Counted from the stretch's first letter, positions 1 to 64,000 are shown. The stretch is DNA of 64,000 nucleotides from an uncultured Gemmatimonadales bacterium (GCA_963695555.1 CAVOGR010000001.1:416001-480000); one strand, 5' to 3'. The notes: generated by a model from the letters alone, not told the origin. Made by a program: numbers and translations.

Positions 1-321
1 ACGCCACCCGCCACGCTCCGCGTGCTGCCGGTGGAGCCGCCGGCAGCCCGAGCCCGCCACCCCAACTACCTGTTGAAGCCGGGGCCCGATGAGCTCCTGA
101 GCGAGCTGTTGCCGCTCTATGTGCGGAATGTCATTTTCCGCGGCTTGGTGGAGACCGCCGCGTCGGAGCAAGGCGCTCGCCGCACGGCCATGAAGAACGC
201 AACAGACAATGCCGGCGAGATTCTCGACGTGCTCCGGCGCACGTTCAACCGGCAACGACAAGCGCAAATCACCCAGGAAATTGCGGAGATCGTCGGCGGC
301 GCCGCGGCGCTCGAGCAATAA
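1..321 (+). CDS. atpG: F0F1 ATP synthase subunit gamma, 3' part (truncated by window start)
   Basis: Conserved C-terminus ASEQGARRTAMKNATDNA...RQAQITQEIAEIVGGA; directly upstream of atpD. Confidence 0.97.
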   Translation, partial: TPPATLRVLPVEPPAARARHPNYLLKPGPDELLSELLPLYVRNVIFRGLVETAASEQGARRTAMKNATDNAGEILDVLRRTFNRQRQAQITQEIAEIVGGAAALEQ

Positions 322-1781
<1,460 letters not shown>

Positions 1782-1782
<1 letters not shown>

Positions 1783-2039
1783 TGCACGTCACCGTCATCT
1801 CGCCTGAGGCGTCGAAGTATGATGGACCGGCGGACGCGGTCGTCGCGCCGGCCTATGACGGGCGGGTGGGAATTCTGCCGCGGCACGCACCATTCATGAC
1901 TCTGCTGGGCACGGGACTCCTGGTCGTCCGGCAGGCCGGCACGGAGCATCGGTTTACCGTGCACGGCGGCTTTCTCCAGGTGGTCGACGACACGGTGCGC
2001 GTGGTGACGGAGCAGCTCGAAGAGGTGCTCGATGGGTAA
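1782..2039 (+). CDS. atpC: F0F1 ATP synthase subunit epsilon (short, beta-sandwich domain only)
   Basis: VISPE...G.VGILPRHAPF...GGFLQV; TGATG coupling to atpD. Confidence 0.93.
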
Positions 2040-2628
2040 GCTCCTTCTTGCCGCAGTCCTGGTGGTTGGCCTGGCCGGCACCCGCCCCGCCTGGGGTCAG
2101 TCCACCGGCACGCCGGCCTTTCTGGCGCCGTACCGGGCCGCCCGGACCAACGAACTTGGCGCGACCCTGTCCGATCCGGGCGAGGGTGTCGCCATCGAAG
2201 GCTTTTATCGGTTTGGCCGCCAGCCTCACGACTTCGGCTTCCGCGCCGGCATTCTCGATACCGATGGCACAACTGCCGGTCTCTTCGGCGTGGATTACCG
2301 AGTGCGGGTCTTGACGCACGGCGAAGACATGCCGCTAGACGGTGCCCTGGTGCTGGGCGTTGGCGCGGCCCTGTCCGATCAAGCTTCTATTGGATACATC
2401 CCGATTGGACTCAGTCTCGGCCGGCGGATCGACCTCGAGGAATCCGCCGTGAGTTTCGTCCCATATTTCGAGCCCCTGCTCACGCCGACGTTCGGTGACA
2501 GGGAAGATGTCCTGTTCTCGGTGGGGTTGGGGGTCGACATCAGGGTCAGCCAACATCTGGACTTGCGCGTCGGCGGGGCCCTCGGCGACTACGACGGGAT
2601 CTCTGTGAGCCTGGCCTGGCTCCAGTGA
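2032..2628 (+). CDS. putative outer-membrane beta-barrel protein
   Basis: Signal peptide (..PAWG), alternating beta-strand pattern, aromatic residue near the C-terminus; overlaps atpC stop. Confidence 0.6.
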   Translation: MGKLLLAAVLVVGLAGTRPAWGQSTGTPAFLAPYRAARTNELGATLSDPGEGVAIEGFYRFGRQPHDFGFRAGILDTDGTTAGLFGVDYRVRVLTHGEDMPLDGALVLGVGAALSDQASIGYIPIGLSLGRRIDLEESAVSFVPYFEPLLTPTFGDREDVLFSVGLGVDIRVSQHLDLRVGGALGDYDGISVSLAWLQ

Positions 2629-2675
2629 TTTCCCAGCACCACCCACGGTCACCTACGGTTGAGGAGTACGTTTTC

Positions 2676-3332
2676 ATGAAGCGGACACGCATTGCAGCGG
2701 TTGTGATCGGCGCCCTCCTGCTGGGTTCGGGAACCGTCCACGCGCAGGTGTACGGTCTGCCGGTGTTCAACAGCGGGGTAAGCACCGGCCTCGGCATCAT
2801 GGGCGACGTCGGCTTTCCCAACGACGACTCCAATCTCAAGACCACATACGGGGCCACCGCGACCCTCGGAATCGGCCTGCTGGGGTTCTCAGCCAGCGTG
2901 GCCCGGTCCGGCATCGAGAGCTCCGACCGCGACTTCACCTCGGTCGGCGGCACGGCCAATTTCAAGGTGCTCGGCGGGCCGCTCATTCCCCTTGCCGCAA
3001 CGCTCCAGGCCGGCGTGGCCTTCGCCGAAGTTGCCGACGGGGTCAACAATTTGCGGGTGCCCATCGGACTTGGACTCACGCTCACCATCCCCAGCGTCGC
3101 GGTGGCCATCAAACCATGGCTCGCCCCCCGACTCGAGATTTCCCGGGTATACGGCGACAACGTGCTGGAGGACGACACCGATACCCGGTTCGGATTGAGC
3201 GGCGGCATCGACTTCAATCTGATCAATGGCTTGGGCTTCCGGGCTGCGGCCGACTACGTGAACGTCGATGGTGGCGCACCCACCGTCTTCAGCGTCGGCG
3301 CCGGCTACAATTTCCGGCTTCCCGGTCTCTGA
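2676..3332 (+). CDS. putative outer-membrane beta-barrel protein
   Basis: GAGGAG RBS at 2661; signal peptide ending VHA-Q; terminal strand FSVGAGYNF. Confidence 0.7.
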   Translation: MKRTRIAAVVIGALLLGSGTVHAQVYGLPVFNSGVSTGLGIMGDVGFPNDDSNLKTTYGATATLGIGLLGFSASVARSGIESSDRDFTSVGGTANFKVLGGPLIPLAATLQAGVAFAEVADGVNNLRVPIGLGLTLTIPSVAVAIKPWLAPRLEISRVYGDNVLEDDTDTRFGLSGGIDFNLINGLGFRAAADYVNVDGGAPTVFSVGAGYNFRLPGL

Positions 3333-3378
3333 CGGGAAGGGCATCGCGCCGCGCCGCGGATCGATTATCATTGACGCC

Positions 3379-3771
3379 ATGATTAGCGATTCCCAGGCCC
3401 CCTCCTGGCGCCGCGCGAAGCGCGCCCTTGCCGCTCTCGTCCTTGCGATGTCGCTGAGCGGTTGTGCCGTCCATTTCGACGCATCCCAGCTCGGCGTCCC
3501 CGTCACCATGGCGTCACCCGCCGGCCAACCGGCTACCGGCGAAGCGTTCCGCGTGACATCGCGCGCCACGTTCGGGTTCTTCGGATTGGTCAGCTTGTCA
3601 CAGCCCTCGATCGAGAGAGCCTTGGCCGCCCAGTTGCTGGACGGGCAGGGCGTTGCGGACTTGAAGATCAAAGTGCGAAGCCGCTGGAGCGATATTCTGA
3701 TATCCGCCATCACACTCGGCCTGATCGTCCCGCGTGCCGTGACCTATGAAGGGGTCATCGTTCCGCGCTGA
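3379..3771 (+). CDS. small lipoprotein (Bor/TRL-like)
   Basis: Lipobox LSGC; C-terminal ITLGLIVPRAV resembles Bor/TRL-like lipoproteins. Confidence 0.6.
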   Translation: MISDSQAPSWRRAKRALAALVLAMSLSGCAVHFDASQLGVPVTMASPAGQPATGEAFRVTSRATFGFFGLVSLSQPSIERALAAQLLDGQGVADLKIKVRSRWSDILISAITLGLIVPRAVTYEGVIVPR

Positions 3772-5098
3772 GCGGCAAGCGGTCCCTCGCTAAGCCGGAC
3801 CCCGTCATGGCGCGATCGATGAGATCCACCGTCCGCTCGGCCGCGCCGAGCTCCCGATCGATCACCTGCCGGGCAAGCTGGCCCTCGGCATCCCTCGCCG
3901 CGGCGTCAGTGAGCCACTCCGCCCAAATCGTCGCCAGTTGATCGGCTGCACGAGTCGGAACCTCCGACGCGACCGGGTGCCCCGCGCCCGCCCGCTCCAG
4001 CAGCCGGGCATCCCGGCTCTCCCGCCACCTCGGCCCGAAGGCAACCGGTAGCCCCCAGGCCGCCGGCTCGAGGACGGAATGGAGGCCGGCGCGCCGGAAG
4101 CCGCCACCCACGTATGCCATGCTTCCAGCTCCGTAGAGTGTGGCCAGGATTCCGACCCGGTCGACGACGATCAACTCGTCAGGCGACCCTTCGAGCGAGC
4201 TCAATCGGACCGGGGGAGCGAGACCGAGTCGTACTGCGCGGGAGTCGAGGTGTCGGAGGTGCCCGTCGGTCGGCTCGTGCGGGACAAGGATCAGTCGGAC
4301 CCCTCGATGTTCCCGCCGAATGCGCCGAAAGGCGGACAGAAGGACGTGCTCGTCGCTTCCCCACGTCGACCCGGCGACCATGGTTGGAGCGCCGTCGCCC
4401 ATCCTGAGCAGCGGCTCGTCCGGAGGAACTGCGCGCACCTTCCGGTCCACGCTGTCCATGCGCGGATCGCCCGTCGGGTGGATCGCTCGACGCGGAACCC
4501 CAAGGCGGACCAGGCGCTCACCGTCCTCAGCGGCGATAACGCCCGCGGCCTCGACGACCGCGTACCCAGGCTGGAGCAGCCCGCGTGCCGGCCAGCGAAG
4601 GCGGCCGCTGCCGGGGCGAACCGTACCCGCGGCCAACAACACCTTGATTCCACGGGCAGCAGCCCGGGTTGCGAGTTCAGGCCAGAGATCGAGTTTGGTG
4701 AATACGAGGGCACTCGGAGACAACGCGGCGATCACGCGTTCGACGTCTGCAGGTACATCATACGGAAGATAGTCGCGCACGTCGACGGGAAGACGCGTTG
4801 CCCATGGCGCGGCGGAGGGACTGAAATAGGTATAGGCAACCTGCCACTCCGGATGGCGCTCGGAGAACGCGGTGATCACGCTCTCGGCTTGCAGGCCCTC
4901 ACCGACCGACGGGGCGTGAAACCAAACCAGGGGCCGGCCCGTCTCTCTGTTCTGTCGAGCCCAACCCTCCAGCCGCGCGACGAGGCCGGTCCGGTCCTCG
5001 TGTCCGCGGCGGAGCTTGGGAACGAAGAGCCCAGCGGCGGGAACGAGGCGCGATGCCACGTAGGCGCCCGCGCGATACCATGGTGACGTGTGCGGCAT
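3755..5098 (-). CDS. waaA: 3-deoxy-D-manno-octulosonic acid (Kdo) transferase
   Basis: VWFHAPSVGE, YLPYD, AGSTW, LVPHEP, GLHSVLEPAAWG motifs. Confidence 0.92.
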   Translation of the reverse strand: MPHTSPWYRAGAYVASRLVPAAGLFVPKLRRGHEDRTGLVARLEGWARQNRETGRPLVWFHAPSVGEGLQAESVITAFSERHPEWQVAYTYFSPSAAPWATRLPVDVRDYLPYDVPADVERVIAALSPSALVFTKLDLWPELATRAAARGIKVLLAAGTVRPGSGRLRWPARGLLQPGYAVVEAAGVIAAEDGERLVRLGVPRRAIHPTGDPRMDSVDRKVRAVPPDEPLLRMGDGAPTMVAGSTWGSDEHVLLSAFRRIRREHRGVRLILVPHEPTDGHLRHLDSRAVRLGLAPPVRLSSLEGSPDELIVVDRVGILATLYGAGSMAYVGGGFRRAGLHSVLEPAAWGLPVAFGPRWRESRDARLLERAGAGHPVASEVPTRAADQLATIWAEWLTDAAARDAEGQLARQVIDRELGAAERTVDLIDRAMTGSGLARDRLPLSAER

Positions 5099-5181
5099 GA
5101 ACGGGAAATGTGGCCGGTGGTCCGGAACGGCGTCAATGGCGCCGGAATATTTGTGAGAGGAACTCAGACGCCGATGACAAC

Positions 5182-5913
5182 ATGAAGGCAACCGCCACGT
5201 CGTACTGGAAGCTCACGCGAGCGCCGCGCTATAGCCTCACGTTTGCCTTGCCGCTCCTCCTCGCGTACGAGGCGTTGGCGGTTCTGCTTTCCGGCGACGG
5301 CCTCACCGGGGTCCGCAACGGGGCGGACGTCCTGCTCAAGAGCCTCTTTGTCACCTTCGGTGGCCGCGGCGGGTTGATCACCTTCGGTGTCGTGCTGGTA
5401 GGTGCTGGCGCTGTTCTGGTGTGGCGGGATATTCGGAAGTCCGGGTGGCCGAAGGGCACGGTGCTGCTCGGCATGACGGGCGAGTCGGTTGGCTACGCCC
5501 TGGCCTTCGGGAGCGTCGCCGCCGTGCTTACCGGGCTCCTGCTCAGCGGCATTCCGGGGCTTTCACTGGTGCAATTTTCGCGATTCGATCTCCCCACCCA
5601 GCTGATGATCTCCCTCGGTGCCGGGCTCTATGAGGAGCTGCTCTTCCGGGTCATCCTGGTGTCGGGGCTGGCGGTGTTCGGCCGCGTTGTCGTGGGGTGG
5701 TCGTCCCGCGGGGCGGCGGTGTTCGCCGTCCTGGTCGGAGCCCTGGTCTTTTCCTGGTTTCACTACATCGGGCCGTACGGCGACCCGTTCGCTCTCGGCT
5801 CCTTTACCTTCCGTGCCATAGCCGGGGTACTCTTTAGCGGGCTCTACCTCCTGCGAGGATTCGGCGTCACGGCCTGGACCCACGCCTTGTACGACGTGTT
5901 CCTCGCCCTCTGA
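5182..5913 (+). CDS. CPBP (Abi/CAAX) family intramembrane glutamic endopeptidase
   Basis: EELLFR, FSWFH and HALYD motifs in a multi-TM protein. Confidence 0.88.
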   Translation: MKATATSYWKLTRAPRYSLTFALPLLLAYEALAVLLSGDGLTGVRNGADVLLKSLFVTFGGRGGLITFGVVLVGAGAVLVWRDIRKSGWPKGTVLLGMTGESVGYALAFGSVAAVLTGLLLSGIPGLSLVQFSRFDLPTQLMISLGAGLYEELLFRVILVSGLAVFGRVVVGWSSRGAAVFAVLVGALVFSWFHYIGPYGDPFALGSFTFRAIAGVLFSGLYLLRGFGVTAWTHALYDVFLAL

Positions 5914-5931
5914 GCGATCTCCCTTCGTTCG

Positions 5932-6597
5932 TTACTCGGGCTTGGTCTTGGCCGCGTAGACCGAGTCGAGAATCTGGCGGAAGGTCTCGACGGGATAGGC
6001 GCCGACCAGCAACCCGCCCTCGATATAGAAGGTCGGCGTGCTGTTCGCGCCCGAGCGGGCGGCTCCCATGGCATCGGCCTCCACAATCGGTCGGGAGGTC
6101 TTCCGTTGAACACACGAAGTGAGGGCGACCCGATCCGCGCCGACCGAATCCCCCAGCGCGAGCATGAACGCTCCAGGTTCCTTGAGCGGTGCCCAGGTCT
6201 CCTGGTACTTGAAGAGGAGGTCGTGCACCGGCCAGAATTTGCCTTGCCGGGCCGCGCACATCGCAACTTCTGCTGCCGGCGCCGCGTTCGGGTGCATCGG
6301 CAGGGGAAAATTCACAAAGACCCACCGGACCTTGCCCGTGTCGATGTATTCCCGCTCGAGTAGAGGGTATGTCTCCATTGCATGTCGCTTGCAGTACGGA
6401 CATTGAAAGTCCGACATCTCGTACACGGTAACAGGCGCCGTTGGGCTGCCCTTCGACCGCGAGGCCAGCGGGTCGTCCTGGCCAACGACCGCGGAGACCG
6501 GTCGGCGGGTGCTTTCCGCTTCCTCGGCGGGCCAGAGGAAGGCGGAAACAGCGAACACGGACAATGCGCCGACGAGCATGCTCTTCTTCACGTTCAT
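5932..6597 (-). CDS. DsbA family (thioredoxin_4) oxidoreductase
   Basis: SDFQCPYC active site, NFPLPMH, cis-Pro STPTFYI; signal peptide. Confidence 0.9.
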   Translation of the reverse strand: MNVKKSMLVGALSVFAVSAFLWPAEEAESTRRPVSAVVGQDDPLASRSKGSPTAPVTVYEMSDFQCPYCKRHAMETYPLLEREYIDTGKVRWVFVNFPLPMHPNAAPAAEVAMCAARQGKFWPVHDLLFKYQETWAPLKEPGAFMLALGDSVGADRVALTSCVQRKTSRPIVEADAMGAARSGANSTPTFYIEGGLLVGAYPVETFRQILDSVYAAKTKPE

Positions 6598-6632
6598 GGG
6601 TTCTGCCTTTGGGGGAAGGGGCGGTGAGCGGC

Positions 6633-7391
6633 TCAGTACTTGGGTCGCCGCTGCCCGCTGCGAGGATCGAGGACGATCGTGTCCTGCGTGACGGGAATGT
6701 TCCAATACCACTCGGCGTTGGGGTCGTGCGCGTCCCAGGACCGCACGTAGATCCACCAGCGCCCCGGCGTCAATCGCAAGGTGGCCCACCCACCGGCCTC
6801 GGTCGTATCGCTGGCAGGCTCACGCATCGAGGCGTTGGCCAGGTTCTGAACCAAGGTATCGTAGCCGCCGTAGATGCTATCTTCCCAGGCGCGGACGTCC
6901 GTTCTCAGGCTCTCGATCGGGCCGGAGAGCTCTCGCCGCGCCCGGGCCAACCGGTCGCTGGCGGCCTTGCTTGCGCGATCGGCCTCCGCAACCGAATCGG
7001 TGACCACAGTGAAGCGCCGATACAGGCTCTGGTATTCGGGAGCGGAGCGGGCGATCGTGTCGAGGGTGGCGCGAATGGCCGTCAGGGTGTCGTGAAACGC
7101 CTGGCCTCGCGCGGTGGCCACGGCGTACACCGCGAAGGGCTTCCGGTACTGGGCGAACAGGTCGTCCAGGGCGGCGGTATGCGGGCGCGGTTGACCGGCC
7201 CTGGCCTCCAGACTCGCGAGCACGCTGTCCCGGTTGTACGGCAGGGCCACGATGGGAAGGTCCACCGCTGGAGCCAGCGCGGAATCGGCACCGGGTATCA
7301 AGACTTGGACCGCCACGTCGCGCGGACCGCCACAGGCCGAACACACCAGAACGGCTGGGATGAGAAAGCTGCTCTTGAGTTGCACGATCAC
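6633..7391 (-). CDS. hypothetical lipoprotein with central coiled-coil
   Basis: Lipobox-like CSAC; plausible codon usage; start uncertain. Confidence 0.7.
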   Translation of the reverse strand: MIVQLKSSFLIPAVLVCSACGGPRDVAVQVLIPGADSALAPAVDLPIVALPYNRDSVLASLEARAGQPRPHTAALDDLFAQYRKPFAVYAVATARGQAFHDTLTAIRATLDTIARSAPEYQSLYRRFTVVTDSVAEADRASKAASDRLARARRELSGPIESLRTDVRAWEDSIYGGYDTLVQNLANASMREPASDTTEAGGWATLRLTPGRWWIYVRSWDAHDPNAEWYWNIPVTQDTIVLDPRSGQRRPKY

Positions 7392-7406
7392 CCTTTGGGC
7401 TGCACA

Positions 7407-7927
7407 GTGAGAGCCACGTTGAGTCGCAGAAAGCTAATCGCCCTCAGCATTCTCCTCCAACTCGTGCCGCGTGCCTCGGCATTGGCGCAGCGTTCGGGGA
7501 TCGAGCAGTTGTTTCCGGCCGGGCCGACTGGCTACGTGACCGATGTGGCGGGGGTGCTGGATCCGGCCAGTACCCGTGACATCGAAGGCCGCATCGCAGC
7601 ATTGAAATCCACGACCGGCGCGGAGATCGCGGTCGTGACGCTTCCCACGATCGGGGACTACGCCGGTCGATGTCGCGGTCACCGTTGGGCGGGCCCGGGC
7701 GTGGGGGCCAAGGCGGTCATCGGCGGGCGTTACAGGATGAACTGGAAGGCACCGAGAATCGCATCGCCGTGGCTCGCACGGATTACAACGAATCCGTAGG
7801 GCAAGTGAACGCGTTCATTCGGACTTTTCCCTACAACCTCACCACCATGATCTCGAGGCAGCGCACCCCGCGGGAGTACTTCGAGGCCAGTCCGGGAGCT
7901 GCCGAAGCACCGCGGGTGGAGTTCTAA
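7407..7927 (+). pseudogene. chimeric remnant: 5' part of a TPM-domain gene joined to the 3' part of a LemA gene
   Basis: GYVTDVAGVLD...AEIAVVTLPTIG (TPM domain) with two indels, then from about 7725 LQDELEGTENRIAVARTDYN...FPYNL...YFEA (LemA C-terminus). Confidence 0.8.
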
Positions 7928-7932
7928 CACAA

Positions 7933-7960
7933 AGCCCCTCCCGATTGCTCGGAAGGGGCT
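7933..7960 (-). terminator. intrinsic terminator downstream of the M23 gene
   Basis: Minus strand AGCCCCTTCCGA-GCAA-TCGGGAGGGGCT (GNRA loop, one G-U pair) followed by TTGTGTT. Confidence 0.7.
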
Positions 7961-7984
7961 CCTCTCCAGCACGCTCCGGCTTGC

Positions 7985-8911
7985 CTAGTCGGTGACCATG
8001 TCCGGCAAGACATACTTGAGCGGGTTCACGGCCTGACCATTCACGTGCACCTCGTAATGGAGGTGCGGCGCAGTCGCGAGCCCAGATTTTCCAACCAGCG
8101 CGATCAAGTCTCCCCGGACGACCCGCTGCCCCTCGTGCACCAGCAGCTTGGATGCGTGGGCGAACCGGGTTTCCACGCCAAAGCCATGACTGATGATCAC
8201 GATCTTGCCGTACCCGGTCTTCTCGCCGGCATAGGTGACCACGCCGGCTGCTGGCGCCTCGATGGGCGTTCCGGTCGGCGCAGTGACGTCGATACCGACG
8301 TGGGGCCGCGCAACATTGAGAATCGGGTGCAGTCTACTGGACGAATAGTGACTCGTGAGCCAGCCCACGGTCGGCAGGATCGACGGGGTGGCTTCCAATC
8401 GCTTCTTGTGGGATCCGAGGCTGTCCACCGCGTCGGCGAAGGAGTTGGCCAACAAGTTCGCCCGGCGAATCAGACCGTCCAGATCGACCCGGACCAGGTC
8501 GGCTTGCCGACCCAGCACACCCATTTCGGCCGTTGGCGACGGCTCGGTTGCTCGGGGGCCGCCGATACCGGCCGCTTGGACTTGGGGATCGAGTGGATCG
8601 AGGTTGGCCAAGACGCGGATCTGATCGTCGCGCTCTGCGATCTGTTGCAGCGTGTCGGCCAGGTCGGTGAGCCGGCCATGTACCCGCCCGATTTCCGCGG
8701 CCAGGGCTTGATTCTCGGCCTCGAGCCGGTCGGCTCGGGCCAGGTCGAACGACCGGGTGACGGTCGCGAAGCCGAGGGCCAAGACCACCATCACGGCCGC
8801 CGCGACGAATGCGCCCGCGAGTTTGAGCGCCGACGTCGAGACCTCGAGATTCCTCGAAATGCCCGATCCGTGGGGAACGATTACGAATGTCCAACGCCGC
8901 TGGGCCATCAA
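7985..8911 (-). CDS. M23 family metallopeptidase
   Basis: N-terminal TM and coiled-coil; HVGID, FAHAS and PHLHYEV motifs. Confidence 0.93.
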   Translation of the reverse strand: MMAQRRWTFVIVPHGSGISRNLEVSTSALKLAGAFVAAAVMVVLALGFATVTRSFDLARADRLEAENQALAAEIGRVHGRLTDLADTLQQIAERDDQIRVLANLDPLDPQVQAAGIGGPRATEPSPTAEMGVLGRQADLVRVDLDGLIRRANLLANSFADAVDSLGSHKKRLEATPSILPTVGWLTSHYSSSRLHPILNVARPHVGIDVTAPTGTPIEAPAAGVVTYAGEKTGYGKIVIISHGFGVETRFAHASKLLVHEGQRVVRGDLIALVGKSGLATAPHLHYEVHVNGQAVNPLKYVLPDMVTD

Positions 8912-8993
8912 GAGTCCGCCAGGCTAGATCTGCTTGGTTGAGTCTGCAGGTTCTGGGCCCAAGGTGGGCTCCGCCGGTCCTCGCTCGGGGTGG

Positions 8994-9022
8994 AGTATCA
9001 CCCGATGCAACTTGTGTGTCAA
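8994..9022 (-). promoter_or_regulatory. putative sigma70 promoter for the M23 gene
   Basis: Minus strand TTGACA-17 nt-GATACT. Confidence 0.55.
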
Positions 9023-9063
9023 GGCGAGGCCCACCCCGTATAACTCTTGTACTGTCAAATACT

Positions 9064-10575
9064 TTAGCCCTGAGTTTCCTTGGGGAATAGGACCTCAACC
9101 CGCCGGGTTGGGCTGCCCTCAACCGGTGGGGCGGTGCCGGACCCCCAGGTTCGCTTCGCCCCCCCGGTCTGGCCGAGCCCCTCCCAGAGCCGGGCCGTCT
9201 TGGCAGGCATGAAGGGGTCAGTCATGAGTGCCAGGCGATACAGGCATCTTGCAAGGGTCCCAAGGGTGGCATCGAGGTCCGAGTCCTTGCCCTCCTTGGC
9301 GAGCGTCCAGGGCGCTACTTCGACGATGTACTGGTTGGCTCGGGCCACGAGGGTCCACGCCGCCTCCAACCCGCCCCGGAGGTCGAGGGCGTCCATCCGA
9401 GCTCGGTAGCGCTCGAGCACATCGAGCCCGGCCTGATCGAGCGACGTGCCGTTCGGGGACGGCGGCACGATGCCCCCGCGATACTTATCGAGCATGGCCA
9501 GCGTTCGGGAGACGAGGTTGCCGAGTCCGTCCGCGAGGTCGGCTACGTAGCGCTCGTCGAACCGGTCCCAGGTGAAGTTGCCGTCCGCTTCGAAGCCAAC
9601 CTCCCGGAGCAGAAAGTACCTGAGCGCATCGGTGCCGTGGCGCTCCATAGCCGACTCCAGCGACACGGCCGTCCCCGCGGTCTTCGACATTTTGGCGCCT
9701 TCCCACTGGATGTAGCCGTGCGCCCAGATCTGTCGCGGCAGGGGCAGGCCCGCGCTCGCGAGCATCGCGGGCCAGACCACGCAGTGAAACCGGGTGATGC
9801 CTTTGCCGATGACGTGGAGCTCGGCCGGCCACAGTCGCTGGTACCCGGAGTCGGGAAAGCCGGTTGCGGAGAGGTAGTTGATGAGCGCGTCGAACCACAC
9901 GTACACCGTGTGATCCGGATCGCCGGGGAAGGGAATTCCCCAGGGAAAGCGGGCCCGGGAGATGGAGATATCCTGCAGCCCGTCCTCGAGGAGCCGGATG
10001 ATCTCGTTGCGCCGGATCGCGGGCTCGACCAGAAACTCTCCGGACTGGATCAGCTGCAGCATCGAGTCGCCGTAGCGGCTCAACCGGAAGAAGTGGTTTT
10101 CCTCTTTTTTTGCCGCGAGCTCGAGCGAGGGATGTTCGAGACAACGCCCGTCGGCGATTTGGCTGTCCTGTTTGAACTCCTCGCACCCGCTGCAGTAGAG
10201 TCCCTCGTAGGTGTCGACGAAGAGATCGTTGGGGTTGTGCGTGCGAATCTGAGTGAGAAGCGCTTCGACGGCGCGCTTGTGCCGCGGCTCCGTGGTCCGG
10301 ATCCAGTCGTCGTAGCTGCAGTCGAGTCGGTGGTAGAGATCGGCAAATCGGTCCGCCATGCGGTCCACCCACGCCTGGGGCGACACGCCGTTGGCCTCCG
10401 CCGCCTGGACCACGCTTTGGGAATGCTCGTCCATTCCCATCACGAAGTGCACGTCGTCGCCACGGAGTCTCCGGTACCGGGCAATGGCATCCGTCCCGAC
10501 CTTCTCCAGAGCCTGGCCCAGGTGGGGATCGCCGTTGGCGTAATCGATGGCGGTCGTGACGTAGAACTTAGTCAC
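9064..10575 (-). CDS. metG: methionine--tRNA ligase (short form without the C-terminal tRNA-binding domain)
   Basis: FYVTTAIDYANG.PHLG, YVWFDALINY, KMSKT; GTG start overlapping the upstream stop. Confidence 0.96.
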   Translation of the reverse strand: MTKFYVTTAIDYANGDPHLGQALEKVGTDAIARYRRLRGDDVHFVMGMDEHSQSVVQAAEANGVSPQAWVDRMADRFADLYHRLDCSYDDWIRTTEPRHKRAVEALLTQIRTHNPNDLFVDTYEGLYCSGCEEFKQDSQIADGRCLEHPSLELAAKKEENHFFRLSRYGDSMLQLIQSGEFLVEPAIRRNEIIRLLEDGLQDISISRARFPWGIPFPGDPDHTVYVWFDALINYLSATGFPDSGYQRLWPAELHVIGKGITRFHCVVWPAMLASAGLPLPRQIWAHGYIQWEGAKMSKTAGTAVSLESAMERHGTDALRYFLLREVGFEADGNFTWDRFDERYVADLADGLGNLVSRTLAMLDKYRGGIVPPSPNGTSLDQAGLDVLERYRARMDALDLRGGLEAAWTLVARANQYIVEVAPWTLAKEGKDSDLDATLGTLARCLYRLALMTDPFMPAKTARLWEGLGQTGGAKRTWGSGTAPPVEGSPTRRVEVLFPKETQG

Positions 10576-11641
10576 TCTTGCTCCCGTCCCCCGGGGTGGA
10601 GCCGGGTGGTTTCCTGCCCCGGCGCCGCCCGCGTCCTCGCCCTCGTCCCCGCCGGCGTCCTTTCGGTGCTTCGTGGGGTGGCGTCGCTTCGGACGGCCGT
10701 TCGGCGGGCGCTTCGGCCGCTCGAGGCGCCGACGGCGCGGGAGCCGGGGCCACCGCCGCCGCCGCCGGACCGGCACCGGTCGTCGGGTGTGCCCGCGCGC
10801 GCTCGATTTCCTCCTGGAGCGCGACCAGCGGCACGATCCGCGGCCCTTGGTCGGCGCTTCGGAGGAACACCCGCTCGCGGAAGATGTCGACCGCGACGAC
10901 CCGCTCCTTGCCGCGCTCGGTCGCGAGGTCCTTTCCTTCTTTGGGGAAGCGCTTCCGGGTCGTGACGTAGAAGTCGTGCTCGTACTTGAGACAGCACAGC
11001 AAACGGCCGCAGCCGCCTGATATTTGGGACGGATTCAGCGCCAGGTGCTGGTCCTTGGCCAGGCTCAGACTCACCGGTGAGAGCTCGGGCAACCAAGTCG
11101 AGCAACAGTACTCGCGGCCACAGCGCCCGATGCCCGTCAACCGGGCGGCTTCGTCCCGGACGCCGATCTGTCGGAGGTCGATGCGGGTCCGGAACTGCGC
11201 GGCCAAGTCGCGAACCAGCGCGCGAAAGTCGACGCGATGCTCCGCCGTGAAGAAGATGCTGAGCTTGCGGCGGTCCCACTGCCATTCTGCATCGCTGACC
11301 TTCATGGTCAGATTGTGACTGCGCACCCGTTCGATGACCCTGCGGCGGATGTCCTCTTCGATGCGTCTAAGCTCGTTGGCGGTCTTGATGTCTTGCTGGC
11401 TGGCGCGACGAAGGACGTTCCGGGGGTCGGCCGCGGGCTTGGCTCCGATGTCGCACCCGCTGCAGCCATCACCGCATTTCTTGAGCGCCACGTCGCCGAC
11501 GGCGCTGACCCAACCGAAGTCGCGGCCGCGCTCCACCTCGACGATGACCCCCTCCTTGAGCCGGAGGGGGTCGTCCGCCGCTGGCCAGACGAAGAAGTCC
11601 CGGCGGGTGCCCTTGAAGCGGACTTCGACGGTCTGGGGCAT
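10568..11641 (-). CDS. ricT: PSP1-domain protein (RicT/YaaT-like)
   Basis: FTAEHRVDFRALVRDLA, GRCGREYCC, ISGGCGRLLCCLKYE. Confidence 0.9.
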   Translation of the reverse strand: MPQTVEVRFKGTRRDFFVWPAADDPLRLKEGVIVEVERGRDFGWVSAVGDVALKKCGDGCSGCDIGAKPAADPRNVLRRASQQDIKTANELRRIEEDIRRRVIERVRSHNLTMKVSDAEWQWDRRKLSIFFTAEHRVDFRALVRDLAAQFRTRIDLRQIGVRDEAARLTGIGRCGREYCCSTWLPELSPVSLSLAKDQHLALNPSQISGGCGRLLCCLKYEHDFYVTTRKRFPKEGKDLATERGKERVVAVDIFRERVFLRSADQGPRIVPLVALQEEIERARAHPTTGAGPAAAAVAPAPAPSAPRAAEAPAERPSEATPPHEAPKGRRRGRGRGRGRRRGRKPPGSTPGDGSKSD

Positions 11642-12606
11642 CAGCTCTCGCTGAACGCGCCGATCGCTGCGTATTTGCTGGCCCGTCGGCGCACGAGCTT
11701 ATCGGGACGGGTGCGTCTGAGCTCGGTGACGTGGCGGATGAGCGCCTCGCGCACGGCTTCCTCCGTCGCCTCCGGATCGGTGTGGGCCCCGCCCGTCGGC
11801 TCGGCGATGATCTCGTCGATGACGCCGAGTCGAAGCAAGTCGTCGCCGGTGAGTTTCAAGGCCGAAGCCGCCCGTTCGCGCTGGGCCGCGTCATTCCACA
11901 AGATGGCGGCGCACCCCTCGGGCGAGATGACGGAATACACCGAGTTCTCGAGCATCAAGATCCGGTCGGCCACCCCTAGAGCCAGGGCACCGCCGGAGCC
12001 GCCCTCGCCGATCACCACACAGATGGATGGAGTCGGCAGCGCCGCCATCTCCAAGATGCTCCGGGCCAGCGCCTCGGATTGCCCGCGCTCCTCGGCTCCC
12101 AGGCCGGGGTAGGCGCCGGGCGTGTCCACCAAGGTGATGACCGGGGCGGAAAACTTCGCGGCGAGCTTCATCAGGCGCAGCGCCTTGCGGTAGCCCTCGG
12201 GATGTGGCATACCGAAGTTCCGCTTCAAGTTCTCTTTGGTGTCCCGGCCCTTCTGGTGCCCGATCACCATCACCGTATCGCCCGTCAACCTGGCCCACCC
12301 GCCCACAATGGCCAGGTCATCGCGATAGGTCCGGTCACCATGGAGCTCGATGAAGTCAGTAAAGATGGTGCTCAGGTAATCGAGCGTGTACGGCCGGCGG
12401 GGGTGCCGGGCAACTTGGACGCGTTGCATCGGAGAGAGCCCGCTGTAAATCTCGTCACGCAGGGCATACAGCTTCTTCTCCAACTGATCCACTTGCTCGG
12501 CCACGTCGATGTGGCGCTCGGTTCCGACGCGCGTGAGGTCCTCGATTTCCCGCTCGAGTTCGACCAGCGGCTTCTCGAATTCCAGCGTGTACAGCGACGA
12601 AGCCAT
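11641..12606 (-). CDS. accA: acetyl-CoA carboxylase carboxyltransferase subunit alpha
   Basis: [43 protein letters not shown]. Confidence 0.98.
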
Positions 12607-12607
12607 A

Positions 12608-15600
12608 TCAGCCAGCCTTCACGATGTGGACCGCTTCCACGCCGAAGAGATCGCGGAGCGCATGGATCAAGTCTTCCTCTGGAGTGACGCGGAGCCGCCG
12701 TGACCGCAATCGGAGCGATTCCCCGTTCCCGTCACTCCACTCAATATAGACCGGCCCCGGTCCCGGATGCGCCGCCATGAGCGCGACGGCCTGGTGCACC
12801 GCCTCAGGGTGTGGCGCTTCGGGGGTTCTCCACCGCAGCGTGACGCCGACCGCGCCGGAGGTGCGCAGATCCTCGAGTGGTCTGGCGCCCTCTACCACGA
12901 ACGGCGCGCTGTCTTCTCCACGGTCCCGGGCACTGTAGCCACCGACGAGGAGCATGGCCGCGTCCTGGACCACGACCTGATTCAGTTTGGCCCAGGTGTC
13001 CGGAAACACGATGGCCTCCGCCGTACCGTGAAAGTCCTCCAACGTGAGGCGGGCGTACTCCTTGCCGGTCTTCTTCGAGATCTGGCGCTTGACGACCGTG
13101 ACGATCGCCGCAATCGAGACTTGATGCTCGCTCCATTGGCCCAGCGTAGCCGCGGTGCGCGTGCCGAACAGCTCCACCTCATGGCGGAAGTTCTCGAGCG
13201 GATGGCCGGAAATGAAGAATCCCAGCACTTCTTTTTCTTTCGTCAGCCGCTCGGCCTCCTCCCATGCGGGGATGTCGGGCAGCGCATGCTGGATGGGAGC
13301 AGCGCGTGCCGATCCCTCGCCGAACAGCGATGCCTGCCCCACCTCGCGCTCCTGCTGGAGCAGCTGGGCCTCGGCGAGGGCGGTCTCGCTCGCGGCGAGC
13401 AATTGAGCCCGGTGCCCACCGAGGGTATCGCAGGCGCCGGCCGCGATCAGCGATTCGAGCACCCGCTTGTTGCATTGCCTCACATCGATGCGGCCGATGA
13501 AATCCCGGAGCGACGTGAACGCGCCGCCGCCCCCGCGACCCTCGATGATCGAGGTAATTGCCCCCTGACCGACATTCCGCACCGCCCCGAGGCCGAACCG
13601 GATCCGCTGGGTGCCCACCACCGTGAACTTGAAGCCTGATTCGTTGACGTCCGGCGGCAACACCTCGAGATCCATGTCGCGCGCGGCGTTGATGTATTGG
13701 ACCACCTTATCGGTGTTGCCGATTTCCGAGGACAAGAGCGCGGCCATGAATTCCGCCGGGTAATGCGTTTTGAGCCAGGCGGTTTGGTACGAGAGCATCG
13801 AGTACGCGACCGAGTGTGACTTGTTGAAGCCGTATCGGCCGAACGTTTCGATCTGGCTGGCCATGTCGTCCATCAGCTTGCGCGTGTGCCCCTGTTCCAC
13901 CCCCCGTTTCACGAATCGCCCGAGCTCCTTACGAATGAGGGCGGGAATCTTCTTCCCGACCGCCTTGCGGAGCACGTCGGCTTCCGCCAGGCTGAACCCC
14001 GCGAGGATGTTGGCGATGCGCATGACCTGTTCTTGGTACGTGATGACGCCGTAGGTCGGCTCGAGCACTTCCCGGAGCGTCTCGTGCGGGTACGTCACCT
14101 CCTCGTGGCCCAGCTTGCGGCGGATGAACACCGTATGCATCCCGGTGTCCAACGGCCCCGGGCGCATGAGCGCGTTGCACGCCACGAGATCGTCGAATCG
14201 ATCGCACTTCATGCTGCGGAGCATGTCCGTCGCCAGCGGCGACTCGAATTGGAAGACGCCTGCCGTCTGCCCCCGTCGGAGCAAGTCGTAGACGTCGGCA
14301 TCATCCACCGGGAGCTTCCCGATCGCGATACGCTCACCATGGCGTTGTTCGATCATCTGCACCGCGTCGTGGATGACGGTGAGCGTCTTGAGGCCGAGGA
14401 GGTCCATCTTCAGCATCCCGGCCTTCTCCAGCCCCAGCATGTCGTACTGCGTGATGATGGCGTCCTCGCCGCCGGTACTCTGGCCGGCGCCCTTGGTGGG
14501 CGTGGTACAGACGGGGACGTACTCATGGAGAGGGCCAGGCGCGATGACGATACCGGCCGCGTGGACACTCGCGTGGCGGGCAATGCCCTCGATGCGCGCA
14601 CCGAGATCGACCAGCCGACGGTACACCTCGCCGCGCGAGGTGAGGCCACGCAGCTCCTTGACCTTCTTCACCGCCTCCGGGATGGTGAGACTGTACGCCG
14701 GGCCGGACGGGATCAACTTGGTGATCTTGTCGGCCTCGGCGGGTGGCAGCTTGAGGACGCGCGCGACGTCCTTGATGGCCGCCCGAGCCTTGAGCGTCCC
14801 GAAGGTGATGATCTGGCCGACGCTGTCCCGGCCGTACCGTTGACGGACATACTCGATGACCTCGCCGCGCCGCTCGAAGCAAAAGTCCACGTCGATGTCC
14901 GGCATCGAGATCCGTTCGGGGTTCAGGAACCGCTCGAACAGGAGATCGAACCGGAGCGGGTCCACGTCCGTGATGCCCAACGCATAGGCCACGAGTGAGC
15001 CCGCGGCCGAGCCGCGGCCCGGTCCTACCGGTATGCCACGCTCGCGCGCGGCCGCAATGATGTCTTGGACGATCAGGAAATACCCGGCGTATCCCGAGGC
15101 ATTGATGACGCCGAGTTCGTAGCGGAGGCGCTCCTCCACGGCAGGCGCCGCCGGTGAGCCATAGCGGTCCGCCGCGCCGCGGGTGGCGAGATGGGCGAGG
15201 AGATCTTCGTCCGATGCGAATTCGGCCGGCCGCGGAAACTGCGGAACCAAGTACTGCTTTTCAAAAGTGAATTCGCAGAGATTCGCGATGTCCTGCGTGT
15301 TTGCCAGGGTCTCAGGATGGTCCGGAAAAAGCGCCTGCATTTCCGATTCGGATTTGACGTACGACTCCTGTCCGGTAAACCGGAATCGGTTGGGATCGTC
15401 GAGGTCGCTCCCGGTGCCGATGGCGAGAAGCACGTCGTGGGCCTCTGCATCCTCGCGCCGCAAGTAGTGCGCGTCGTTCGTCGCGACCACGCCGATACCG
15501 AGTTCGTCGCCCAATTGCAACATGCCCGCCGCGACGACATCCTCGTCGGGAATCCCGTGCTTCTGGATTTCCAACCAAAAACCGTTCGGCCCGAAGGTCT

Positions 15601-16093
15601 GCGCGAACCATCGGGCCGAGTCTCTCGCCTTGTCGTACGCGCCCTGGCGCAGGTACAACGCAACCTCGCCCGACAGGCACGCGGCCAGGCACACGAGTCC
15701 GTCTGCGTGCTTGGCCAGCACCTCCCGGTCGATCCGGGGGCGGCGGTAGAATCCTTCCAGGTAGCCGATCGACGTGAGGCGAACCAGGTTGTGATAGCCG
15801 ACCTTGTTCTTGGCCAGAAGGACCAAGTGGCTGTAGGGGGCTGGGGCCCAGGGCGGCTTCTGCTGCTCGCGGCGGGAGCCGAACGCGACATACGCCTCGC
15901 AGCCCAGAATCGGCCGGATCTGCTTCGCCTTGGCCGCCTCGTAAAAGGTCCAGGCGGCGTGCATGTTGCCATGGTCGGTGATGGCGAGACTGTCCATCCC
16001 CAGCTGCTTGACGTGATCGACCAGGTCATGGACCCGGTTCGCCCCGTCGAGCAGGGAATACTCGCTATGGGTATGGAGGTGGACGAACGCCAT
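12608..16093 (-). CDS. dnaE: DNA polymerase III subunit alpha
   Basis: PHP domain [38 protein letters not shown]. Confidence 0.99.
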
Positions 16094-16281
16094 GGGTTAC
16101 CCGCCGCCCGGGCCGCCGCGGTGCCCCTCGCCTTGGCATGGTTGCTGCGCCGGCAGGGGCGGGGCCTGGGGTACCGAAGAAGGACATCCCTCCCGGTGAG
16201 GCCGACGTAAAACCTCGCTGTCGGGCCCGGGAGGGTCAGGAAATCACGGTCACTGAATCAAGCTACCCGGCCACAATACGA

Positions 16282-16311
16282 TTGTCAAAAGGCGTTGCAA
16301 TACCATATCTT
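16282..16311 (+). promoter_or_regulatory. possible sigma70-type promoter
   Basis: TTGTCA-18 nt-TATCTT in an AT-richer patch upstream of the 16358 gene. Confidence 0.35.
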
Positions 16312-16357
16312 GCGGCGTTCGGCCGCGTTCCCAGCCTCCCACCTCGGAGCCCTCGTC

Positions 16358-18061
16358 GTGAAGCGTCTGTCCCTCGTGATTGTCCTGCCGGCCGCCTGGC
16401 TGGCCGCCTGCGGCGGAGCCGATCCCGTCGCTCCACCGCCACCGCCCCCCGCCTTGAATTGTGCCACCACGCCCGCCTCTGCCCTGGCGGCCGGGGCCCA
16501 CGTCCTGGTCGACCCGCTCACCTCCGGCGGCTGCCTCAAGCTTCCCTCGGCCGGCGTCGGCGGTGCGGAGCACCTGGTGGTGGCGGTATCGACCGCCGGC
16601 ACTGAGACTCCGGCGGGTATCAGCGAGGCCTACACCCTGACGGGGCAGCCCGCGGCAGGGGTGGCAACGGCTGCCCGTGGGGCGCTGCCCTCGCCGGCCC
16701 TCCGGGCGTTCCGACCTTCGCTTCCGGCCGATCGATTCCACCTGAGCCTCAGGCAGCGCGAGCGAGAACTGGCACGCGACCCCCGCGCCCAGTTCTCGAG
16801 GGGAGCGGTCAGCACCGCGCTTTCGGTGCCGCCGCCCGTCGGCGATCAGCGGGATTTCCAGGTGTGTGCGGAGACGTCGTGCAGCAGCTTCATCACCGTC
16901 ACGGCCACCGCCAAGTACGTCGGCCCGAGGGGCGCCATCTACCTGGATGACACGGTACCGGCCGGCGGCCTCACCCAGGCGGACATCGATTCACTGGGGA
17001 TGTTGTTCGACGGCGGCGCGGTCAACATGTACACCATCGACAGCACCGCCTTCGGTGCCGAATCGGACCTCGACACCAACAACGTTGCCATCATCCTCCT
17101 GACCGACGCGGTGAACGCGTTGAGCGGTAACTGCAATTCCACCGGCAGCGTCATCCTGGGCTTCTTCTTCGGCCTGGATCTCTTCCCCGGCATGGCCAAC
17201 TCGAATGGGGGGGAGGTCTTCTACGGGTTCGTTCCCGACCCTGCCAACCCGTCCTGCACGGTGAGCAAGAACTTCGTCGCATCCATTCTTCCGCCGACAT
17301 TCATTCATGAATTCCACCACATGATCAGTTTCAACCAACGGGTGCTGGTGCGCTCGGGACAAGCGGAAGACACCTGGCTCAACGAGGCACTGTCGCACTT
17401 CGCTGAGGAACTCGGTGGGAGGCTGTTGCCGGACGGTTTCGCCCTCGGGACCGCTCCCGACCGATTCTCTCAGTTTTTGACCGGCAATGTGAGCAATGCG
17501 TACGACTATTTGGAAGATCCGGAAGCGACCTTTCTGATTACGCCGGGGAATTCCACGGGGACGCTCAAGGAGCGGGGCGCCAACTGGCTGTTCATCCGCT
17601 GGATTGCCGATCACTTCGATTCCGACCCCAACGGCGCCAACCTGACGCGCGCCCTGGTCCAGACGACCCGTGCCGGATCGGCCAACGTCGCGGCCGCGAC
17701 GGGGGTCGCGTTCTCGACGCTCGTTCCAGAATGGCAGCTCGCCAACTATTTGGACAATCTCACGGGCTTCACGCCGCAGAGCACGCGGCTGCAATACGAG
17801 AGCTGGAACTTCCGGAGCACCTTCGCCTCGCTCAATCAACAGGCGCCCGGCACCTTCCCGCGGCCCTATCCGCTGGTGCCCGACCAGAGTGCGAACGGGA
17901 CCTACACGCGCACCGGGACCCTGCGGAGCGGCAGCGGACGGCACATTGTGGTCACGCAAAGCGCGTCCGCTGATTCTCTGGAACTTCGCTTGAGGAATGG
18001 CGCGGGTGCCCCCCTGTCTTCGACCATCGCCGCGCGCTATGGAGTGGTGCGCATTCGCTGA
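16358..18061 (+). CDS. lipoprotein zinc metallopeptidase (M30/gluzincin-like)
   Basis: Lipobox LAAC; HEFHH followed by WLNEALS; NSNGGEVFY. Confidence 0.75.
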   Translation: MKRLSLVIVLPAAWLAACGGADPVAPPPPPPALNCATTPASALAAGAHVLVDPLTSGGCLKLPSAGVGGAEHLVVAVSTAGTETPAGISEAYTLTGQPAAGVATAARGALPSPALRAFRPSLPADRFHLSLRQRERELARDPRAQFSRGAVSTALSVPPPVGDQRDFQVCAETSCSSFITVTATAKYVGPRGAIYLDDTVPAGGLTQADIDSLGMLFDGGAVNMYTIDSTAFGAESDLDTNNVAIILLTDAVNALSGNCNSTGSVILGFFFGLDLFPGMANSNGGEVFYGFVPDPANPSCTVSKNFVASILPPTFIHEFHHMISFNQRVLVRSGQAEDTWLNEALSHFAEELGGRLLPDGFALGTAPDRFSQFLTGNVSNAYDYLEDPEATFLITPGNSTGTLKERGANWLFIRWIADHFDSDPNGANLTRALVQTTRAGSANVAAATGVAFSTLVPEWQLANYLDNLTGFTPQSTRLQYESWNFRSTFASLNQQAPGTFPRPYPLVPDQSANGTYTRTGTLRSGSGRHIVVTQSASADSLELRLRNGAGAPLSSTIAARYGVVRIR

Positions 18062-19001
18062 CGCGAGTTTTCCACGTCAGGCTCCGCGGGTCGAGCGGAG
18101 ACGGCCCCACCCCACGCGCTCGGCGCGACTGGTGCGGGCCGCCGCGTTCGCCGGCCTCGTGCTGCTACCTGCGTGGCTCCCGGCCCAGACGGCTCCCGCT
18201 CCGCTGATCCTGCGGCTCCCCGGCTCCGTGCGGAGCGCGGGCATGGCCGGGGCAAGCGTGGCCGTGGTGGGCTTTGCCGGGAGCATCTTCGTGAACCCCA
18301 CCGGCATCGCGACCATCGGCTCGTTGAGTGCCGAGGGCGCGTATGAGCACCACCCGGATCGCTCCACCTTCGGCGCGGCCGCCCTCGCGGTCCGGCTCGG
18401 GCAATTCGACTTTGGCGCGGGCTACGGACGGCTCAGACTCCGTGATACCGCCGCGGTTCCATTGAACGACCTGTGGGTGGCCTCAGCGGTCTATCGATTC
18501 GGCCTCACGGCAGTCGGCGCCTCGCTCAAGTACCTGACGGTCGAGGACAGCGCGGGGACGCTGAGCCAGGGGGTGACGAGTGATGTCGGTTTGACCGTGG
18601 CCGTCTTCGACATCATGGCGCTGGCCGTGAGCGTGCAGAATCTCGGCCGAGATGCCGTTTCCGGTCCGCTCCTGACGCTGCCCACGACGACGCATCTGGG
18701 CTTTACCTTGAATTTCGTCGATCCACAATCGACGGTTCGGTTGTTGGGAACGCTCGAGGGTGTCTGGACGGAAGGAGAGCGCGGCCGCACCGTGTGGGGG
18801 CTGGAGACCGGCGTCGTCCTGGGTGGGGTAGGGCTCGTGGGACGGCTGGGCAACGGAGCCCAACCAAGCGGGACGGGATTCTCGCGATGGGCCTACGGCG
18901 CGGGGGTCGAGTTGGGGCGGCTCCACCTCGATTGGGCCTATCAGGACCAGAGCGTGTTCGGCGCCGGGCTCCATCGGTTCGGCGCCCGGTGGACCCCATG
19001 A
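18039..19001 (+). CDS. PorV/PorQ-like outer-membrane barrel protein
   Basis: RSAGMAGASVA...SIFVNPTG N-terminal motif and beta-strand pattern; start uncertain. Confidence 0.6.
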   Translation: MEWCAFADASFPRQAPRVERRRPHPTRSARLVRAAAFAGLVLLPAWLPAQTAPAPLILRLPGSVRSAGMAGASVAVVGFAGSIFVNPTGIATIGSLSAEGAYEHHPDRSTFGAAALAVRLGQFDFGAGYGRLRLRDTAAVPLNDLWVASAVYRFGLTAVGASLKYLTVEDSAGTLSQGVTSDVGLTVAVFDIMALAVSVQNLGRDAVSGPLLTLPTTTHLGFTLNFVDPQSTVRLLGTLEGVWTEGERGRTVWGLETGVVLGGVGLVGRLGNGAQPSGTGFSRWAYGAGVELGRLHLDWAYQDQSVFGAGLHRFGARWTP

Positions 19002-20131
19002 GACGACGGAGGAAAGCGGCGATGATCTTTCTCGTGTTGGTTGGTGCACTCTTCGTGGGGTACGGCACCGCGTACGTGGTGAGCGACGACGTCCGCTACC
19101 TCACGCGGGCCGGCTTCGAGGAAACGCGGATTCTCCAGGCTCGACAACCCATCGAGCGCCTCATCCGCGATTCGAGCATCGCGTCCGACACGCGCGCCTC
19201 CCTCTCGCTCGTGCTCGAGAGTCGTGACTACGCCGCCGCACTGGGGCTCGAGGCGAAGAAGACCTATACGACCTTCGCCGACGTGGGGCGAGATACGTTG
19301 CTTATGGTGCTGTCGGCCTCGCCCAAGGACTGCCTCTGCCCGCACACCTGGAAGTATCCGATCGTCGGGCGCGTGCCGTACAAAGGATTCTTCGATTTCG
19401 ACATGGCGAGGGACGCAGCCGAAGAAATGGAACGCCGGGGCTACGACACCTATCTCCGGCCGTCCGCGGCATTCTCGACGCTGGGCTGGTTCAACGATCC
19501 CTTGCTCTCCACGGCGCTCGAGCGCGACTCCACCGAGTTGTCGGCTCTCGTGTTTCATGAGATTGCCCACAACACCTTGTACGTGAAGAGCGCCACACCG
19601 TTCAACGAGAGCTTCGCGCAAATGGTTGGATACCGCGCGGCGCAGTCTTTCTACCGGAGCCGGGGCGACTCGGCCCGGGCGGAACGCGCGGCTGGCCGCT
19701 GGCACGATGAGGTCCTGCTGTCGGGTTACTACTACGAGCTCAGTCGGCGGCTCGATTCGATCTACGGGAGTGGCGCCGACTCCACCGCCCTCGATGCCGG
19801 ACGTTCAGAAGTGGCCCGATGGGCCCGCGAGCAACTCCAGGACTCCCTCGCGCCGAGGTTCCGCACCTATCGTATCGGCCCACTCACTGAACGCCCCATC
19901 AACAACGCCCGGATCATCGCCGCGCGGATCTACCGCACGAGACTCGATCTCTTCGAGGCCTGGTTCCAACAACAGGGTCAGGATATCGCGGACGCGGTTC
20001 GCCAACTCGAGGTGCTCGAATCGGGTGCGATCGGCGACGAGGCGTATCAGCGATTGGAGCGGGCGCTCGACTCTACGGCCGCTCGTGGGTCTCCAGTAAT
20101 TCCTGATACACGGCCAAGTCCCCAGCGCTGA
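18998..20131 (+). CDS. putative zinc aminopeptidase (Aminopep family)
   Basis: [36 protein letters not shown]. Confidence 0.88.
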
Positions 20132-20591
20132 AGCACACGAACCGGACGAGTTCGAACCCGCTGCGTGGCCGAACGAGCCGCTGGGTGGTGTCGACCGCGA
20201 TGGCTGCGGCCTGGCGGATGGGATACCCGTAGGCACCGGTGCCGATCGACGGCAACGCGATGCTGCGGACGCCGTGCTGAAGGGCGAGGTCGAGGACGCT
20301 CTCGTAGCAGCGGCGCAAGAGATCCGGTTCGCCATTGGTGCCACCCGACCACACCGGCCCCACCGTGTGAATCACGTAGCGGGCCGGGAGCCGGAACCCG
20401 GCGGTGAGCCGCGCCTCGCCCGTGGGGCAGCCTCCGAGCTTGGCGCACGCGGCGCGCAGTTCCGGACCCGCCGCGCGGTGGATGGCTCCATCGACCCCGC
20501 CGCCTCCCAGGAGCGTGGTGTTGGCGGCGTTGACGATGGCATCGACCGTCTCACGGGTGATATCGCCCTGTATCGCTTCGATATGCGCCAT
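20073..20591 (-). CDS. macro domain O-acetyl-ADP-ribose deacetylase (YmdB-like)
   Basis: [34 protein letters not shown]. Confidence 0.93.
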
Positions 20592-20750
20592 GGTCTGCTC
20601 GCCTCCGAGGACCGGGTATTCGAGTATACGGCCCGCAGGCCCCTGAGCCAACGGACCGAATGCCCCGGGCGTGAGGCTCGCGCCGGGGCCGATTCGGTGT
20701 AGTTTTCCTCTCACTACCGTATCAAAACCTTCCGCTTTTGGTGACCCTTC

Positions 20751-22121
20751 ATGGATGCAACATTCGTCGAGCGTGAGCGGGATCGCATGCTCAAAGAACT
20801 GTCCGAATTCCTCGCCATTCCGAGCATCAGCACGTTGCCGTCCCACGCGGCCGACTGCCGCCGCGCGGCAAGCTGGGCTGCGACCGAGCTCAGGACCTTG
20901 GGATGTCCCGTGGTTGAGATCATCGAGAACAAGGGCAACCCCATTGTGTGGGCGGAGAGCCCGAAAGTGCCGGGGAAGCCGACGATCCTGATTTACGGTC
21001 ACTACGACGTGCAGCCGCCCGATCCATTGAACGAGTGGCACTCACCCCCGTTCGAACCGACGGTGCGCGATGGCAAGCTGTACGCCCGGGGCGCAGTCGA
21101 CGACAAGGGACAGGTGTACTGTCTGTTCAAGGCGTACGAGGCCGCGCGCGACGTCAACCGAAATCCTCCGCTGAACGTCCATTGGATCCTCGAGGGAGAA
21201 GAAGAGTGCGGCGGTGAGGCCATCGAGCATCTGCTCAAGGCCCAGCCCGAGCGTACCGCAGTCGATGCCGTGCTGGTCTGCGACGCAGGGTACTACGCGC
21301 CGGGCATCCCCGCCGTCTATACGGCGCTTCGAGGGATGTGTTACGCCGAGATCTCAGTTCGGACCGCGCTCAGCGATCTCCACTCCGGTCTCTACGGCGG
21401 TGCCGTGCCGAACGCGCTCGAGACCTTGGTCCGCCTGTTATCCCAGCTCAAGGACGACTCAGGGAAGATCAACGTTCCCCGGCTCTACAAATCGGTGATT
21501 CCGCCGACCAAAGCCGAGCTCAAAGCCTGGAAGAGCCTGCCCTTCAAGAAGAAACATTTCATGGAGAAAGAGACCACCACGAAAACCCTCACCGGGCTCA
21601 AGGAATATTCGGTGTTCGAGCGGCTCTGGGCGCTGCCGACCTTCGACATTCACGGCATCATGGGGGGATTCACCGGCGAGGGCGCCAAGACCGTCATTCC
21701 AGCCCAGGCTACCGCCAAGGTCAGCCTCCGCCTGGTACCCGGACTCGAATACGGGAAGGTCTTAAAGCAGCTGGACACGGCCGTCCAGCGCCTGGCTCCG
21801 TCGTGGGCGGAGGTGAGTGTGCGCGCGATCCACGGGGCCGATCCGGTGCAGATCGACGTCTCAGCGCCCGCCTTCGCGGTGTTGGATCAAGCTTTCGAAG
21901 AAGTGGTTGGCCGGAAGTCGGTCGCGGTACGCTCAGGCGGCTCGATTCCGGTGGTGTCTCAACTGGGCGCCCGGGGAGCGCCGGTGCTGCTCACGGGGGT
22001 CGGCCTGCCGGACGACGGCCTCCACGCACCAAACGAGAAGATCGACCTGGATCAGGTGTGGGACGGTATCAACGTGTTCGGCCGCTTCTTCGAGCTCCTG
22101 GCGGAACGCGGAGCGGCCTAA
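20751..22121 (+). CDS. M20 family dipeptidase
   Basis: [32 protein letters not shown]. Confidence 0.93.
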
Positions 22122-22675
22122 GGCGAGTAGCTCTCTTCCTCCCGATCGCCCTCGCCTCCCGCCTCGGGCGGGGGCCCGTAGCGCGCCGCGAGATCGTCCA
22201 CCCCAATCACGGCGCGCACCGAGGCAATGATGCCCGCTACCACGTCGTCGGCCCAGTAGGCGTCGGGCCGTTCCGCCGCCGGCAATGCCGCGGCGCAGCT
22301 CTCCAGATACTGGATGGAGGTCGTGACCCACTCGCTCTGGGCCGTTGGGACGGTGGCCCAGGACCCAGTTGAGCGCAGTTCCAGTTCGGCAAGCGCTTCG
22401 AGGTGTTCTTCGATGCCGCCAATCACTGGCCGGCTCCTGAGCTGCCCCGCGACCGACTCCAACATCGTTCTGCGCTCCGCCTGCTGGGGCTCCGGCAACG
22501 GAACGAGGTAATGCCGCTGGTCCGCCACCATCTCGGCGAGCCGGACACATACCGCGCGGATCGCCGGCGTGAGCGAGGCCGGCGCCTCTCTGGCCCAACT
22601 CGACGCGGCCTGCAGAATCTGCGTGACCGTCCCCTCGGCCGAGTTCATGGTGCCGGATTCCGAAGTCTCGCGCAT
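22118..22675 (-). CDS. hypothetical alpha-helical protein
   Basis: Fills the gap downstream of lipB with plausible composition; no motif recognised; start uncertain. Confidence 0.6.
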   Translation of the reverse strand: MRETSESGTMNSAEGTVTQILQAASSWAREAPASLTPAIRAVCVRLAEMVADQRHYLVPLPEPQQAERRTMLESVAGQLRSRPVIGGIEEHLEALAELELRSTGSWATVPTAQSEWVTTSIQYLESCAAALPAAERPDAYWADDVVAGIIASVRAVIGVDDLAARYGPPPEAGGEGDREEESYSP

Positions 22676-22715
22676 GACACGGAGGATGAGGGGATCTGGC
22701 CCGAAAGGCAACGGT

Positions 22716-23456
22716 TCATCCCACCCCCGTGTGGTTGGCCGGTGACGGCTCCTGGAAACGCCCTTCGATCCCACCCAGCTCTGCCGCATCGGCCTCCAGC
22801 GGCGACAGCCCGAACGCCCGTGCCATCGAGCCGGCCACGACCGATTCGGTCTCCTGCCACAGTGTGGTCGGACTGTCGCTCCACGCCAGTTCGTGTGCCA
22901 GTGACGTCATCACGACATCCTTGATGCCGCAGGGGACGATCAGGTCGAAGGCGTCGAGCCTCGTGGTCACGTTCAGTGCGAAGCCATGGAAGGTGACCCA
23001 CTGCTTCACGTGGACGCCGATGCTCGCGATCTTGCGGCCCTCGACCCACACTCCGGTCAACCCTTCCACTCGGTCTCCGGCAACGCCAAGGATCTCCAAG
23101 GCGTCGATCAACCCAGCTTCCAAGGTGCGCAGATACCAATGGAGATCGGGCCGGTGTGCCTGGAGATCGAGGATCGGGTAACCCACCAGTTGACCTGGGC
23201 CGTGATAGGTCACATCGCCGCCGCGCTCGACTTCGTGGACGGCGATACCCCGCGCCGCGAGATCAGACGGCGCTGTGGGGAGGCTGTCCGGTTTGGTCCC
23301 GCGTCCGAGCGTCACCACCGGCTGGTGCTCCACCAGGAGCAACAGGTCCTGCCGGAGATGACCCGCGAGGCGGGCTCGACACAGCGCTCGTTGAAGGTGC
23401 AGAACCTGGGCGAAGTCCCGGCGGCCGAGGCGGTAGATCGCGAGCGGCTCAGCCAT
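22716..23456 (-). CDS. lipB: lipoyl(octanoyl) transferase
   Basis: EHQPVVTLG, RGGDVTYHGPGQ, KIASIG, HGFALN, IVPCGI. Confidence 0.95.
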   Translation of the reverse strand: MAEPLAIYRLGRRDFAQVLHLQRALCRARLAGHLRQDLLLLVEHQPVVTLGRGTKPDSLPTAPSDLAARGIAVHEVERGGDVTYHGPGQLVGYPILDLQAHRPDLHWYLRTLEAGLIDALEILGVAGDRVEGLTGVWVEGRKIASIGVHVKQWVTFHGFALNVTTRLDAFDLIVPCGIKDVVMTSLAHELAWSDSPTTLWQETESVVAGSMARAFGLSPLEADAAELGGIEGRFQEPSPANHTGVG

Positions 23457-23907
23457 GGCGCCGTCCCCATCGGGCGACCTGTCGTCCGAAGACGGCGCAT
23501 CCGACACCAGAGAGGACGACCAGTCCGACCAGACCCGGCGGTCCGAGCAGCCGGTGGGCGGGAATCGCGAGCAACATGGCAACGAGTGTCGCGAACGCGC
23601 TGACCATGGCAAGAGTACCACGCCGGTAGGCCGAGCCGATTGGCTGGAGGAGGCTCCAGGTCACACCCGCCGCAGCGGCGGCCCCGAGGAACGTGCCTCC
23701 GACCAGGACCGTGAAGGCCGGTCCGCTCGTATCGGGCACGTCGCTGGGGGGCTTCCCGGCCTGCAGCGTCACCACGACCCAGAGCGACGCGCCGATGATG
23801 GCGATACCCAGCAGAATGGCGAGTCCGAGGGTGGACGCGACCAATCCGACGAGGCCTCGGCCCCTGGGCTCACCCACGGGACCGGCCGGATTCGGGTCAG
23901 TTGGCAT
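23449..23907 (-). CDS. hypothetical membrane protein (about 4 TM)
   Basis: Four hydrophobic segments; overlaps lipB start. Confidence 0.7.
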   Translation of the reverse strand: MPTDPNPAGPVGEPRGRGLVGLVASTLGLAILLGIAIIGASLWVVVTLQAGKPPSDVPDTSGPAFTVLVGGTFLGAAAAAGVTWSLLQPIGSAYRRGTLAMVSAFATLVAMLLAIPAHRLLGPPGLVGLVVLSGVGCAVFGRQVARWGRRHG

Positions 23908-23932
23908 GGGGGGGAAGATAGCGGGGGCGCAA

Positions 23933-23970
23933 ATGCCCCGGCCCTCCCAGTGACGGGAGGGCCGGGGCAT
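23933..23970 (-). terminator. hairpin/terminator downstream of lpdA
   Basis: Perfect 16-bp stem ATGCCCCGGCCCTCCC/GGGAGGGCCGGGGCAT, 6-nt loop, short T run on the minus strand. Confidence 0.7.
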
Positions 23971-23998
23971 GGGTACGGGGTAATCTCTGCCCGTCGCG

Positions 23999-25396
23999 CT
24001 ACATGTGCATGACCCGTCCCATGGAATCGAGGGCCGCTTCGGCGATCGCCTCGGACAGGGTGGGGTGGGCGTGGATGGCGAGGTCCACCTCCTCCACCGT
24101 GTACTCGTTTTCCCGGGCGACGACGAGTTCGTGAATCATCTCGGAGGCATCGCTCCCGACGATGTGTGCCCCGAGTATCTCACCATACTTGGCGCCCCGG
24201 ATGATCTTCACGAATCCCTCCGTGTGCCCCGACGTGCGGGCGCGGCCGTTTGCGCTGAAGGGAAAGCGGCCGACCTGATACGCGAGGCCTTGCTCCTTGC
24301 AGGCATCTTCCGTCAGGCCGATGCTCGCCACCTCGGGATGGCAATACGTGACGCTCGGCACGTTGTCGTAGGTGATGGGCGACGGTGCGTGGCCGGCGAT
24401 GCGCTCCGCTGCATTGACTCCTTCGCGGCTCCCCTTGTGCGCCAACATCGGCGGGCCCGCGACATCCCCGATGGCATATACACCAGGGGCTGTAGTCTCG
24501 AGGGTGTCCCGTGACACCTTGATGAAGCCCTGCTTGGTCAGCTCGACCCCGGCTTCCTTCAAGCCGAGGTCTTCGGTGTTGACCGCCCGCCCGGCAGCCA
24601 TCAGGACCTTTTCCACTTCGATTTCCTGCTGTGTGCCGCCGGCATCGAACGTGAGCGTGACGCTTGTCTTGTGGACGGCCGCCGACCTGACCGACGCGCC
24701 GGCATGCACCGCGATCTTTCGCTTCTTGAAGCTCTTGGTCAGCGCGTCCGAGCAGTCGCCGTCCTCGAGCGGCAGGATGCGCGGCAAGGCCTCGATGAGC
24801 GTGACCGCGGTGCCGAACGCGTTGAAGATGTCGGCAAACTCACATCCGACCGCCCCCGCCCCGACGATGGCCATTGAGGCCGGCGCCTGTTCGAGGAACA
24901 GCGCCTCATCCGAACTGATGATGGTCTTGCCATTGAGGTCGAGGCCGATCTGCGGCAGACCCTTGACCCGAGACCCGGTGGCGAGGACTACCGCTTTGCT
25001 AGCGACGATTTCTTCAGCGCCCACTCGGACCCGCTTTCCGGGCAGGAGGAAGCCGGTGCCGGGGATCACCGTCACCTTGTGCTTCTTCATGAGGAATTCG
25101 ACGCCCTTGGAATTCTGCGTGGACACCTGGCGCGAGCGCTTCATGGCGACACCGAAATCGGTCGTGACGGAGCCGGTGTCGATTCCGAGCGCCTTGGCAT
25201 CGTGCGTGATGGTATTCGCCATCAGCGCGCTGTACAGCAGCGCCTTGGTGGGAATGCATCCGATGTTGACACAAACACCGCCCAGCTTGTCCTTCTCCAC
25301 CACCGCGGTCGAGAGCCCGAGCTGCGACGCTCGAATGGCGCAGACATAACCGGCGGGTCCGCCGCCGAGCACGATCACATCGAACTGTTTGGCCAC
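23999..25396 (-). CDS. lpdA: dihydrolipoyl dehydrogenase (E3)
   Basis: GGGPAG, GGVCVNIGCIPTK, HAHPTLSE. Confidence 0.97.
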   Translation of the reverse strand: MAKQFDVIVLGGGPAGYVCAIRASQLGLSTAVVEKDKLGGVCVNIGCIPTKALLYSALMANTITHDAKALGIDTGSVTTDFGVAMKRSRQVSTQNSKGVEFLMKKHKVTVIPGTGFLLPGKRVRVGAEEIVASKAVVLATGSRVKGLPQIGLDLNGKTIISSDEALFLEQAPASMAIVGAGAVGCEFADIFNAFGTAVTLIEALPRILPLEDGDCSDALTKSFKKRKIAVHAGASVRSAAVHKTSVTLTFDAGGTQQEIEVEKVLMAAGRAVNTEDLGLKEAGVELTKQGFIKVSRDTLETTAPGVYAIGDVAGPPMLAHKGSREGVNAAERIAGHAPSPITYDNVPSVTYCHPEVASIGLTEDACKEQGLAYQVGRFPFSANGRARTSGHTEGFVKIIRGAKYGEILGAHIVGSDASEMIHELVVARENEYTVEEVDLAIHAHPTLSEAIAEAALDSMGRVMHM

Positions 25397-25521
25397 GGGT
25401 ATCCCTCGCGTAGAATACGGTACTCATCCTACCCCAACACACCTGCCGCTCCCAACCCTGTCCGCTGCTGAAGCCGCGACTCGGCATCTGTCGCTGAAGC
25501 GACTCGACACCCCCTCACGCA

Positions 25522-25542
25522 CTACTCCCTACTCCCTACTCC
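25522..25542. repeat. heptamer tandem repeat (CTACTCC)x3
   Basis: Three exact copies immediately downstream of the pdhC stop. Confidence 0.8.
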
Positions 25543-25545
25543 CTC

Positions 25546-26793
25546 TCACCACACCATCGCCAGCGGATTCTCCAGCAGCACGGTCAGGGTCTGGAGAAAT
25601 TGAGCTCCGGTTGCGCCATCGATCACGCGATGATCGCACGACATCGTCACGCGCATGCGCCGGCCGACCGCCACCTGGCCCGCCACGACCACCGGCTTCT
25701 CGATGATACTTCCCACGGCCAGAATCCCGCCTTCGGGCGGGTTGATCACCGCCGTGAACTGGTCGATGTCGAACATGCCGAGGTTCGAAACGGAGAATGT
25801 GGCGCCGGTATACTCCTCGGGGGTGAGCTTCCTGGCGCGGGCACGATCGGCTAAGTCTCGCGTTTCGCTCGAGATCTCGCGCAGCGACTTGTGATCCGCA
25901 TGGCGGATGACCGGCGTGATCAGCCCATCTTCCACAGCGACCGCCACCCCGACATGGACTTCGTGCCACAGCCGGATATGGTCGCCTTGCCACCACGCGT
26001 TGCACGACGGATGCTGACGCAGGGCCAAGGCGGTGGCCTTGAGGATGATGTCGTTGAACGAAACCTTGCCCTCGGGGCCAAGCGCTTTGAGCGCCTCCCG
26101 AGCCTCCCAGGCCCGGTCCATCTCGACTTCCGTCGTGAGGTAGAACGTCGGGATGGGACCGATCGATTGTGCCAACCGGGTGGCGATGGCCTTCCGGATC
26201 ATGGTGAGCGGCACATCGGTGAACCCGGCGCTGGGATACGCGGCCTTTGCGCCTGGTGTCGCCGCCGGCTGGCGGTCCAGATCTCGCTTGACGATTCGCC
26301 CCTCGGGGCCTGAGCCCCGTATGGCAGCGAGGTCGAGCCCTCGTTCGGTCGCGATGCGGCGCGCCAGTGGCGAGGCCTTGATCCGCTGGCCGGGCGCCGC
26401 CATCGGTGGGCTGACAGGCGCGCGGGTCTCGGGAGCGGGAGAAACCTCGGCCTGCGGCATCGGCGCAGGAGGAGGAGCGGCAGGGGCGACGGCTTCGGGT
26501 TGCTTCGGCGGTGGCTTGGGCCCGGCGCCGTCCACGAGTGCCGCGATATCCTCGCCCGGCTCGCCGATGATGCCCACCAGGTCGGCGACCGGCACGGTGG
26601 TGCCGGCCGCGATCACCTGTTTCAACAGCACGCCGTCGGCGCGCGCGACCAATTCCATCACGGCCTTGTCCGTTTCGACCTCCGCGAGGACGTCCCCCGT
26701 GGTGACCGACTCGCCTTCCCGCTTCTTCCATTCGACGAGGCGTCCCTCTTCCATCGTGGGCGAGAGCGCCTCCATGACGATTTTGGTAGCCAT
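25546..26793 (-). CDS. pdhC: pyruvate dehydrogenase E2 dihydrolipoamide acetyltransferase
   Basis: Lipoyl domain ETDKA, E3-binding ASPLARR...GSGPEGRI, DHRVIDG. Confidence 0.95.
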   Translation of the reverse strand: MATKIVMEALSPTMEEGRLVEWKKREGESVTTGDVLAEVETDKAVMELVARADGVLLKQVIAAGTTVPVADLVGIIGEPGEDIAALVDGAGPKPPPKQPEAVAPAAPPPAPMPQAEVSPAPETRAPVSPPMAAPGQRIKASPLARRIATERGLDLAAIRGSGPEGRIVKRDLDRQPAATPGAKAAYPSAGFTDVPLTMIRKAIATRLAQSIGPIPTFYLTTEVEMDRAWEAREALKALGPEGKVSFNDIILKATALALRQHPSCNAWWQGDHIRLWHEVHVGVAVAVEDGLITPVIRHADHKSLREISSETRDLADRARARKLTPEEYTGATFSVSNLGMFDIDQFTAVINPPEGGILAVGSIIEKPVVVAGQVAVGRRMRVTMSCDHRVIDGATGAQFLQTLTVLLENPLAMVW

Positions 26794-26795
26794 GG

Positions 26796-27776
26796 CTATT
26801 CGCGGTAGAGGACGGTCTTGACCGCCGCGACGACCTGTGCCGGGTCGGCCTTCGCTGCCCGCTCGAGGGCCTTGTTGTATGGCATGGGGACGTCGGCTCC
26901 CGTGACGCGCAAGAGCGGGGCGTCGAGGTGATCGAAGGCCTCGCGCTGGATGGTGTCCACCACCTGGGCGCCCACGCCGGCGAAGGGCCATCCCTCTTCG
27001 ACCACCACGCAGCGGTTGGTTTTGACGACCGACCGCAGCACGGTTTCGGTATCCATCGGCCGGATGGTGCGAAGATCGACGACTTCCGCCGAGATGTTCT
27101 CCTCGGCCAGCTGCTCGGCAGCCTTGAGAGCCACGCCAACCGTCTTCGAGTGGCAGACCAGGGTCACGTCGTCTCCGGCGCGCTTGATATCCGCCACGCC
27201 GATCGGGATGGTGTAGTCTCCATCCGGGACGTCGCCTTTCAGGTTGTAGAGCATCTCCCCTTCGATGAACACGACGGGATCGTCGTCCCGGATGGCGCTC
27301 TTCAACAAGCCTTTGGCGTCGGCCGGCGTTGCTGGCATGACGACCTTGAGCCCGGGAATGTGGGCATACCAGGATTCGAATGCCTGGGAATGCTGAGCGG
27401 CGAGCTGGAGTGCGGCACCGCCCGGGCCCCGAAACACGATCGGCACCCCCACTTGGCCACCGGACATGTACCGCATCTTGGCGGCGCTGTTCACGATCTG
27501 GTCGATGGCGAGCAAGGCGAAATTGAACGTCATCATCTCGATGACCGGCCGGAGCCCGACCATGGCGGCTCCAACTCCGACGCCGGCGAAGCCGAGTTCG
27601 GCGATCGGTGTGTCCACCACACGCATGGACCCGAATTCTTTGAGCAGCCCGCGGGATACCTTGTACGCGCCGTCGTACTCCGCCACTTCTTCTCCCATGA
27701 GGAAGACGCGATCATCGCGCTGCATCTCCTCGCGGAGTGCTTGGTTGAGGGCGTCGCGGTAGGTCAACGTCTGCAT
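26796..27776 (-). CDS. pdhB: pyruvate dehydrogenase E1 beta subunit
   Basis: [28 protein letters not shown]. Confidence 0.96.
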
Positions 27777-28795
27777 CACGCGGGCTCGGCGTAGACGTCG
27801 GTGTACAGGGCGCTCGGGTCGGGGTCGGGTGCCGAATCGGCAAAGGCGATCGCATCGTCGATTTCCGCCACCACCTCGGCATCCAGCGCCGTGAACTCCT
27901 CGTCGGTGATGAAGCCTTCCGTCGTCATGTATGCGTGCAGCACGCCGATCGGATCGCGTTGGCGGTATTCTTCGACCTCTTCCTTGGTGCGATAGGTCCC
28001 GTGCGCGGCATCCGACATGGAATGCCCCACGTACCGGTAGGTCCGCGCTTCGAGCAGGCTTGGCCCCACGCCGCGACGCGCTCGCTCGACCGCCCGGTCC
28101 ATGGCATCCTTCACGGCACGCATATCCTGCCCATCGACCACTTCGGTTTCCATCGCGTAGGAGTACGCACGGTGCGAGATATCCATAATGGCGCTGGCAC
28201 GCGCCAGGGCCGTGCCCATGCCGTATCCGTTGTTCTCGACCACGAACACGGCCGGGAGTTTCCAGAGCGATGCCATGTTCAGCGATTCGTGGAACGAGCC
28301 GATGTTGACCGCTGCCTCGCCGAAGAGGCACACGCTCACCTGGTCGGTCTTGCGGTACTTGCATGCGAAGGCGATGCCCGCCGCGATGGGAATGTGGCCG
28401 CCGACGATGCCGTGCCCACCGAGGAGCCGGCGCTCGGCATCGAAGAGATGCATCGACCCACCCTTGCCGCCTGACCCTCCTGCCGCCTTGCCGAACAACT
28501 CGGCCATCACTGCACGCGGCGTCATCCCGCGCGCCAGGGCATGCCCGTGGTCGCGGTAGGAAACGGTGATGTAGTCGTCATCGCGCAGCGCGGCCATGCA
28601 GCCCACGGCGACCGCCTCTTGGCCGATATAGAGATGAAGGAACCCGCCGATCTTTCCGAGCGTATAGGCTTCGCCCGCCTTCTCCTCGAAATGTCGGATC
28701 ACCAACATTTGCCGGAGCCAGGACCGGCACTCCTCCGCCGTGACACGGGCTCCTGCCTTTGGCTTCTCTTGCTTGCGCGCCGTCGTCCGTGCCAT
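27776..28795 (-). CDS. pdhA: pyruvate dehydrogenase E1 alpha subunit
   Basis: [28 protein letters not shown]. Confidence 0.96.
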
Positions 28796-29716
28796 TCAGC
28801 CGACCTTCGCCTTGGCCTTGTCGACCTGTTCCCACGCGTGATAGGACGAGCGGGTCAGGGGGCTTGCCTCGACATGCCGGAAGCCGATGCTATGCCCGAT
28901 GTCTCGCAGCTCGGCGAATTCGTCCGGCGTGTAGTATCGGGCGATCGGCAAGTGCCCATCGGACGGCCTGAGATACTGCCCGAGAGTGAGGATGTTGACA
29001 TCACTCCGCCGGAGATCGTGCATGCAGGTCACGACCTCGTCCCATTCCTCGCCCATGCCCAGGATGATGCCCGACTTGGTCAGCGCGTCGGGCCCTCCCA
29101 TGCGACGCGCCGATTCGAGCAGGGTGAGGGCGCGCCGGTAATTGCCGCCCGGGCGGGCAAGGCGGTAGAGGCGCTCGGCGGTCTCGAGATTGTGGTTGAG
29201 AATATCCGGTGCTGCATCCATGACGATCTGGAGCGCACGCTCGGATCCTTTGAAATCGGGAATGAGAACCTCGACCGAGGCCTCCGGCAGCCGTGCCCGA
29301 ATCTCACGCACGCATGCGGCAAAGGCCTCGGCGCCGCCGTTGGGCAGATCGTCACGATCGACCGATGTGATGACGACGTGCTGTAACCCCATTGCGGCCA
29401 CGGCCTCCGCCAGCCGAGCGGGCTCGGCCGCGTCGAACGGCGCCGGTGTTCCGTGCGCTACCGCGCAGTACGCGCAATTCCGGGTGCAGACGTCGCCCAG
29501 AATCATGAACGTCGCCGCCTTGTGCTCCCAGCATTCCCCGATGTTGGGACAGCGCGCTTCCTCGCAGACCGTATGTAACTGGTGCTCGCGCATGAGCGCC
29601 TTGATGTCGGCGTAGTTGCGGCCGCCGGGCGCTTTCACCTTGAGCCAGCCCGGCTTGCGTGGCGGGCTGCTCGAGGGTTGCGGTACGCGGGTCAGGTGAA
29701 CCAGCGGAAGCGCCAC
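28796..29716 (-). CDS. lipA: lipoyl synthase
   Basis: CEEARCPNIGEC and CTRNCAYC clusters; RSSYHA. Confidence 0.97.
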   Translation of the reverse strand: MALPLVHLTRVPQPSSSPPRKPGWLKVKAPGGRNYADIKALMREHQLHTVCEEARCPNIGECWEHKAATFMILGDVCTRNCAYCAVAHGTPAPFDAAEPARLAEAVAAMGLQHVVITSVDRDDLPNGGAEAFAACVREIRARLPEASVEVLIPDFKGSERALQIVMDAAPDILNHNLETAERLYRLARPGGNYRRALTLLESARRMGGPDALTKSGIILGMGEEWDEVVTCMHDLRRSDVNILTLGQYLRPSDGHLPIARYYTPDEFAELRDIGHSIGFRHVEASPLTRSSYHAWEQVDKAKAKVG

Positions 29717-29792
29717 TGCAGTGAACCTCCGGGGTGGCGGGTGAGGGCAATCCGGTCGGGCAAGATAGCCGTCCCGTCAGAGGGGCGGAAGG

Positions 29793-30977
29793 TTATGGCT
29801 CGGCCAGGAGCCGCTCGACCGTCGCGTGAAATTCCTGCACCAAGCGGGTGTGCTGCGCCCCGGTCGCCGGGCCGTAGAACCCGGCGTGCACCTGGCGTAC
29901 CTTCCCGTCACGACCCAGGAAGATTGCGGTCGGGAACGCGGTGAATCCGCGCAACTGCGGCAGCGATTCGGCGGCGAGCTCGGTATCGTTGATGCCGGCG
30001 AGCAGGATCGGGAACGTGATGCCGAACTTGTCGCGATAGCGTTCGACCAGCGCCCCGTCGATTGCGGGGTCTCCGGTTACCTCATACGCCAATCCCACGA
30101 TCTCGAGCCCGCGATCGTGGTAGGTATCGTAGAGCTCCTGCAGCAGCGGGGCGGCGTCGTGACAGGTCGGGCACCAGGTGCCCAAGACATCGACCAGCAC
30201 GACCTTGTGCCGGAACCGCTCATCGGTGTTCGACACGATTCGACCGGAGATGTCGGGGAACGAAAACGTGAACGGTGCCGTGGTGTCGGCCGCCGTCACC
30301 TCGGTCGGCGGTGTCAGGTGCGGTGTGCTTCCGGATCGGATCGCCGTCCACGGCGTCTGAGTACGGAGCCCGGCGTGAAAGATCCCCCGAAGGGTATCGC
30401 CGGTGACACGGCCGGTGAGCATGTACACGAACGACCCGTCGAAGTGCGACATTGCGAAGCTGTCCGCATCGACCATTCCCCAAAAGAGCCCGTAGTCGCC
30501 CGAGTTCGAGATGATCGTTCCCTCGAGACCGGTGGCTGCATCACGGAACTCGAATACCCGCGGACTCTCGCGGCCGTCAGCCCGGTAGGTTGCGTCCCAC
30601 CGGCCGACCAGCTCCGCCGGCGGCTGTGTCACCGGCCACGTGCCGGGTGACGCGCGAAACGGGATCGTCCGCGGGCCCCGGCTGCCCACGTTGTGGTAGG
30701 CGCCGATGAGCGAGTCTCCGCGGCGAACGGCCGTGATGGCGGCGGCGTAGTCGGCGATTTCGAATCGCACCGTGTCGCCCCGTACCAGAACGCCCGAGAG
30801 CAGGTTGCAGTTCGATCCGTTGCACAGCTCGCCTTCGTAGCCAGCGTCTGCCCGCTCGATCCGGAGCGAAAAGCGGAGCGGCCCGCCCGCCAGATCCAAG
30901 GCCGCCCGCCAGGAGCCTTCCCAGGCCGGCCCCGCGGATGTCCAGAGGGCAATGACGGACAAGAGCGCCTGGATCAT
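29793..30977 (-). CDS. TlpA family disulfide reductase with N-terminal beta domains
   Basis: Signal peptide; GTWCPTC; AFPTAIFLGRDG. Confidence 0.87.
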   Translation of the reverse strand: MIQALLSVIALWTSAGPAWEGSWRAALDLAGGPLRFSLRIERADAGYEGELCNGSNCNLLSGVLVRGDTVRFEIADYAAAITAVRRGDSLIGAYHNVGSRGPRTIPFRASPGTWPVTQPPAELVGRWDATYRADGRESPRVFEFRDAATGLEGTIISNSGDYGLFWGMVDADSFAMSHFDGSFVYMLTGRVTGDTLRGIFHAGLRTQTPWTAIRSGSTPHLTPPTEVTAADTTAPFTFSFPDISGRIVSNTDERFRHKVVLVDVLGTWCPTCHDAAPLLQELYDTYHDRGLEIVGLAYEVTGDPAIDGALVERYRDKFGITFPILLAGINDTELAAESLPQLRGFTAFPTAIFLGRDGKVRQVHAGFYGPATGAQHTRLVQEFHATVERLLAEP

Positions 30978-31846
30978 GGGGCGTTTGGTGGTGACAGCTG
31001 GAGTCCGCCTCCGGAGTAACGCTCGCCCGCGGTTACGGCAGCCGGTATGGCGTTTCCCGACCACGGGATGGGGCACGGGTAGACCGAGCTGTACGCGCAG
31101 AAAGGATTCCGAGCCCGATTGAAGTCCAGGATGTAGCGGCCGTCGTTCGTGGGCTGCAGCGAGATGAAGCGACCTGCGGGATACGTGCCCTGGTCGTTGG
31201 TCTCGTCTCGGAAGTAAATCTCCAACTCGGATTCCTCGGTTCCCGGGTCGGGCACCCGTCGAACCGTGAGATCGGTGCCACCAGGCCCAAGTGGCACCCG
31301 GAAGGTGCCGGCCTCCGCGGCCTCCACTTCCACCCCGTCCACGGCCAGCACGCGAACTGCCCGCGCCTTCGCCGGCGGCGCGAGGGTGCCAGTGAACACC
31401 AGGCTCGAATCGTATGGGTAATAGGAAAGCGGCTTGGGCTTGGTCGTCGAATCGTAGACGGTCACGACCGTGCGGCCTCGGGCGCCGCTCAACACCATCC
31501 GGTAGGCGCCAAGCGCCACGAGGCGGTTCCGTGGCAGGGAACGGCGTCCGGCCGGTCCTCGGAGTCTCACCACCCGTCCGTCTTCCAGCGTGTGCGCCTC
31601 GAGCCCAGGCAGAGGTACGTCGCTCTCGGCGGGTCCGAGCACCACCTGCCGGTCGAGCCGGAACTGCGCCAGGGCCGCCATGGGCGAGTTGGGAGCGGTC
31701 TCCACCCACGCCTGGTAGGCAGCCCGTTCCCGTTCCACCGTCACGCGAGCCTGCGCCCCGACATTGTCTCCGCCGGCAAGCCACGCCGACAGACAAAGGG
31801 CAGCGGTAAGCGTCAGCCTGCCGACGTCCCCCCGACCGGCCGGCAT
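30974..31846 (-). CDS. DUF1684 domain protein
   Basis: FRDETN..TYPAGRF, LDFNRARNPFCAYS.VYPCP; start uncertain (31846-31882). Confidence 0.85.
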   Translation of the reverse strand: MPAGRGDVGRLTLTAALCLSAWLAGGDNVGAQARVTVERERAAYQAWVETAPNSPMAALAQFRLDRQVVLGPAESDVPLPGLEAHTLEDGRVVRLRGPAGRRSLPRNRLVALGAYRMVLSGARGRTVVTVYDSTTKPKPLSYYPYDSSLVFTGTLAPPAKARAVRVLAVDGVEVEAAEAGTFRVPLGPGGTDLTVRRVPDPGTEESELEIYFRDETNDQGTYPAGRFISLQPTNDGRYILDFNRARNPFCAYSSVYPCPIPWSGNAIPAAVTAGERYSGGGLQLSPPNAP

Positions 31847-31872
31847 CGTATCTATGGTCATAGGTTGTTTAT

Positions 31873-31920
31873 TATCAATCATTTACAGATAAACGAAACT
31901 TTTTGAAACGTTGAGCCGTA
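31873..31920 (+). promoter_or_regulatory. IHF-like site and ECF-sigma-type promoter
   Basis: TATCAATCATTTA (31873-31885) fits WATCAANNNNTTR; GAAAC-17 nt-CGTA at 31895-31920. Confidence 0.5.
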
Positions 31921-31955
31921 CTGCGGATCGACGGCATACCTCGGAGGAAGATACC

Positions 31956-32171
31956 ATGTTACGGAATCTGGTCGGATACGCGGTGTTCGCAGTGGTCGCG
32001 CTGTTTCTCGTCAAGGTCGCGTTCGGGCTCCTGGGCATCGTGTGGAGCCTCTTCTGGACCGTGGTCGTGTTCGCGGCCATCGGGTTCGTATTCTACTTGA
32101 TTCTCCGGTTGATCAGCCCGCGGAGCGCGGACAAGGTCGAGGACATGATCAAGGGCAAGAAATCCGCCTGA
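31956..32171 (+). CDS. small membrane protein (71 aa)
   Basis: GGAGG RBS; hydrophobic body with a basic tail; followed by a hairpin. Confidence 0.8.
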   Translation: MLRNLVGYAVFAVVALFLVKVAFGLLGIVWSLFWTVVVFAAIGFVFYLILRLISPRSADKVEDMIKGKKSA

Positions 32172-32190
32172 AGAAACCGACTCCGAGGCA

Positions 32191-32222
32191 CGAGCGCCCG
32201 CACGGTTCCGTGCGGGCGCTCG
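32191..32222. terminator. hairpin between convergent genes
   Basis: CGAGCGCCCGCACGG-TT-CCGTGCGGGCGCTCG perfect inverted repeat; no clear U tract. Confidence 0.6.
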
Positions 32223-32250
32223 CTGCAGCAATCTGGCGACCAGTGCTGCC

Positions 32251-34410
32251 TCAGTTCCCACTCGCATGTTGGCGTGAGTCCGAGCCCGTTGTCTGAATTG
32301 TGGCAGCGACCTTGCGCCGGAACCAATCCAGCGTGTCGGACGCCGTTGTGAGGTCGAGTCCGCTCCTCTCCCATGGATCGGCGACGATGTCGTAGAGTTC
32401 CTCCTGACCATCTCCATACCGGATGTAGTGGAGGCTTCCACTCACCAGCGAAACAATCCTTCCACTCTGCACGAGTGCCCACGACGGAGCCCAGGGTCCA
32501 GGGCGGAGCTCGGCCAGCAGTGGCGTTTGCTCGGCCTGGTTTTCCTGACCGCCTGAATCCCAGAAACGTGAGAGAGGATTCCCGGGCAAGGCCGGCGCCA
32601 TGCCTCCGAGCCTGAGGATTGTGGCTGGGAGATCAGCGGTCGTTACAGGCCGCGTGATTCGGAGACCTTGCGGGACCTTTCGTGGATGTACGATGACCAG
32701 CGGGACCCGAAGTACAGGCAGGAACAAGCTCCTGCCATGTTCCGCCGAGCGTTGATTCTCACCGAATTCCTCGCCGTGATCGGAGGTGATGACTACCAGG
32801 GTATTCTCCAGCAGGCCCCGGGCATCCAGTTCTTGGAGGAGTTTGTTAAGGTGGAGGTCGAGGAAGGCAATCTCCCCCTCATAGAGCTCCCGTAATACGG
32901 CCAGCATACGGGGGTCGCCGAACGCACCGCTGGGCCTCGTCCATACAGGCGCAGAGGAAGATCCCCCCGTCAGCTGCCGGTGGGGTCGGTACGGTGAGTG
33001 CGCATCCATGTAGTTCAGGAATGCGAAGAATGGCGTGCTAGTGCGGGCGGAGCGATTGGAAAGCCAGGTCAGGAATGCTTCGTTTATATCGGGAGCGCTC
33101 TTCACCTCGCGTCCCCACTCCGATCGTTCGTCCCCAAATAACCTGAGCAGGAGACGTCTCCAGCCCCGCAAGCCCCCAAAACTCTCCACCAGTAGGGGCA
33201 GCGAGATCTTGTGGTCTTCGTAATGTACGAAGCCCCGGCTCAAGCCAGAACTCCGAGCAGTGTAGATCAAATTCCCTACAAATCCTGCAGTTTCGTAACC
33301 CTGGGTGAAGAGGTACTCGGCGAGGGTGAGGTGCGTCGGACCGAAAGGAACCCTCCAGTCGGCCAAGAGTTCAGTGGGGAGTCGCCCGGTAAAGATCGTC
33401 GCATGTGAGGGGAGGGTCCACGAGGCCGTGGCCAGTGCGTGGTCGAACACCACGGCGCGGTCTGCTAGTCGCTCGAGATTCGGGGTGGTGGGGCGGGAAT
33501 ACCCGTAAAGGCTCATGCTCGGGGCACGCACGGTGTCGAGGATGAGCAACAAGATGTTCGGCCGCATCGGTGAGGATGCAGGGAGACCTGCAAGCGCTCG
33601 CCGCTCCGAGTTCCACCTCGAGAGACGCTGGGCCGACCCCAGGAGTAACACTATAGCGGCGAGCCCGGCGGTGACCCACCGGGTAGTGCCCAGGAAGCCT
33701 CCTCCGCGAGTGCGCGTGAACCGCAGAAGCTGGAGGGTGATCCCTGCCGCCAAGAGGACGCTGCCGAAGTACATCAGACCGGGCAACCACACACGCAGGA
33801 GGATGAAGACCCCGTAGAACGCCACCCAGAATGAGAATTGGAGGGTTGGGCGGCGACGGGCGATTGCGAGCCCTGCCAACATCATGAGACCGAGAGCCGC
33901 AAACAGAATCGCCCCTGCCACCGGAGCCATCCAGATCACGTCCCACGAATAATCCCAACTTGGCCGATGCTCGATCCACTGCCGAATAGCCGCGTACGAG
34001 GCCTCGCCGCCGCCGGTCAACAGGCCAAAACAAACGGCCACGAGGAGGAAGTCTCGACGCCGTATGGGGACGGCGGGCCCGACCGCGAGGATGCGGGACG
34101 TGTGGTCTCTGATCTGGGGCCCGAAACGTCGCAGGATGTACCCGAGCCCGACCAGGGCAGCGAGGCCCATCGTCAGTGGGCGAGCGACGGAATTCCAGAA
34201 TGTGAGATATGTCTCGAGCGGGTTGGTTGCCTGACCGGTTATGATGGCGTTAAGGAACCCGAGGCTCCGGCCGTAATAGGCCGCCTCGATGAGTCGAGGG
34301 ACCACCCAAGTCGCGACCCCAGCCCAGGCTAACAAGACTGCGAACGCAAGCCACCAGTATCGACTATGCCGTCCGGGTGCAGTCTTCCTAGGTGAGGTCA
34401 TATGTTCCAT
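32251..34410 (-). CDS. membrane-anchored sulfatase-like hydrolase/transferase
   Basis: Several N-terminal TMs; PNILLLILDTVRA, SWTLPSH, YMDAHSPY, TSDHGEEF, HG. Confidence 0.85.
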   Translation of the reverse strand: MEHMTSPRKTAPGRHSRYWWLAFAVLLAWAGVATWVVPRLIEAAYYGRSLGFLNAIITGQATNPLETYLTFWNSVARPLTMGLAALVGLGYILRRFGPQIRDHTSRILAVGPAVPIRRRDFLLVAVCFGLLTGGGEASYAAIRQWIEHRPSWDYSWDVIWMAPVAGAILFAALGLMMLAGLAIARRRPTLQFSFWVAFYGVFILLRVWLPGLMYFGSVLLAAGITLQLLRFTRTRGGGFLGTTRWVTAGLAAIVLLLGSAQRLSRWNSERRALAGLPASSPMRPNILLLILDTVRAPSMSLYGYSRPTTPNLERLADRAVVFDHALATASWTLPSHATIFTGRLPTELLADWRVPFGPTHLTLAEYLFTQGYETAGFVGNLIYTARSSGLSRGFVHYEDHKISLPLLVESFGGLRGWRRLLLRLFGDERSEWGREVKSAPDINEAFLTWLSNRSARTSTPFFAFLNYMDAHSPYRPHRQLTGGSSSAPVWTRPSGAFGDPRMLAVLRELYEGEIAFLDLHLNKLLQELDARGLLENTLVVITSDHGEEFGENQRSAEHGRSLFLPVLRVPLVIVHPRKVPQGLRITRPVTTADLPATILRLGGMAPALPGNPLSRFWDSGGQENQAEQTPLLAELRPGPWAPSWALVQSGRIVSLVSGSLHYIRYGDGQEELYDIVADPWERSGLDLTTASDTLDWFRRKVAATIQTTGSDSRQHASGN

Positions 34411-34535
34411 ATCTTGCGCACCGCTCGACACCACGCCGGCGCGCGCCAGGAGGATTGCCTTCCTTGACGTAGTCTCATTGGGCGAGTCTCCTCGTTCGGA
34501 ACAGGGGGGCGATGTGGTGGGTGATTACTGAGGAT

Positions 34536-35303
34536 TCAAGACGCCGCCCGTGGTTGGGCGGGCAACACTACCTTCGTGAGCTTGAGCGTGATGGTGCCGA
34601 AATCGAGGCTCGAGCGAATCTGAACCGGAATCCGAAGCTCGTCATCGGTGATCCAGACACGCGCATCGGCGCGTTTGGAGAACATGCCCTGGTCGCCGAT
34701 CGTTGGATGCAAGACCAGGCAGGCGACCTTCTCTCCGTTGGGTAGCTTCATGATCTCCCGCTTTTCCACTTTCACCACTAGCGGGTTCTCGCTGTCGTTG
34801 TAGTACCGGTGGTACCGATATGTCTTGCCCAGGGTGAGCGGCGTGACCCGCATGAAATACAAGAAGGCCGTATCATCGAGCGGCTTCTTCGGGGTCGGTT
34901 TGACGCCTTCCTTGCCGACTTGGATATAATGGCCCGAATCGGGGAAAATCTCGTAGGTATATTCGCGGAGGCGCTTGCCCTCCTCGAGCTCCTTATGGAA
35001 CCTGAGGGAGACCAGATCTGCCGTGGCGCTCCACGACTGGAGCTTGTCCCGTAGCGTGAAGCCCAGGGCACCGCCTTCCAGGCCGAATTCGAAGCGGAAC
35101 GTCTCCACTCCTCGCAACGTGTCGATGCCGGAGACCTCCATGTACCCCTCGCCCAGCTTCAGAAGGCCGATTTTGGCGTCGTATTCGAACCGCTCTCCCA
35201 CGGCAAACGGATAGTCGGAATAGGTGCGAGCCTGCTCCGGCATCGGCGAACCGGCAGTGGCGCCTGCGCCTTGGAGAGCCAGCAACAGCACGAGTCCCGT
35301 CAT
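34536..35303 (-). CDS. DUF3108 domain protein
   Basis: Signal peptide; PFAVGERFEY; VWITDDELRIPVQI. Confidence 0.75.
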   Translation of the reverse strand: MTGLVLLLALQGAGATAGSPMPEQARTYSDYPFAVGERFEYDAKIGLLKLGEGYMEVSGIDTLRGVETFRFEFGLEGGALGFTLRDKLQSWSATADLVSLRFHKELEEGKRLREYTYEIFPDSGHYIQVGKEGVKPTPKKPLDDTAFLYFMRVTPLTLGKTYRYHRYYNDSENPLVVKVEKREIMKLPNGEKVACLVLHPTIGDQGMFSKRADARVWITDDELRIPVQIRSSLDFGTITLKLTKVVLPAQPRAAS

Positions 35304-36097
35304 GATGTCACCGCCGACTTCGGCGGCCGCCGAGTGCTGCCCGCGCCGTTGGCCCGCTCAAGTTTGGCGGGTTGGGGAATGACGAGCTCGCGGCTCTGGC
35401 GCCAGAGTCCGCGGGCCGTCTTCCATGGGTGGATGCGGGATGGACGCTGGCGGAGATCGTGCCGCTCGGTGGTCGAAACGGTCTCGACCCGGCGTGCAAA
35501 GGCCCCAAGCCGGCCCACCAGCTCCGCGTTGGCCCCCCAGCCGTCCAACATGAGCAGTTGTCCATGAACGGATTGCAGGAGACTCCGAACCGTGAAGAGA
35601 CGTGCGGCAAGATAGCCGCTGCACAAATCGGAGACGCCCGGCACCGCGACCTTCTTCCGGAACAGCCGCGGCGACCAGCGCCGCACCCAGCGGTAGGCGC
35701 GCGATGGCGCCCCGGCCAACTCCGCCTCGGCAACGACCAAGTCCGCCCCGCTCTCCATTCGCCGAACCAAGTCGGGAATGGTCTCGGCATCGTGGGTGAA
35801 ATCGGCTGACAGCAAGATGAGGGAATCGCGCTTCGGCTTGTCCGTCAGATCGACGGCGTGACGGAACAGAGTCTCGACTGCGGCGGGGTATCCGCGATGA
35901 GTGGCCTGCCGATAGATCGTCAGCGGAAGGACCTTGGCGTATGGCTCGAGCACCTCGGTGGTCGCGTCGGTCGAGGCGTCGTCACACACCAGGAGCTGGT
36001 ATTCGCGTGGAAATGCGTCGAACACCTTTCGGATCTTCCAGAGGAGGACCCCAACGGTGCTGGCTTCGTTGTGACACGGTATGCAGACATAGATCAT
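35300..36097 (-). CDS. glycosyltransferase family 2
   Basis: YVCIPCHNEA, CDDASTD; the DxD region reads SADFTHD. Confidence 0.85.
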   Translation of the reverse strand: MIYVCIPCHNEASTVGVLLWKIRKVFDAFPREYQLLVCDDASTDATTEVLEPYAKVLPLTIYRQATHRGYPAAVETLFRHAVDLTDKPKRDSLILLSADFTHDAETIPDLVRRMESGADLVVAEAELAGAPSRAYRWVRRWSPRLFRKKVAVPGVSDLCSGYLAARLFTVRSLLQSVHGQLLMLDGWGANAELVGRLGAFARRVETVSTTERHDLRQRPSRIHPWKTARGLWRQSRELVIPQPAKLERANGAGSTRRPPKSAVTS

Positions 36098-37173
36098 GGG
36101 CCGCCAACCTCTTTCTGCATCGAACGATACACGGACGCGAGCGCCTCGGCCATTCTGACATCGGTGAAGTCGGTGACGCGCTCGGCCGCGAGACGCACCA
36201 TTGCTTGGCACTCATCACTCTGAGTCAAGATCCGGACCACGGCGTTCGCCACGTCCGCGGGTGACCGCGGAGGGACCAGGAGTCCCGCCCCTCCGCCCAC
36301 CAACTCCGGGATTCCGCCTACTTCTACCGCCACAACCGGGACTTCCATGGCCATCGCGTCGAGGATCGAGGTGCCGAGGCCCTCCTGTAGAGGGGTGGCG
36401 ACCATCACGTCGGAGCCGCCAATGAGGGCCTCCGCGTCGGTAAAATGTCCCAAAAGATGGACATATTCGCCCAGGCCGAGACTTTGGATCTGGCTCTCCA
36501 GGGCCGCCCGTCGGTCACCCTCGCCTGCCAGGATCCAGTGGAGATTCGGCAGCCGGGCTCGGGTCTCCGCCGCAGCCGCGATGACGATGTCCTGCCCCTT
36601 GTGGCGGTCCAGCGCCCCAACGGCCACGGCAATCTGTGCATCGGGTCGGAGGCCGAGCAGCGTCCTGGGATCGATCCGCTGCAGCATTCGGAGTGCATCG
36701 AGGTCTATTCCCGAGCGGATGACCGTGATGCGATCAGGAAGTACGCCGCTCTCTCTGAGTATTCGTCCGACGGCCTCCGATATTGCGATCACCCTATCTG
36801 CCCGGCTCCAGAAGCCTGGCCTGGTGAGCGGGAACGCCGTGCGTCGGGTCGCGACGAACCGGCAACCCCTGAGTCGAGCTGCCAGCCCGGCCAGGATCAC
36901 GGCATGGGAATCGTGGGCGTGGAGGATATCGGAGCGGCGGCACTCCGATAAGGTTGCCCAGAGCGCGCGAGGATCGAGTCCCATAGTCCAACCCGGCGTT
37001 TGCACCGGGATGGAGGCCTGCTCGAGACGCCGCGCAAGCTGCGAGCCCCGACTCGTGACGACCACCTGTTCGATATCGGGGAGGTGGCCAAGCGCGCGCG
37101 CGGTGAACCAGACTTGGCGCTGACCGCCGCGCCACTCGCGTCCTGAAGCCACGTGCACGACGCGGATACTCAC
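36094..37173 (-). CDS. glycosyltransferase family 4
   Basis: WRGGQRQ, HAHDSHA, KGQD, EGLGTSILDAMA. Confidence 0.9.
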   Translation of the reverse strand: MSIRVVHVASGREWRGGQRQVWFTARALGHLPDIEQVVVTSRGSQLARRLEQASIPVQTPGWTMGLDPRALWATLSECRRSDILHAHDSHAVILAGLAARLRGCRFVATRRTAFPLTRPGFWSRADRVIAISEAVGRILRESGVLPDRITVIRSGIDLDALRMLQRIDPRTLLGLRPDAQIAVAVGALDRHKGQDIVIAAAAETRARLPNLHWILAGEGDRRAALESQIQSLGLGEYVHLLGHFTDAEALIGGSDVMVATPLQEGLGTSILDAMAMEVPVVAVEVGGIPELVGGGAGLLVPPRSPADVANAVVRILTQSDECQAMVRLAAERVTDFTDVRMAEALASVYRSMQKEVGGP

Positions 37174-37352
37174 GACTCGCCTGGGCGTTGCGTGGTCGGC
37201 GGATGCCCGCGCTGCTGTTGCTCGCAGCTTGGGCGCCGGCTCTTGGTCTCCGCGGTTCGAGCCATCATGTGAAAGGAGGTGCAAGCCTCTTTTTCGGAGG
37301 GGAACGTGGGTGTGGCCCGCTGGCTGTACCAATTCGCTCCCCGGTGTCGTGC

Positions 37353-37367
37353 TGGCACGTCGTGTGC
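37353..37367 (+). promoter_or_regulatory. putative sigma54 (-24/-12) promoter
   Basis: TGGCACGTCGTGTGC = GG-N10-GC, about 80 nt upstream of ATG 37446. Confidence 0.55.
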
Positions 37368-37445
37368 GTGCCTATCGAGGCAGTATAGTCTCTATGGAAG
37401 CGGCACAGGGTACCGGAGTGCGGGGGAGCCTCGGAGGAACACCGC

Positions 37446-38145
37446 ATGATCCTAGCGGACACTCGGGGACGACTGACCGGCGATGACGTCGAGTTGGTCA
37501 TCCTGGTTCTCAGCAATGGCTCGGCGAACAGGCGCGCGAGTCTCGAGCGTCGCCTCGTGGCCGAGGGGCCGGATGTCCTGTTGGACGAACCCGGACTCGT
37601 CGAGCGTTTGCTCGCGCTCCCGACCCTCATGGTCCCATCGCAGCCGCTGCTCTTCTACGTCCTGGTCCGGCACGCCCTGCTCCGTTCAGGAATCGACGAC
37701 AGGGATTTGGCGGATTATCTCGCCTCCATGCTGTCCACGTTCGGCCAGCGCGACCGCGCCTGGCGGATCGATTGGAACGACGACCACCAACATCATTACC
37801 TCATCGACATCGTCTCGGATTTGGAGGCGACCCAGGGAAACCGCCAATTCAAGGTGATGGCCCATCTGGGGAACTACGCTCTCTGGGTGGCAGGCGTATT
37901 CCCCGATTACATCACGGCGCGGCAACGACGTAAGGGCGGGCCCGACGTAAGCTACTACGAGTCATGGGGTCAACGGGGCTACCGACTGGCTGCCCGCCAC
38001 GAGCTGGCGGACCGACTCCGGCCTCGACCGGGTGTTCGACGTGGCGGCCGACCGATTCTCCGCGGTGCGGAGCGCATTCAACGAGCTGAGCGCCCAGCTC
38101 CATTTCCCTGGGCGGCTGGCTTCCGGGTTGGATCCCCTCCACTAA
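37446..38145 (+). CDS. conserved-looking hypothetical protein with a +1 frameshift near 38018
   Basis: GGAGG RBS; removing one C gives ...DRLGLDRVFDVAADRFSAVRSAFNELS...H* ending at 38145 with no overlap of the next gene. Confidence 0.7.
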
Positions 38146-38168
38146 CCGACAACCGAGCAGTCGGCCTC

Positions 38169-38885
38169 CTACTTCGTTGCCTGCCCAACCAATGCCCGGA
38201 AGAGGCTCATGTCCGGCGCGGCCCTATCCCGCCAAAAACTCTCAGGATGCCATTGGACGCCGAGCAGCCAGCCGTTGTCGTGCTGCTCGACGGCCTCGAT
38301 GACCCCGTCGTGCGATTCAGCTGACACGGCGAGGCCGGGCGCCAAGTCTCGAATGGCCTGATGATGAAAGGAGTTGACCGCGAGCGTGTCACACTCGAGC
38401 GCCGCATTCAGCTGACTCTGGGGATGGATGGTGATGGCGTGGCTCCTCACGTCCCAGCGCTCGCCGATGTCGTGGTTGAGCGGACCGCCGAATTCACTGG
38501 GCAGGTCCTGCCACAATGTGCCGCCGAGCGCAACGTTCACCAACTGCAGCCCGCGGCAGATTGCGAGGGTGGGCAGGTGGCGCTCCCTGGCGGCGGCGAA
38601 CAAGATGAGTTCGAATTCGTCGCGCCGGCGATCGATCTTCTTCAACTTGGGGCTGGGTTCGGCCCCGTATCGTGCCGGGTCGACGTCCTCTCCGCCTGAG
38701 AGGATCAGGGCATCGCATCCGTCGAGCGCGTGGATAGTGTGGCCGATGTCCATGAGGGGGGAGAGCAGGAAGGGCATCCCACCGGCGCTCGCCACCGCGT
38801 GAACATAGTCGACGTTGACCCCCGTTCGGTGCTTCCCGCCGTCATCGGTCACTCGTCCCGAGACGGCGATCCGCGGGGGCCTCAC
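38169..38885 (-). CDS. gamma-glutamyl-gamma-aminobutyrate hydrolase family (peptidase C26)
   Basis: LSGGEDVDP, AICRGLQ, VNSFHHQA, GVQWHPE. Confidence 0.92.
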   Translation of the reverse strand: MRPPRIAVSGRVTDDGGKHRTGVNVDYVHAVASAGGMPFLLSPLMDIGHTIHALDGCDALILSGGEDVDPARYGAEPSPKLKKIDRRRDEFELILFAAARERHLPTLAICRGLQLVNVALGGTLWQDLPSEFGGPLNHDIGERWDVRSHAITIHPQSQLNAALECDTLAVNSFHHQAIRDLAPGLAVSAESHDGVIEAVEQHDNGWLLGVQWHPESFWRDRAAPDMSLFRALVGQATK

Positions 38886-39373
38886 GGAAGGACGCTGTCC
38901 GGGAAGAAGGGGCAGCCCGGCTGCTCGAACTTGACGGAATCGAGCTGGATGCCAATGAGCGGGACCAGTTTCGACCCGATCGAGACCTGCCCGATTTGGG
39001 GTGCCCCCGTCACTTTGGCGCCCTCGTATACCATGAGCCCCCGGGCCGTTCCATCAGGGTTGAGAACCAGCACGCCGTATTCGGGATCGGTGTTCTCGGG
39101 AAAGGTTCCCTCCACGCCGATCACCCAGCCGGAATCCGACCGGCCCACGAAGGCCGGGTAGGCCGGACCCACCGCAAACCTGGCCACGAGGGTCTCCGGC
39201 AGGGTCGCCGGCGGACCTCCAAGGGTTTGATCGGGTGTATTGAATTCGGAGAGCAACAGCGTGGGCCCCGCCAGGGCGGCAATGCCGCAGCCTGCGCGAC
39301 CCGGGCCCTCTCGGCCGCCGCAGCCGGCGATGGCCAGGATGGTGACGCCGGCCCAGACGTAAGGGCGTCGCAT
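38882..39373 (-). CDS. hypothetical lipoprotein
   Basis: Lipobox IAGC; GTGA overlap with the next gene. Confidence 0.7.
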   Translation of the reverse strand: MRRPYVWAGVTILAIAGCGGREGPGRAGCGIAALAGPTLLLSEFNTPDQTLGGPPATLPETLVARFAVGPAYPAFVGRSDSGWVIGVEGTFPENTDPEYGVLVLNPDGTARGLMVYEGAKVTGAPQIGQVSIGSKLVPLIGIQLDSVKFEQPGCPFFPDSVLP

Positions 39374-39452
39374 GGCAGATATCCTCGGTAAGTTGTGGCA
39401 CCGCTAGGCTTTCTAAAGATATCATGATGCCGGGTTCCCGGCCCGGCATCGC

Positions 39453-39481
39453 TTGACGCCCCCGAACGGGAACCCTAACAT
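39453..39481 (+). promoter_or_regulatory. putative sigma70 promoter
   Basis: TTGACG-17 nt-TAACAT; preceded by a 9-bp inverted repeat GATGCCGGG/CCCGGCATC at 39426-39450. Confidence 0.55.
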
Positions 39482-39511
39482 ACTTGAGCCTCACAGACTG
39501 GAGATATTGCT

Positions 39512-39676
39512 GTGGCCTTGTACGAGTACCATTGCACTGCCTGTGGCCACGACTTTGATCGTTTCATGTCCCTCGCGGAGCATGAGCGGGCTCGGGTGGG
39601 CTGTCCGAAGTGCAAATCGACCAAGGTCGAACGGGTGTTCACGCCATTCTATGCCAAGACCGTCAGGAAATCCTGA
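39512..39676 (+). CDS. FmdB family zinc-ribbon protein (54 aa, absent from the ORF track)
   Basis: Manual translation MALYEYHCTACGHDFDRFMSLAEHERARVGCPKCKSTKVERVFTPFYAKTVRKS; GGAG RBS. Confidence 0.88.
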   Translation: MALYEYHCTACGHDFDRFMSLAEHERARVGCPKCKSTKVERVFTPFYAKTVRKS

Positions 39677-40254
39677 TGGTCTTTGAGGGTCTGCGGGAAC
39701 GTCTCGAGCGCTTGCTGGCAGAGGACGACCCTTTATCCCGCACCCGGGCACAGCTTGCCCGCTTCAGGGATACCCTAATCGACGCCAAGGCCGGCGTGCA
39801 CCAGATGCGCGAAGCACTGGTGCAGACGGAGCGGAATCTGGAGCGGGAACGGAAGCATCTGGTGGATGCCGAACGCCGCGGGCGCCTCGCGGCAGACATT
39901 TCTGATCGAGAGACAGCCGAGATCGCCGAGGAGTTCGCAGCCAAGCACCGGGAGCGGGTCGCGGTCTTGGAGCGAAAACTGGCGGCGCAACGTGACGAGT
40001 TGGCGCTAGCGGAGCGTGAAGTCGCGGATATGGCGCAGCGCATGAAGGATGCGAAGCTTGGTCTCCCAACGGAGGACGTGAGCGACAGCGTCAAGCGAGC
40101 GTGGCGTGACTTGGAGGCCGCCGGTGCCCCCAACCCCGAGACGGACCTCCGCAACGAGTTGCTCGGTTCCGAACTGGACCAGCACGCCAAGGAGCAGGCG
40201 GTCGAAGCCCAGCTTGCCCATCTCAAGGACAAGCTCAACCGCGACAAGAAGTAG
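39676..40254 (+). CDS. PspA/IM30-like coiled-coil protein
   Basis: All-helical heptads; C-terminal VEAQLAHLK; TGATG coupling to the zinc-ribbon gene. Confidence 0.6.
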   Translation: MVFEGLRERLERLLAEDDPLSRTRAQLARFRDTLIDAKAGVHQMREALVQTERNLERERKHLVDAERRGRLAADISDRETAEIAEEFAAKHRERVAVLERKLAAQRDELALAEREVADMAQRMKDAKLGLPTEDVSDSVKRAWRDLEAAGAPNPETDLRNELLGSELDQHAKEQAVEAQLAHLKDKLNRDKK

Positions 40255-40381
40255 ATCCCGCCGCGCCGATTGCTGGGTGTGGCGATGCGTGACCGGCACC
40301 GCTGGGTGTCGCGCAGACGATGTGCATGACATGTTGCGTCCGTTTCACAGCCCATAGCTCCCTCAGGGGGACGACCAAGCG

Positions 40382-42082
40382 ATGACAACGACGACGATCA
40401 GCGAGAAGACCTTCTTCGGCCACCCACGCGGCCTGGCCACGCTGTTCTTCACGGAGATGTGGGAGCGATTCTCCTACTACGGGATGCGGGCGCTCCTGGT
40501 CTTGTTCATGACCGCACCGATCGCCATAGCCAACCCCGGCCTCGGGTACGGCCCGGCCAAGGCCGGGGCCGTCTACGGCCTCTACACGTCCATGGTCTAC
40601 TTGCTGGCCCTTCCCGGCGGCTGGGTCGCAGACAACCTCTGGGGCCAACGCCGGGCGGTGTTCGTCGGCGGCTGCATCATCGCCCTCGGCCACTTCACCA
40701 TGGCGGGGCCGCTGATGGGGCTGCCCGAAACTCCCACGTTCTTCGCGGGACTCATGTTCATCGTGATCGGCACCGGGTTGCTCAAGCCCAACGTCAGCAC
40801 GATGGTGGGGGATCTGTACCCCAGTGCTGAGGCTGCCGGGGACGACGAAGAGGCCCATCTCCGCGCCGAGCAGCATGGTGCGAGGCGGGACGCCGGGTTC
40901 TCGATCTTCTATATGGGAATCAACCTCGGCGCCATCCTGGGGCCGTTCGTCTGCGGCACGCTGGGTGAGAACGTGCAGTGGCACTGGGGCTTCTCCGCTG
41001 CCGGGTTCGGCATGATTCTCGGGCTCATCCAGTACAAGCGCGGCGACAAGTACCTGGGTAAGGTGGGCTATCTGCCGGAGAGCGACTCAGCCGAGACCGC
41101 CCGGAAGAGCCGGACGTTCTATTTCGTGGCCGGCATCGTGGCGGCGATCGCCGCGCTCTTTGCCTTTCTCGCCATCGGCGGCACCATTGATGTGACGCTC
41201 GAGGGATTCGCCACGTGGCTCGGATACGGCATCCTGTTGCTCACCATTCTCTTCTTCACCTACCTCATCATGAGCGCGAAGTGGGCTGCGGGACTGCTGG
41301 CCGTGTTCGTGGTGCTCGTGATCGGGCTGGTCCCGTCGCTCGGCACCACGGTAGGCGGCCGCTACGCCATCGCCGCGGTGCTCGGCCTGTTCATCGTCAT
41401 GAACATAGGATTCCTGGCATCCGGCGGGGAGAAGGTCACCACCACCAAGAAGCGACTCATGGTGATCTTCTGGCTGTTCCTCATGGCGGCCGTCTTCTGG
41501 TCCGGCTTCGAGCAAGCGGGCTCGTCGATGAACTTGTTCGCTCGAGATCTGACCGACCGGGTGTTCTTCGGCTGGGAGATGCCGACGACTTGGCTCCAAA
41601 ACGTGAACCCGATCTTCATTGTGGTTCTGGCCCCGGTGTTCGGCTGGCTGTGGACCTGGCTGGCCCAACGGGACGCGAACCCGTCGATTCCCTTGAAATT
41701 CGGGCTCGGCTTGATGGGCCTGGCGGCCGGCTTCTTCGTCATCTCCTGGGGCGCAGCGCAGGCCACGGTGGAAAACCCGGTCACCCCAGCCTGGCTGGTG
41801 GTCACCTACTTCCTCCACACCTGCGGCGAGCTCGCCCTGTCGCCGGTAGGGCTCTCATCGATGACCAAGCTCGCTCCCAAGGGACGGGTGGGACAGATGA
41901 TGGGCGTGTGGTTCATCGCCGCAGCGCTGGGGAACCTGATCGCCGGGCTGGTGGCGGGACGGATCGAGACGCTGCCGCCGGATCAGCTGTTCCAGACCGT
42001 AGCGCTGATTGCTGGAGGGGCTGGTGTCGTCGCGCTCCTGGTCAGTCGCCCAGTGAAGCGGCTCATGGCCGGCATCGAGTAG
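40382..42082 (+). CDS. POT family proton-dependent peptide transporter
   Basis: FGHPRGL, EMWERFSYYGMR, GLLKPN, FYMGINLG, GELALSPVGLS. Confidence 0.95.
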   Translation: MTTTTISEKTFFGHPRGLATLFFTEMWERFSYYGMRALLVLFMTAPIAIANPGLGYGPAKAGAVYGLYTSMVYLLALPGGWVADNLWGQRRAVFVGGCIIALGHFTMAGPLMGLPETPTFFAGLMFIVIGTGLLKPNVSTMVGDLYPSAEAAGDDEEAHLRAEQHGARRDAGFSIFYMGINLGAILGPFVCGTLGENVQWHWGFSAAGFGMILGLIQYKRGDKYLGKVGYLPESDSAETARKSRTFYFVAGIVAAIAALFAFLAIGGTIDVTLEGFATWLGYGILLLTILFFTYLIMSAKWAAGLLAVFVVLVIGLVPSLGTTVGGRYAIAAVLGLFIVMNIGFLASGGEKVTTTKKRLMVIFWLFLMAAVFWSGFEQAGSSMNLFARDLTDRVFFGWEMPTTWLQNVNPIFIVVLAPVFGWLWTWLAQRDANPSIPLKFGLGLMGLAAGFFVISWGAAQATVENPVTPAWLVVTYFLHTCGELALSPVGLSSMTKLAPKGRVGQMMGVWFIAAALGNLIAGLVAGRIETLPPDQLFQTVALIAGGAGVVALLVSRPVKRLMAGIE

Positions 42083-42106
42083 ACGTACCTTCGTATCAAG
42101 GCTTCA

Positions 42107-42143
42107 AGCCAAACGGGCGCCACAGGGTGGCGCCCGTTTGGCT
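42107..42143. terminator. hairpin between convergent genes
   Basis: Perfect 17-bp stem AGCCAAACGGGCGCCAC-AGG-GTGGCGCCCGTTTGGCT. Confidence 0.7.
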
Positions 42144-42160
42144 ATCTATGCAGAGCTTTC

Positions 42161-43099
42161 TCAGCGTGTGGCGACGGGAAGTGGCTTAGCATCGCCATGC
42201 CGCGGCAGGCGCCAGCGATAGATGGCGGATTGTCCGTCGTGCACGACGTCGGCATAGATGGTAGAGCCATCCGGGGCCCACCGGATGGCATGGACTGGCG
42301 ACCCCAGCACCATGGGATGATCCGGCGGCGCGTCGAAGGACACCACGAACCCGCGGGAGTTCCCCGCGAAGCTGCCGAAATGCGGCGTGACGGTATACGC
42401 CAGCCGCCAGCCGTCCACTGACAGGCGCACGTCCCCTATGAAGAGCTTCATGCCCGGAAACCTGGGCGCGCGGTGCATCGCGAAGACCTTTCGCGGGTCA
42501 TGGGCGTCAACGATGATGACCAGCCTGCCGCGGGCATGGGCGATGTGAAAGGGCCCGACGGTCTCGGACTCCTGCCAGGCCTTGTCGTCACGGGAGCACG
42601 GCCCTCGGTAGGCAAACGGCTCGCTCTCGATGGCCTGCCACTCCGGCTGATCGGCTGCCGGATCGATCCCCAGGTAGCGGCCGAATTCGTTGTGCACCAC
42701 CACGCGGCCGCCGTCCGGGATCCAGCATCCTCCGTCGGGGAACACGGCCGCTCCGCTCGCGACGAGCTCCCGAGCCCCGGCGCTCAGCCCAACCGGGGTT
42801 CCTTCGAGGAGGGTCACGTCGTAGAGCACGAATGTCTGGAGCTGGCGCAGCGTGAACGACTCGAGATCCTCCGCTCCGTCGGCGGCGTCGACGATTGGCT
42901 TGGAGAAGAGGAGCCATCGGCCATCGGGCGAAATGGAAAACGGGTGTCCGCCGAGGTAGTCGAGGCCCTCGGTGCCGGGAAGCAGTTGCCCGCCCGTGGT
43001 GCCTGGGTCGAGCGGCCCGGGCCCGCAGGACGCCACCACGAGCAGAAGGACTCCCGTTCGGGTGACCTGCCTGATGAGCCGGGGGGTGAAGGAGTGCAT
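42161..43099 (-). CDS. lipoprotein with TolB/PD40-like beta-propeller repeats
   Basis: Lipobox VASC; SPDGRWLLF, IPDG, WAPDG repeats. Confidence 0.65.
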   Translation of the reverse strand: MHSFTPRLIRQVTRTGVLLLVVASCGPGPLDPGTTGGQLLPGTEGLDYLGGHPFSISPDGRWLLFSKPIVDAADGAEDLESFTLRQLQTFVLYDVTLLEGTPVGLSAGARELVASGAAVFPDGGCWIPDGGRVVVHNEFGRYLGIDPAADQPEWQAIESEPFAYRGPCSRDDKAWQESETVGPFHIAHARGRLVIIVDAHDPRKVFAMHRAPRFPGMKLFIGDVRLSVDGWRLAYTVTPHFGSFAGNSRGFVVSFDAPPDHPMVLGSPVHAIRWAPDGSTIYADVVHDGQSAIYRWRLPRHGDAKPLPVATR

Positions 43100-43188
43100 T
43101 GCTGTCGCAGACCTTTCGTGTTCTTGAGCTGTGCCGCCAATGTAACCAGAGGGCGCTCCGCTGCCGACCCTGGTACATTACGCGCGTG

Positions 43189-43824
43189 ATGTGGTTTGGA
43201 TCGCGTACCCGGGCGGCTTCGGCCCTCGCCGTGGCTGGCACGATTGCCCTCGGCTGGAACGCCGCGTGCCGCGGAAACGACGGCGCGCCGGCCGACCCGG
43301 CGGGCGGTGGTGCGGTGGCCCTGGCCGAGCCGGTGCCCAAGGTCCCGTTCACCCTCACCGCCACCGATGGGACCCCGTATCACTTCGTCGAAGAGACCGA
43401 GGGTTTCGTCACCTTGCTGTTCTTCGGCTACACCAATTGTCCCGACGTCTGCCCGGTCCACATGGCGAACTTGGCCGCGGTACTGGATCGCCTGCCGTTC
43501 GAGGCGTCGTCCGCGATCAAGGTCGTTTTCGTGACTACCGATCCGGAGCGCGATACCCCCGAGCACATCCGTGAGTGGCTCGATCAATTCGACCCGAGTT
43601 TCGTTGGGCTCACCGGCACGCCCGGTGAGCTCGTCGAGTTGCAGCGAGCGTACCGGCTCGCGCCGGCCATCCGGGAAGACATTGACGAGTCGAGGTATCT
43701 GGTTAGCCACGCCGCCCATGTCCTGGCCTTCACCCGCGACGACTCGGCCCATGTGGTGTTCCCCTTCGGCACCCGCCAGTCGGATTGGATGCGCGAACTG
43801 CCCAAGCTGGTCGAGGCGCGGTGA
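43189..43824 (+). CDS. SCO1/SenC family copper-binding protein
   Basis: FFGYTNCPDVCP, TDPERD, conserved His in VSHA. Confidence 0.93.
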   Translation: MWFGSRTRAASALAVAGTIALGWNAACRGNDGAPADPAGGGAVALAEPVPKVPFTLTATDGTPYHFVEETEGFVTLLFFGYTNCPDVCPVHMANLAAVLDRLPFEASSAIKVVFVTTDPERDTPEHIREWLDQFDPSFVGLTGTPGELVELQRAYRLAPAIREDIDESRYLVSHAAHVLAFTRDDSAHVVFPFGTRQSDWMRELPKLVEAR

Positions 43825-44345
43825 GCTGCTTGCGACTGGGAGCCGGTCGCATCGTGACGGTGCTGGTCGCGGTCGCAGCGATGGCGTCCTGCCGAGCACG
43901 TGAAGCCGATGACAGCCCGCCGCAGGCGAACGTCCGCGTTGGCGACCTGGTAATCTCGGACGGCTACGTGGCCGCGCCCATGGTGGATCATTTGACCATG
44001 GCGTATTTCACGATGGAGAACATCGGGACCGAGCCCGACGCCCTGGTGGGTGCCAGCAGCGACGTCGCGGCGCGGATCGAGCTGCTGTCACAAGTACTCG
44101 ACGGCCCCCTGGGCCGAAGGTCGCCCGTCGAGCGAATCGTTATCGCGCCGGGCCATGCCGTGACGCTCGAACCTGGCGGCTTCCACCTGATCCTGGAGGA
44201 CCTTCGCGTGCCGCTCGCGCCGGGAGACTCGGTGACCATCCGGCTCCAGTTCGAACGCGCCGGAAGAACCCAGGTGCGCCTGCCGGTCCTCCCACAAATC
44301 GAGTTGGTACGCCGGCCGCTGGCGATCCAGGAGAACGCCGGGTGA
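43821..44345 (+). CDS. PCu(A)C family copper chaperone (degenerate Cu motif)
   Basis: AYFTMEN...DALVGASS, LEPGGFHLIL, LAPGDSVTIRLQFERAG; lies between SCO and CtaG. Confidence 0.82.
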   Translation: MSCLRLGAGRIVTVLVAVAAMASCRAREADDSPPQANVRVGDLVISDGYVAAPMVDHLTMAYFTMENIGTEPDALVGASSDVAARIELLSQVLDGPLGRRSPVERIVIAPGHAVTLEPGGFHLILEDLRVPLAPGDSVTIRLQFERAGRTQVRLPVLPQIELVRRPLAIQENAG

Positions 44346-45226
44346 CCTGGTGGTGTTCGGCCCGGGATGTCGCGTGGACCTGGAGCTGGCAGGCCTATCC
44401 CGGGGTCTGGGTTTTCGTCGCGGCGCTGGTCCTGCTGTACGTCGCCGCAATCGTCACGCTGGGGCCACGACACACCGCACCGGATGAACAGTCGGCGCAC
44501 CCCGGGCGCATGGCGTCGTTCGGCTTCGGGATTCTGGCACTCTGGATTGCAACCGACTGGCCGCTCGGTGCGCTCGGCGCCGGTTATCTCCTGAGCGTGC
44601 ACACGGTCCAGTACCTGCTTTACACCTTTGTCGCCCCACCGCTCATTCTGCTCGGCCTGCCGCGCTGGCTGCCCCTCGTGCTCGAGCGCCGACCCACGGC
44701 CTGGCGCCTCCTGTGCTTCTTCGCGCGACCGATCGCCGCACTCGTGACCGTGAACGCCGTGCTCCTGGTGACCCACCTACCGCCCGTGGTCGACGGCTTT
44801 CGCCGGTCGCAGCTCGGCTCGTTAACCATCGATCTTGCCTGGCTATTCGCCGGGTTGATCATGTGGTGGCCGGTGCTCGCACCCCGACCCGAAGCCGGAC
44901 GGCTCAGCGAACCCTGGAAGATCGGATATCTCTTTCTCACTACCATCGTCCCGACCGTCCCCGCCGGGTTCTTCGTCTTCTCGGATTTCCCGATCTATGC
45001 GCTCTATGAGTTGGCGCCCCGGGTCCAGGGAATTGCAGCCGGTGCAGACCAGCAGGCAGCCGGGCTCCTGATGAAGGCCGGCGATCCCATTATCTGGCTC
45101 GCCATGTTGACGGTGTTCGTCCGGTGGAGTACCCGGGAGGCCAAGCTGGACGAGCGCGATCTGGCCGAGCACCGACGAGCGGCCGCCATGGGGAGGGGTG
45201 GGGGTGAGGGGACTCGGGCCGAGTGA
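44342..45226 (+). CDS. ctaG: cytochrome c oxidase assembly factor (Caa3 CtaG family)
   Basis: YLLSVHTVQ, APPLILLG, MWWP, DQQAAGLLMK. Confidence 0.85.
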   Translation: MTWWCSARDVAWTWSWQAYPGVWVFVAALVLLYVAAIVTLGPRHTAPDEQSAHPGRMASFGFGILALWIATDWPLGALGAGYLLSVHTVQYLLYTFVAPPLILLGLPRWLPLVLERRPTAWRLLCFFARPIAALVTVNAVLLVTHLPPVVDGFRRSQLGSLTIDLAWLFAGLIMWWPVLAPRPEAGRLSEPWKIGYLFLTTIVPTVPAGFFVFSDFPIYALYELAPRVQGIAAGADQQAAGLLMKAGDPIIWLAMLTVFVRWSTREAKLDERDLAEHRRAAAMGRGGGEGTRAE

Positions 45227-45819
45227 ATTTTTTGGCCCATCTCTATCTGGCGGACGACTCCCCCGGATCCCTCATTGGCAACCTCCTGCCCGACCTGGTT
45301 CGCGGAGTAGGGCCGCCGACCGACGAGCTTGACCCCGCCGTTCGGGCAGGCGCCGCCCTCCACCACCGGGTCGATATCTACACCGACCGCCATCCGGTGT
45401 TCCGCGAGAGCAAGGGCCGGATCCGCGGCCGACATGGGATCTTCTCCGGCATCCTGATCGACGTGTTCTATGACCACTTCCTGTCGGTCTCCTGGGATCG
45501 CTATCACCCTGACCCTCTGCCTCAGTTCATCGCGCACGTCTACCAGACCTTTGCCGATCACACCCACCTGATGCCGCCGGCCATGCGATGGGTCACCGAG
45601 CGCATGGCGGCCCAGGACTGGCTGTCGAGTTATGGCTCGGTCGAGGGGATCGGCCTCATCCTGGAACGGATGTCACGCCGATTCAGGGCGCGGTTCGAGC
45701 GGGACGTGGACCTGGCCGCTGCCGTGGCCGATCTCGACCAGCACTATGATGCCCTGCAACGCGACTTCTCCAGGTTCTTTCCCGACCTCGTTGCGGAGGT
45801 CGGGGCAACGGCGCCTTAG
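45223..45819 (+). CDS. acpH: acyl carrier protein phosphodiesterase
   Basis: MNFLAHLYL, GNLLPD, HHRVDIYTD, DVFYDHFL. Confidence 0.9.
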   Translation: MNFLAHLYLADDSPGSLIGNLLPDLVRGVGPPTDELDPAVRAGAALHHRVDIYTDRHPVFRESKGRIRGRHGIFSGILIDVFYDHFLSVSWDRYHPDPLPQFIAHVYQTFADHTHLMPPAMRWVTERMAAQDWLSSYGSVEGIGLILERMSRRFRARFERDVDLAAAVADLDQHYDALQRDFSRFFPDLVAEVGATAP

Positions 45820-45835
45820 ACATCCCTCCCGTGCA

Positions 45836-45914
45836 CTGTGCAAAGGCTTTGGGGGCTGCTCGAGACCCTTTGCACAGCGAGCGAGCGGGCAGCCGCTCTG
45901 GCACATCTCCTGCT
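45836..45914 (+). promoter_or_regulatory. 11-bp inverted repeat plus putative sigma54 promoter
   Basis: CTGTGCAAAGG-20 nt-CCTTTGCACAG (45836-45877); TGGCACATCTCCTGCT (45899-45914) = GG-N10-GC. Confidence 0.6.
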
Positions 45915-45994
45915 CTAAAATCAGGCGTTTTTGGACCCCTAATGTGGGCGTCTTCTGGAGCCCGAGCATTCCCGGATGAGCCCCGAGGACCACC

Positions 45995-46672
45995 ATGGCA
46001 CCCGACGAAGGCTGGCTGGATTTCCTCGAGGAAGAAGAGGACGAGAAGCCCGAGCCCGCCGGGCCGTATGTTGCGCTGGCCGATGGGGATCTTTCGGCCA
46101 AATGGGACCTGGGAGATTTCCTCCACAGGCTGGGCGGGGTGTTCCTGCTCGGTAAGAAGGAATGGAAAGACCCCGAGTACCTGTACATTCCTAACTTCTA
46201 TCTGCGGATCCTGGACCTCGTATCGGTGGTGGTCTGGGGACCCGACCGCCCCAAGCCGGTGCTCACCAAGGCCCAGCAGCGCCGCCGCCGCATTTGGTCC
46301 TACTCCTTGGCGGCCAGCGGTCTGGTAGCCTTTGCCGCTCTGATGGTGTCCATCGTTCCCACCCGGCTGGAGTCCCTGCCCCCCGACCTCGTAGGTATCT
46401 GGCAGACCACCGCCGCCGGGTACGCCGACCGGACCTTCGAAATCGCCGAGGATGCCTTGGTGTTCCAGGTCGGTGAGGGGGAGACGGACTTCCAGATCCA
46501 CCCCATCACCCGGGTGCGGCGCAGAGGGCGAGCGGAGGATGCCAGCCTCATCCAGATCCAGTATGGGACGGAGGATGCCCCGCTCGAGCTGGCCTTTTAC
46601 TACGAGCCCGGGCCCGAGCCGCTCATCCGGTTCCAAAACCAGGCCGAGCTGGTGTGGAGGCCCCACCGCTAG
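45995..46672 (+). CDS. hypothetical single-pass membrane protein
   Basis: GAGGA RBS; acidic N-terminus, RRRR then a TM helix, beta-rich C-terminal domain. Confidence 0.75.
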   Translation: MAPDEGWLDFLEEEEDEKPEPAGPYVALADGDLSAKWDLGDFLHRLGGVFLLGKKEWKDPEYLYIPNFYLRILDLVSVVVWGPDRPKPVLTKAQQRRRRIWSYSLAASGLVAFAALMVSIVPTRLESLPPDLVGIWQTTAAGYADRTFEIAEDALVFQVGEGETDFQIHPITRVRRRGRAEDASLIQIQYGTEDAPLELAFYYEPGPEPLIRFQNQAELVWRPHR

Positions 46673-46803
46673 GACTGCGTTCCCTCCGCGCGGCTGTGCC
46701 GGGTCCAATGCCTCGAGCGCGTCTGATAACCTTCCCGTCGCTCCCAAATCCATCGGTCAACGACCGACCGCCCATCATGGAGCGCAGCCCGCATGTCGCT
46801 CGA

Positions 46804-46819
46804 CGTGATCTACATCACA
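46804..46819. promoter_or_regulatory. CRP/FNR-family binding site
   Basis: CGTGA-TCTACA-TCACA versus CRP consensus TGTGA-N6-TCACA; weaker copy GTTGA-N6-TCACA at 46971-46986. Confidence 0.55.
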
Positions 46820-47080
46820 AAAAGTTGACGCGGCGATGACACACTAGGCCGATGGACACCTCGCCCCTGAAATCCTTGCCAAAGCCCGTGATTTTGGGGA
46901 CAGATCATAGCTAACACCCAGCGGTCGAACAGGTTAGTGACTGTCAAAGAACGAGCCGGTTGATACTTGGGTTGACCGCTCTCACATTGCGGCTTTCTGA
47001 AGGCAAGCTGGTGTAGTTTGGTCGCTATACAAGTAACTCTAAGTTATTGTATACCAGATTGTTAGTGCTTGTACGCATAC

Positions 47081-47097
47081 TGGCACGGCGCGTGCCA
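47081..47097 (+). promoter_or_regulatory. putative sigma54 promoter of the minor-pilin operon
   Basis: TGGCACGGCGCGTGCCA = GG-N10-GC and also palindromic; AT-rich IHF-like patch upstream. Confidence 0.6.
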
Positions 47098-47144
47098 TGA
47101 ATAACCTGCGTGGAAGTGTCTATTTATTTGACTCTGGGAGCCTG

Positions 47145-47603
47145 ATGGGAAACCGGGGCTACAGTCTCACCGAGCTGGTGCTGGCGATGGTGGTCATCGG
47201 CGTCGTGGCGCTCATTGCCGTGCCGCGGATGGCCTCTCAGCGGCGGTCGATGAGTTGGCGGTCGGTGGTGAACGAGTTCATCGCGGCCCAATCGCTCGCC
47301 CAGGCGACCGCGGTGCGGCGGGGCCGGGTCGCCGAGCTCCACATCGATGCCGCGGCGGCCCGCTTCTGGATCGAGGTCGACACCAGCACGGCCGGCGGTG
47401 TGATCGATACGGTCGGCCCGGTACGGCAGATCCAGGATCCGACGGCTAGTATGTCCAGCACCCGGACCCTCCTCTGCTACGACGCACAAGGCCTGGCTAC
47501 CACAGTAGGCGCCTGTGAGGAGGGAGACGCGACGGTCACCTTCTCCTTCCCGGGGTACTCGAAGACGGTCGAAATGACGCTGTTGGGGAAACTCTTGCGA
47601 TGA
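47145..47603 (+). CDS. type IV minor pilin, FimT/FimU/GspH-like
   Basis: Class III signal RG|YSLTELV; GGGAG RBS. Confidence 0.85.
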   Translation: MGNRGYSLTELVLAMVVIGVVALIAVPRMASQRRSMSWRSVVNEFIAAQSLAQATAVRRGRVAELHIDAAAARFWIEVDTSTAGGVIDTVGPVRQIQDPTASMSSTRTLLCYDAQGLATTVGACEEGDATVTFSFPGYSKTVEMTLLGKLLR

Positions 47604-47968
47604 GAACACCCGCGCCCAAGCGGCAAAAAGACACCGGGGGATTCTCCGTGATCGAGGTGTTGGTGGCCATCACCATCTTCTCGATCGTGGTGCTCGGCGT
47701 TGCCGCAACGGGTGCGGTGTCCGCTCGCAATCTGAATTCCGGGCAGGAATCGACCTCGGCCGCGACCGCGGTGCAGAGCAAGGTCGACTCCCTGACCTCG
47801 CTGGGCTGGGACGCGCTCACGTCGCAATCCGGCACCGATTCCGTCCAGGGGCATGCCGTGAATTGGACGGTCACCGGGACCAATCCGCGCCACGTGGTGG
47901 TGGTGGTCCAGCGCCAGGTCATGTCGCAAACCTTTGCCGACACCATCGTGACCTATGTCTCGAAGTGA
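47600..47968 (+). CDS. type IV minor pilin, PilV-like
   Basis: GG|FSVIEVLVA; ATGA coupling. Confidence 0.85.
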   Translation: MRTPAPKRQKDTGGFSVIEVLVAITIFSIVVLGVAATGAVSARNLNSGQESTSAATAVQSKVDSLTSLGWDALTSQSGTDSVQGHAVNWTVTGTNPRHVVVVVQRQVMSQTFADTIVTYVSK

Positions 47969-47981
47969 CCGGTGCCCGCTC

Positions 47982-48821
47982 ATGAGCTCGCCGCGAGGCC
48001 TGCGCTCGGCCCGGGGGTTCACTCTGGCCGAAATCATGGTGGCCCTGGTGCTCGGCATGATCGTCATGACGGCGGTGCTCGGAGTGATGATCTCACAGCT
48101 CCGCCGCTACGACCTGCAGCAGCAGACCGTGGATGCCAGCGAGACCGTCCGCGGTGCCGCGGCATTCTTGGGAGATCAGCTCCGAGCGGCCTCGGCCTCG
48201 CGCGGTGACCTGACCGGCCTCGGAGCCTTCTCGGTCACCGTGCGGGCGGTCCAGGGCAATGCGGTCGCGTGCGCCAAGGACAACACGCTGCCGCGCTACG
48301 CCCTCGACATGCCGACCGGGACCTTCCAGGGCACGGTCGACGACAGTGTCTTGGCCTACAGCCCGGCGAGCGGCACCTGGAAGAGCCTCAAGGTCGCGGC
48401 GGTGTGGACCAATCCGGCCGCCGTGGGCATGGCGGCCTGCAATGCGCCGTCGACGGCGACACCCGACCTCGTGATCGAGGTGGTTCCGGGGGACACGGCA
48501 GGCATCGGCATCGGGTCGGACATGATCGCCTTCCGCCGGACTCAGTACGGCATCTTCCAGCAGGGTGGGCGGTGGTGGCTGGGGCGGCGGCTCATGAGTG
48601 CGCAGTCGTACGACCGGCTGACCGGGCCCCTGATGCCGCCGGCCGATAGCGGGCTGGTGTTCCACTACTTCAATGCGGCAGGCGCGGAGACGACAGACAG
48701 TGCCCAAGTGGCTCGGGTGGGCATCGCCATCCGGGCCCAGAGCTTCCGGCGGGTAAGGACCGGGGCCGGAGTGGCCGAACGACATGATTCCACGGCGTTC
48801 GCCGTGTCGATCCGGAACTGA
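47982..48821 (+). CDS. type IV minor pilin, PilW-like
   Basis: RG|FTLAEIMVA; C-terminal VSIRN. Confidence 0.85.
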   Translation: MSSPRGLRSARGFTLAEIMVALVLGMIVMTAVLGVMISQLRRYDLQQQTVDASETVRGAAAFLGDQLRAASASRGDLTGLGAFSVTVRAVQGNAVACAKDNTLPRYALDMPTGTFQGTVDDSVLAYSPASGTWKSLKVAAVWTNPAAVGMAACNAPSTATPDLVIEVVPGDTAGIGIGSDMIAFRRTQYGIFQQGGRWWLGRRLMSAQSYDRLTGPLMPPADSGLVFHYFNAAGAETTDSAQVARVGIAIRAQSFRRVRTGAGVAERHDSTAFAVSIRN

Positions 48822-48835
48822 AGCGGGAGAATATC

Positions 48836-50035
48836 GTGACCTACATGCGCCACGGCCCACCAGCCATCCGCACGCGTCAGTCTGAGCGGGGTATTGCCCT
48901 GCCTATGGTGCTGCTGGCTCTGGTGGTGCTCTCGGTGGTGGCCGTCACCTCGATTCAGATCGCCGGGCAGCAGAAGCAGGCCGGCGGCGGGTCACTCCAG
49001 ACGACCAAGGCGTTCTATGCCGCGGAGGCGGGTCTCCATTCCGTGATAGCGAGTTGGGACTCGGCCCGCTACGACACCATGACCGCGTTGGCCGGTGCCG
49101 GCGATAGCCTCTCTCTCGGGAAGCAACTCATCCCGGAAAATGGACAGGTCTATCACGCCATCATTTACCACCTCGGCGACAGCACCAGCAAGCAGTACCG
49201 GATCACCTCCGAAGAGATGATTTCGGGGATGGGCCGGCGGGTGTCGGTCACGGTGGCGGCTGAAGAGCAGTTCGAGTTCGTGCTGTTTTCCCTAACGGGA
49301 ATAGTGCACACCCAGTCGGACATCATCGGTGACGTGGCCGCCAACGGCAGCATCAGCATGGAAGCACCGGTGACGGGGAATGCCTATGCGGGGGGTACGG
49401 TCTCCGATCACTCCCAGGTCTCGGGCATAGTGAAGGAGGGGGTGCCATCGAGAAACTTTGCCAGCGTGGCGTGCCCGACCAGTACCACTCAGTTCCAAGA
49501 GGATACCGACGGCCCCTCCTACGGCCAATACGGCCCCTTACCGATCGGGCAGAGTGTGACCCTGGACCCGATGTCGGGAGACCTTACCATAACCGGATCT
49601 ACGCCGACCACATTCATGGAGGGCACGTATTCCTTCCACAATGTGTTTGTCGACGGGTCCGGTGGCCTCGCCGTATCCCCCGGTGCATCCGTGAAGATCT
49701 ATGTGAGCGGCAACTTGACCATCGGCGGAAGCGGCTATGTCAACCAGAACGGCCCGGCGGCCAACTTCAAGCTCGTCGGCTGTGGCGGCGCCAACGCCGA
49801 ATGGGTCCTGACCAACTCGCGCGAGAGTTGGCTCCAGGTAATGGCGCCGGACAATGCCCTGAGCTTCAACAACAGCGGTGACAACCACGGGATCTTCGTG
49901 GCCGGCAAGATACTAAAGGACGGATCGGGCATCGTCACTTACGAGGCACCGGACGGTGGCACGCAACTCTCGCCTGCCGGCGGGTCCGGCAGCTTCAAAC
50001 CCATTTCGGGCACCTGGGTCGATCTCACAGAGTGA
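48836..50035 (+). CDS. PilX-like minor pilin, copy 1
   Basis: ERG|IALPMVLL (no Glu5), AFYAAEAG; ends GTWVDL. Confidence 0.82.
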   Translation: MTYMRHGPPAIRTRQSERGIALPMVLLALVVLSVVAVTSIQIAGQQKQAGGGSLQTTKAFYAAEAGLHSVIASWDSARYDTMTALAGAGDSLSLGKQLIPENGQVYHAIIYHLGDSTSKQYRITSEEMISGMGRRVSVTVAAEEQFEFVLFSLTGIVHTQSDIIGDVAANGSISMEAPVTGNAYAGGTVSDHSQVSGIVKEGVPSRNFASVACPTSTTQFQEDTDGPSYGQYGPLPIGQSVTLDPMSGDLTITGSTPTTFMEGTYSFHNVFVDGSGGLAVSPGASVKIYVSGNLTIGGSGYVNQNGPAANFKLVGCGGANAEWVLTNSRESWLQVMAPDNALSFNNSGDNHGIFVAGKILKDGSGIVTYEAPDGGTQLSPAGGSGSFKPISGTWVDLTE

Positions 50036-50121
50036 TGCAGCAACGCTGAGCGCTCGCAGAGCGCAGCATGGGGAAGTGGATGGATGGGCCGAACAAGGCC
50101 GGTTCCCGCTAGGAGTCGTCG

Positions 50122-50137
50122 TGGCGGGAATCTTGCA
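50122..50137 (+). promoter_or_regulatory. putative internal sigma54 promoter ahead of PilX copy 2
   Basis: TGGCGGGAATCTTGCA = GG-N10-GC with a consensus TTGCA. Confidence 0.45.
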
Positions 50138-50155
50138 AAGCGGGGACAGCAGCCT

Positions 50156-51346
50156 ATGCACATCCTAGCCAACCGAATCGGCCAAGGACGACGCTCGGAT
50201 TCGCGGGAATCGGAGCGGGGCATGGCCTTGCCCATCGTGCTGCTTGCCTTGGTGGTGCTCTCGGTGATCGCTGTCACGTCGATGCAAACGGCCGGACGGG
50301 AGCGTGAGGCCGGTGGCGGATCGCTCCAGTCGACCAAGGCGTTCTACGCCACCGAGGCAGGCGCCCATCAAGTCATCGCCGAGTGGGACTCGGCCCGCTA
50401 CGATACCCTGACCCCGAGCCCCGGCGACAGCGCCGACTTGGGATGGCGAGTTTTGCCGGACAACGGCGCAGCCTACCGGGCGGTGTTTCACCGGGTCGAT
50501 GATGGCGGGGACAAGCTCTTCAATCTGACGGTCGAGGGCAGTGATGGGCCGCCGCAAGGCCAGCGAAAGATCGGTGCGCTCCTTCAACCGGGCTTTCTCC
50601 TGCCCAAAGCCGCGCTGACCACTCGGGGCACCATCAGTCTCGTTGAGGATACCACTGCGAGCATCGACGGCAACGACACCAATCCTCCAGGCTGGACCTG
50701 CGACTCGGCCGGTCCGGCCGTGCCGGCGGTGGAGGTGGCGGCCGGAACCTCGGTGACGCAGGGCGTAGGGGCCCTCATGGGAAATCCCACGATCCGGGTC
50801 GACTCCGCCATGGACGACACCCGGTTCTCTCAGTTCGGCTCCTACACCTACGCCGACCTGGTGGCCATGGCCGACAAGACCTACACTGACTCGATCGTGA
50901 CCATGTCAGTCGGTCCGGTGGTGGACGACGGGCAGTGCGTGACCTCGGCTTCGAATAACTGGGGCGCCCCGCTCAATCCCGGATCGCCCTGCGCGGACTA
51001 CTTTCCGATCATCCACTTCTCGAGCCCGAATGACGTCCAATTCAGGCTTGCGGGCAACTCCGCGGGACAAGGGATCCTACTGGTCGACAGTCGGCTCGAC
51101 CAGGATCAGACAACCGGTGGCCTGCAATTCTACGGCCTGATCATCACCCCGACCCGGTGCGATTGGGAGCACGGGGCCACGCTGTACGGCGCCATCCTCT
51201 GCTCCAACGCGTTGAACGGCAGTCAGCAGACTCACGACGGCTCGGCCATTCATTACTCGAGGTGCGCACTCGAGAAGGCGACCGCCCGGTTGGGTGGGAG
51301 CGGGGTCAAGGTGGTGCAGGGGTCCTGGAAGGAACTGTCTCGGTAA
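50156..51346 (+). CDS. PilX-like minor pilin, copy 2
   Basis: ERG|MALPIVLL, AFYATEAG; Cys-containing C-terminal domain; ends GSWKEL. Confidence 0.82.
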   Translation: MHILANRIGQGRRSDSRESERGMALPIVLLALVVLSVIAVTSMQTAGREREAGGGSLQSTKAFYATEAGAHQVIAEWDSARYDTLTPSPGDSADLGWRVLPDNGAAYRAVFHRVDDGGDKLFNLTVEGSDGPPQGQRKIGALLQPGFLLPKAALTTRGTISLVEDTTASIDGNDTNPPGWTCDSAGPAVPAVEVAAGTSVTQGVGALMGNPTIRVDSAMDDTRFSQFGSYTYADLVAMADKTYTDSIVTMSVGPVVDDGQCVTSASNNWGAPLNPGSPCADYFPIIHFSSPNDVQFRLAGNSAGQGILLVDSRLDQDQTTGGLQFYGLIITPTRCDWEHGATLYGAILCSNALNGSQQTHDGSAIHYSRCALEKATARLGGSGVKVVQGSWKELSR

Positions 51347-51799
51347 CTAGGGCGCCTCGGCCGGTGTAGGTGCTTCGCTGCTTTGGTCCCGGTCTTCGGG
51401 AGCTGTCACCCCGGCGGCCGCCCGAACGCCGCCCAGCAACTCCCGCATGCGAGCCTCGATCACCTCCATCTCCAACTCCGCAGTTCGTTGATCGCGGAAC
51501 CCGCGCTTTTCGTCCTCGGCAATCCCGTTCAGGCGCCGGATCTCGGCCAGGAGCTGGACCGTCTGGCTCCGGAGCTGGTGAAAACGGCGCCTCGGTCCCT
51601 CCGGGGTGGTCCAGCTGGTCCGTTCCGCCTTCGGCAGCTGCGTCGAAGTCCACACGATGATGGCGAGCAGCGCCACACCAAGACCAGAGCGGAGCAGCGG
51701 GCTCTCGCCTTGATAGATCAACACGGTGGTGACGATGAGGGCGACAACCAGAATGACGGTGAGAAGCACGGCGCGGAGGTTCGAACGTAGAGCTGGCAT
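51347..51799 (-). CDS. hypothetical membrane protein (2 TM plus helical tail)
   Basis: Two hydrophobic segments followed by a charged helical region. Confidence 0.7.
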   Translation of the reverse strand: MPALRSNLRAVLLTVILVVALIVTTVLIYQGESPLLRSGLGVALLAIIVWTSTQLPKAERTSWTTPEGPRRRFHQLRSQTVQLLAEIRRLNGIAEDEKRGFRDQRTAELEMEVIEARMRELLGGVRAAAGVTAPEDRDQSSEAPTPAEAP

Positions 51800-51934
51800 C
51801 GCGTATCCCCGTTGCGGTTCCAATCAGAGCCTGATCACGGCTGCACGAAGCTAGAAGTTTCCTGGCGAATCTGCCAGCCTCGAGATGGTGCGCGAGCTAC
51901 CGTTTTCAGTCCTTGGATTGTGGCGGTGGCACAG

Positions 51935-54719
51935 CTAGAACGCGATCTCGATGCCGAGCCGAACCAGCCTGGGCGGTCCGTAAACGAAGAGCGGCTGGGT
52001 GAAGTCCCGGGCGGCCGCCTCGAACAGCGGCAACAGCTCGTCCTGTCCCTCGATCAACCCATTGCCGTCGAGATCCGCCTGGGCCCGGTACCGCGGCGAT
52101 TCATATGGGATCGCCTCCGGGTGCTCCTGGTACGCCGCCTCGGCCAGGTCCTTGATGCCCTGCTCGTCCAACTCGGGCTCTCCCGTGTCGCGCCGGACGG
52201 CAACCAAGTTTTGCCGGTTGAAGACGTTCCGCATGTCGAGGTAGATGCTCCCCTGCGTTCCCCCCAAACGGATCGACCGGCGGACCAGGAGGTCGATGGT
52301 TGACTGCGATGGGAGCCGCGAGTCGTTTGGCACGCCGACCAAGGAATCGCCGGCCGCGTTGGTCCGGGAGAAGGGAAGCCCCGAACCATAGCGCACGATC
52401 ACTGCGGACTCGAGGCCTGCGAGGGGGCGGATGCCGGCCACCACCGGGCCTACGGTCTCAGGGATCTTCCCCTGCAGGATGATGGTGAGTCCGTGGCGCC
52501 GGTCGAAGTCGAGCGGAAACTCGACCCGGGCCGGAAAGACGGTGTCGCCGCTCGTGGGATCGATGACGGCGGCCTGACGCAGTAGGAAGGCGGACGTCGA
52601 CGTGGCCGTGGCCTGTTGCAGGGTGTAGGTGACCCGTGCGCCGAACCCGTCGAAGGGCTCGCGCTCGAAGATGATCTCGCCGCCCTTCACCGTGCCGACG
52701 TCGGTGTTGCCAAACACCGACGAGTCGGCGCTCACCCCCAAGGGAACCGATGCTACCAAGCCCTCCAACCGCTTGACGAAGGCGTTGAGCCGGAGCGAGA
52801 AATGTTCCCGCGGTCGCGCGCGCAGACTCAGCTCGAATTGGGTCGCCTTCTCGAAGCCGAGGTTGGGGTTGCCGCGGCGGAAGCGACCGGTGCGTGTGGT
52901 GTCATCGAAGGCCGCGTCCACCAGAAACTGGAAGTCGGGCGGCTGGCTGAAGAGACCGTAGCTCGCCACCACTGTGGCGCCGGCTAGGACGGTCGAGACG
53001 GCGGCGCGAGGACTCAGCCGCTGGCGAGCGCCGACATTTTGGCCCGGGAGTTTGGCGCCTGGTGCATCGAACAGGTCGTACCGCAGGCCGCCGGTAAACG
53101 CGACATCGGCCACGCGGACCTGACCCTCCGCGTAGGCGGCGCCGATCAGCGGTGAGAGCTTCGACGCCGTAGCGGGCGGCACCGCGCCGCCCACCGGCTC
53201 GTAGCCCTGCACCCGCTGGAAGGTCTGGACCCGCTGGGTCACCAGCTCGCCACCGGCCAGAATGTCGGTAGTCGCTCCAACGCCCAGGGTCAGGTCAAGT
53301 TGTGAGCGGAACTCGCGGAACCGATTCCAGGCGATCTCGCCGCGGGAGCCCTGACCCAGGAAGAAGGCCGACACGCCCCACGGGGTGCGGTCGCTCAAGT
53401 CGGGGGGGAGGAGCCCCGGGATCGGTGACACGGCGCGGACGGTGTCCTGGGCCCTGGCGATGTCCTCGCCCACAAAGTGGAACCGTTGGCCGGTGATGGC
53501 TCCGAACCGATAGTCGACCGAGTCCTGAAGGGTGCCACGTACGAATGTCCGGTTGTAGAAGCTCGCCCGAAGATCGACCACAAACGGCAGCTTGGCGCTC
53601 GCGCCCGAGGCATGCTGGAAGTGGCCGGTCAGGAGATTCCCGACGGTCCGTCGGCCCGGTGACAACTCGACATCGTACTTGTACAACGGATCGTAAAGCA
53701 GACGTTGGTCTTCGGAGTGAAGCCCGAAGAAGCGGAGCGTGTTTTGGCCACCCGCCGGAATGGTCACTTTCGCGACGGCATCGATCTGCTCGCCGCTATT
53801 GTGCGGCAGCATCCACGGCCGATCGAACCGTGGGTCGCGCGGATCGGCCGGCCGCGGCGCGTTCACCGGGTCGGCATCGAGCCGGCCTGAGATGTCGATC
53901 GCGCCCAGCACGCGGACCCCGCCGCCGAGCGGGCCGTCCGCCGTTACCACGGCGCGGTCGAGCCCCAAGTCCCACGATTGCCAGAGTGGCCGGTCGGTCT
54001 CGTAGAGCACGCGGCCGCTCCACCGCTCGCCGCCGTCTCGCGTCACCACGTTGATCATGCCGGAAAGCGCCTGGCCGTACCGGGCCGAGAAGCCGTTGGT
54101 GACGAGCGATGCCTCGGTGAGGATGTCGGGCGGAATGCGGACGCCGAGCGGACCGCTCGATGCATCGAGTTGGTTCTTGACCCCGACGCCGTCCACGATG
54201 TACGACTGCTGGCCGAGCCGCCCGCCGCGGTAGCTCTCGCCGACGGTGCCGGCGGAGAGCGCGATGCCTTCCTCCAGCGTGGTGACCGGGAGTTCCCTCA
54301 GGTTGGCCGCGGTCACCTTCTGCTCGGCCGACGTAGCCAGCGGGTCGAGCACGGGATCGGGCCGGGCCTGGACCACCAGCTCTTCAACCTCGATGGCCAT
54401 CGCCGTGAGCATCAGGTCGAGTGCGTGGTCTCCCCCCGCGGACCAGCACGCTGTCGAGCCGAACCGGCCGGTACCCGATGGCCCGGACGCGGACGGTGTG
54501 GATGCCGCTCCGGATCACGCGGACGCGGAACCGGCCGTCGGCGCTCGTGACGGCCCCACGCCCGCCCTCGTCGATGGTGATTTGCGCGTTCGCGATCGGT
54601 TGGGTGGTGCCGGCATCGCGCACCCGCCCGCCGATGGCACCGCTGGCCTGCGCTGCCATAGGCGTGGTCCCCAGGAAGACCGCGAGCCCGAGCAGCAGAC
54701 CGATGCGCGGCCCGATCAC
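51935..54719 (-). CDS. TonB-dependent receptor, frameshifted near 54432-54437
   Basis: Signal peptide plus carboxypeptidase-regulatory-like domain (54719-54440) in one frame; plug (FSARYGQALSGMIN) and barrel ending GIEIAF in another; break at a G6 run. Confidence 0.88.
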
Positions 54720-55822
54720 GGGAGCGTGAACAAGTAGAGGTCCGCTCTTCGATCGACGCTGCCCGGAAGAACCTGATACCGCTCAACCACGAGTTTCAGG
54801 CCGTCGGGTGACAACGCGGGACGCCGGTACACCACCGTGGGGCTCGGGTCGAGCACGGTCTCGGTACTGGTTGCGAGATCGACCATCGTGAGCACGCCGC
54901 CCTCGTCCGGCTGGACCGGGCCGAGGACGGGATCGTCGATGAACTCGACGCGGCCGCCGACGATGGCAACCAGCGTGGTCCCCTTCACCGAGACGTCGCG
55001 CACGATGGTGCCGGTGCCGAAGTCGTGAATCACCGTCGTCGCGCCGCTGCCGAGGTCCCTTCGGTACACCTGCGAGTCACCCGACACGGTGTAGTAGATG
55101 GTGTTGGGATTCTCTCCTGGAGTAACCGATGACGCCAGGCCGGTGTTGGGTTCGGCCGAGAATTGCGGGCTCGATCCGCCGAGCTCGACCACCACGATAT
55201 CGCGTCCGGTGGGCAGCGTGTCCGGCGCCGTGCCGATCGTTCCGACCGGCAAGCGGATATAGAAAATGTCCTGGCCGACATACACCAGCCGGGAGTCGTC
55301 GAGCCATGCGAGGTGGGAGATGGCCCCGTGGAATTGCCCGGTCGGCAGCGTGTAAGGAGTGGTTGTGAGCACCGCCGTCGCGAGTGCGTCGGACAGCGGC
55401 GCCAGCAGGAGTGAGGAGCTGAACTGTGGGGTGTGAACACTCGCGCGGGCGCGGAATACTACATAGGCCAGTTGTCCGCCGGTCGAGACGGCGGACGGAC
55501 CGAAGGCATCGATGGTGTCGGAGGTCTCCGGCTGCGGGTCGCAGATTTCCAGCCGGCGCGTTCCGCCATCCGGTGGCAGGATGCCCAGACAGCGATCGCG
55601 GTCGGAGCGGCCGGGAACTTGATAGGAGTAGAGAATGCCCGACCCGTCCGGCAGCCAGGAGGCGTCGAGATCGATGAGCGGGTTCAGGGTGAGGCGGGTA
55701 GGTTGGCCCGGCAGGAGCGGTTGGTTGGCACTCGGCACGTCCGGCGTAAACGCCTCGCCGTGCGTACAGGCGAGCGCCAGGAGGCTCATCCACCTTACGG
55801 ACCTGCCGATCCGGTGGCGCAT
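54716..55822 (-). CDS. TolB-like beta-propeller lipoprotein
   Basis: Lipobox ALAC; WLPDG and LSPDG repeats; GTGA overlap with the receptor gene. Confidence 0.7.
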   Translation of the reverse strand: MRHRIGRSVRWMSLLALACTHGEAFTPDVPSANQPLLPGQPTRLTLNPLIDLDASWLPDGSGILYSYQVPGRSDRDRCLGILPPDGGTRRLEICDPQPETSDTIDAFGPSAVSTGGQLAYVVFRARASVHTPQFSSSLLLAPLSDALATAVLTTTPYTLPTGQFHGAISHLAWLDDSRLVYVGQDIFYIRLPVGTIGTAPDTLPTGRDIVVVELGGSSPQFSAEPNTGLASSVTPGENPNTIYYTVSGDSQVYRRDLGSGATTVIHDFGTGTIVRDVSVKGTTLVAIVGGRVEFIDDPVLGPVQPDEGGVLTMVDLATSTETVLDPSPTVVYRRPALSPDGLKLVVERYQVLPGSVDRRADLYLFTLP

Positions 55823-55919
55823 GCTGAGGCGCTTTCTGGAAAAGAGTCCGGACGCTGCTGAGACCATGGACGTCCTGGCGCGCCGTTCGTGCACAGCCCG
55901 GCCGACGGGACGCATGACG

Positions 55920-57278
55920 CTAGCGCCCCGCTCGCGGGAACACGACCACGCTTTCGCTCCCATCCTCACTGACGGAGGCAACCCCAAAGAAGTAGTTGTC
56001 GATGACCAGGCCCTCGAACGTGTGCTCGGTGGCCAGGCCCACCCAAGCGCTCCGGTCCCACGTAGGCGAATCGGTCGCCCGCCAGTAGACCCGGAAACCC
56101 GCGAGGGCGGAAGTTTCCTCCGGCGGCTCCCACTCGAGGCGCGCGGCCGGTTGAACCGCCCCGCTAATGGTGACGTTCCGCGGCGGAGCCGGAGCCCCGG
56201 CCAGCGAGGCCAGGGTGGCTGCGTTCAGGGCGGTGAGTTTGGCCGCGTAGGCAACATCGACCCCCTCGATCACGTCGCCGTAGGCGATGCCGTCCTCCAC
56301 CCGGATGTCCTGGTGCTGCCGGGTGTAATTCTCGTTGGTCTCCATGACCCGGACCGCCGGAAAGCCGACGTCGGCAAAGGGGCGGTGGTGTCCGCCCCGG
56401 CCGAAACGGTCCAGCCGGTAGATCATCATGACGTCGAGCGTCGGAAAGTAGCGGTCCGCTATCCGGTCGACGTAGCGTGCCAGCTGGCGTGAGACCCCGT
56501 CGACTTCGCCCCCGGTAAAGCGCCGCCGCTGCCGCTCCGCGTCGGTCTCGGTGGGTGGCGTGCCGTCCGAGAAGACCCGTGCCGTGGTGTTGTCGACGTT
56601 TCCGTTCACGCCCTCGATGTTACCGATCATGTCGTTGTTCAAGACTCCGATGACATCCCACCCGCGCTCCTGTGCGTAGCGGGCTACCGTGCCGCCGCCA
56701 TAGAGTCCTTGCTCCTCACCCGAGAGCGCCGCATAGACGATCGAGCCCTGAAACCGCATCCGGCTCAGGACCCGAGCGGCCTCCAGCGTACCCGCGAGGC
56801 CGCTCGCATTGTCGTTCGCCCCGGGTGCGGAATCGGTCGCGTTCATCCCATCACTAATTCTGCTGTCGACGTCACCGCTCATGATGACCACGCGGTTGGG
56901 ATCGGTGGTGCCGCGCTGAACGGCCACGACGTTGACGATGTTGGTCTCCGCGTCGGGGCGGAGCCGCCTGCTTCCGGCGGGAAAGACCTCACCCACAAAC
57001 GAGACCTCCAGACATCCGCCGCATGCAGCGCTGATGACCTCGAATTCCCGTTTGACCCAGCGCCGCGCCGCGCCGATGCCCCGGGTATCGGACAGCGTGT
57101 CGGACAGGGTGTGACGCGTGCCGAAGCCCACCAGGGTCCGGATGTCCGCTTCGATTCGCTCCGTGGAGACGCTCCGGATGATCTGATCGATGCGCACATC
57201 GACTGCGGATGTGGTCTGTGCCATACTGGTGCCCGGAAACATTGAGACGAGGACACCGAGGGAAAGAAGGCAACGCAT
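55920..57278 (-). CDS. M28 family peptidase
   Basis: FGTRHTLS, APGANDNASG, SGEEQGL, NNDMIG, RGGHH. Confidence 0.92.
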   Translation of the reverse strand: MRCLLSLGVLVSMFPGTSMAQTTSAVDVRIDQIIRSVSTERIEADIRTLVGFGTRHTLSDTLSDTRGIGAARRWVKREFEVISAACGGCLEVSFVGEVFPAGSRRLRPDAETNIVNVVAVQRGTTDPNRVVIMSGDVDSRISDGMNATDSAPGANDNASGLAGTLEAARVLSRMRFQGSIVYAALSGEEQGLYGGGTVARYAQERGWDVIGVLNNDMIGNIEGVNGNVDNTTARVFSDGTPPTETDAERQRRRFTGGEVDGVSRQLARYVDRIADRYFPTLDVMMIYRLDRFGRGGHHRPFADVGFPAVRVMETNENYTRQHQDIRVEDGIAYGDVIEGVDVAYAAKLTALNAATLASLAGAPAPPRNVTISGAVQPAARLEWEPPEETSALAGFRVYWRATDSPTWDRSAWVGLATEHTFEGLVIDNYFFGVASVSEDGSESVVVFPRAGR

Positions 57279-57367
57279 GGCCGGCCACCGTAGCGAGTGG
57301 GGTGATTCTGCCTTCGGTATTACCATGACCGGGACCGGCCGGCAAGGTGCCCGATGAGAGCGCCTGA

Positions 57368-57823
57368 CTACATGCCGAGGGTACGGGCCACCGCCGCCAA
57401 GCCCTCCCTGCCCAGCAGCTGGCGGGCCATGGGGAAGAGGACGTGGTCCTCGCGGTCGATGTGGGCGCGGAGCAGATCGACCAGCGCGTGGGCGATGACG
57501 GGGGCCTCAACGACCGGATGCTCGCCGTCCAAAGCCGTACTGAGCTTGTGCTCGAGGTCGCGGAGCTGTACGTGCTCGTCCGCGAACATGCCGGTCGGCG
57601 CATCATCTCCCAGCAGTGGGAACAGGGCCCGCTCTTCGTTGTCGTTGTGCTCGCGTACCGCGGTCGAGAGGAAGGTGTGCACTTGGCGCATCGTCTCGAG
57701 GTGCTCGGCGGGATCTTCCCCGTCCTCGAGCCCCTCGGCGGCCCGCTCGAGCCGCTCGAGCTCGCCGAGGGCGTGATGATGCTCGTCCTCGAACCGGCTG
57801 AGTGGATCTGATGTTGGCATCAT
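57368..57823 (-). CDS. hemerythrin (HHE) domain protein
   Basis: EH...HNDNEERALFP...EH...HIDREDHVLFP. Confidence 0.9.
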   Translation of the reverse strand: MMPTSDPLSRFEDEHHHALGELERLERAAEGLEDGEDPAEHLETMRQVHTFLSTAVREHNDNEERALFPLLGDDAPTGMFADEHVQLRDLEHKLSTALDGEHPVVEAPVIAHALVDLLRAHIDREDHVLFPMARQLLGREGLAAVARTLGM

Positions 57824-57852
57824 GGCGCGTCCCAGTTTGATGTCACCAGCTT

Positions 57853-57921
57853 CTACGCCCTACTCCCCGCTCCCTACCCCCTACACCTCCTACCTCCTAC
57901 CTCCTACCTCCTACTCCCTCC
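57853..57921. repeat. degenerate heptamer tandem array (CTACCTC/CTACTCC), about 9-10 units
   Basis: CTACCTC x3 exact at 57890-57910 plus variants; begins directly after the had-like stop codon. Confidence 0.8.
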
Positions 57922-58944
57922 CTATGGTGTCACCACCCACCGCACGCCCTTCCCCTGGCGCATGCGGTCGAAGCCCTCGTTGATATCCTCGAGGGGCAGG
58001 GTGCCGCTCACGATGGGGTCGAGGGTCAATCGGCCCGTCTCGACCAGCTTCATGATTTCAGGGTACTCCCCGCCGCCGCACCCGAGGCTGCCGACCACTT
58101 CCAACTCGTAGAACATGAGCTTTCCGGCGTTGAGGGGCACCTGCTCGTGGGCAAACCCGATGACACAGAGCCGGCCGCCCTTGCGGAGCAGGTTGAAGCC
58201 CAATGTGATCGTGGCAGGCTGGCCGATGGCCTCGAACGCGATGTCGACACCGCCGTCGGTCAGGGTGCGCACATGCTTGTCGACGCGCTCGACCTCATTC
58301 GAGTTGATAGTCTCGACCGCCCCCAGGCTGCGTGCCGTTTTCAGGTGTTCGTCGTTGATGTCGATGGCGATCACTCGCGCGCCCGCCACAGTGGCGCACT
58401 GGACCACGTTGAGCCCGAGGCCGCCACAGCCCACCACGGCCACGGTGTCCCCGACCCGAACCCGGGCCCGGTTCTTGACGGCGTGGTACGGGGTTGAGAG
58501 CGCGTCCGCGATGACGCAGGCACGTTCCAGGGGCAAAGAGGCTGGGACGGGCACCAGCACGGCCGCGGGCACGGTGACGAAGTCGGCGTAGGCTCCGTCG
58601 ACATGGTTGCCCAGCATGATCAAACGCTCGCACAAGTTTTCCCGGCCATTGCGGCAGTACTCGCACTGGCGGCAGGAATAGACCGACGGGATCAGCACCC
58701 GATCGCCGACCGCATGGGTCTCCACCCCCGCTCCGAGCTCCGCGATGACGCCGGCGGCTTCGTGGCCCAGCACGATCGGCGGCGGTTTGAAGGTCTTGAC
58801 CCCATGCTCGAGATAGTGGAGATCGGTGTGACAGAGGCCGCAGCCATGCACCTTGATGAGCACCTCGCCGGTGGTGGGCTTCGGCGTCGGCACCTCGGTC
58901 AGGTCGAGCGGCCGGTTCGGCCCGTGGTACACCGCGGCTTTCAT
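57922..58944 (-). CDS. had: Zn-dependent dehydrogenase, probable 6-hydroxycyclohex-1-ene-1-carbonyl-CoA dehydrogenase (Had/BamQ/BzdX-like)
   Basis: GCGLCHTDLHY...LGHE, CxxCxxC...C structural Zn site, GCGGLG; the family is clear, the specific call rests on operon context. Confidence 0.68.
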   Translation of the reverse strand: MKAAVYHGPNRPLDLTEVPTPKPTTGEVLIKVHGCGLCHTDLHYLEHGVKTFKPPPIVLGHEAAGVIAELGAGVETHAVGDRVLIPSVYSCRQCEYCRNGRENLCERLIMLGNHVDGAYADFVTVPAAVLVPVPASLPLERACVIADALSTPYHAVKNRARVRVGDTVAVVGCGGLGLNVVQCATVAGARVIAIDINDEHLKTARSLGAVETINSNEVERVDKHVRTLTDGGVDIAFEAIGQPATITLGFNLLRKGGRLCVIGFAHEQVPLNAGKLMFYELEVVGSLGCGGGEYPEIMKLVETGRLTLDPIVSGTLPLEDINEGFDRMRQGKGVRWVVTP

Positions 58945-59255
58945 GGTTCCTCCCCCGGTTGCTTCGTCCGGGTATAGATCGTCGTGAAGTTGAGCAGCAT
59001 GACAAGCTGGCAATCGTCACAGTCGGGTCCGACTTCTTCCTTCCTGAGCGGCTTGGCGCACACCTCGTAGCCCAGGCTTCGATAGAGCTCCATGGCCTCG
59101 TCCGCGCGTTGCTTGTCTGCGATGAACCGGCGCTCCCATCCGGCCGCGACGAGCTCCGGGTCGGCCGTCAAGGCGGAGTCGGCGAGGAGCCGCCGGGCCT
59201 CCGCTTCGACCACGAATCCCAGGCGATCGGCGAGGTCTGAGTCGTTGTCAGACAT
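58941..59255 (-). CDS. hypothetical 104-aa protein with a CxxC motif
   Basis: Overlaps both neighbours; [24 protein letters not shown]. Confidence 0.8.
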
Positions 59256-60087
59256 CGCGCGCCAAGCGCCCCACTTCGGGGGCGGAGGCCGTCTCCATCA
59301 ATTTCTCGACCCGCCGCTGCCCGAGGATCGCGGCGCCGAGAGCGGCGGTGAATTGGACCAAGTCGTTGCCCGGCACGTTGACCTCGGAGCCCAGCTGCTC
59401 GCGCACCACAGTCGACCATCCTCTCGAAGCGGAGGATGCCGCCGATCAGCGTGAACTCGGGCTCCATCCGAACCCGCTTCATCAACTGGACCGAGCGCCC
59501 GACCAGCGACACGATGGCGCCGTGCATGATGTCGGCCGGTGGCATGCCCTCGGACAGGTGGTTGATGACCTCCGACTCGGCGAACACGGCGCAGACGCCG
59601 GAGATCGGGACCGGCGTCTTCGAGGTGCTGACCAGCGGCCCGATCTCCTTCGTGCTGAACCCCATGTAGCGCGCAGTCTTCTCGAGGAACGCTCCGGTGC
59701 CCGCGGCGCACTTGTCGTTCAAGCGGAACGATTTGACCTTGCAGTCGTCGCTCGAGTCGGCTGGCCTTCATCGTCTGGCCGCCGACGTCGAGCATGGTGC
59801 GGGTGCCGGGGAAGAGGAAGGTCGCGCCGCGGGCCGCGGCCGTGAGGTCGGTGACCTGGACGTCGGCCGAAGTCCACTTGGTGGCGGCCGAATCCCGTCG
59901 ACACGATGTAGGCGATGCGGTCCAGCGGGACGCCGGCCTCGGCCGCGGCGTCGTGGAGTACCCGCTTCGCAACCTCCGCCAGCTTGAAACCGGTGGGCTC
60001 GATCGCCTGGCCCACGATGTGGCCAAGGGGCCCCAGGATCACGGCCTTGGTGTAGGTCGACCCGACGTCGATGCCGGCGGTATTCAT
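59248..60087 (-). CDS. bcrD: benzoyl-CoA reductase activase subunit, BcrD/BzdP-like (frameshifted)
   Basis: [48 protein letters not shown] across several frames. Confidence 0.75.
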
Positions 60088-60913
60088 TAGTCCGCTCCGT
60101 GGGTCAGGTTGGCAGGGGCGCGGCTGGCCAGGATCCGGTCGAGCGCGAAGAGGGCGGCGCCGATCGCGCCCATGAAGTGCGACTCCTCGCTGACGTTGAC
60201 CTTGAGGCCCAGGCGTTCGTTCGAGCGCCTCGATCATCGCCACGTTCCTAGCGACGCCGCCGGTGAAGGTGACTTCGTCCTCGATGCCCACCCGGCGCAA
60301 CAGCCCGACCGACCGCGACGCGATCGACTGATGCACGCCCGAGCAGGATGTCCTCGATCTTCTTGCCCTTGCCGAGCCAGGAGAGCACCTCCGACTCGGC
60401 GAACACCGTGCAGGTGGTGCTGATCTTGACGGGCCGCTCGCCTCGGAGCGCGGTTGGTCCCAAGTTGCTCGAGCGGGATGTCGAGGGCGCTCGAGGCCGC
60501 GCCGAGGAACCGCCCGGTGCCGGCCGCGCACTTGTCGTTCATGCAGAAGTCGACGATCTCGCCCGTGGGCGGCCACGCGGATCGCCTTGGTGTCCTGGCC
60601 GCCCATGTCGACCACGGTGCGGGTGTTCGGGAAACATGTGCACCGCGCCGCGCCCGTGGCAGCTGATCTCGGTCACCTGGGTGTTGCCGAAGGTGACCTT
60701 GTAGCGGCCGTAGCCGGTGCCGACGACGTACTCGACTTCCTCTTCGCGGAGTCTGCCGTCGGCGAGCGCCTCGCTCGAACGCGCACTGCGGCGGCGCGCA
60801 CCACGTTGGCGCCGGTATCGATGAGCGCGCGGCCGACGATCGCGCTTCGCCTCGTCGATGATGACCGCCTTGGTCTGGGTGGATCCGACGTCGACTCCTG
60901 CTGCGTAGGCCAT
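60087..60913 (-). CDS. bcrA: benzoyl-CoA reductase activase subunit, short BcrA/BzdQ-like (frameshifted)
   Basis: [63 protein letters not shown]. Confidence 0.72.
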
Positions 60914-62245
60914 GGTCTCCTCGGCTTCAGCGTCCGGCGTCGCCGGCTGTGCTGTCGTTTGCGGGTCGCCAGGCCCTCGAAGAAGGCGTCGACCCGGTTC
61001 TTGATCTGCGCTTCGGAGACCACCCGCCGGTCCATCATGTCGGACTCGATGAACAGGCTCGCGATATCGCGTTTGTCCGATCAGCGCCCGCCGGCTGTCG
61101 GCCAGCCCGGTCGAGACGGTGCGGCAGCTCTTGATCGGGTGGTAGACGACGCCGTCGGCGCCGAAGTCGTCGATCATGCCGTCGAGGATCGGCGGTCTGG
61201 TGGAACATGCTGTCCATCGCGTCGCGCACGCTGATCAGCACCCCCTCGGCGAGGCTCTCGAGCGGCCGCTCGAGGTCGTACTCGAAGCCCAGGTTCGAGC
61301 CGCCCGAGGCGAACCAGAGGTAGGTCGAGTTGACGAACGTGCCGCCCCATTCGGTGAACAGCTCGTTGAAGCGGCGGAAGATCGGGTAGCAGGGGACGCC
61401 GACGAAGAGCAGGCGGTACTGCTCGTCGGTCAGCGTGCCGATGCCGTGCGCGGCCTTGTACTCCATCTCCTCGACCAGATCCGTGAAGTAGGCGGCGCCC
61501 GCGCGGCGTGCCGCGGAAGCCGTTGGCGACGCCGAGGTAGATGGTGCCGTCGGTGAGCGCGTTGAAGAGCGACGGGCGGCTGCGGTTGAGCTCGAGCACC
61601 CGCTTCCAGCCGCGGCTCATGGTGTTGGCGTGAGCCATCGCCTCGCGCAGCCGGTCGATGTCGAAGTGCTTGCCGGTGACCTTCTCGCAGAGCGCGATGA
61701 GCTCCGCGATCTGCGCCTCGACGTAGCGGCGGTCGTTCTCGAAGTCGCCGTCGCCGGGCCAGGTCTGGCCGCCCGGCCGCGCGTGCCGGGCACGTCGAGG
61801 GTGAAGATCGGGATCTCGTACATGCGCTCCCAGATCTCGGCCCACTTGATGTAGGTGTTGCAGGCGTTGGTGTAGCACCGCGAGGGCCGGCTTCGGGATC
61901 CGCCCCATCGGGATGCTGCGCCGCCGCGCAGCTGCACGGCGACGTCGGCCTTGACGTAGCCGCAGATGTCGGGCGAGTAGCCGTAGTCCTCGGCCTCGTC
62001 CAGGTACTCGTGCGCGACGCGGCGCACGGCGGTCTGCAGCGAGTTGATCTCGGGAAAGACGATCGGAAGGTCGAAGGCCTGCGAGGAGCTCGGCCAGGCT
62101 GCCCATGACGAAGACGTAGGCGGCCGCCTCGGCCTCGCTCGGCGCGCCTGCGCCGAGTTCGGCGAACCACTGCCGGAAGAGCTGGGCGCCGTCGCGGTTG
62201 CCGCGTCCGACGAGTGCTGGGATGCTCGCTCTGCGTGTCGGCCAT
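60914..62245 (-). CDS. bcrB: benzoyl-CoA reductase subunit B-like (2-hydroxyacyl-CoA dehydratase family; frameshifted, 3' end approximate)
   Basis: [53 protein letters not shown] follow the order of T. aromatica BcrB motifs as I recall them. Confidence 0.75.
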
Positions 62246-62260
62246 GGAGTCTCGCCTGGC

Positions 62261-63449
62261 TCAGTGCGAAAAGGAGGTTCTCGACGAACGTCTCGAGCTG
62301 GATCTCGAGGTGGTCGAAGCTGGTCATGCTCTCTTCGAACTCGCTCACGAAGTAGGGAATGCCTTGCTGGTCCAGGGCGCTGGGTGTAGGCGACCTGCTC
62401 CTCGAGCCCGGGCTCGCACATCTTGGCGGCCATCACGATCGCCGCGTCGGCCCCGGACTCGGCGAATGCGCTCGAGCAGCATCTCGCTCCTTGGGCTTGC
62501 GCAGGTCGTGCTGCACCGGGCTGTAGGACGATCGCTCGAGGTACGCCTCGGCGAGGTTGTCGAGCGGGTCGCCGTCGACCGAGCACGTCCTCGACGATCC
62601 AGCGCAGGCCGATCAGCAGGTCGTCGTCGACGACGTAGCAGGAGCGCCCGATCATGCGCATCAGGTCGAGCGGCGGTTGCTCGCAGAAGCCGCCCTCGAA
62701 GACGCACTCGGATCTTGTCTTGGCGCTTGGCTGCCGGCGCCGCGAGCATGGGGCAGGACTGTCCGGAGCAGCTCGTTGTGCTCTTCGCGCGGAACGAGGC
62801 CGCCGACCGCGACGAGGGCGTACGCGTCGTCCGCCGACACGAGCCACGGGGATCTCGCGCTTGAGGCGATAGAGCTCGCCGCAGCAGCGCGCGGTTCTCG
62901 TTGAAGACCGCGATCGAGCGCGCGGAGCGCGTCGTCGGTGACCGGCCGGCCCGCCACGGCCTCGATCGCGTCCGCGCAGGCGGCGTACTCGCCGCGCAGG
63001 TACTCGGCGGCGTGTGCCGAGTTGGCGTTCTGCGGCAGGTAGAGAATCTGGCAGGGGTAGGGGAAGTTCCGTCCCCAGATCGCGCGCCAGGTTGCGGGCC
63101 GCGTCGCAGATCGGATGGGTGACGAACATGTCGAGCTCGACCCGCTCGCTGAGCGACCAGCTCGAGCGAGGTCTTGAGGATCGAGCAGAGGTAGGAGCCG
63201 AAGCGCGAGTCGGCCTGCGTCGCCTCGATCGGGGCGCCACGCACCTTGAAGGGCAGCATCCCGGCGGCGTGCGCGATCTCCTCGGGGAAGTAGACCTGGA
63301 AGTGCCCGAGAACCTTGCCGCCGCCGCCGCGCCAGCGCCTGACGGTGGGGAAGTCGGTGTCCTCCACCAGCTCGCGGCACTGGTAGAGCAGCTCGTCCGA
63401 GCGGCGTGTCGCGCCACTCGGGAAAGATGACGGCAGGCCGTGTGCTCAT
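62261..63449 (-). CDS. bcrC: benzoyl-CoA reductase subunit C-like (frameshifted)
   Basis: [63 protein letters not shown] match BcrC motifs as I recall them. Confidence 0.78.
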
Positions 63450-64000
63450 TGGTGGCTCCAAACCGGAGTGCGCTTTTCCTGGAAGGCCGTGAGCCCCTCC
63501 ACGGCGTCTCGCGTTGCCATCAGCTCATCCATGTAGAGCTGGCCGACGGCATCGAGCGTCGCGTGGCGGTTTCGCTGGAGCGCCCGTTTGGCGAGTCGGA
63601 GCGCTGCGCCGCTGTGCCGGGCAATACGCTCGGCGAGGGCCGTCGCCTCGGCTGCGAGCCGGTCGTCCGGCACCACCCGCTGTACCAGCCCGATGGCATG
63701 AGCGTGCGCGGCCGAGACCGGATCGCCGGTGAAGACGATCTCCGCTGCGGCGCCGTACGGACAGCGCTCCGGGAGGATGACGCAGGCGGCCGGGGGCAGC
63801 ACACCCAACATGATTTCCGGCTGGCCGAAGACGGTGCTCTCCCCGGCGATGACGATGTCGGCGGCCTGCACCAGCTCGAAGCCGCCACCCAGGCAGCGTC
63901 CGTGCACCACGGCTACCACGGGCACGGGGCAGGCCTCGATCGCGGCGACGGTCTCGAGGAATTCGGGGATCATGTCGCGGAAGTCGGGCGGCAGGTGCTC
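63446..64000 (-). CDS. dch: enoyl-CoA hydratase, probable cyclohexa-1,5-dienecarbonyl-CoA hydratase (5' end beyond the window)
   Basis: GRCLGGGFEL, FGQPEIMLGVLPP, LYMDELMATRDAVEGL; ATGA coupling to bcrC. Confidence 0.68.
   Translation of the reverse strand, partial: EHLPPDFRDMIPEFLETVAAIEACPVPVVAVVHGRCLGGGFELVQAADIVIAGESTVFGQPEIMLGVLPPAACVILPERCPYGAAAEIVFTGDPVSAAHAHAIGLVQRVVPDDRLAAEATALAERIARHSGAALRLAKRALQRNRHATLDAVGQLYMDELMATRDAVEGLTAFQEKRTPVWSHQ

Follow-up and report, generated by a model that had tools for sequence, protein, structure and literature searches.

The closest described relative of the gene cluster analyzed here is the 3-methylbenzoyl-CoA reductase (MBR) MbdONQP, which is represented by the PDB entries 9g87, 9gai, 9gal and 9gba. 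In Azoarcus sp. CIB, the mbd operon comprises genes for a hydratase, a dehydrogenase and a hydrolase, and the gene of a TetR-family regulator adjoins it, according to its description (PMC4424350). Beside this system, the Thauera-type reductases BcrCBAD/BadDEFG (NCBIfam models TIGR02259-TIGR02263), the Azoarcus-type reductase BzdNOPQ (PDB 8s02) and the 2-hydroxyacyl-CoA dehydratases with their activators (HadBC/HadI, PDB 3o3m and 4eht; HgdC, PDB 1hux) were considered for comparison.

The window, a stretch of 64,000 nucleotides from the genome of an uncultured Gemmatimonadales bacterium (G000), ends within a cluster of this kind. Its genes within the window are encoded on the minus strand. The order is TetR, oah-like, SDR, dch-like, mbdN, mbdO, mbdQ, mbdP, X, had-like and hemerythrin, and the first three of these genes are located outside the window, just past its end. 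Hydratase, dehydrogenase and hydrolase genes and an adjoining TetR gene thus occur here as in the mbd cluster, and the gene order was seen again in relatives. The first-pass annotation had described dch-like, bcrC, bcrB and had-like genes, two activases and a CxxC ORF as tightly coupled; all of them are present on the minus strand, and the junctions within the cluster are indeed gaps or overlaps of 4-16 nt, among them that of X and the had-like gene, which overlap by ATGA. Pfam detected hemerythrin, Zn-ADH and enoyl-CoA hydratase domains as well as pieces of BcrAD_BadFG and HGD-D, all on the minus strand. In one respect the description of the core genes has to be corrected, as the two HGD-D and the two ATPase genes are no intact ORFs. 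The contig is not chimeric at the operon, because it is colinear over 14.9 kb with G002, a genome of the same genus in which the genes are intact. This syntenic genome likewise belongs to an uncultured Gemmatimonadales bacterium, which supports the assignment of the host to the Gemmatimonadota.

The two HGD-D and the two BcrAD genes lie side by side, as Pfam fragments in G000 and as four intact genes in G002. The latter served as proxies in the searches against the PDB (phmmer) and are 90-94.5% identical to the indel-corrected genes of G000. The four subunits correspond one to one, with about 60% identity, to those of MbdONQP: the catalytic gamma subunit (MbdN-like, BcrC-like; 62260..63461, minus strand) matched MbdN (9g87_B) over its full length with 532 bits, the catalytic beta subunit (MbdO-like, BcrB-like; 60926..62245, minus strand) matched MbdO (9g87_A) over its full length with 521.3 bits (62 of 102 identities, about 61%, in the first alignment block), and the ATPases of the alpha type (MbdQ-like; 60087..60913, minus strand) and the delta type (MbdP-like; 59248..60099, minus strand) matched MbdQ (9gai_D) and MbdP (9gai_C) over nearly their full lengths with 427 and 305.4 bits, respectively. 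The Thauera-type reductases have an equal architecture and are the second-best family, but the scores remained well below the equivalog cut-offs (MbdN-like to TIGR02263 (BcrC), 268.6 bits, cut-off 421.15; MbdO-like to TIGR02260 (BcrB), 202.4 bits, cut-off 486.55; MbdQ-like to TIGR02259, 219.1 bits, cut-off 578; MbdP-like to TIGR02261, 122.1 bits, cut-off 312.85). Furthermore, the ATPases are short (272 and 282 amino acids), and their matches to the BcrA model, which has 432 positions, are confined to positions 230-432. The MbdQ-like proxy exceeded the cut-off of TIGR00241 (268.6 bits, cut-off 125.4). The Azoarcus-type reductase shares the superfamily and the four-subunit logic, but the catalytic proxies reached only 95.5 bits to BzdO and 100.7 bits to BzdN.

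An HGD-D pair and a BcrAD-type ATPase would also be present if the operon encoded a 2-hydroxyacyl-CoA dehydratase or a different radical enzyme of this superfamily (HGD-D/BcrAD) that does not reduce aromatic rings; only superfamily domains were named by Pfam, the HadB/C and double-cubane models match too, and the ATPases scored 150-222 bits to the activators. This reading is nevertheless highly improbable. The catalytic proxies, with 521-532 bits to the Mbd chains, reached just 97-111 bits to HadB/C, which together with BzdO/N (95-101 bits) were the next-ranked PDB chains. Dehydratases have one activator, whereas two distinct ATPase genes occur here, one matching MbdQ and the other MbdP, next to genes of a ring-degradation pathway whose best matches are dch, had and oah. 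For each pathway gene (BcrC, BcrB, had, dch and oah) the best NCBIfam match is a dearomatization family, even if none of the operon genes reached the equivalog cut-offs of the reductase (TIGR02259-TIGR02263), dch, had and oah models. The assignment to class I benzoyl-CoA reductases made by the first-pass annotation therefore holds against the dehydratases, and the operon is a fresh case of an already known kind. It is probable, taking both parts together, that it encodes an MBR-type class I benzoyl-CoA reductase and that the 51 small indels described below are likely consensus errors.

Among the neighboring genes, the dch-like gene (63446..64000, minus strand; Pfam ECH_1) codes for an enoyl-CoA hydratase of 251 amino acids and extends past the window to position 64201. 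Its best NCBIfam match is TIGR03189 (dienoyl_CoA_hyt; 187.1 bits, cut-off 292.5). The intact had-like gene of a Zn-dependent dehydrogenase (57922..58944, minus strand; Pfam ADH_N and ADH_zinc_N, Pfam match 57922-59013) likely starts at position 58944, where its ATG and the stop codon of X overlap. It is 98.6% identical to the gene of G002 (dN/dS 0.053), and the best match of the latter is TIGR03201 (dearomat_had; 240.9 bits, cut-off 338.65). An oah gene had been suspected beyond position 64000, and an oah-like gene was found at 64890-65954 (best match TIGR03200; 214.6 bits, cut-off 464.45). A ferredoxin and a CoA ligase gene had been suspected there as well; neither was detected in the cluster or within 12 kb past the window.

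The final gene of the cluster codes for a hemerythrin-domain protein of 151 amino acids (57368..57823, minus strand; PF01814, E 7.9e-15), which is 89% identical to its counterpart at the equivalent place in G002; hemerythrin matches were found near 12 of 80 related loci. Between this gene and the had-like gene, inspection of the sequence revealed a purine-rich (GGAGGTA)n repeat (57860..57915, minus strand), and this gap is 23 nt longer in G000 than in G002. The TetR protein is most similar to 3vpr in the PDB (111.5 bits), and MbdR (4uds) was found only at rank 21 with 39.5 bits; orthology to MbdR was thus ruled out. The cluster differs from mbd of Azoarcus sp. CIB in the phylum of the host, in this regulator, in the lack of a ferredoxin (mbdM) or CoA ligase gene, in the additional X, SDR and hemerythrin genes, and in the broken frames of the present assembly.

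In the sequence as given, none of the four reductase genes has an open frame, and no whole subunit is encoded. The Pfam matches of the HGD-D and ATPase gene pairs are split into 6 and 5 fragments, respectively, which are spread across all three frames. In comparison to G002, 45 insertion events, 41 of them of a single base, and 6 deletions were counted in 4.2 kb (window positions 59410-63399) versus 9 indel events in 10.4 kb of flanking sequence. The frames are broken by 3 insertions in the mbdP-like gene, 8 in the mbdQ-like gene, 17 insertions and 3 deletions in the mbdO-like gene, and 16 insertions and 3 deletions in the mbdN-like gene. The excess was also apparent against 8 further relatives, including G004 (44 insertion events over 3480 nt covered). 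A frame tracker based on codon usage ranked the locus first among 3525 windows of 4 kb in the genome, with 21 same-strand frame switches versus a median of 2 and at most 13 elsewhere. Retention of both alleles of SNPs was considered as the cause of the insertions and was not supported, as 3 of the 45 insertions are located next to a mismatch versus 8.5 expected by chance. A second accumulation of indels was observed 360 kb away on this contig, in an operon unrelated to the present one (C1:835.9-842.3 kb), where comparison to G004 over 5.6 kb yielded 58 events of insertion and 77 of deletion, versus 1 and 4 in the flanks.

If the indels are removed, the four reductase genes contain no stops, show dN/dS ratios of 0.07-0.16 (0.145 for the mbdP-like gene; 0.05-0.22 for intact flanking genes) and share an amino acid identity of 0.90-0.945 with G002, and the mismatches are concentrated at codon position 3. 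Invariant columns are kept at 178 of 179 positions in the MbdN-like, 193 of 195 in the MbdO-like, and 160 of 161 and 166 of 168 in the two ATPase sequences (control genes 181/182 and 179/179). The columns kept in the corrected MbdN-like sequence include all six cysteines that are invariant in the sequence alignment (A1). The conserved cysteines, putative Fe-S ligands, are hence retained, as previously annotated, only after this correction, whereas the genes themselves are broken. The MbdN-like match (E<=1e-120) is uninterrupted in all 63 other Gemmatimonadota genomes in which it occurs (64 places), and none was obtained in G000 at this threshold. For the comparison with metagenomes 12 places were listed (besides 74 further indel rows), and at all 12 the extra base is absent in contigs of 4 metagenomes, each from a different study; at 4 of these 12 places, part of the contig depth was without the omission. 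In run X1, which provided contigs identical to the flanks, there was no extra base at position 63399. Among the sequencing runs screened for words of the locus, the highest share was <=0.17.

The frame breaks could alternatively mean that the four genes are truly inactivated and have recently become pseudogenes, the lineage having no more need for ring reduction. The lack of open frames in the sequence as given would agree with this, the breaks are limited to four genes whose loss would be a joint one, and dS to G002 is raised inside the reductase genes (0.23-0.41) compared to the flanks (0.14-0.17). Such a loss is, however, improbable in view of approximately 50 independent indels combined with low dN/dS ratios, no stops and almost completely conserved invariant residues. 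Decay of bacterial genes is usually biased towards deletions, opposite to the ratio of 45:6 in favor of insertions, similar local damage is present in the unrelated operon of the same contig, near-identical environmental contigs are without the extra bases, and none of the 63 relatives is broken. Because of the marks of selection, the kept residues, the intact relatives and the second damaged operon, the breaks are very probably errors of assembly or consensus and not decay, although the error pattern would be odd, being insertion-biased with only 5 of the 41 one-base insertions copying the adjacent base. The patches of damage are consistent with the low completeness (87%) of the G000 assembly, which consists of 14 contigs. 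A gene caller applied to G000 would accordingly report no benzoyl-CoA reductase, or pseudogenes, even though, judged from the sequence comparisons, a working operon is very likely present.

The host had been regarded as unexpected for such an operon, which is not supported by the distribution of the genes. Of 400 other Gemmatimonadota genomes that were sampled, 63 carry a full-length MbdN-like gene, the operon was also found in metagenome-assembled genomes (MAGs) of Acidobacteriota and Chloroflexota, and metagenome papers already record class I reductase genes in Gemmatimonadota MAGs. The present operon therefore adds one case to the repeated observation that MBR-type class I operons are common in uncultured Gemmatimonadota. 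A measured activity for MBR-type members outside the Pseudomonadota was not found in the literature, nor was a tested anaerobic degrader of aromatic compounds among these Gemmatimonadota, Acidobacteriota and Chloroflexota.

Gene X (58941..59255, minus strand) codes for a protein of 104 amino acids and comes after the mbdP-like gene at 55 of the 61 related loci. Its invariant residues are G39, W40, R43, E53, C79, C82, Y94, T95 and R96 (alignment A2), and C79 and C82 form the CxxC motif. No Pfam family was found among 33 members, a fold search with the predicted model (pLDDT 84) yielded no match, and the best 120 of 877 relatives are all named 'hypothetical protein' in their sources. X is thus a conserved small CxxC protein without family, fold match or name.

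With regard to the supply of electrons and activated substrate, a gene for a ferredoxin-reducing 2-oxoacid oxidoreductase (OAFO; 634.9 bits, cut-off 482.75) and one of the benzoate-CoA ligase family (480.6 bits, cut-off 375.25) are located elsewhere in G000, the latter beside a salicylyl-CoA 5-hydroxylase gene. A facultative lifestyle, previously proposed from cytochrome oxidase assembly genes in the window, is not supported by the markers: G000 (87% complete; six marker families tried) yielded no narG, clade II nosZ, ccoN or cytochrome bd gene, the sole respiration matches being two weak ones to the ccoN family (36-43 bits), and neither narG nor nirK was above cut-off in any of 5 genomes of the genus. 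The enzyme type is oxygen-sensitive, and it is encoded here in genomes in which markers of anaerobic respiration were not found.

The steps below are carried over to this operon from general knowledge of class I reductases. The enzyme would reduce an aryl-CoA at the expense of ATP. Reduced ferredoxin would load a [4Fe-4S] cluster between the MbdQ and MbdP ATPases, and ATP hydrolysis would push low-potential electrons to the MbdN/O module, which would convert benzoyl-CoA or a substituted analogue to the cyclic dienoyl-CoA. Subsequent ring opening would be the task of the hydratase, dehydrogenase and hydrolase encoded by the dch-like, had-like and oah-like genes, respectively, and the TetR protein would probably repress the operon until an acyl-CoA is bound.

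It is also possible, but rather unlikely, that a real MBR-type reductase acts here on another substrate or in another setting, namely on a substituted or other aryl- or alicyclic-CoA in an oxygen-respiring host during transient anoxia, with X and the hemerythrin protein as accessory redox or oxygen-guard parts. Every equivalog cut-off was missed, an additional SDR gene is present, X is fixed behind mbdP in most loci and hemerythrin recurs near the cluster, which itself contains no ferredoxin gene; the respiration markers mentioned above point in the same direction, but were limited to six families in an incomplete genome. The dch-, had- and oah-like genes, on the other hand, suit the ordinary benzoyl-CoA route. 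MBR enzymes reportedly accept benzoyl-CoA too, a finding said to go back to Tiedt et al. in 2018. It is doubtful, though conceivable, that an ATP-driven ring reductase of the Birch type operates in Gemmatimonadales in which neither anaerobic nor high-affinity respiration is recognizable, that X, as a dedicated protein, and the hemerythrin donate electrons to it or guard it against oxygen, and that X represents a fifth component of MBR-type enzymes which has escaped notice so far. If this were true, oxygen-labile dearomatization would operate in soils and sediments with alternating oxic and anoxic conditions.

The gene cluster lies on the minus strand of contig C1, in an assembly of 3.57 Mb and 14 contigs (65% G+C, estimated completeness 87.1%). 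This contig extends past window position 64000, and the next 12 kb were read as well. In the window, Pfam recognized on the minus strand a hemerythrin (57368-57823), a Zn-dependent alcohol dehydrogenase (57922-59013), three fragments of BcrAD_BadFG, one fragment of HGD-D and an enoyl-CoA hydratase of 251 aa, which crosses the window end and is completed in the next 12 kb. Just past the window end follow an SDR (252 aa), a crotonase (354 aa) and a TetR regulator, and beyond the latter unrelated genes, including those of a DsbA-like protein and an M61 peptidase. On the opposite side, the genes of an M28 peptidase and a TonB-dependent receptor are both intact according to Pfam. The first-pass annotation had supposed that oah might be situated past position 64000, and the crotonase found there fits this supposition, with dearomat_oah as the best NCBIfam match of its counterpart in the same-genus genome G002, under the cut-off. 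Its statement that no mobility genes are nearby also holds for the ORFs scanned in the window and the next 12 kb. The spacer between the had-like and hemerythrin genes contains a purine-rich heptamer repeat, (GGAGGTA)n, at 57860-57915 on the minus strand, exceeding the G002 version by 23 nt. In one metagenome, the summed contig depth of the bin that covers this repeat was very high (2555), and the motif is probably common elsewhere.

In the reductase genes, stop-to-stop translation gave protein-like stretches that switch among all three frames. In the whole genome, PF06050 matched at this locus only, as six fragments, and PF01869 matched here as five fragments, whereas its three other matches were whole. 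The counterpart in G002, colinear across 14,957 nt with 92.7% identity, consists of four intact genes encoding 395, 433, 272 and 282 aa. Compared to G002, window positions 59410-63399 carry 45 insertion events, of which 41 are single bases, and six deletions, against nine indel events in the other 10.4 kb of the alignment and none in six neighbouring genes. These are distributed over the mbdN-like (16 insertions, 3 deletions), mbdO-like (17 and 3), mbdQ-like (8 and 0) and mbdP-like (3 and 0) genes, with one further insertion in the spacer between the first two. The excess recurred in comparison to eight further relatives, including the same-genus genome G004, with 44 insertion events in the 3480 nt covered.

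Genome-wide noise was ruled out as the cause of the frame breaks. Same-strand frame switches per 4 kb were counted by a six-frame codon-usage Viterbi tracker in 3525 windows across all contigs (median 2, 99th percentile 8), and the reductase locus ranked first with 21, the best value elsewhere being 13. Further outliers were C3:52-55 kb, C5:366-372 kb, C5:436-442 kb, for which no counterpart was found in G002, and C1:632-638 kb. The last matches G002 nearly end to end (87%), one stretch of it also matching a second G002 contig, and we guess that it is a run of small genes. In addition, 98.7 kb of the genome, in 41 blocks each 1.2 kb or longer, yielded no frame that the tracker followed; several of these blocks are at contig ends (C7 853533-859215, C8 44757-53009, C10 31614-36966 and both ends of C12). 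More patches of low quality, RNA genes or foreign DNA could account for them.

The intact G002 genes were used as proxies for family assignment. Their best NCBIfam matches were benzoyl-CoA reductase subunits C and B, acyl-CoA dehydratase activase, dearomat_had, dienoyl_CoA_hyt and dearomat_oah; the activase family was above its cut-off, and every equivalog cut-off was missed. Among Protein Data Bank entries, the proxies matched MbdO (521.3 bits), MbdN (532 bits), MbdQ (427 bits) and MbdP (305.4 bits) near full length, whereas the dehydratase subunits HadB/C and the Azoarcus-type reductase BzdO/N reached 95-111 bits only. A dehydratase is thus very improbable, and these matches bear out the class I benzoyl-CoA reductase operon proposed earlier; judged by sequence similarity, it is of the type of 3-methylbenzoyl-CoA reductase MbdONQP. 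For Azoarcus sp. CIB, the excerpted description of the mbd cluster lists MbdMNOPQWXYZ and a TetR-family repressor, MbdR, answering to 3-methylbenzoyl-CoA (PMC4424350). A TetR-family regulator is present in both clusters, but the one found here scored 39.5 bits to MbdR, at rank 21, and was rejected as its orthologue; its best match was a Thermus TetR-family entry (111.5 bits).

If the four reductase genes were truly inactivated in this strain, about fifty frame-breaking events would have accumulated without a trace of relaxed selection, and decay looks otherwise. After projection on G002 and removal of the indels, the genes showed no stop codons, a protein identity of 90-94.5% and mismatches mostly at codon position 3. 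Their dN/dS values (0.157, 0.160, 0.074 and 0.145) compare with 0.053-0.222 for six intact neighbours. Columns invariant among relatives were retained at 178 of 179, 193 of 195, 160 of 161 and 166 of 168 positions, and in two control genes at 181 of 182 and 179 of 179. Moreover, an MbdN-like match (E ≤ 1e-120) was present in 63 of 400 other Gemmatimonadota genomes, uninterrupted at 64 of 64 places. True inactivation is therefore improbable.

Contigs (not reads) of four metagenomes from four studies left out one letter at all 12 indel places listed, each at or adjoining an extra base relative to G002; at four of the 12, part of the depth lacked the omission, and 74 further rows exist beyond those listed. 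Contigs of one metagenome (run X1) are identical to the flanks at 58098-58383 and 63722-63986, yet lack the extra base at 63399. In a search of sequencing runs for words of the locus, no run exceeded 0.17 of the words. A second local indel storm was found outside the window on the same contig, in an unrelated operon (C1:835.9-842.3 kb; positions 2919-9323 of locus L131), in which 5.6 kb show 58 insertion events and 77 deletion events relative to G004, against 1 and 4 in the flanks. Unlike the reductase locus, it is dominated by deletions. Because two unrelated operons carry such storms, the breaks point to assembly and not to biology, and the indels in the reductase genes are very probably an assembly artefact, as far as sequence comparison can tell. 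Homopolymer slippage was ruled out as the error process, since only 5 of the 41 one-base insertions copy the adjacent base. A consensus error in which both alleles of a SNP are kept is likewise unsupported, because 3 of the 45 insertions adjoin a mismatch where 8.5 were expected. Inside the damaged patch, dS to G002 is roughly double the flank value, and the patch may be the allele of a different strain.

Between the mbdP-like and had-like genes lies a 104-aa ORF, here called gene X. Of 61 loci that offer enough room, 55 have X after the mbdP-like gene. G39, W40, R43, E53, L57, Y58, G62, C79, C82, Y94, T95 and R96 are invariant in 33 members, in which neither conservation of the third cysteine of X nor a Pfam family was found. 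There are 877 relatives, and every source name in the best 120 of them is 'hypothetical protein'; a protein atlas search with X returned unnamed clusters only. The confidently predicted structure (pLDDT 84) has a beta-alpha-beta-alpha-beta core, for which Foldseek found nothing at E ≤ 0.001 and VIA wide no fold match (best Z 4.4). Hemerythrin genes recur near the reductase cluster in relatives. In a Caldilineaceae MAG (L095:10218-11060), a single 280-aa frame covers both X and a hemerythrin domain, which may be a true fusion or the result of a lost stop codon. This frame stands alone, because a search for longer fused forms (E ≤ 1e-5) yielded no other one, a negative result of little weight. 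A predicted complex of hemerythrin (alignment A3) and X (alignment A2) scored 0.20 at a mark of 0.32. As guesses, X could be an electron carrier, a thiol redox partner or an assembly factor.

Apart from the reductase operon, the genome encodes on contig C7 a protein of the benzoate-CoA ligase family (480.6 bits, cut-off 375.25). Because its gene adjoins that of a salicylyl-CoA 5-hydroxylase/oxidoreductase (equivalog, 1140 bits, cut-off 1078), the cluster (C7:27012-36295) suggests a putative aerobic aryl-CoA route of the salicylate to gentisyl-CoA type. An acyl-CoA dehydrogenase, a crotonase and an SDR are also encoded there. Furthermore, a 2-oxoacid:acceptor oxidoreductase gene was detected in the genome (634.9 bits, cut-off 482.75). 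The facultative lifestyle assumed in the first-pass annotation received no support from a short marker list in this 87% complete genome, in which no narG, clade II nosZ, ccoN or cytochrome bd was found; narG and nirK were above cut-off in none of five genomes of the genus.

An alignment scan of one genome per species gave at least 600 MbdN-like stretches, 574 of them confirmed, and the best 80 of these at least 574 were 71-100% identical. Holders among the matches listed were Gemmatimonadota (G002 itself is an uncultured Gemmatimonadales bacterium), Acidobacteriota, Chloroflexota and one Acidimicrobiia MAG. In MbdN+MbdO trees of 71 loci, whose root is unsure, the phyla cluster: a branch with support 90 and 92 separates the 16 Acidobacteriota from the other loci, with nine Chloroflexota beside them, among 43 Gemmatimonadota. 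The AU test of an Acidobacteriota and Chloroflexota clade gave p 0.001, but the unlabelled locus L108, which lies inside this clade, was left out of the tested clade, a mis-specification that leaves the p value without weight. A single operon labelled Actinomycetota, that of the Acidimicrobiia MAG (L111), falls within the Gemmatimonadota rows and has the full Gemmatimonadota-type gene order, which suggests transfer or mis-binning of the contig. Of 41 close relatives, the source genome included, 20 have HGD-D pairs, and some relatives (G032 at C1 and C3; G027, G008) carry two reductase operon copies or another, remote pair of HGD-D genes with about 34% identity.

In the literature searched, no tested anaerobic aromatic degrader of the Gemmatimonadota was found, and the sources naming both enzyme and phylum are, in their excerpted text, metagenome surveys. 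In the excerpt of a mangrove study, one of 49 MAGs tied to the mineralization of lignin monomer derivatives belongs to the Gemmatimonadota, which its authors call 'rarely reported' for this process. The host is nevertheless not as unexpected as first thought, since the 63 of 400 genomes with an MbdN-like gene show the operon to be common in the phylum. The operon of this bacterium is genuine and belongs to a known type, and the damage that it carries here was most likely caused by assembly.
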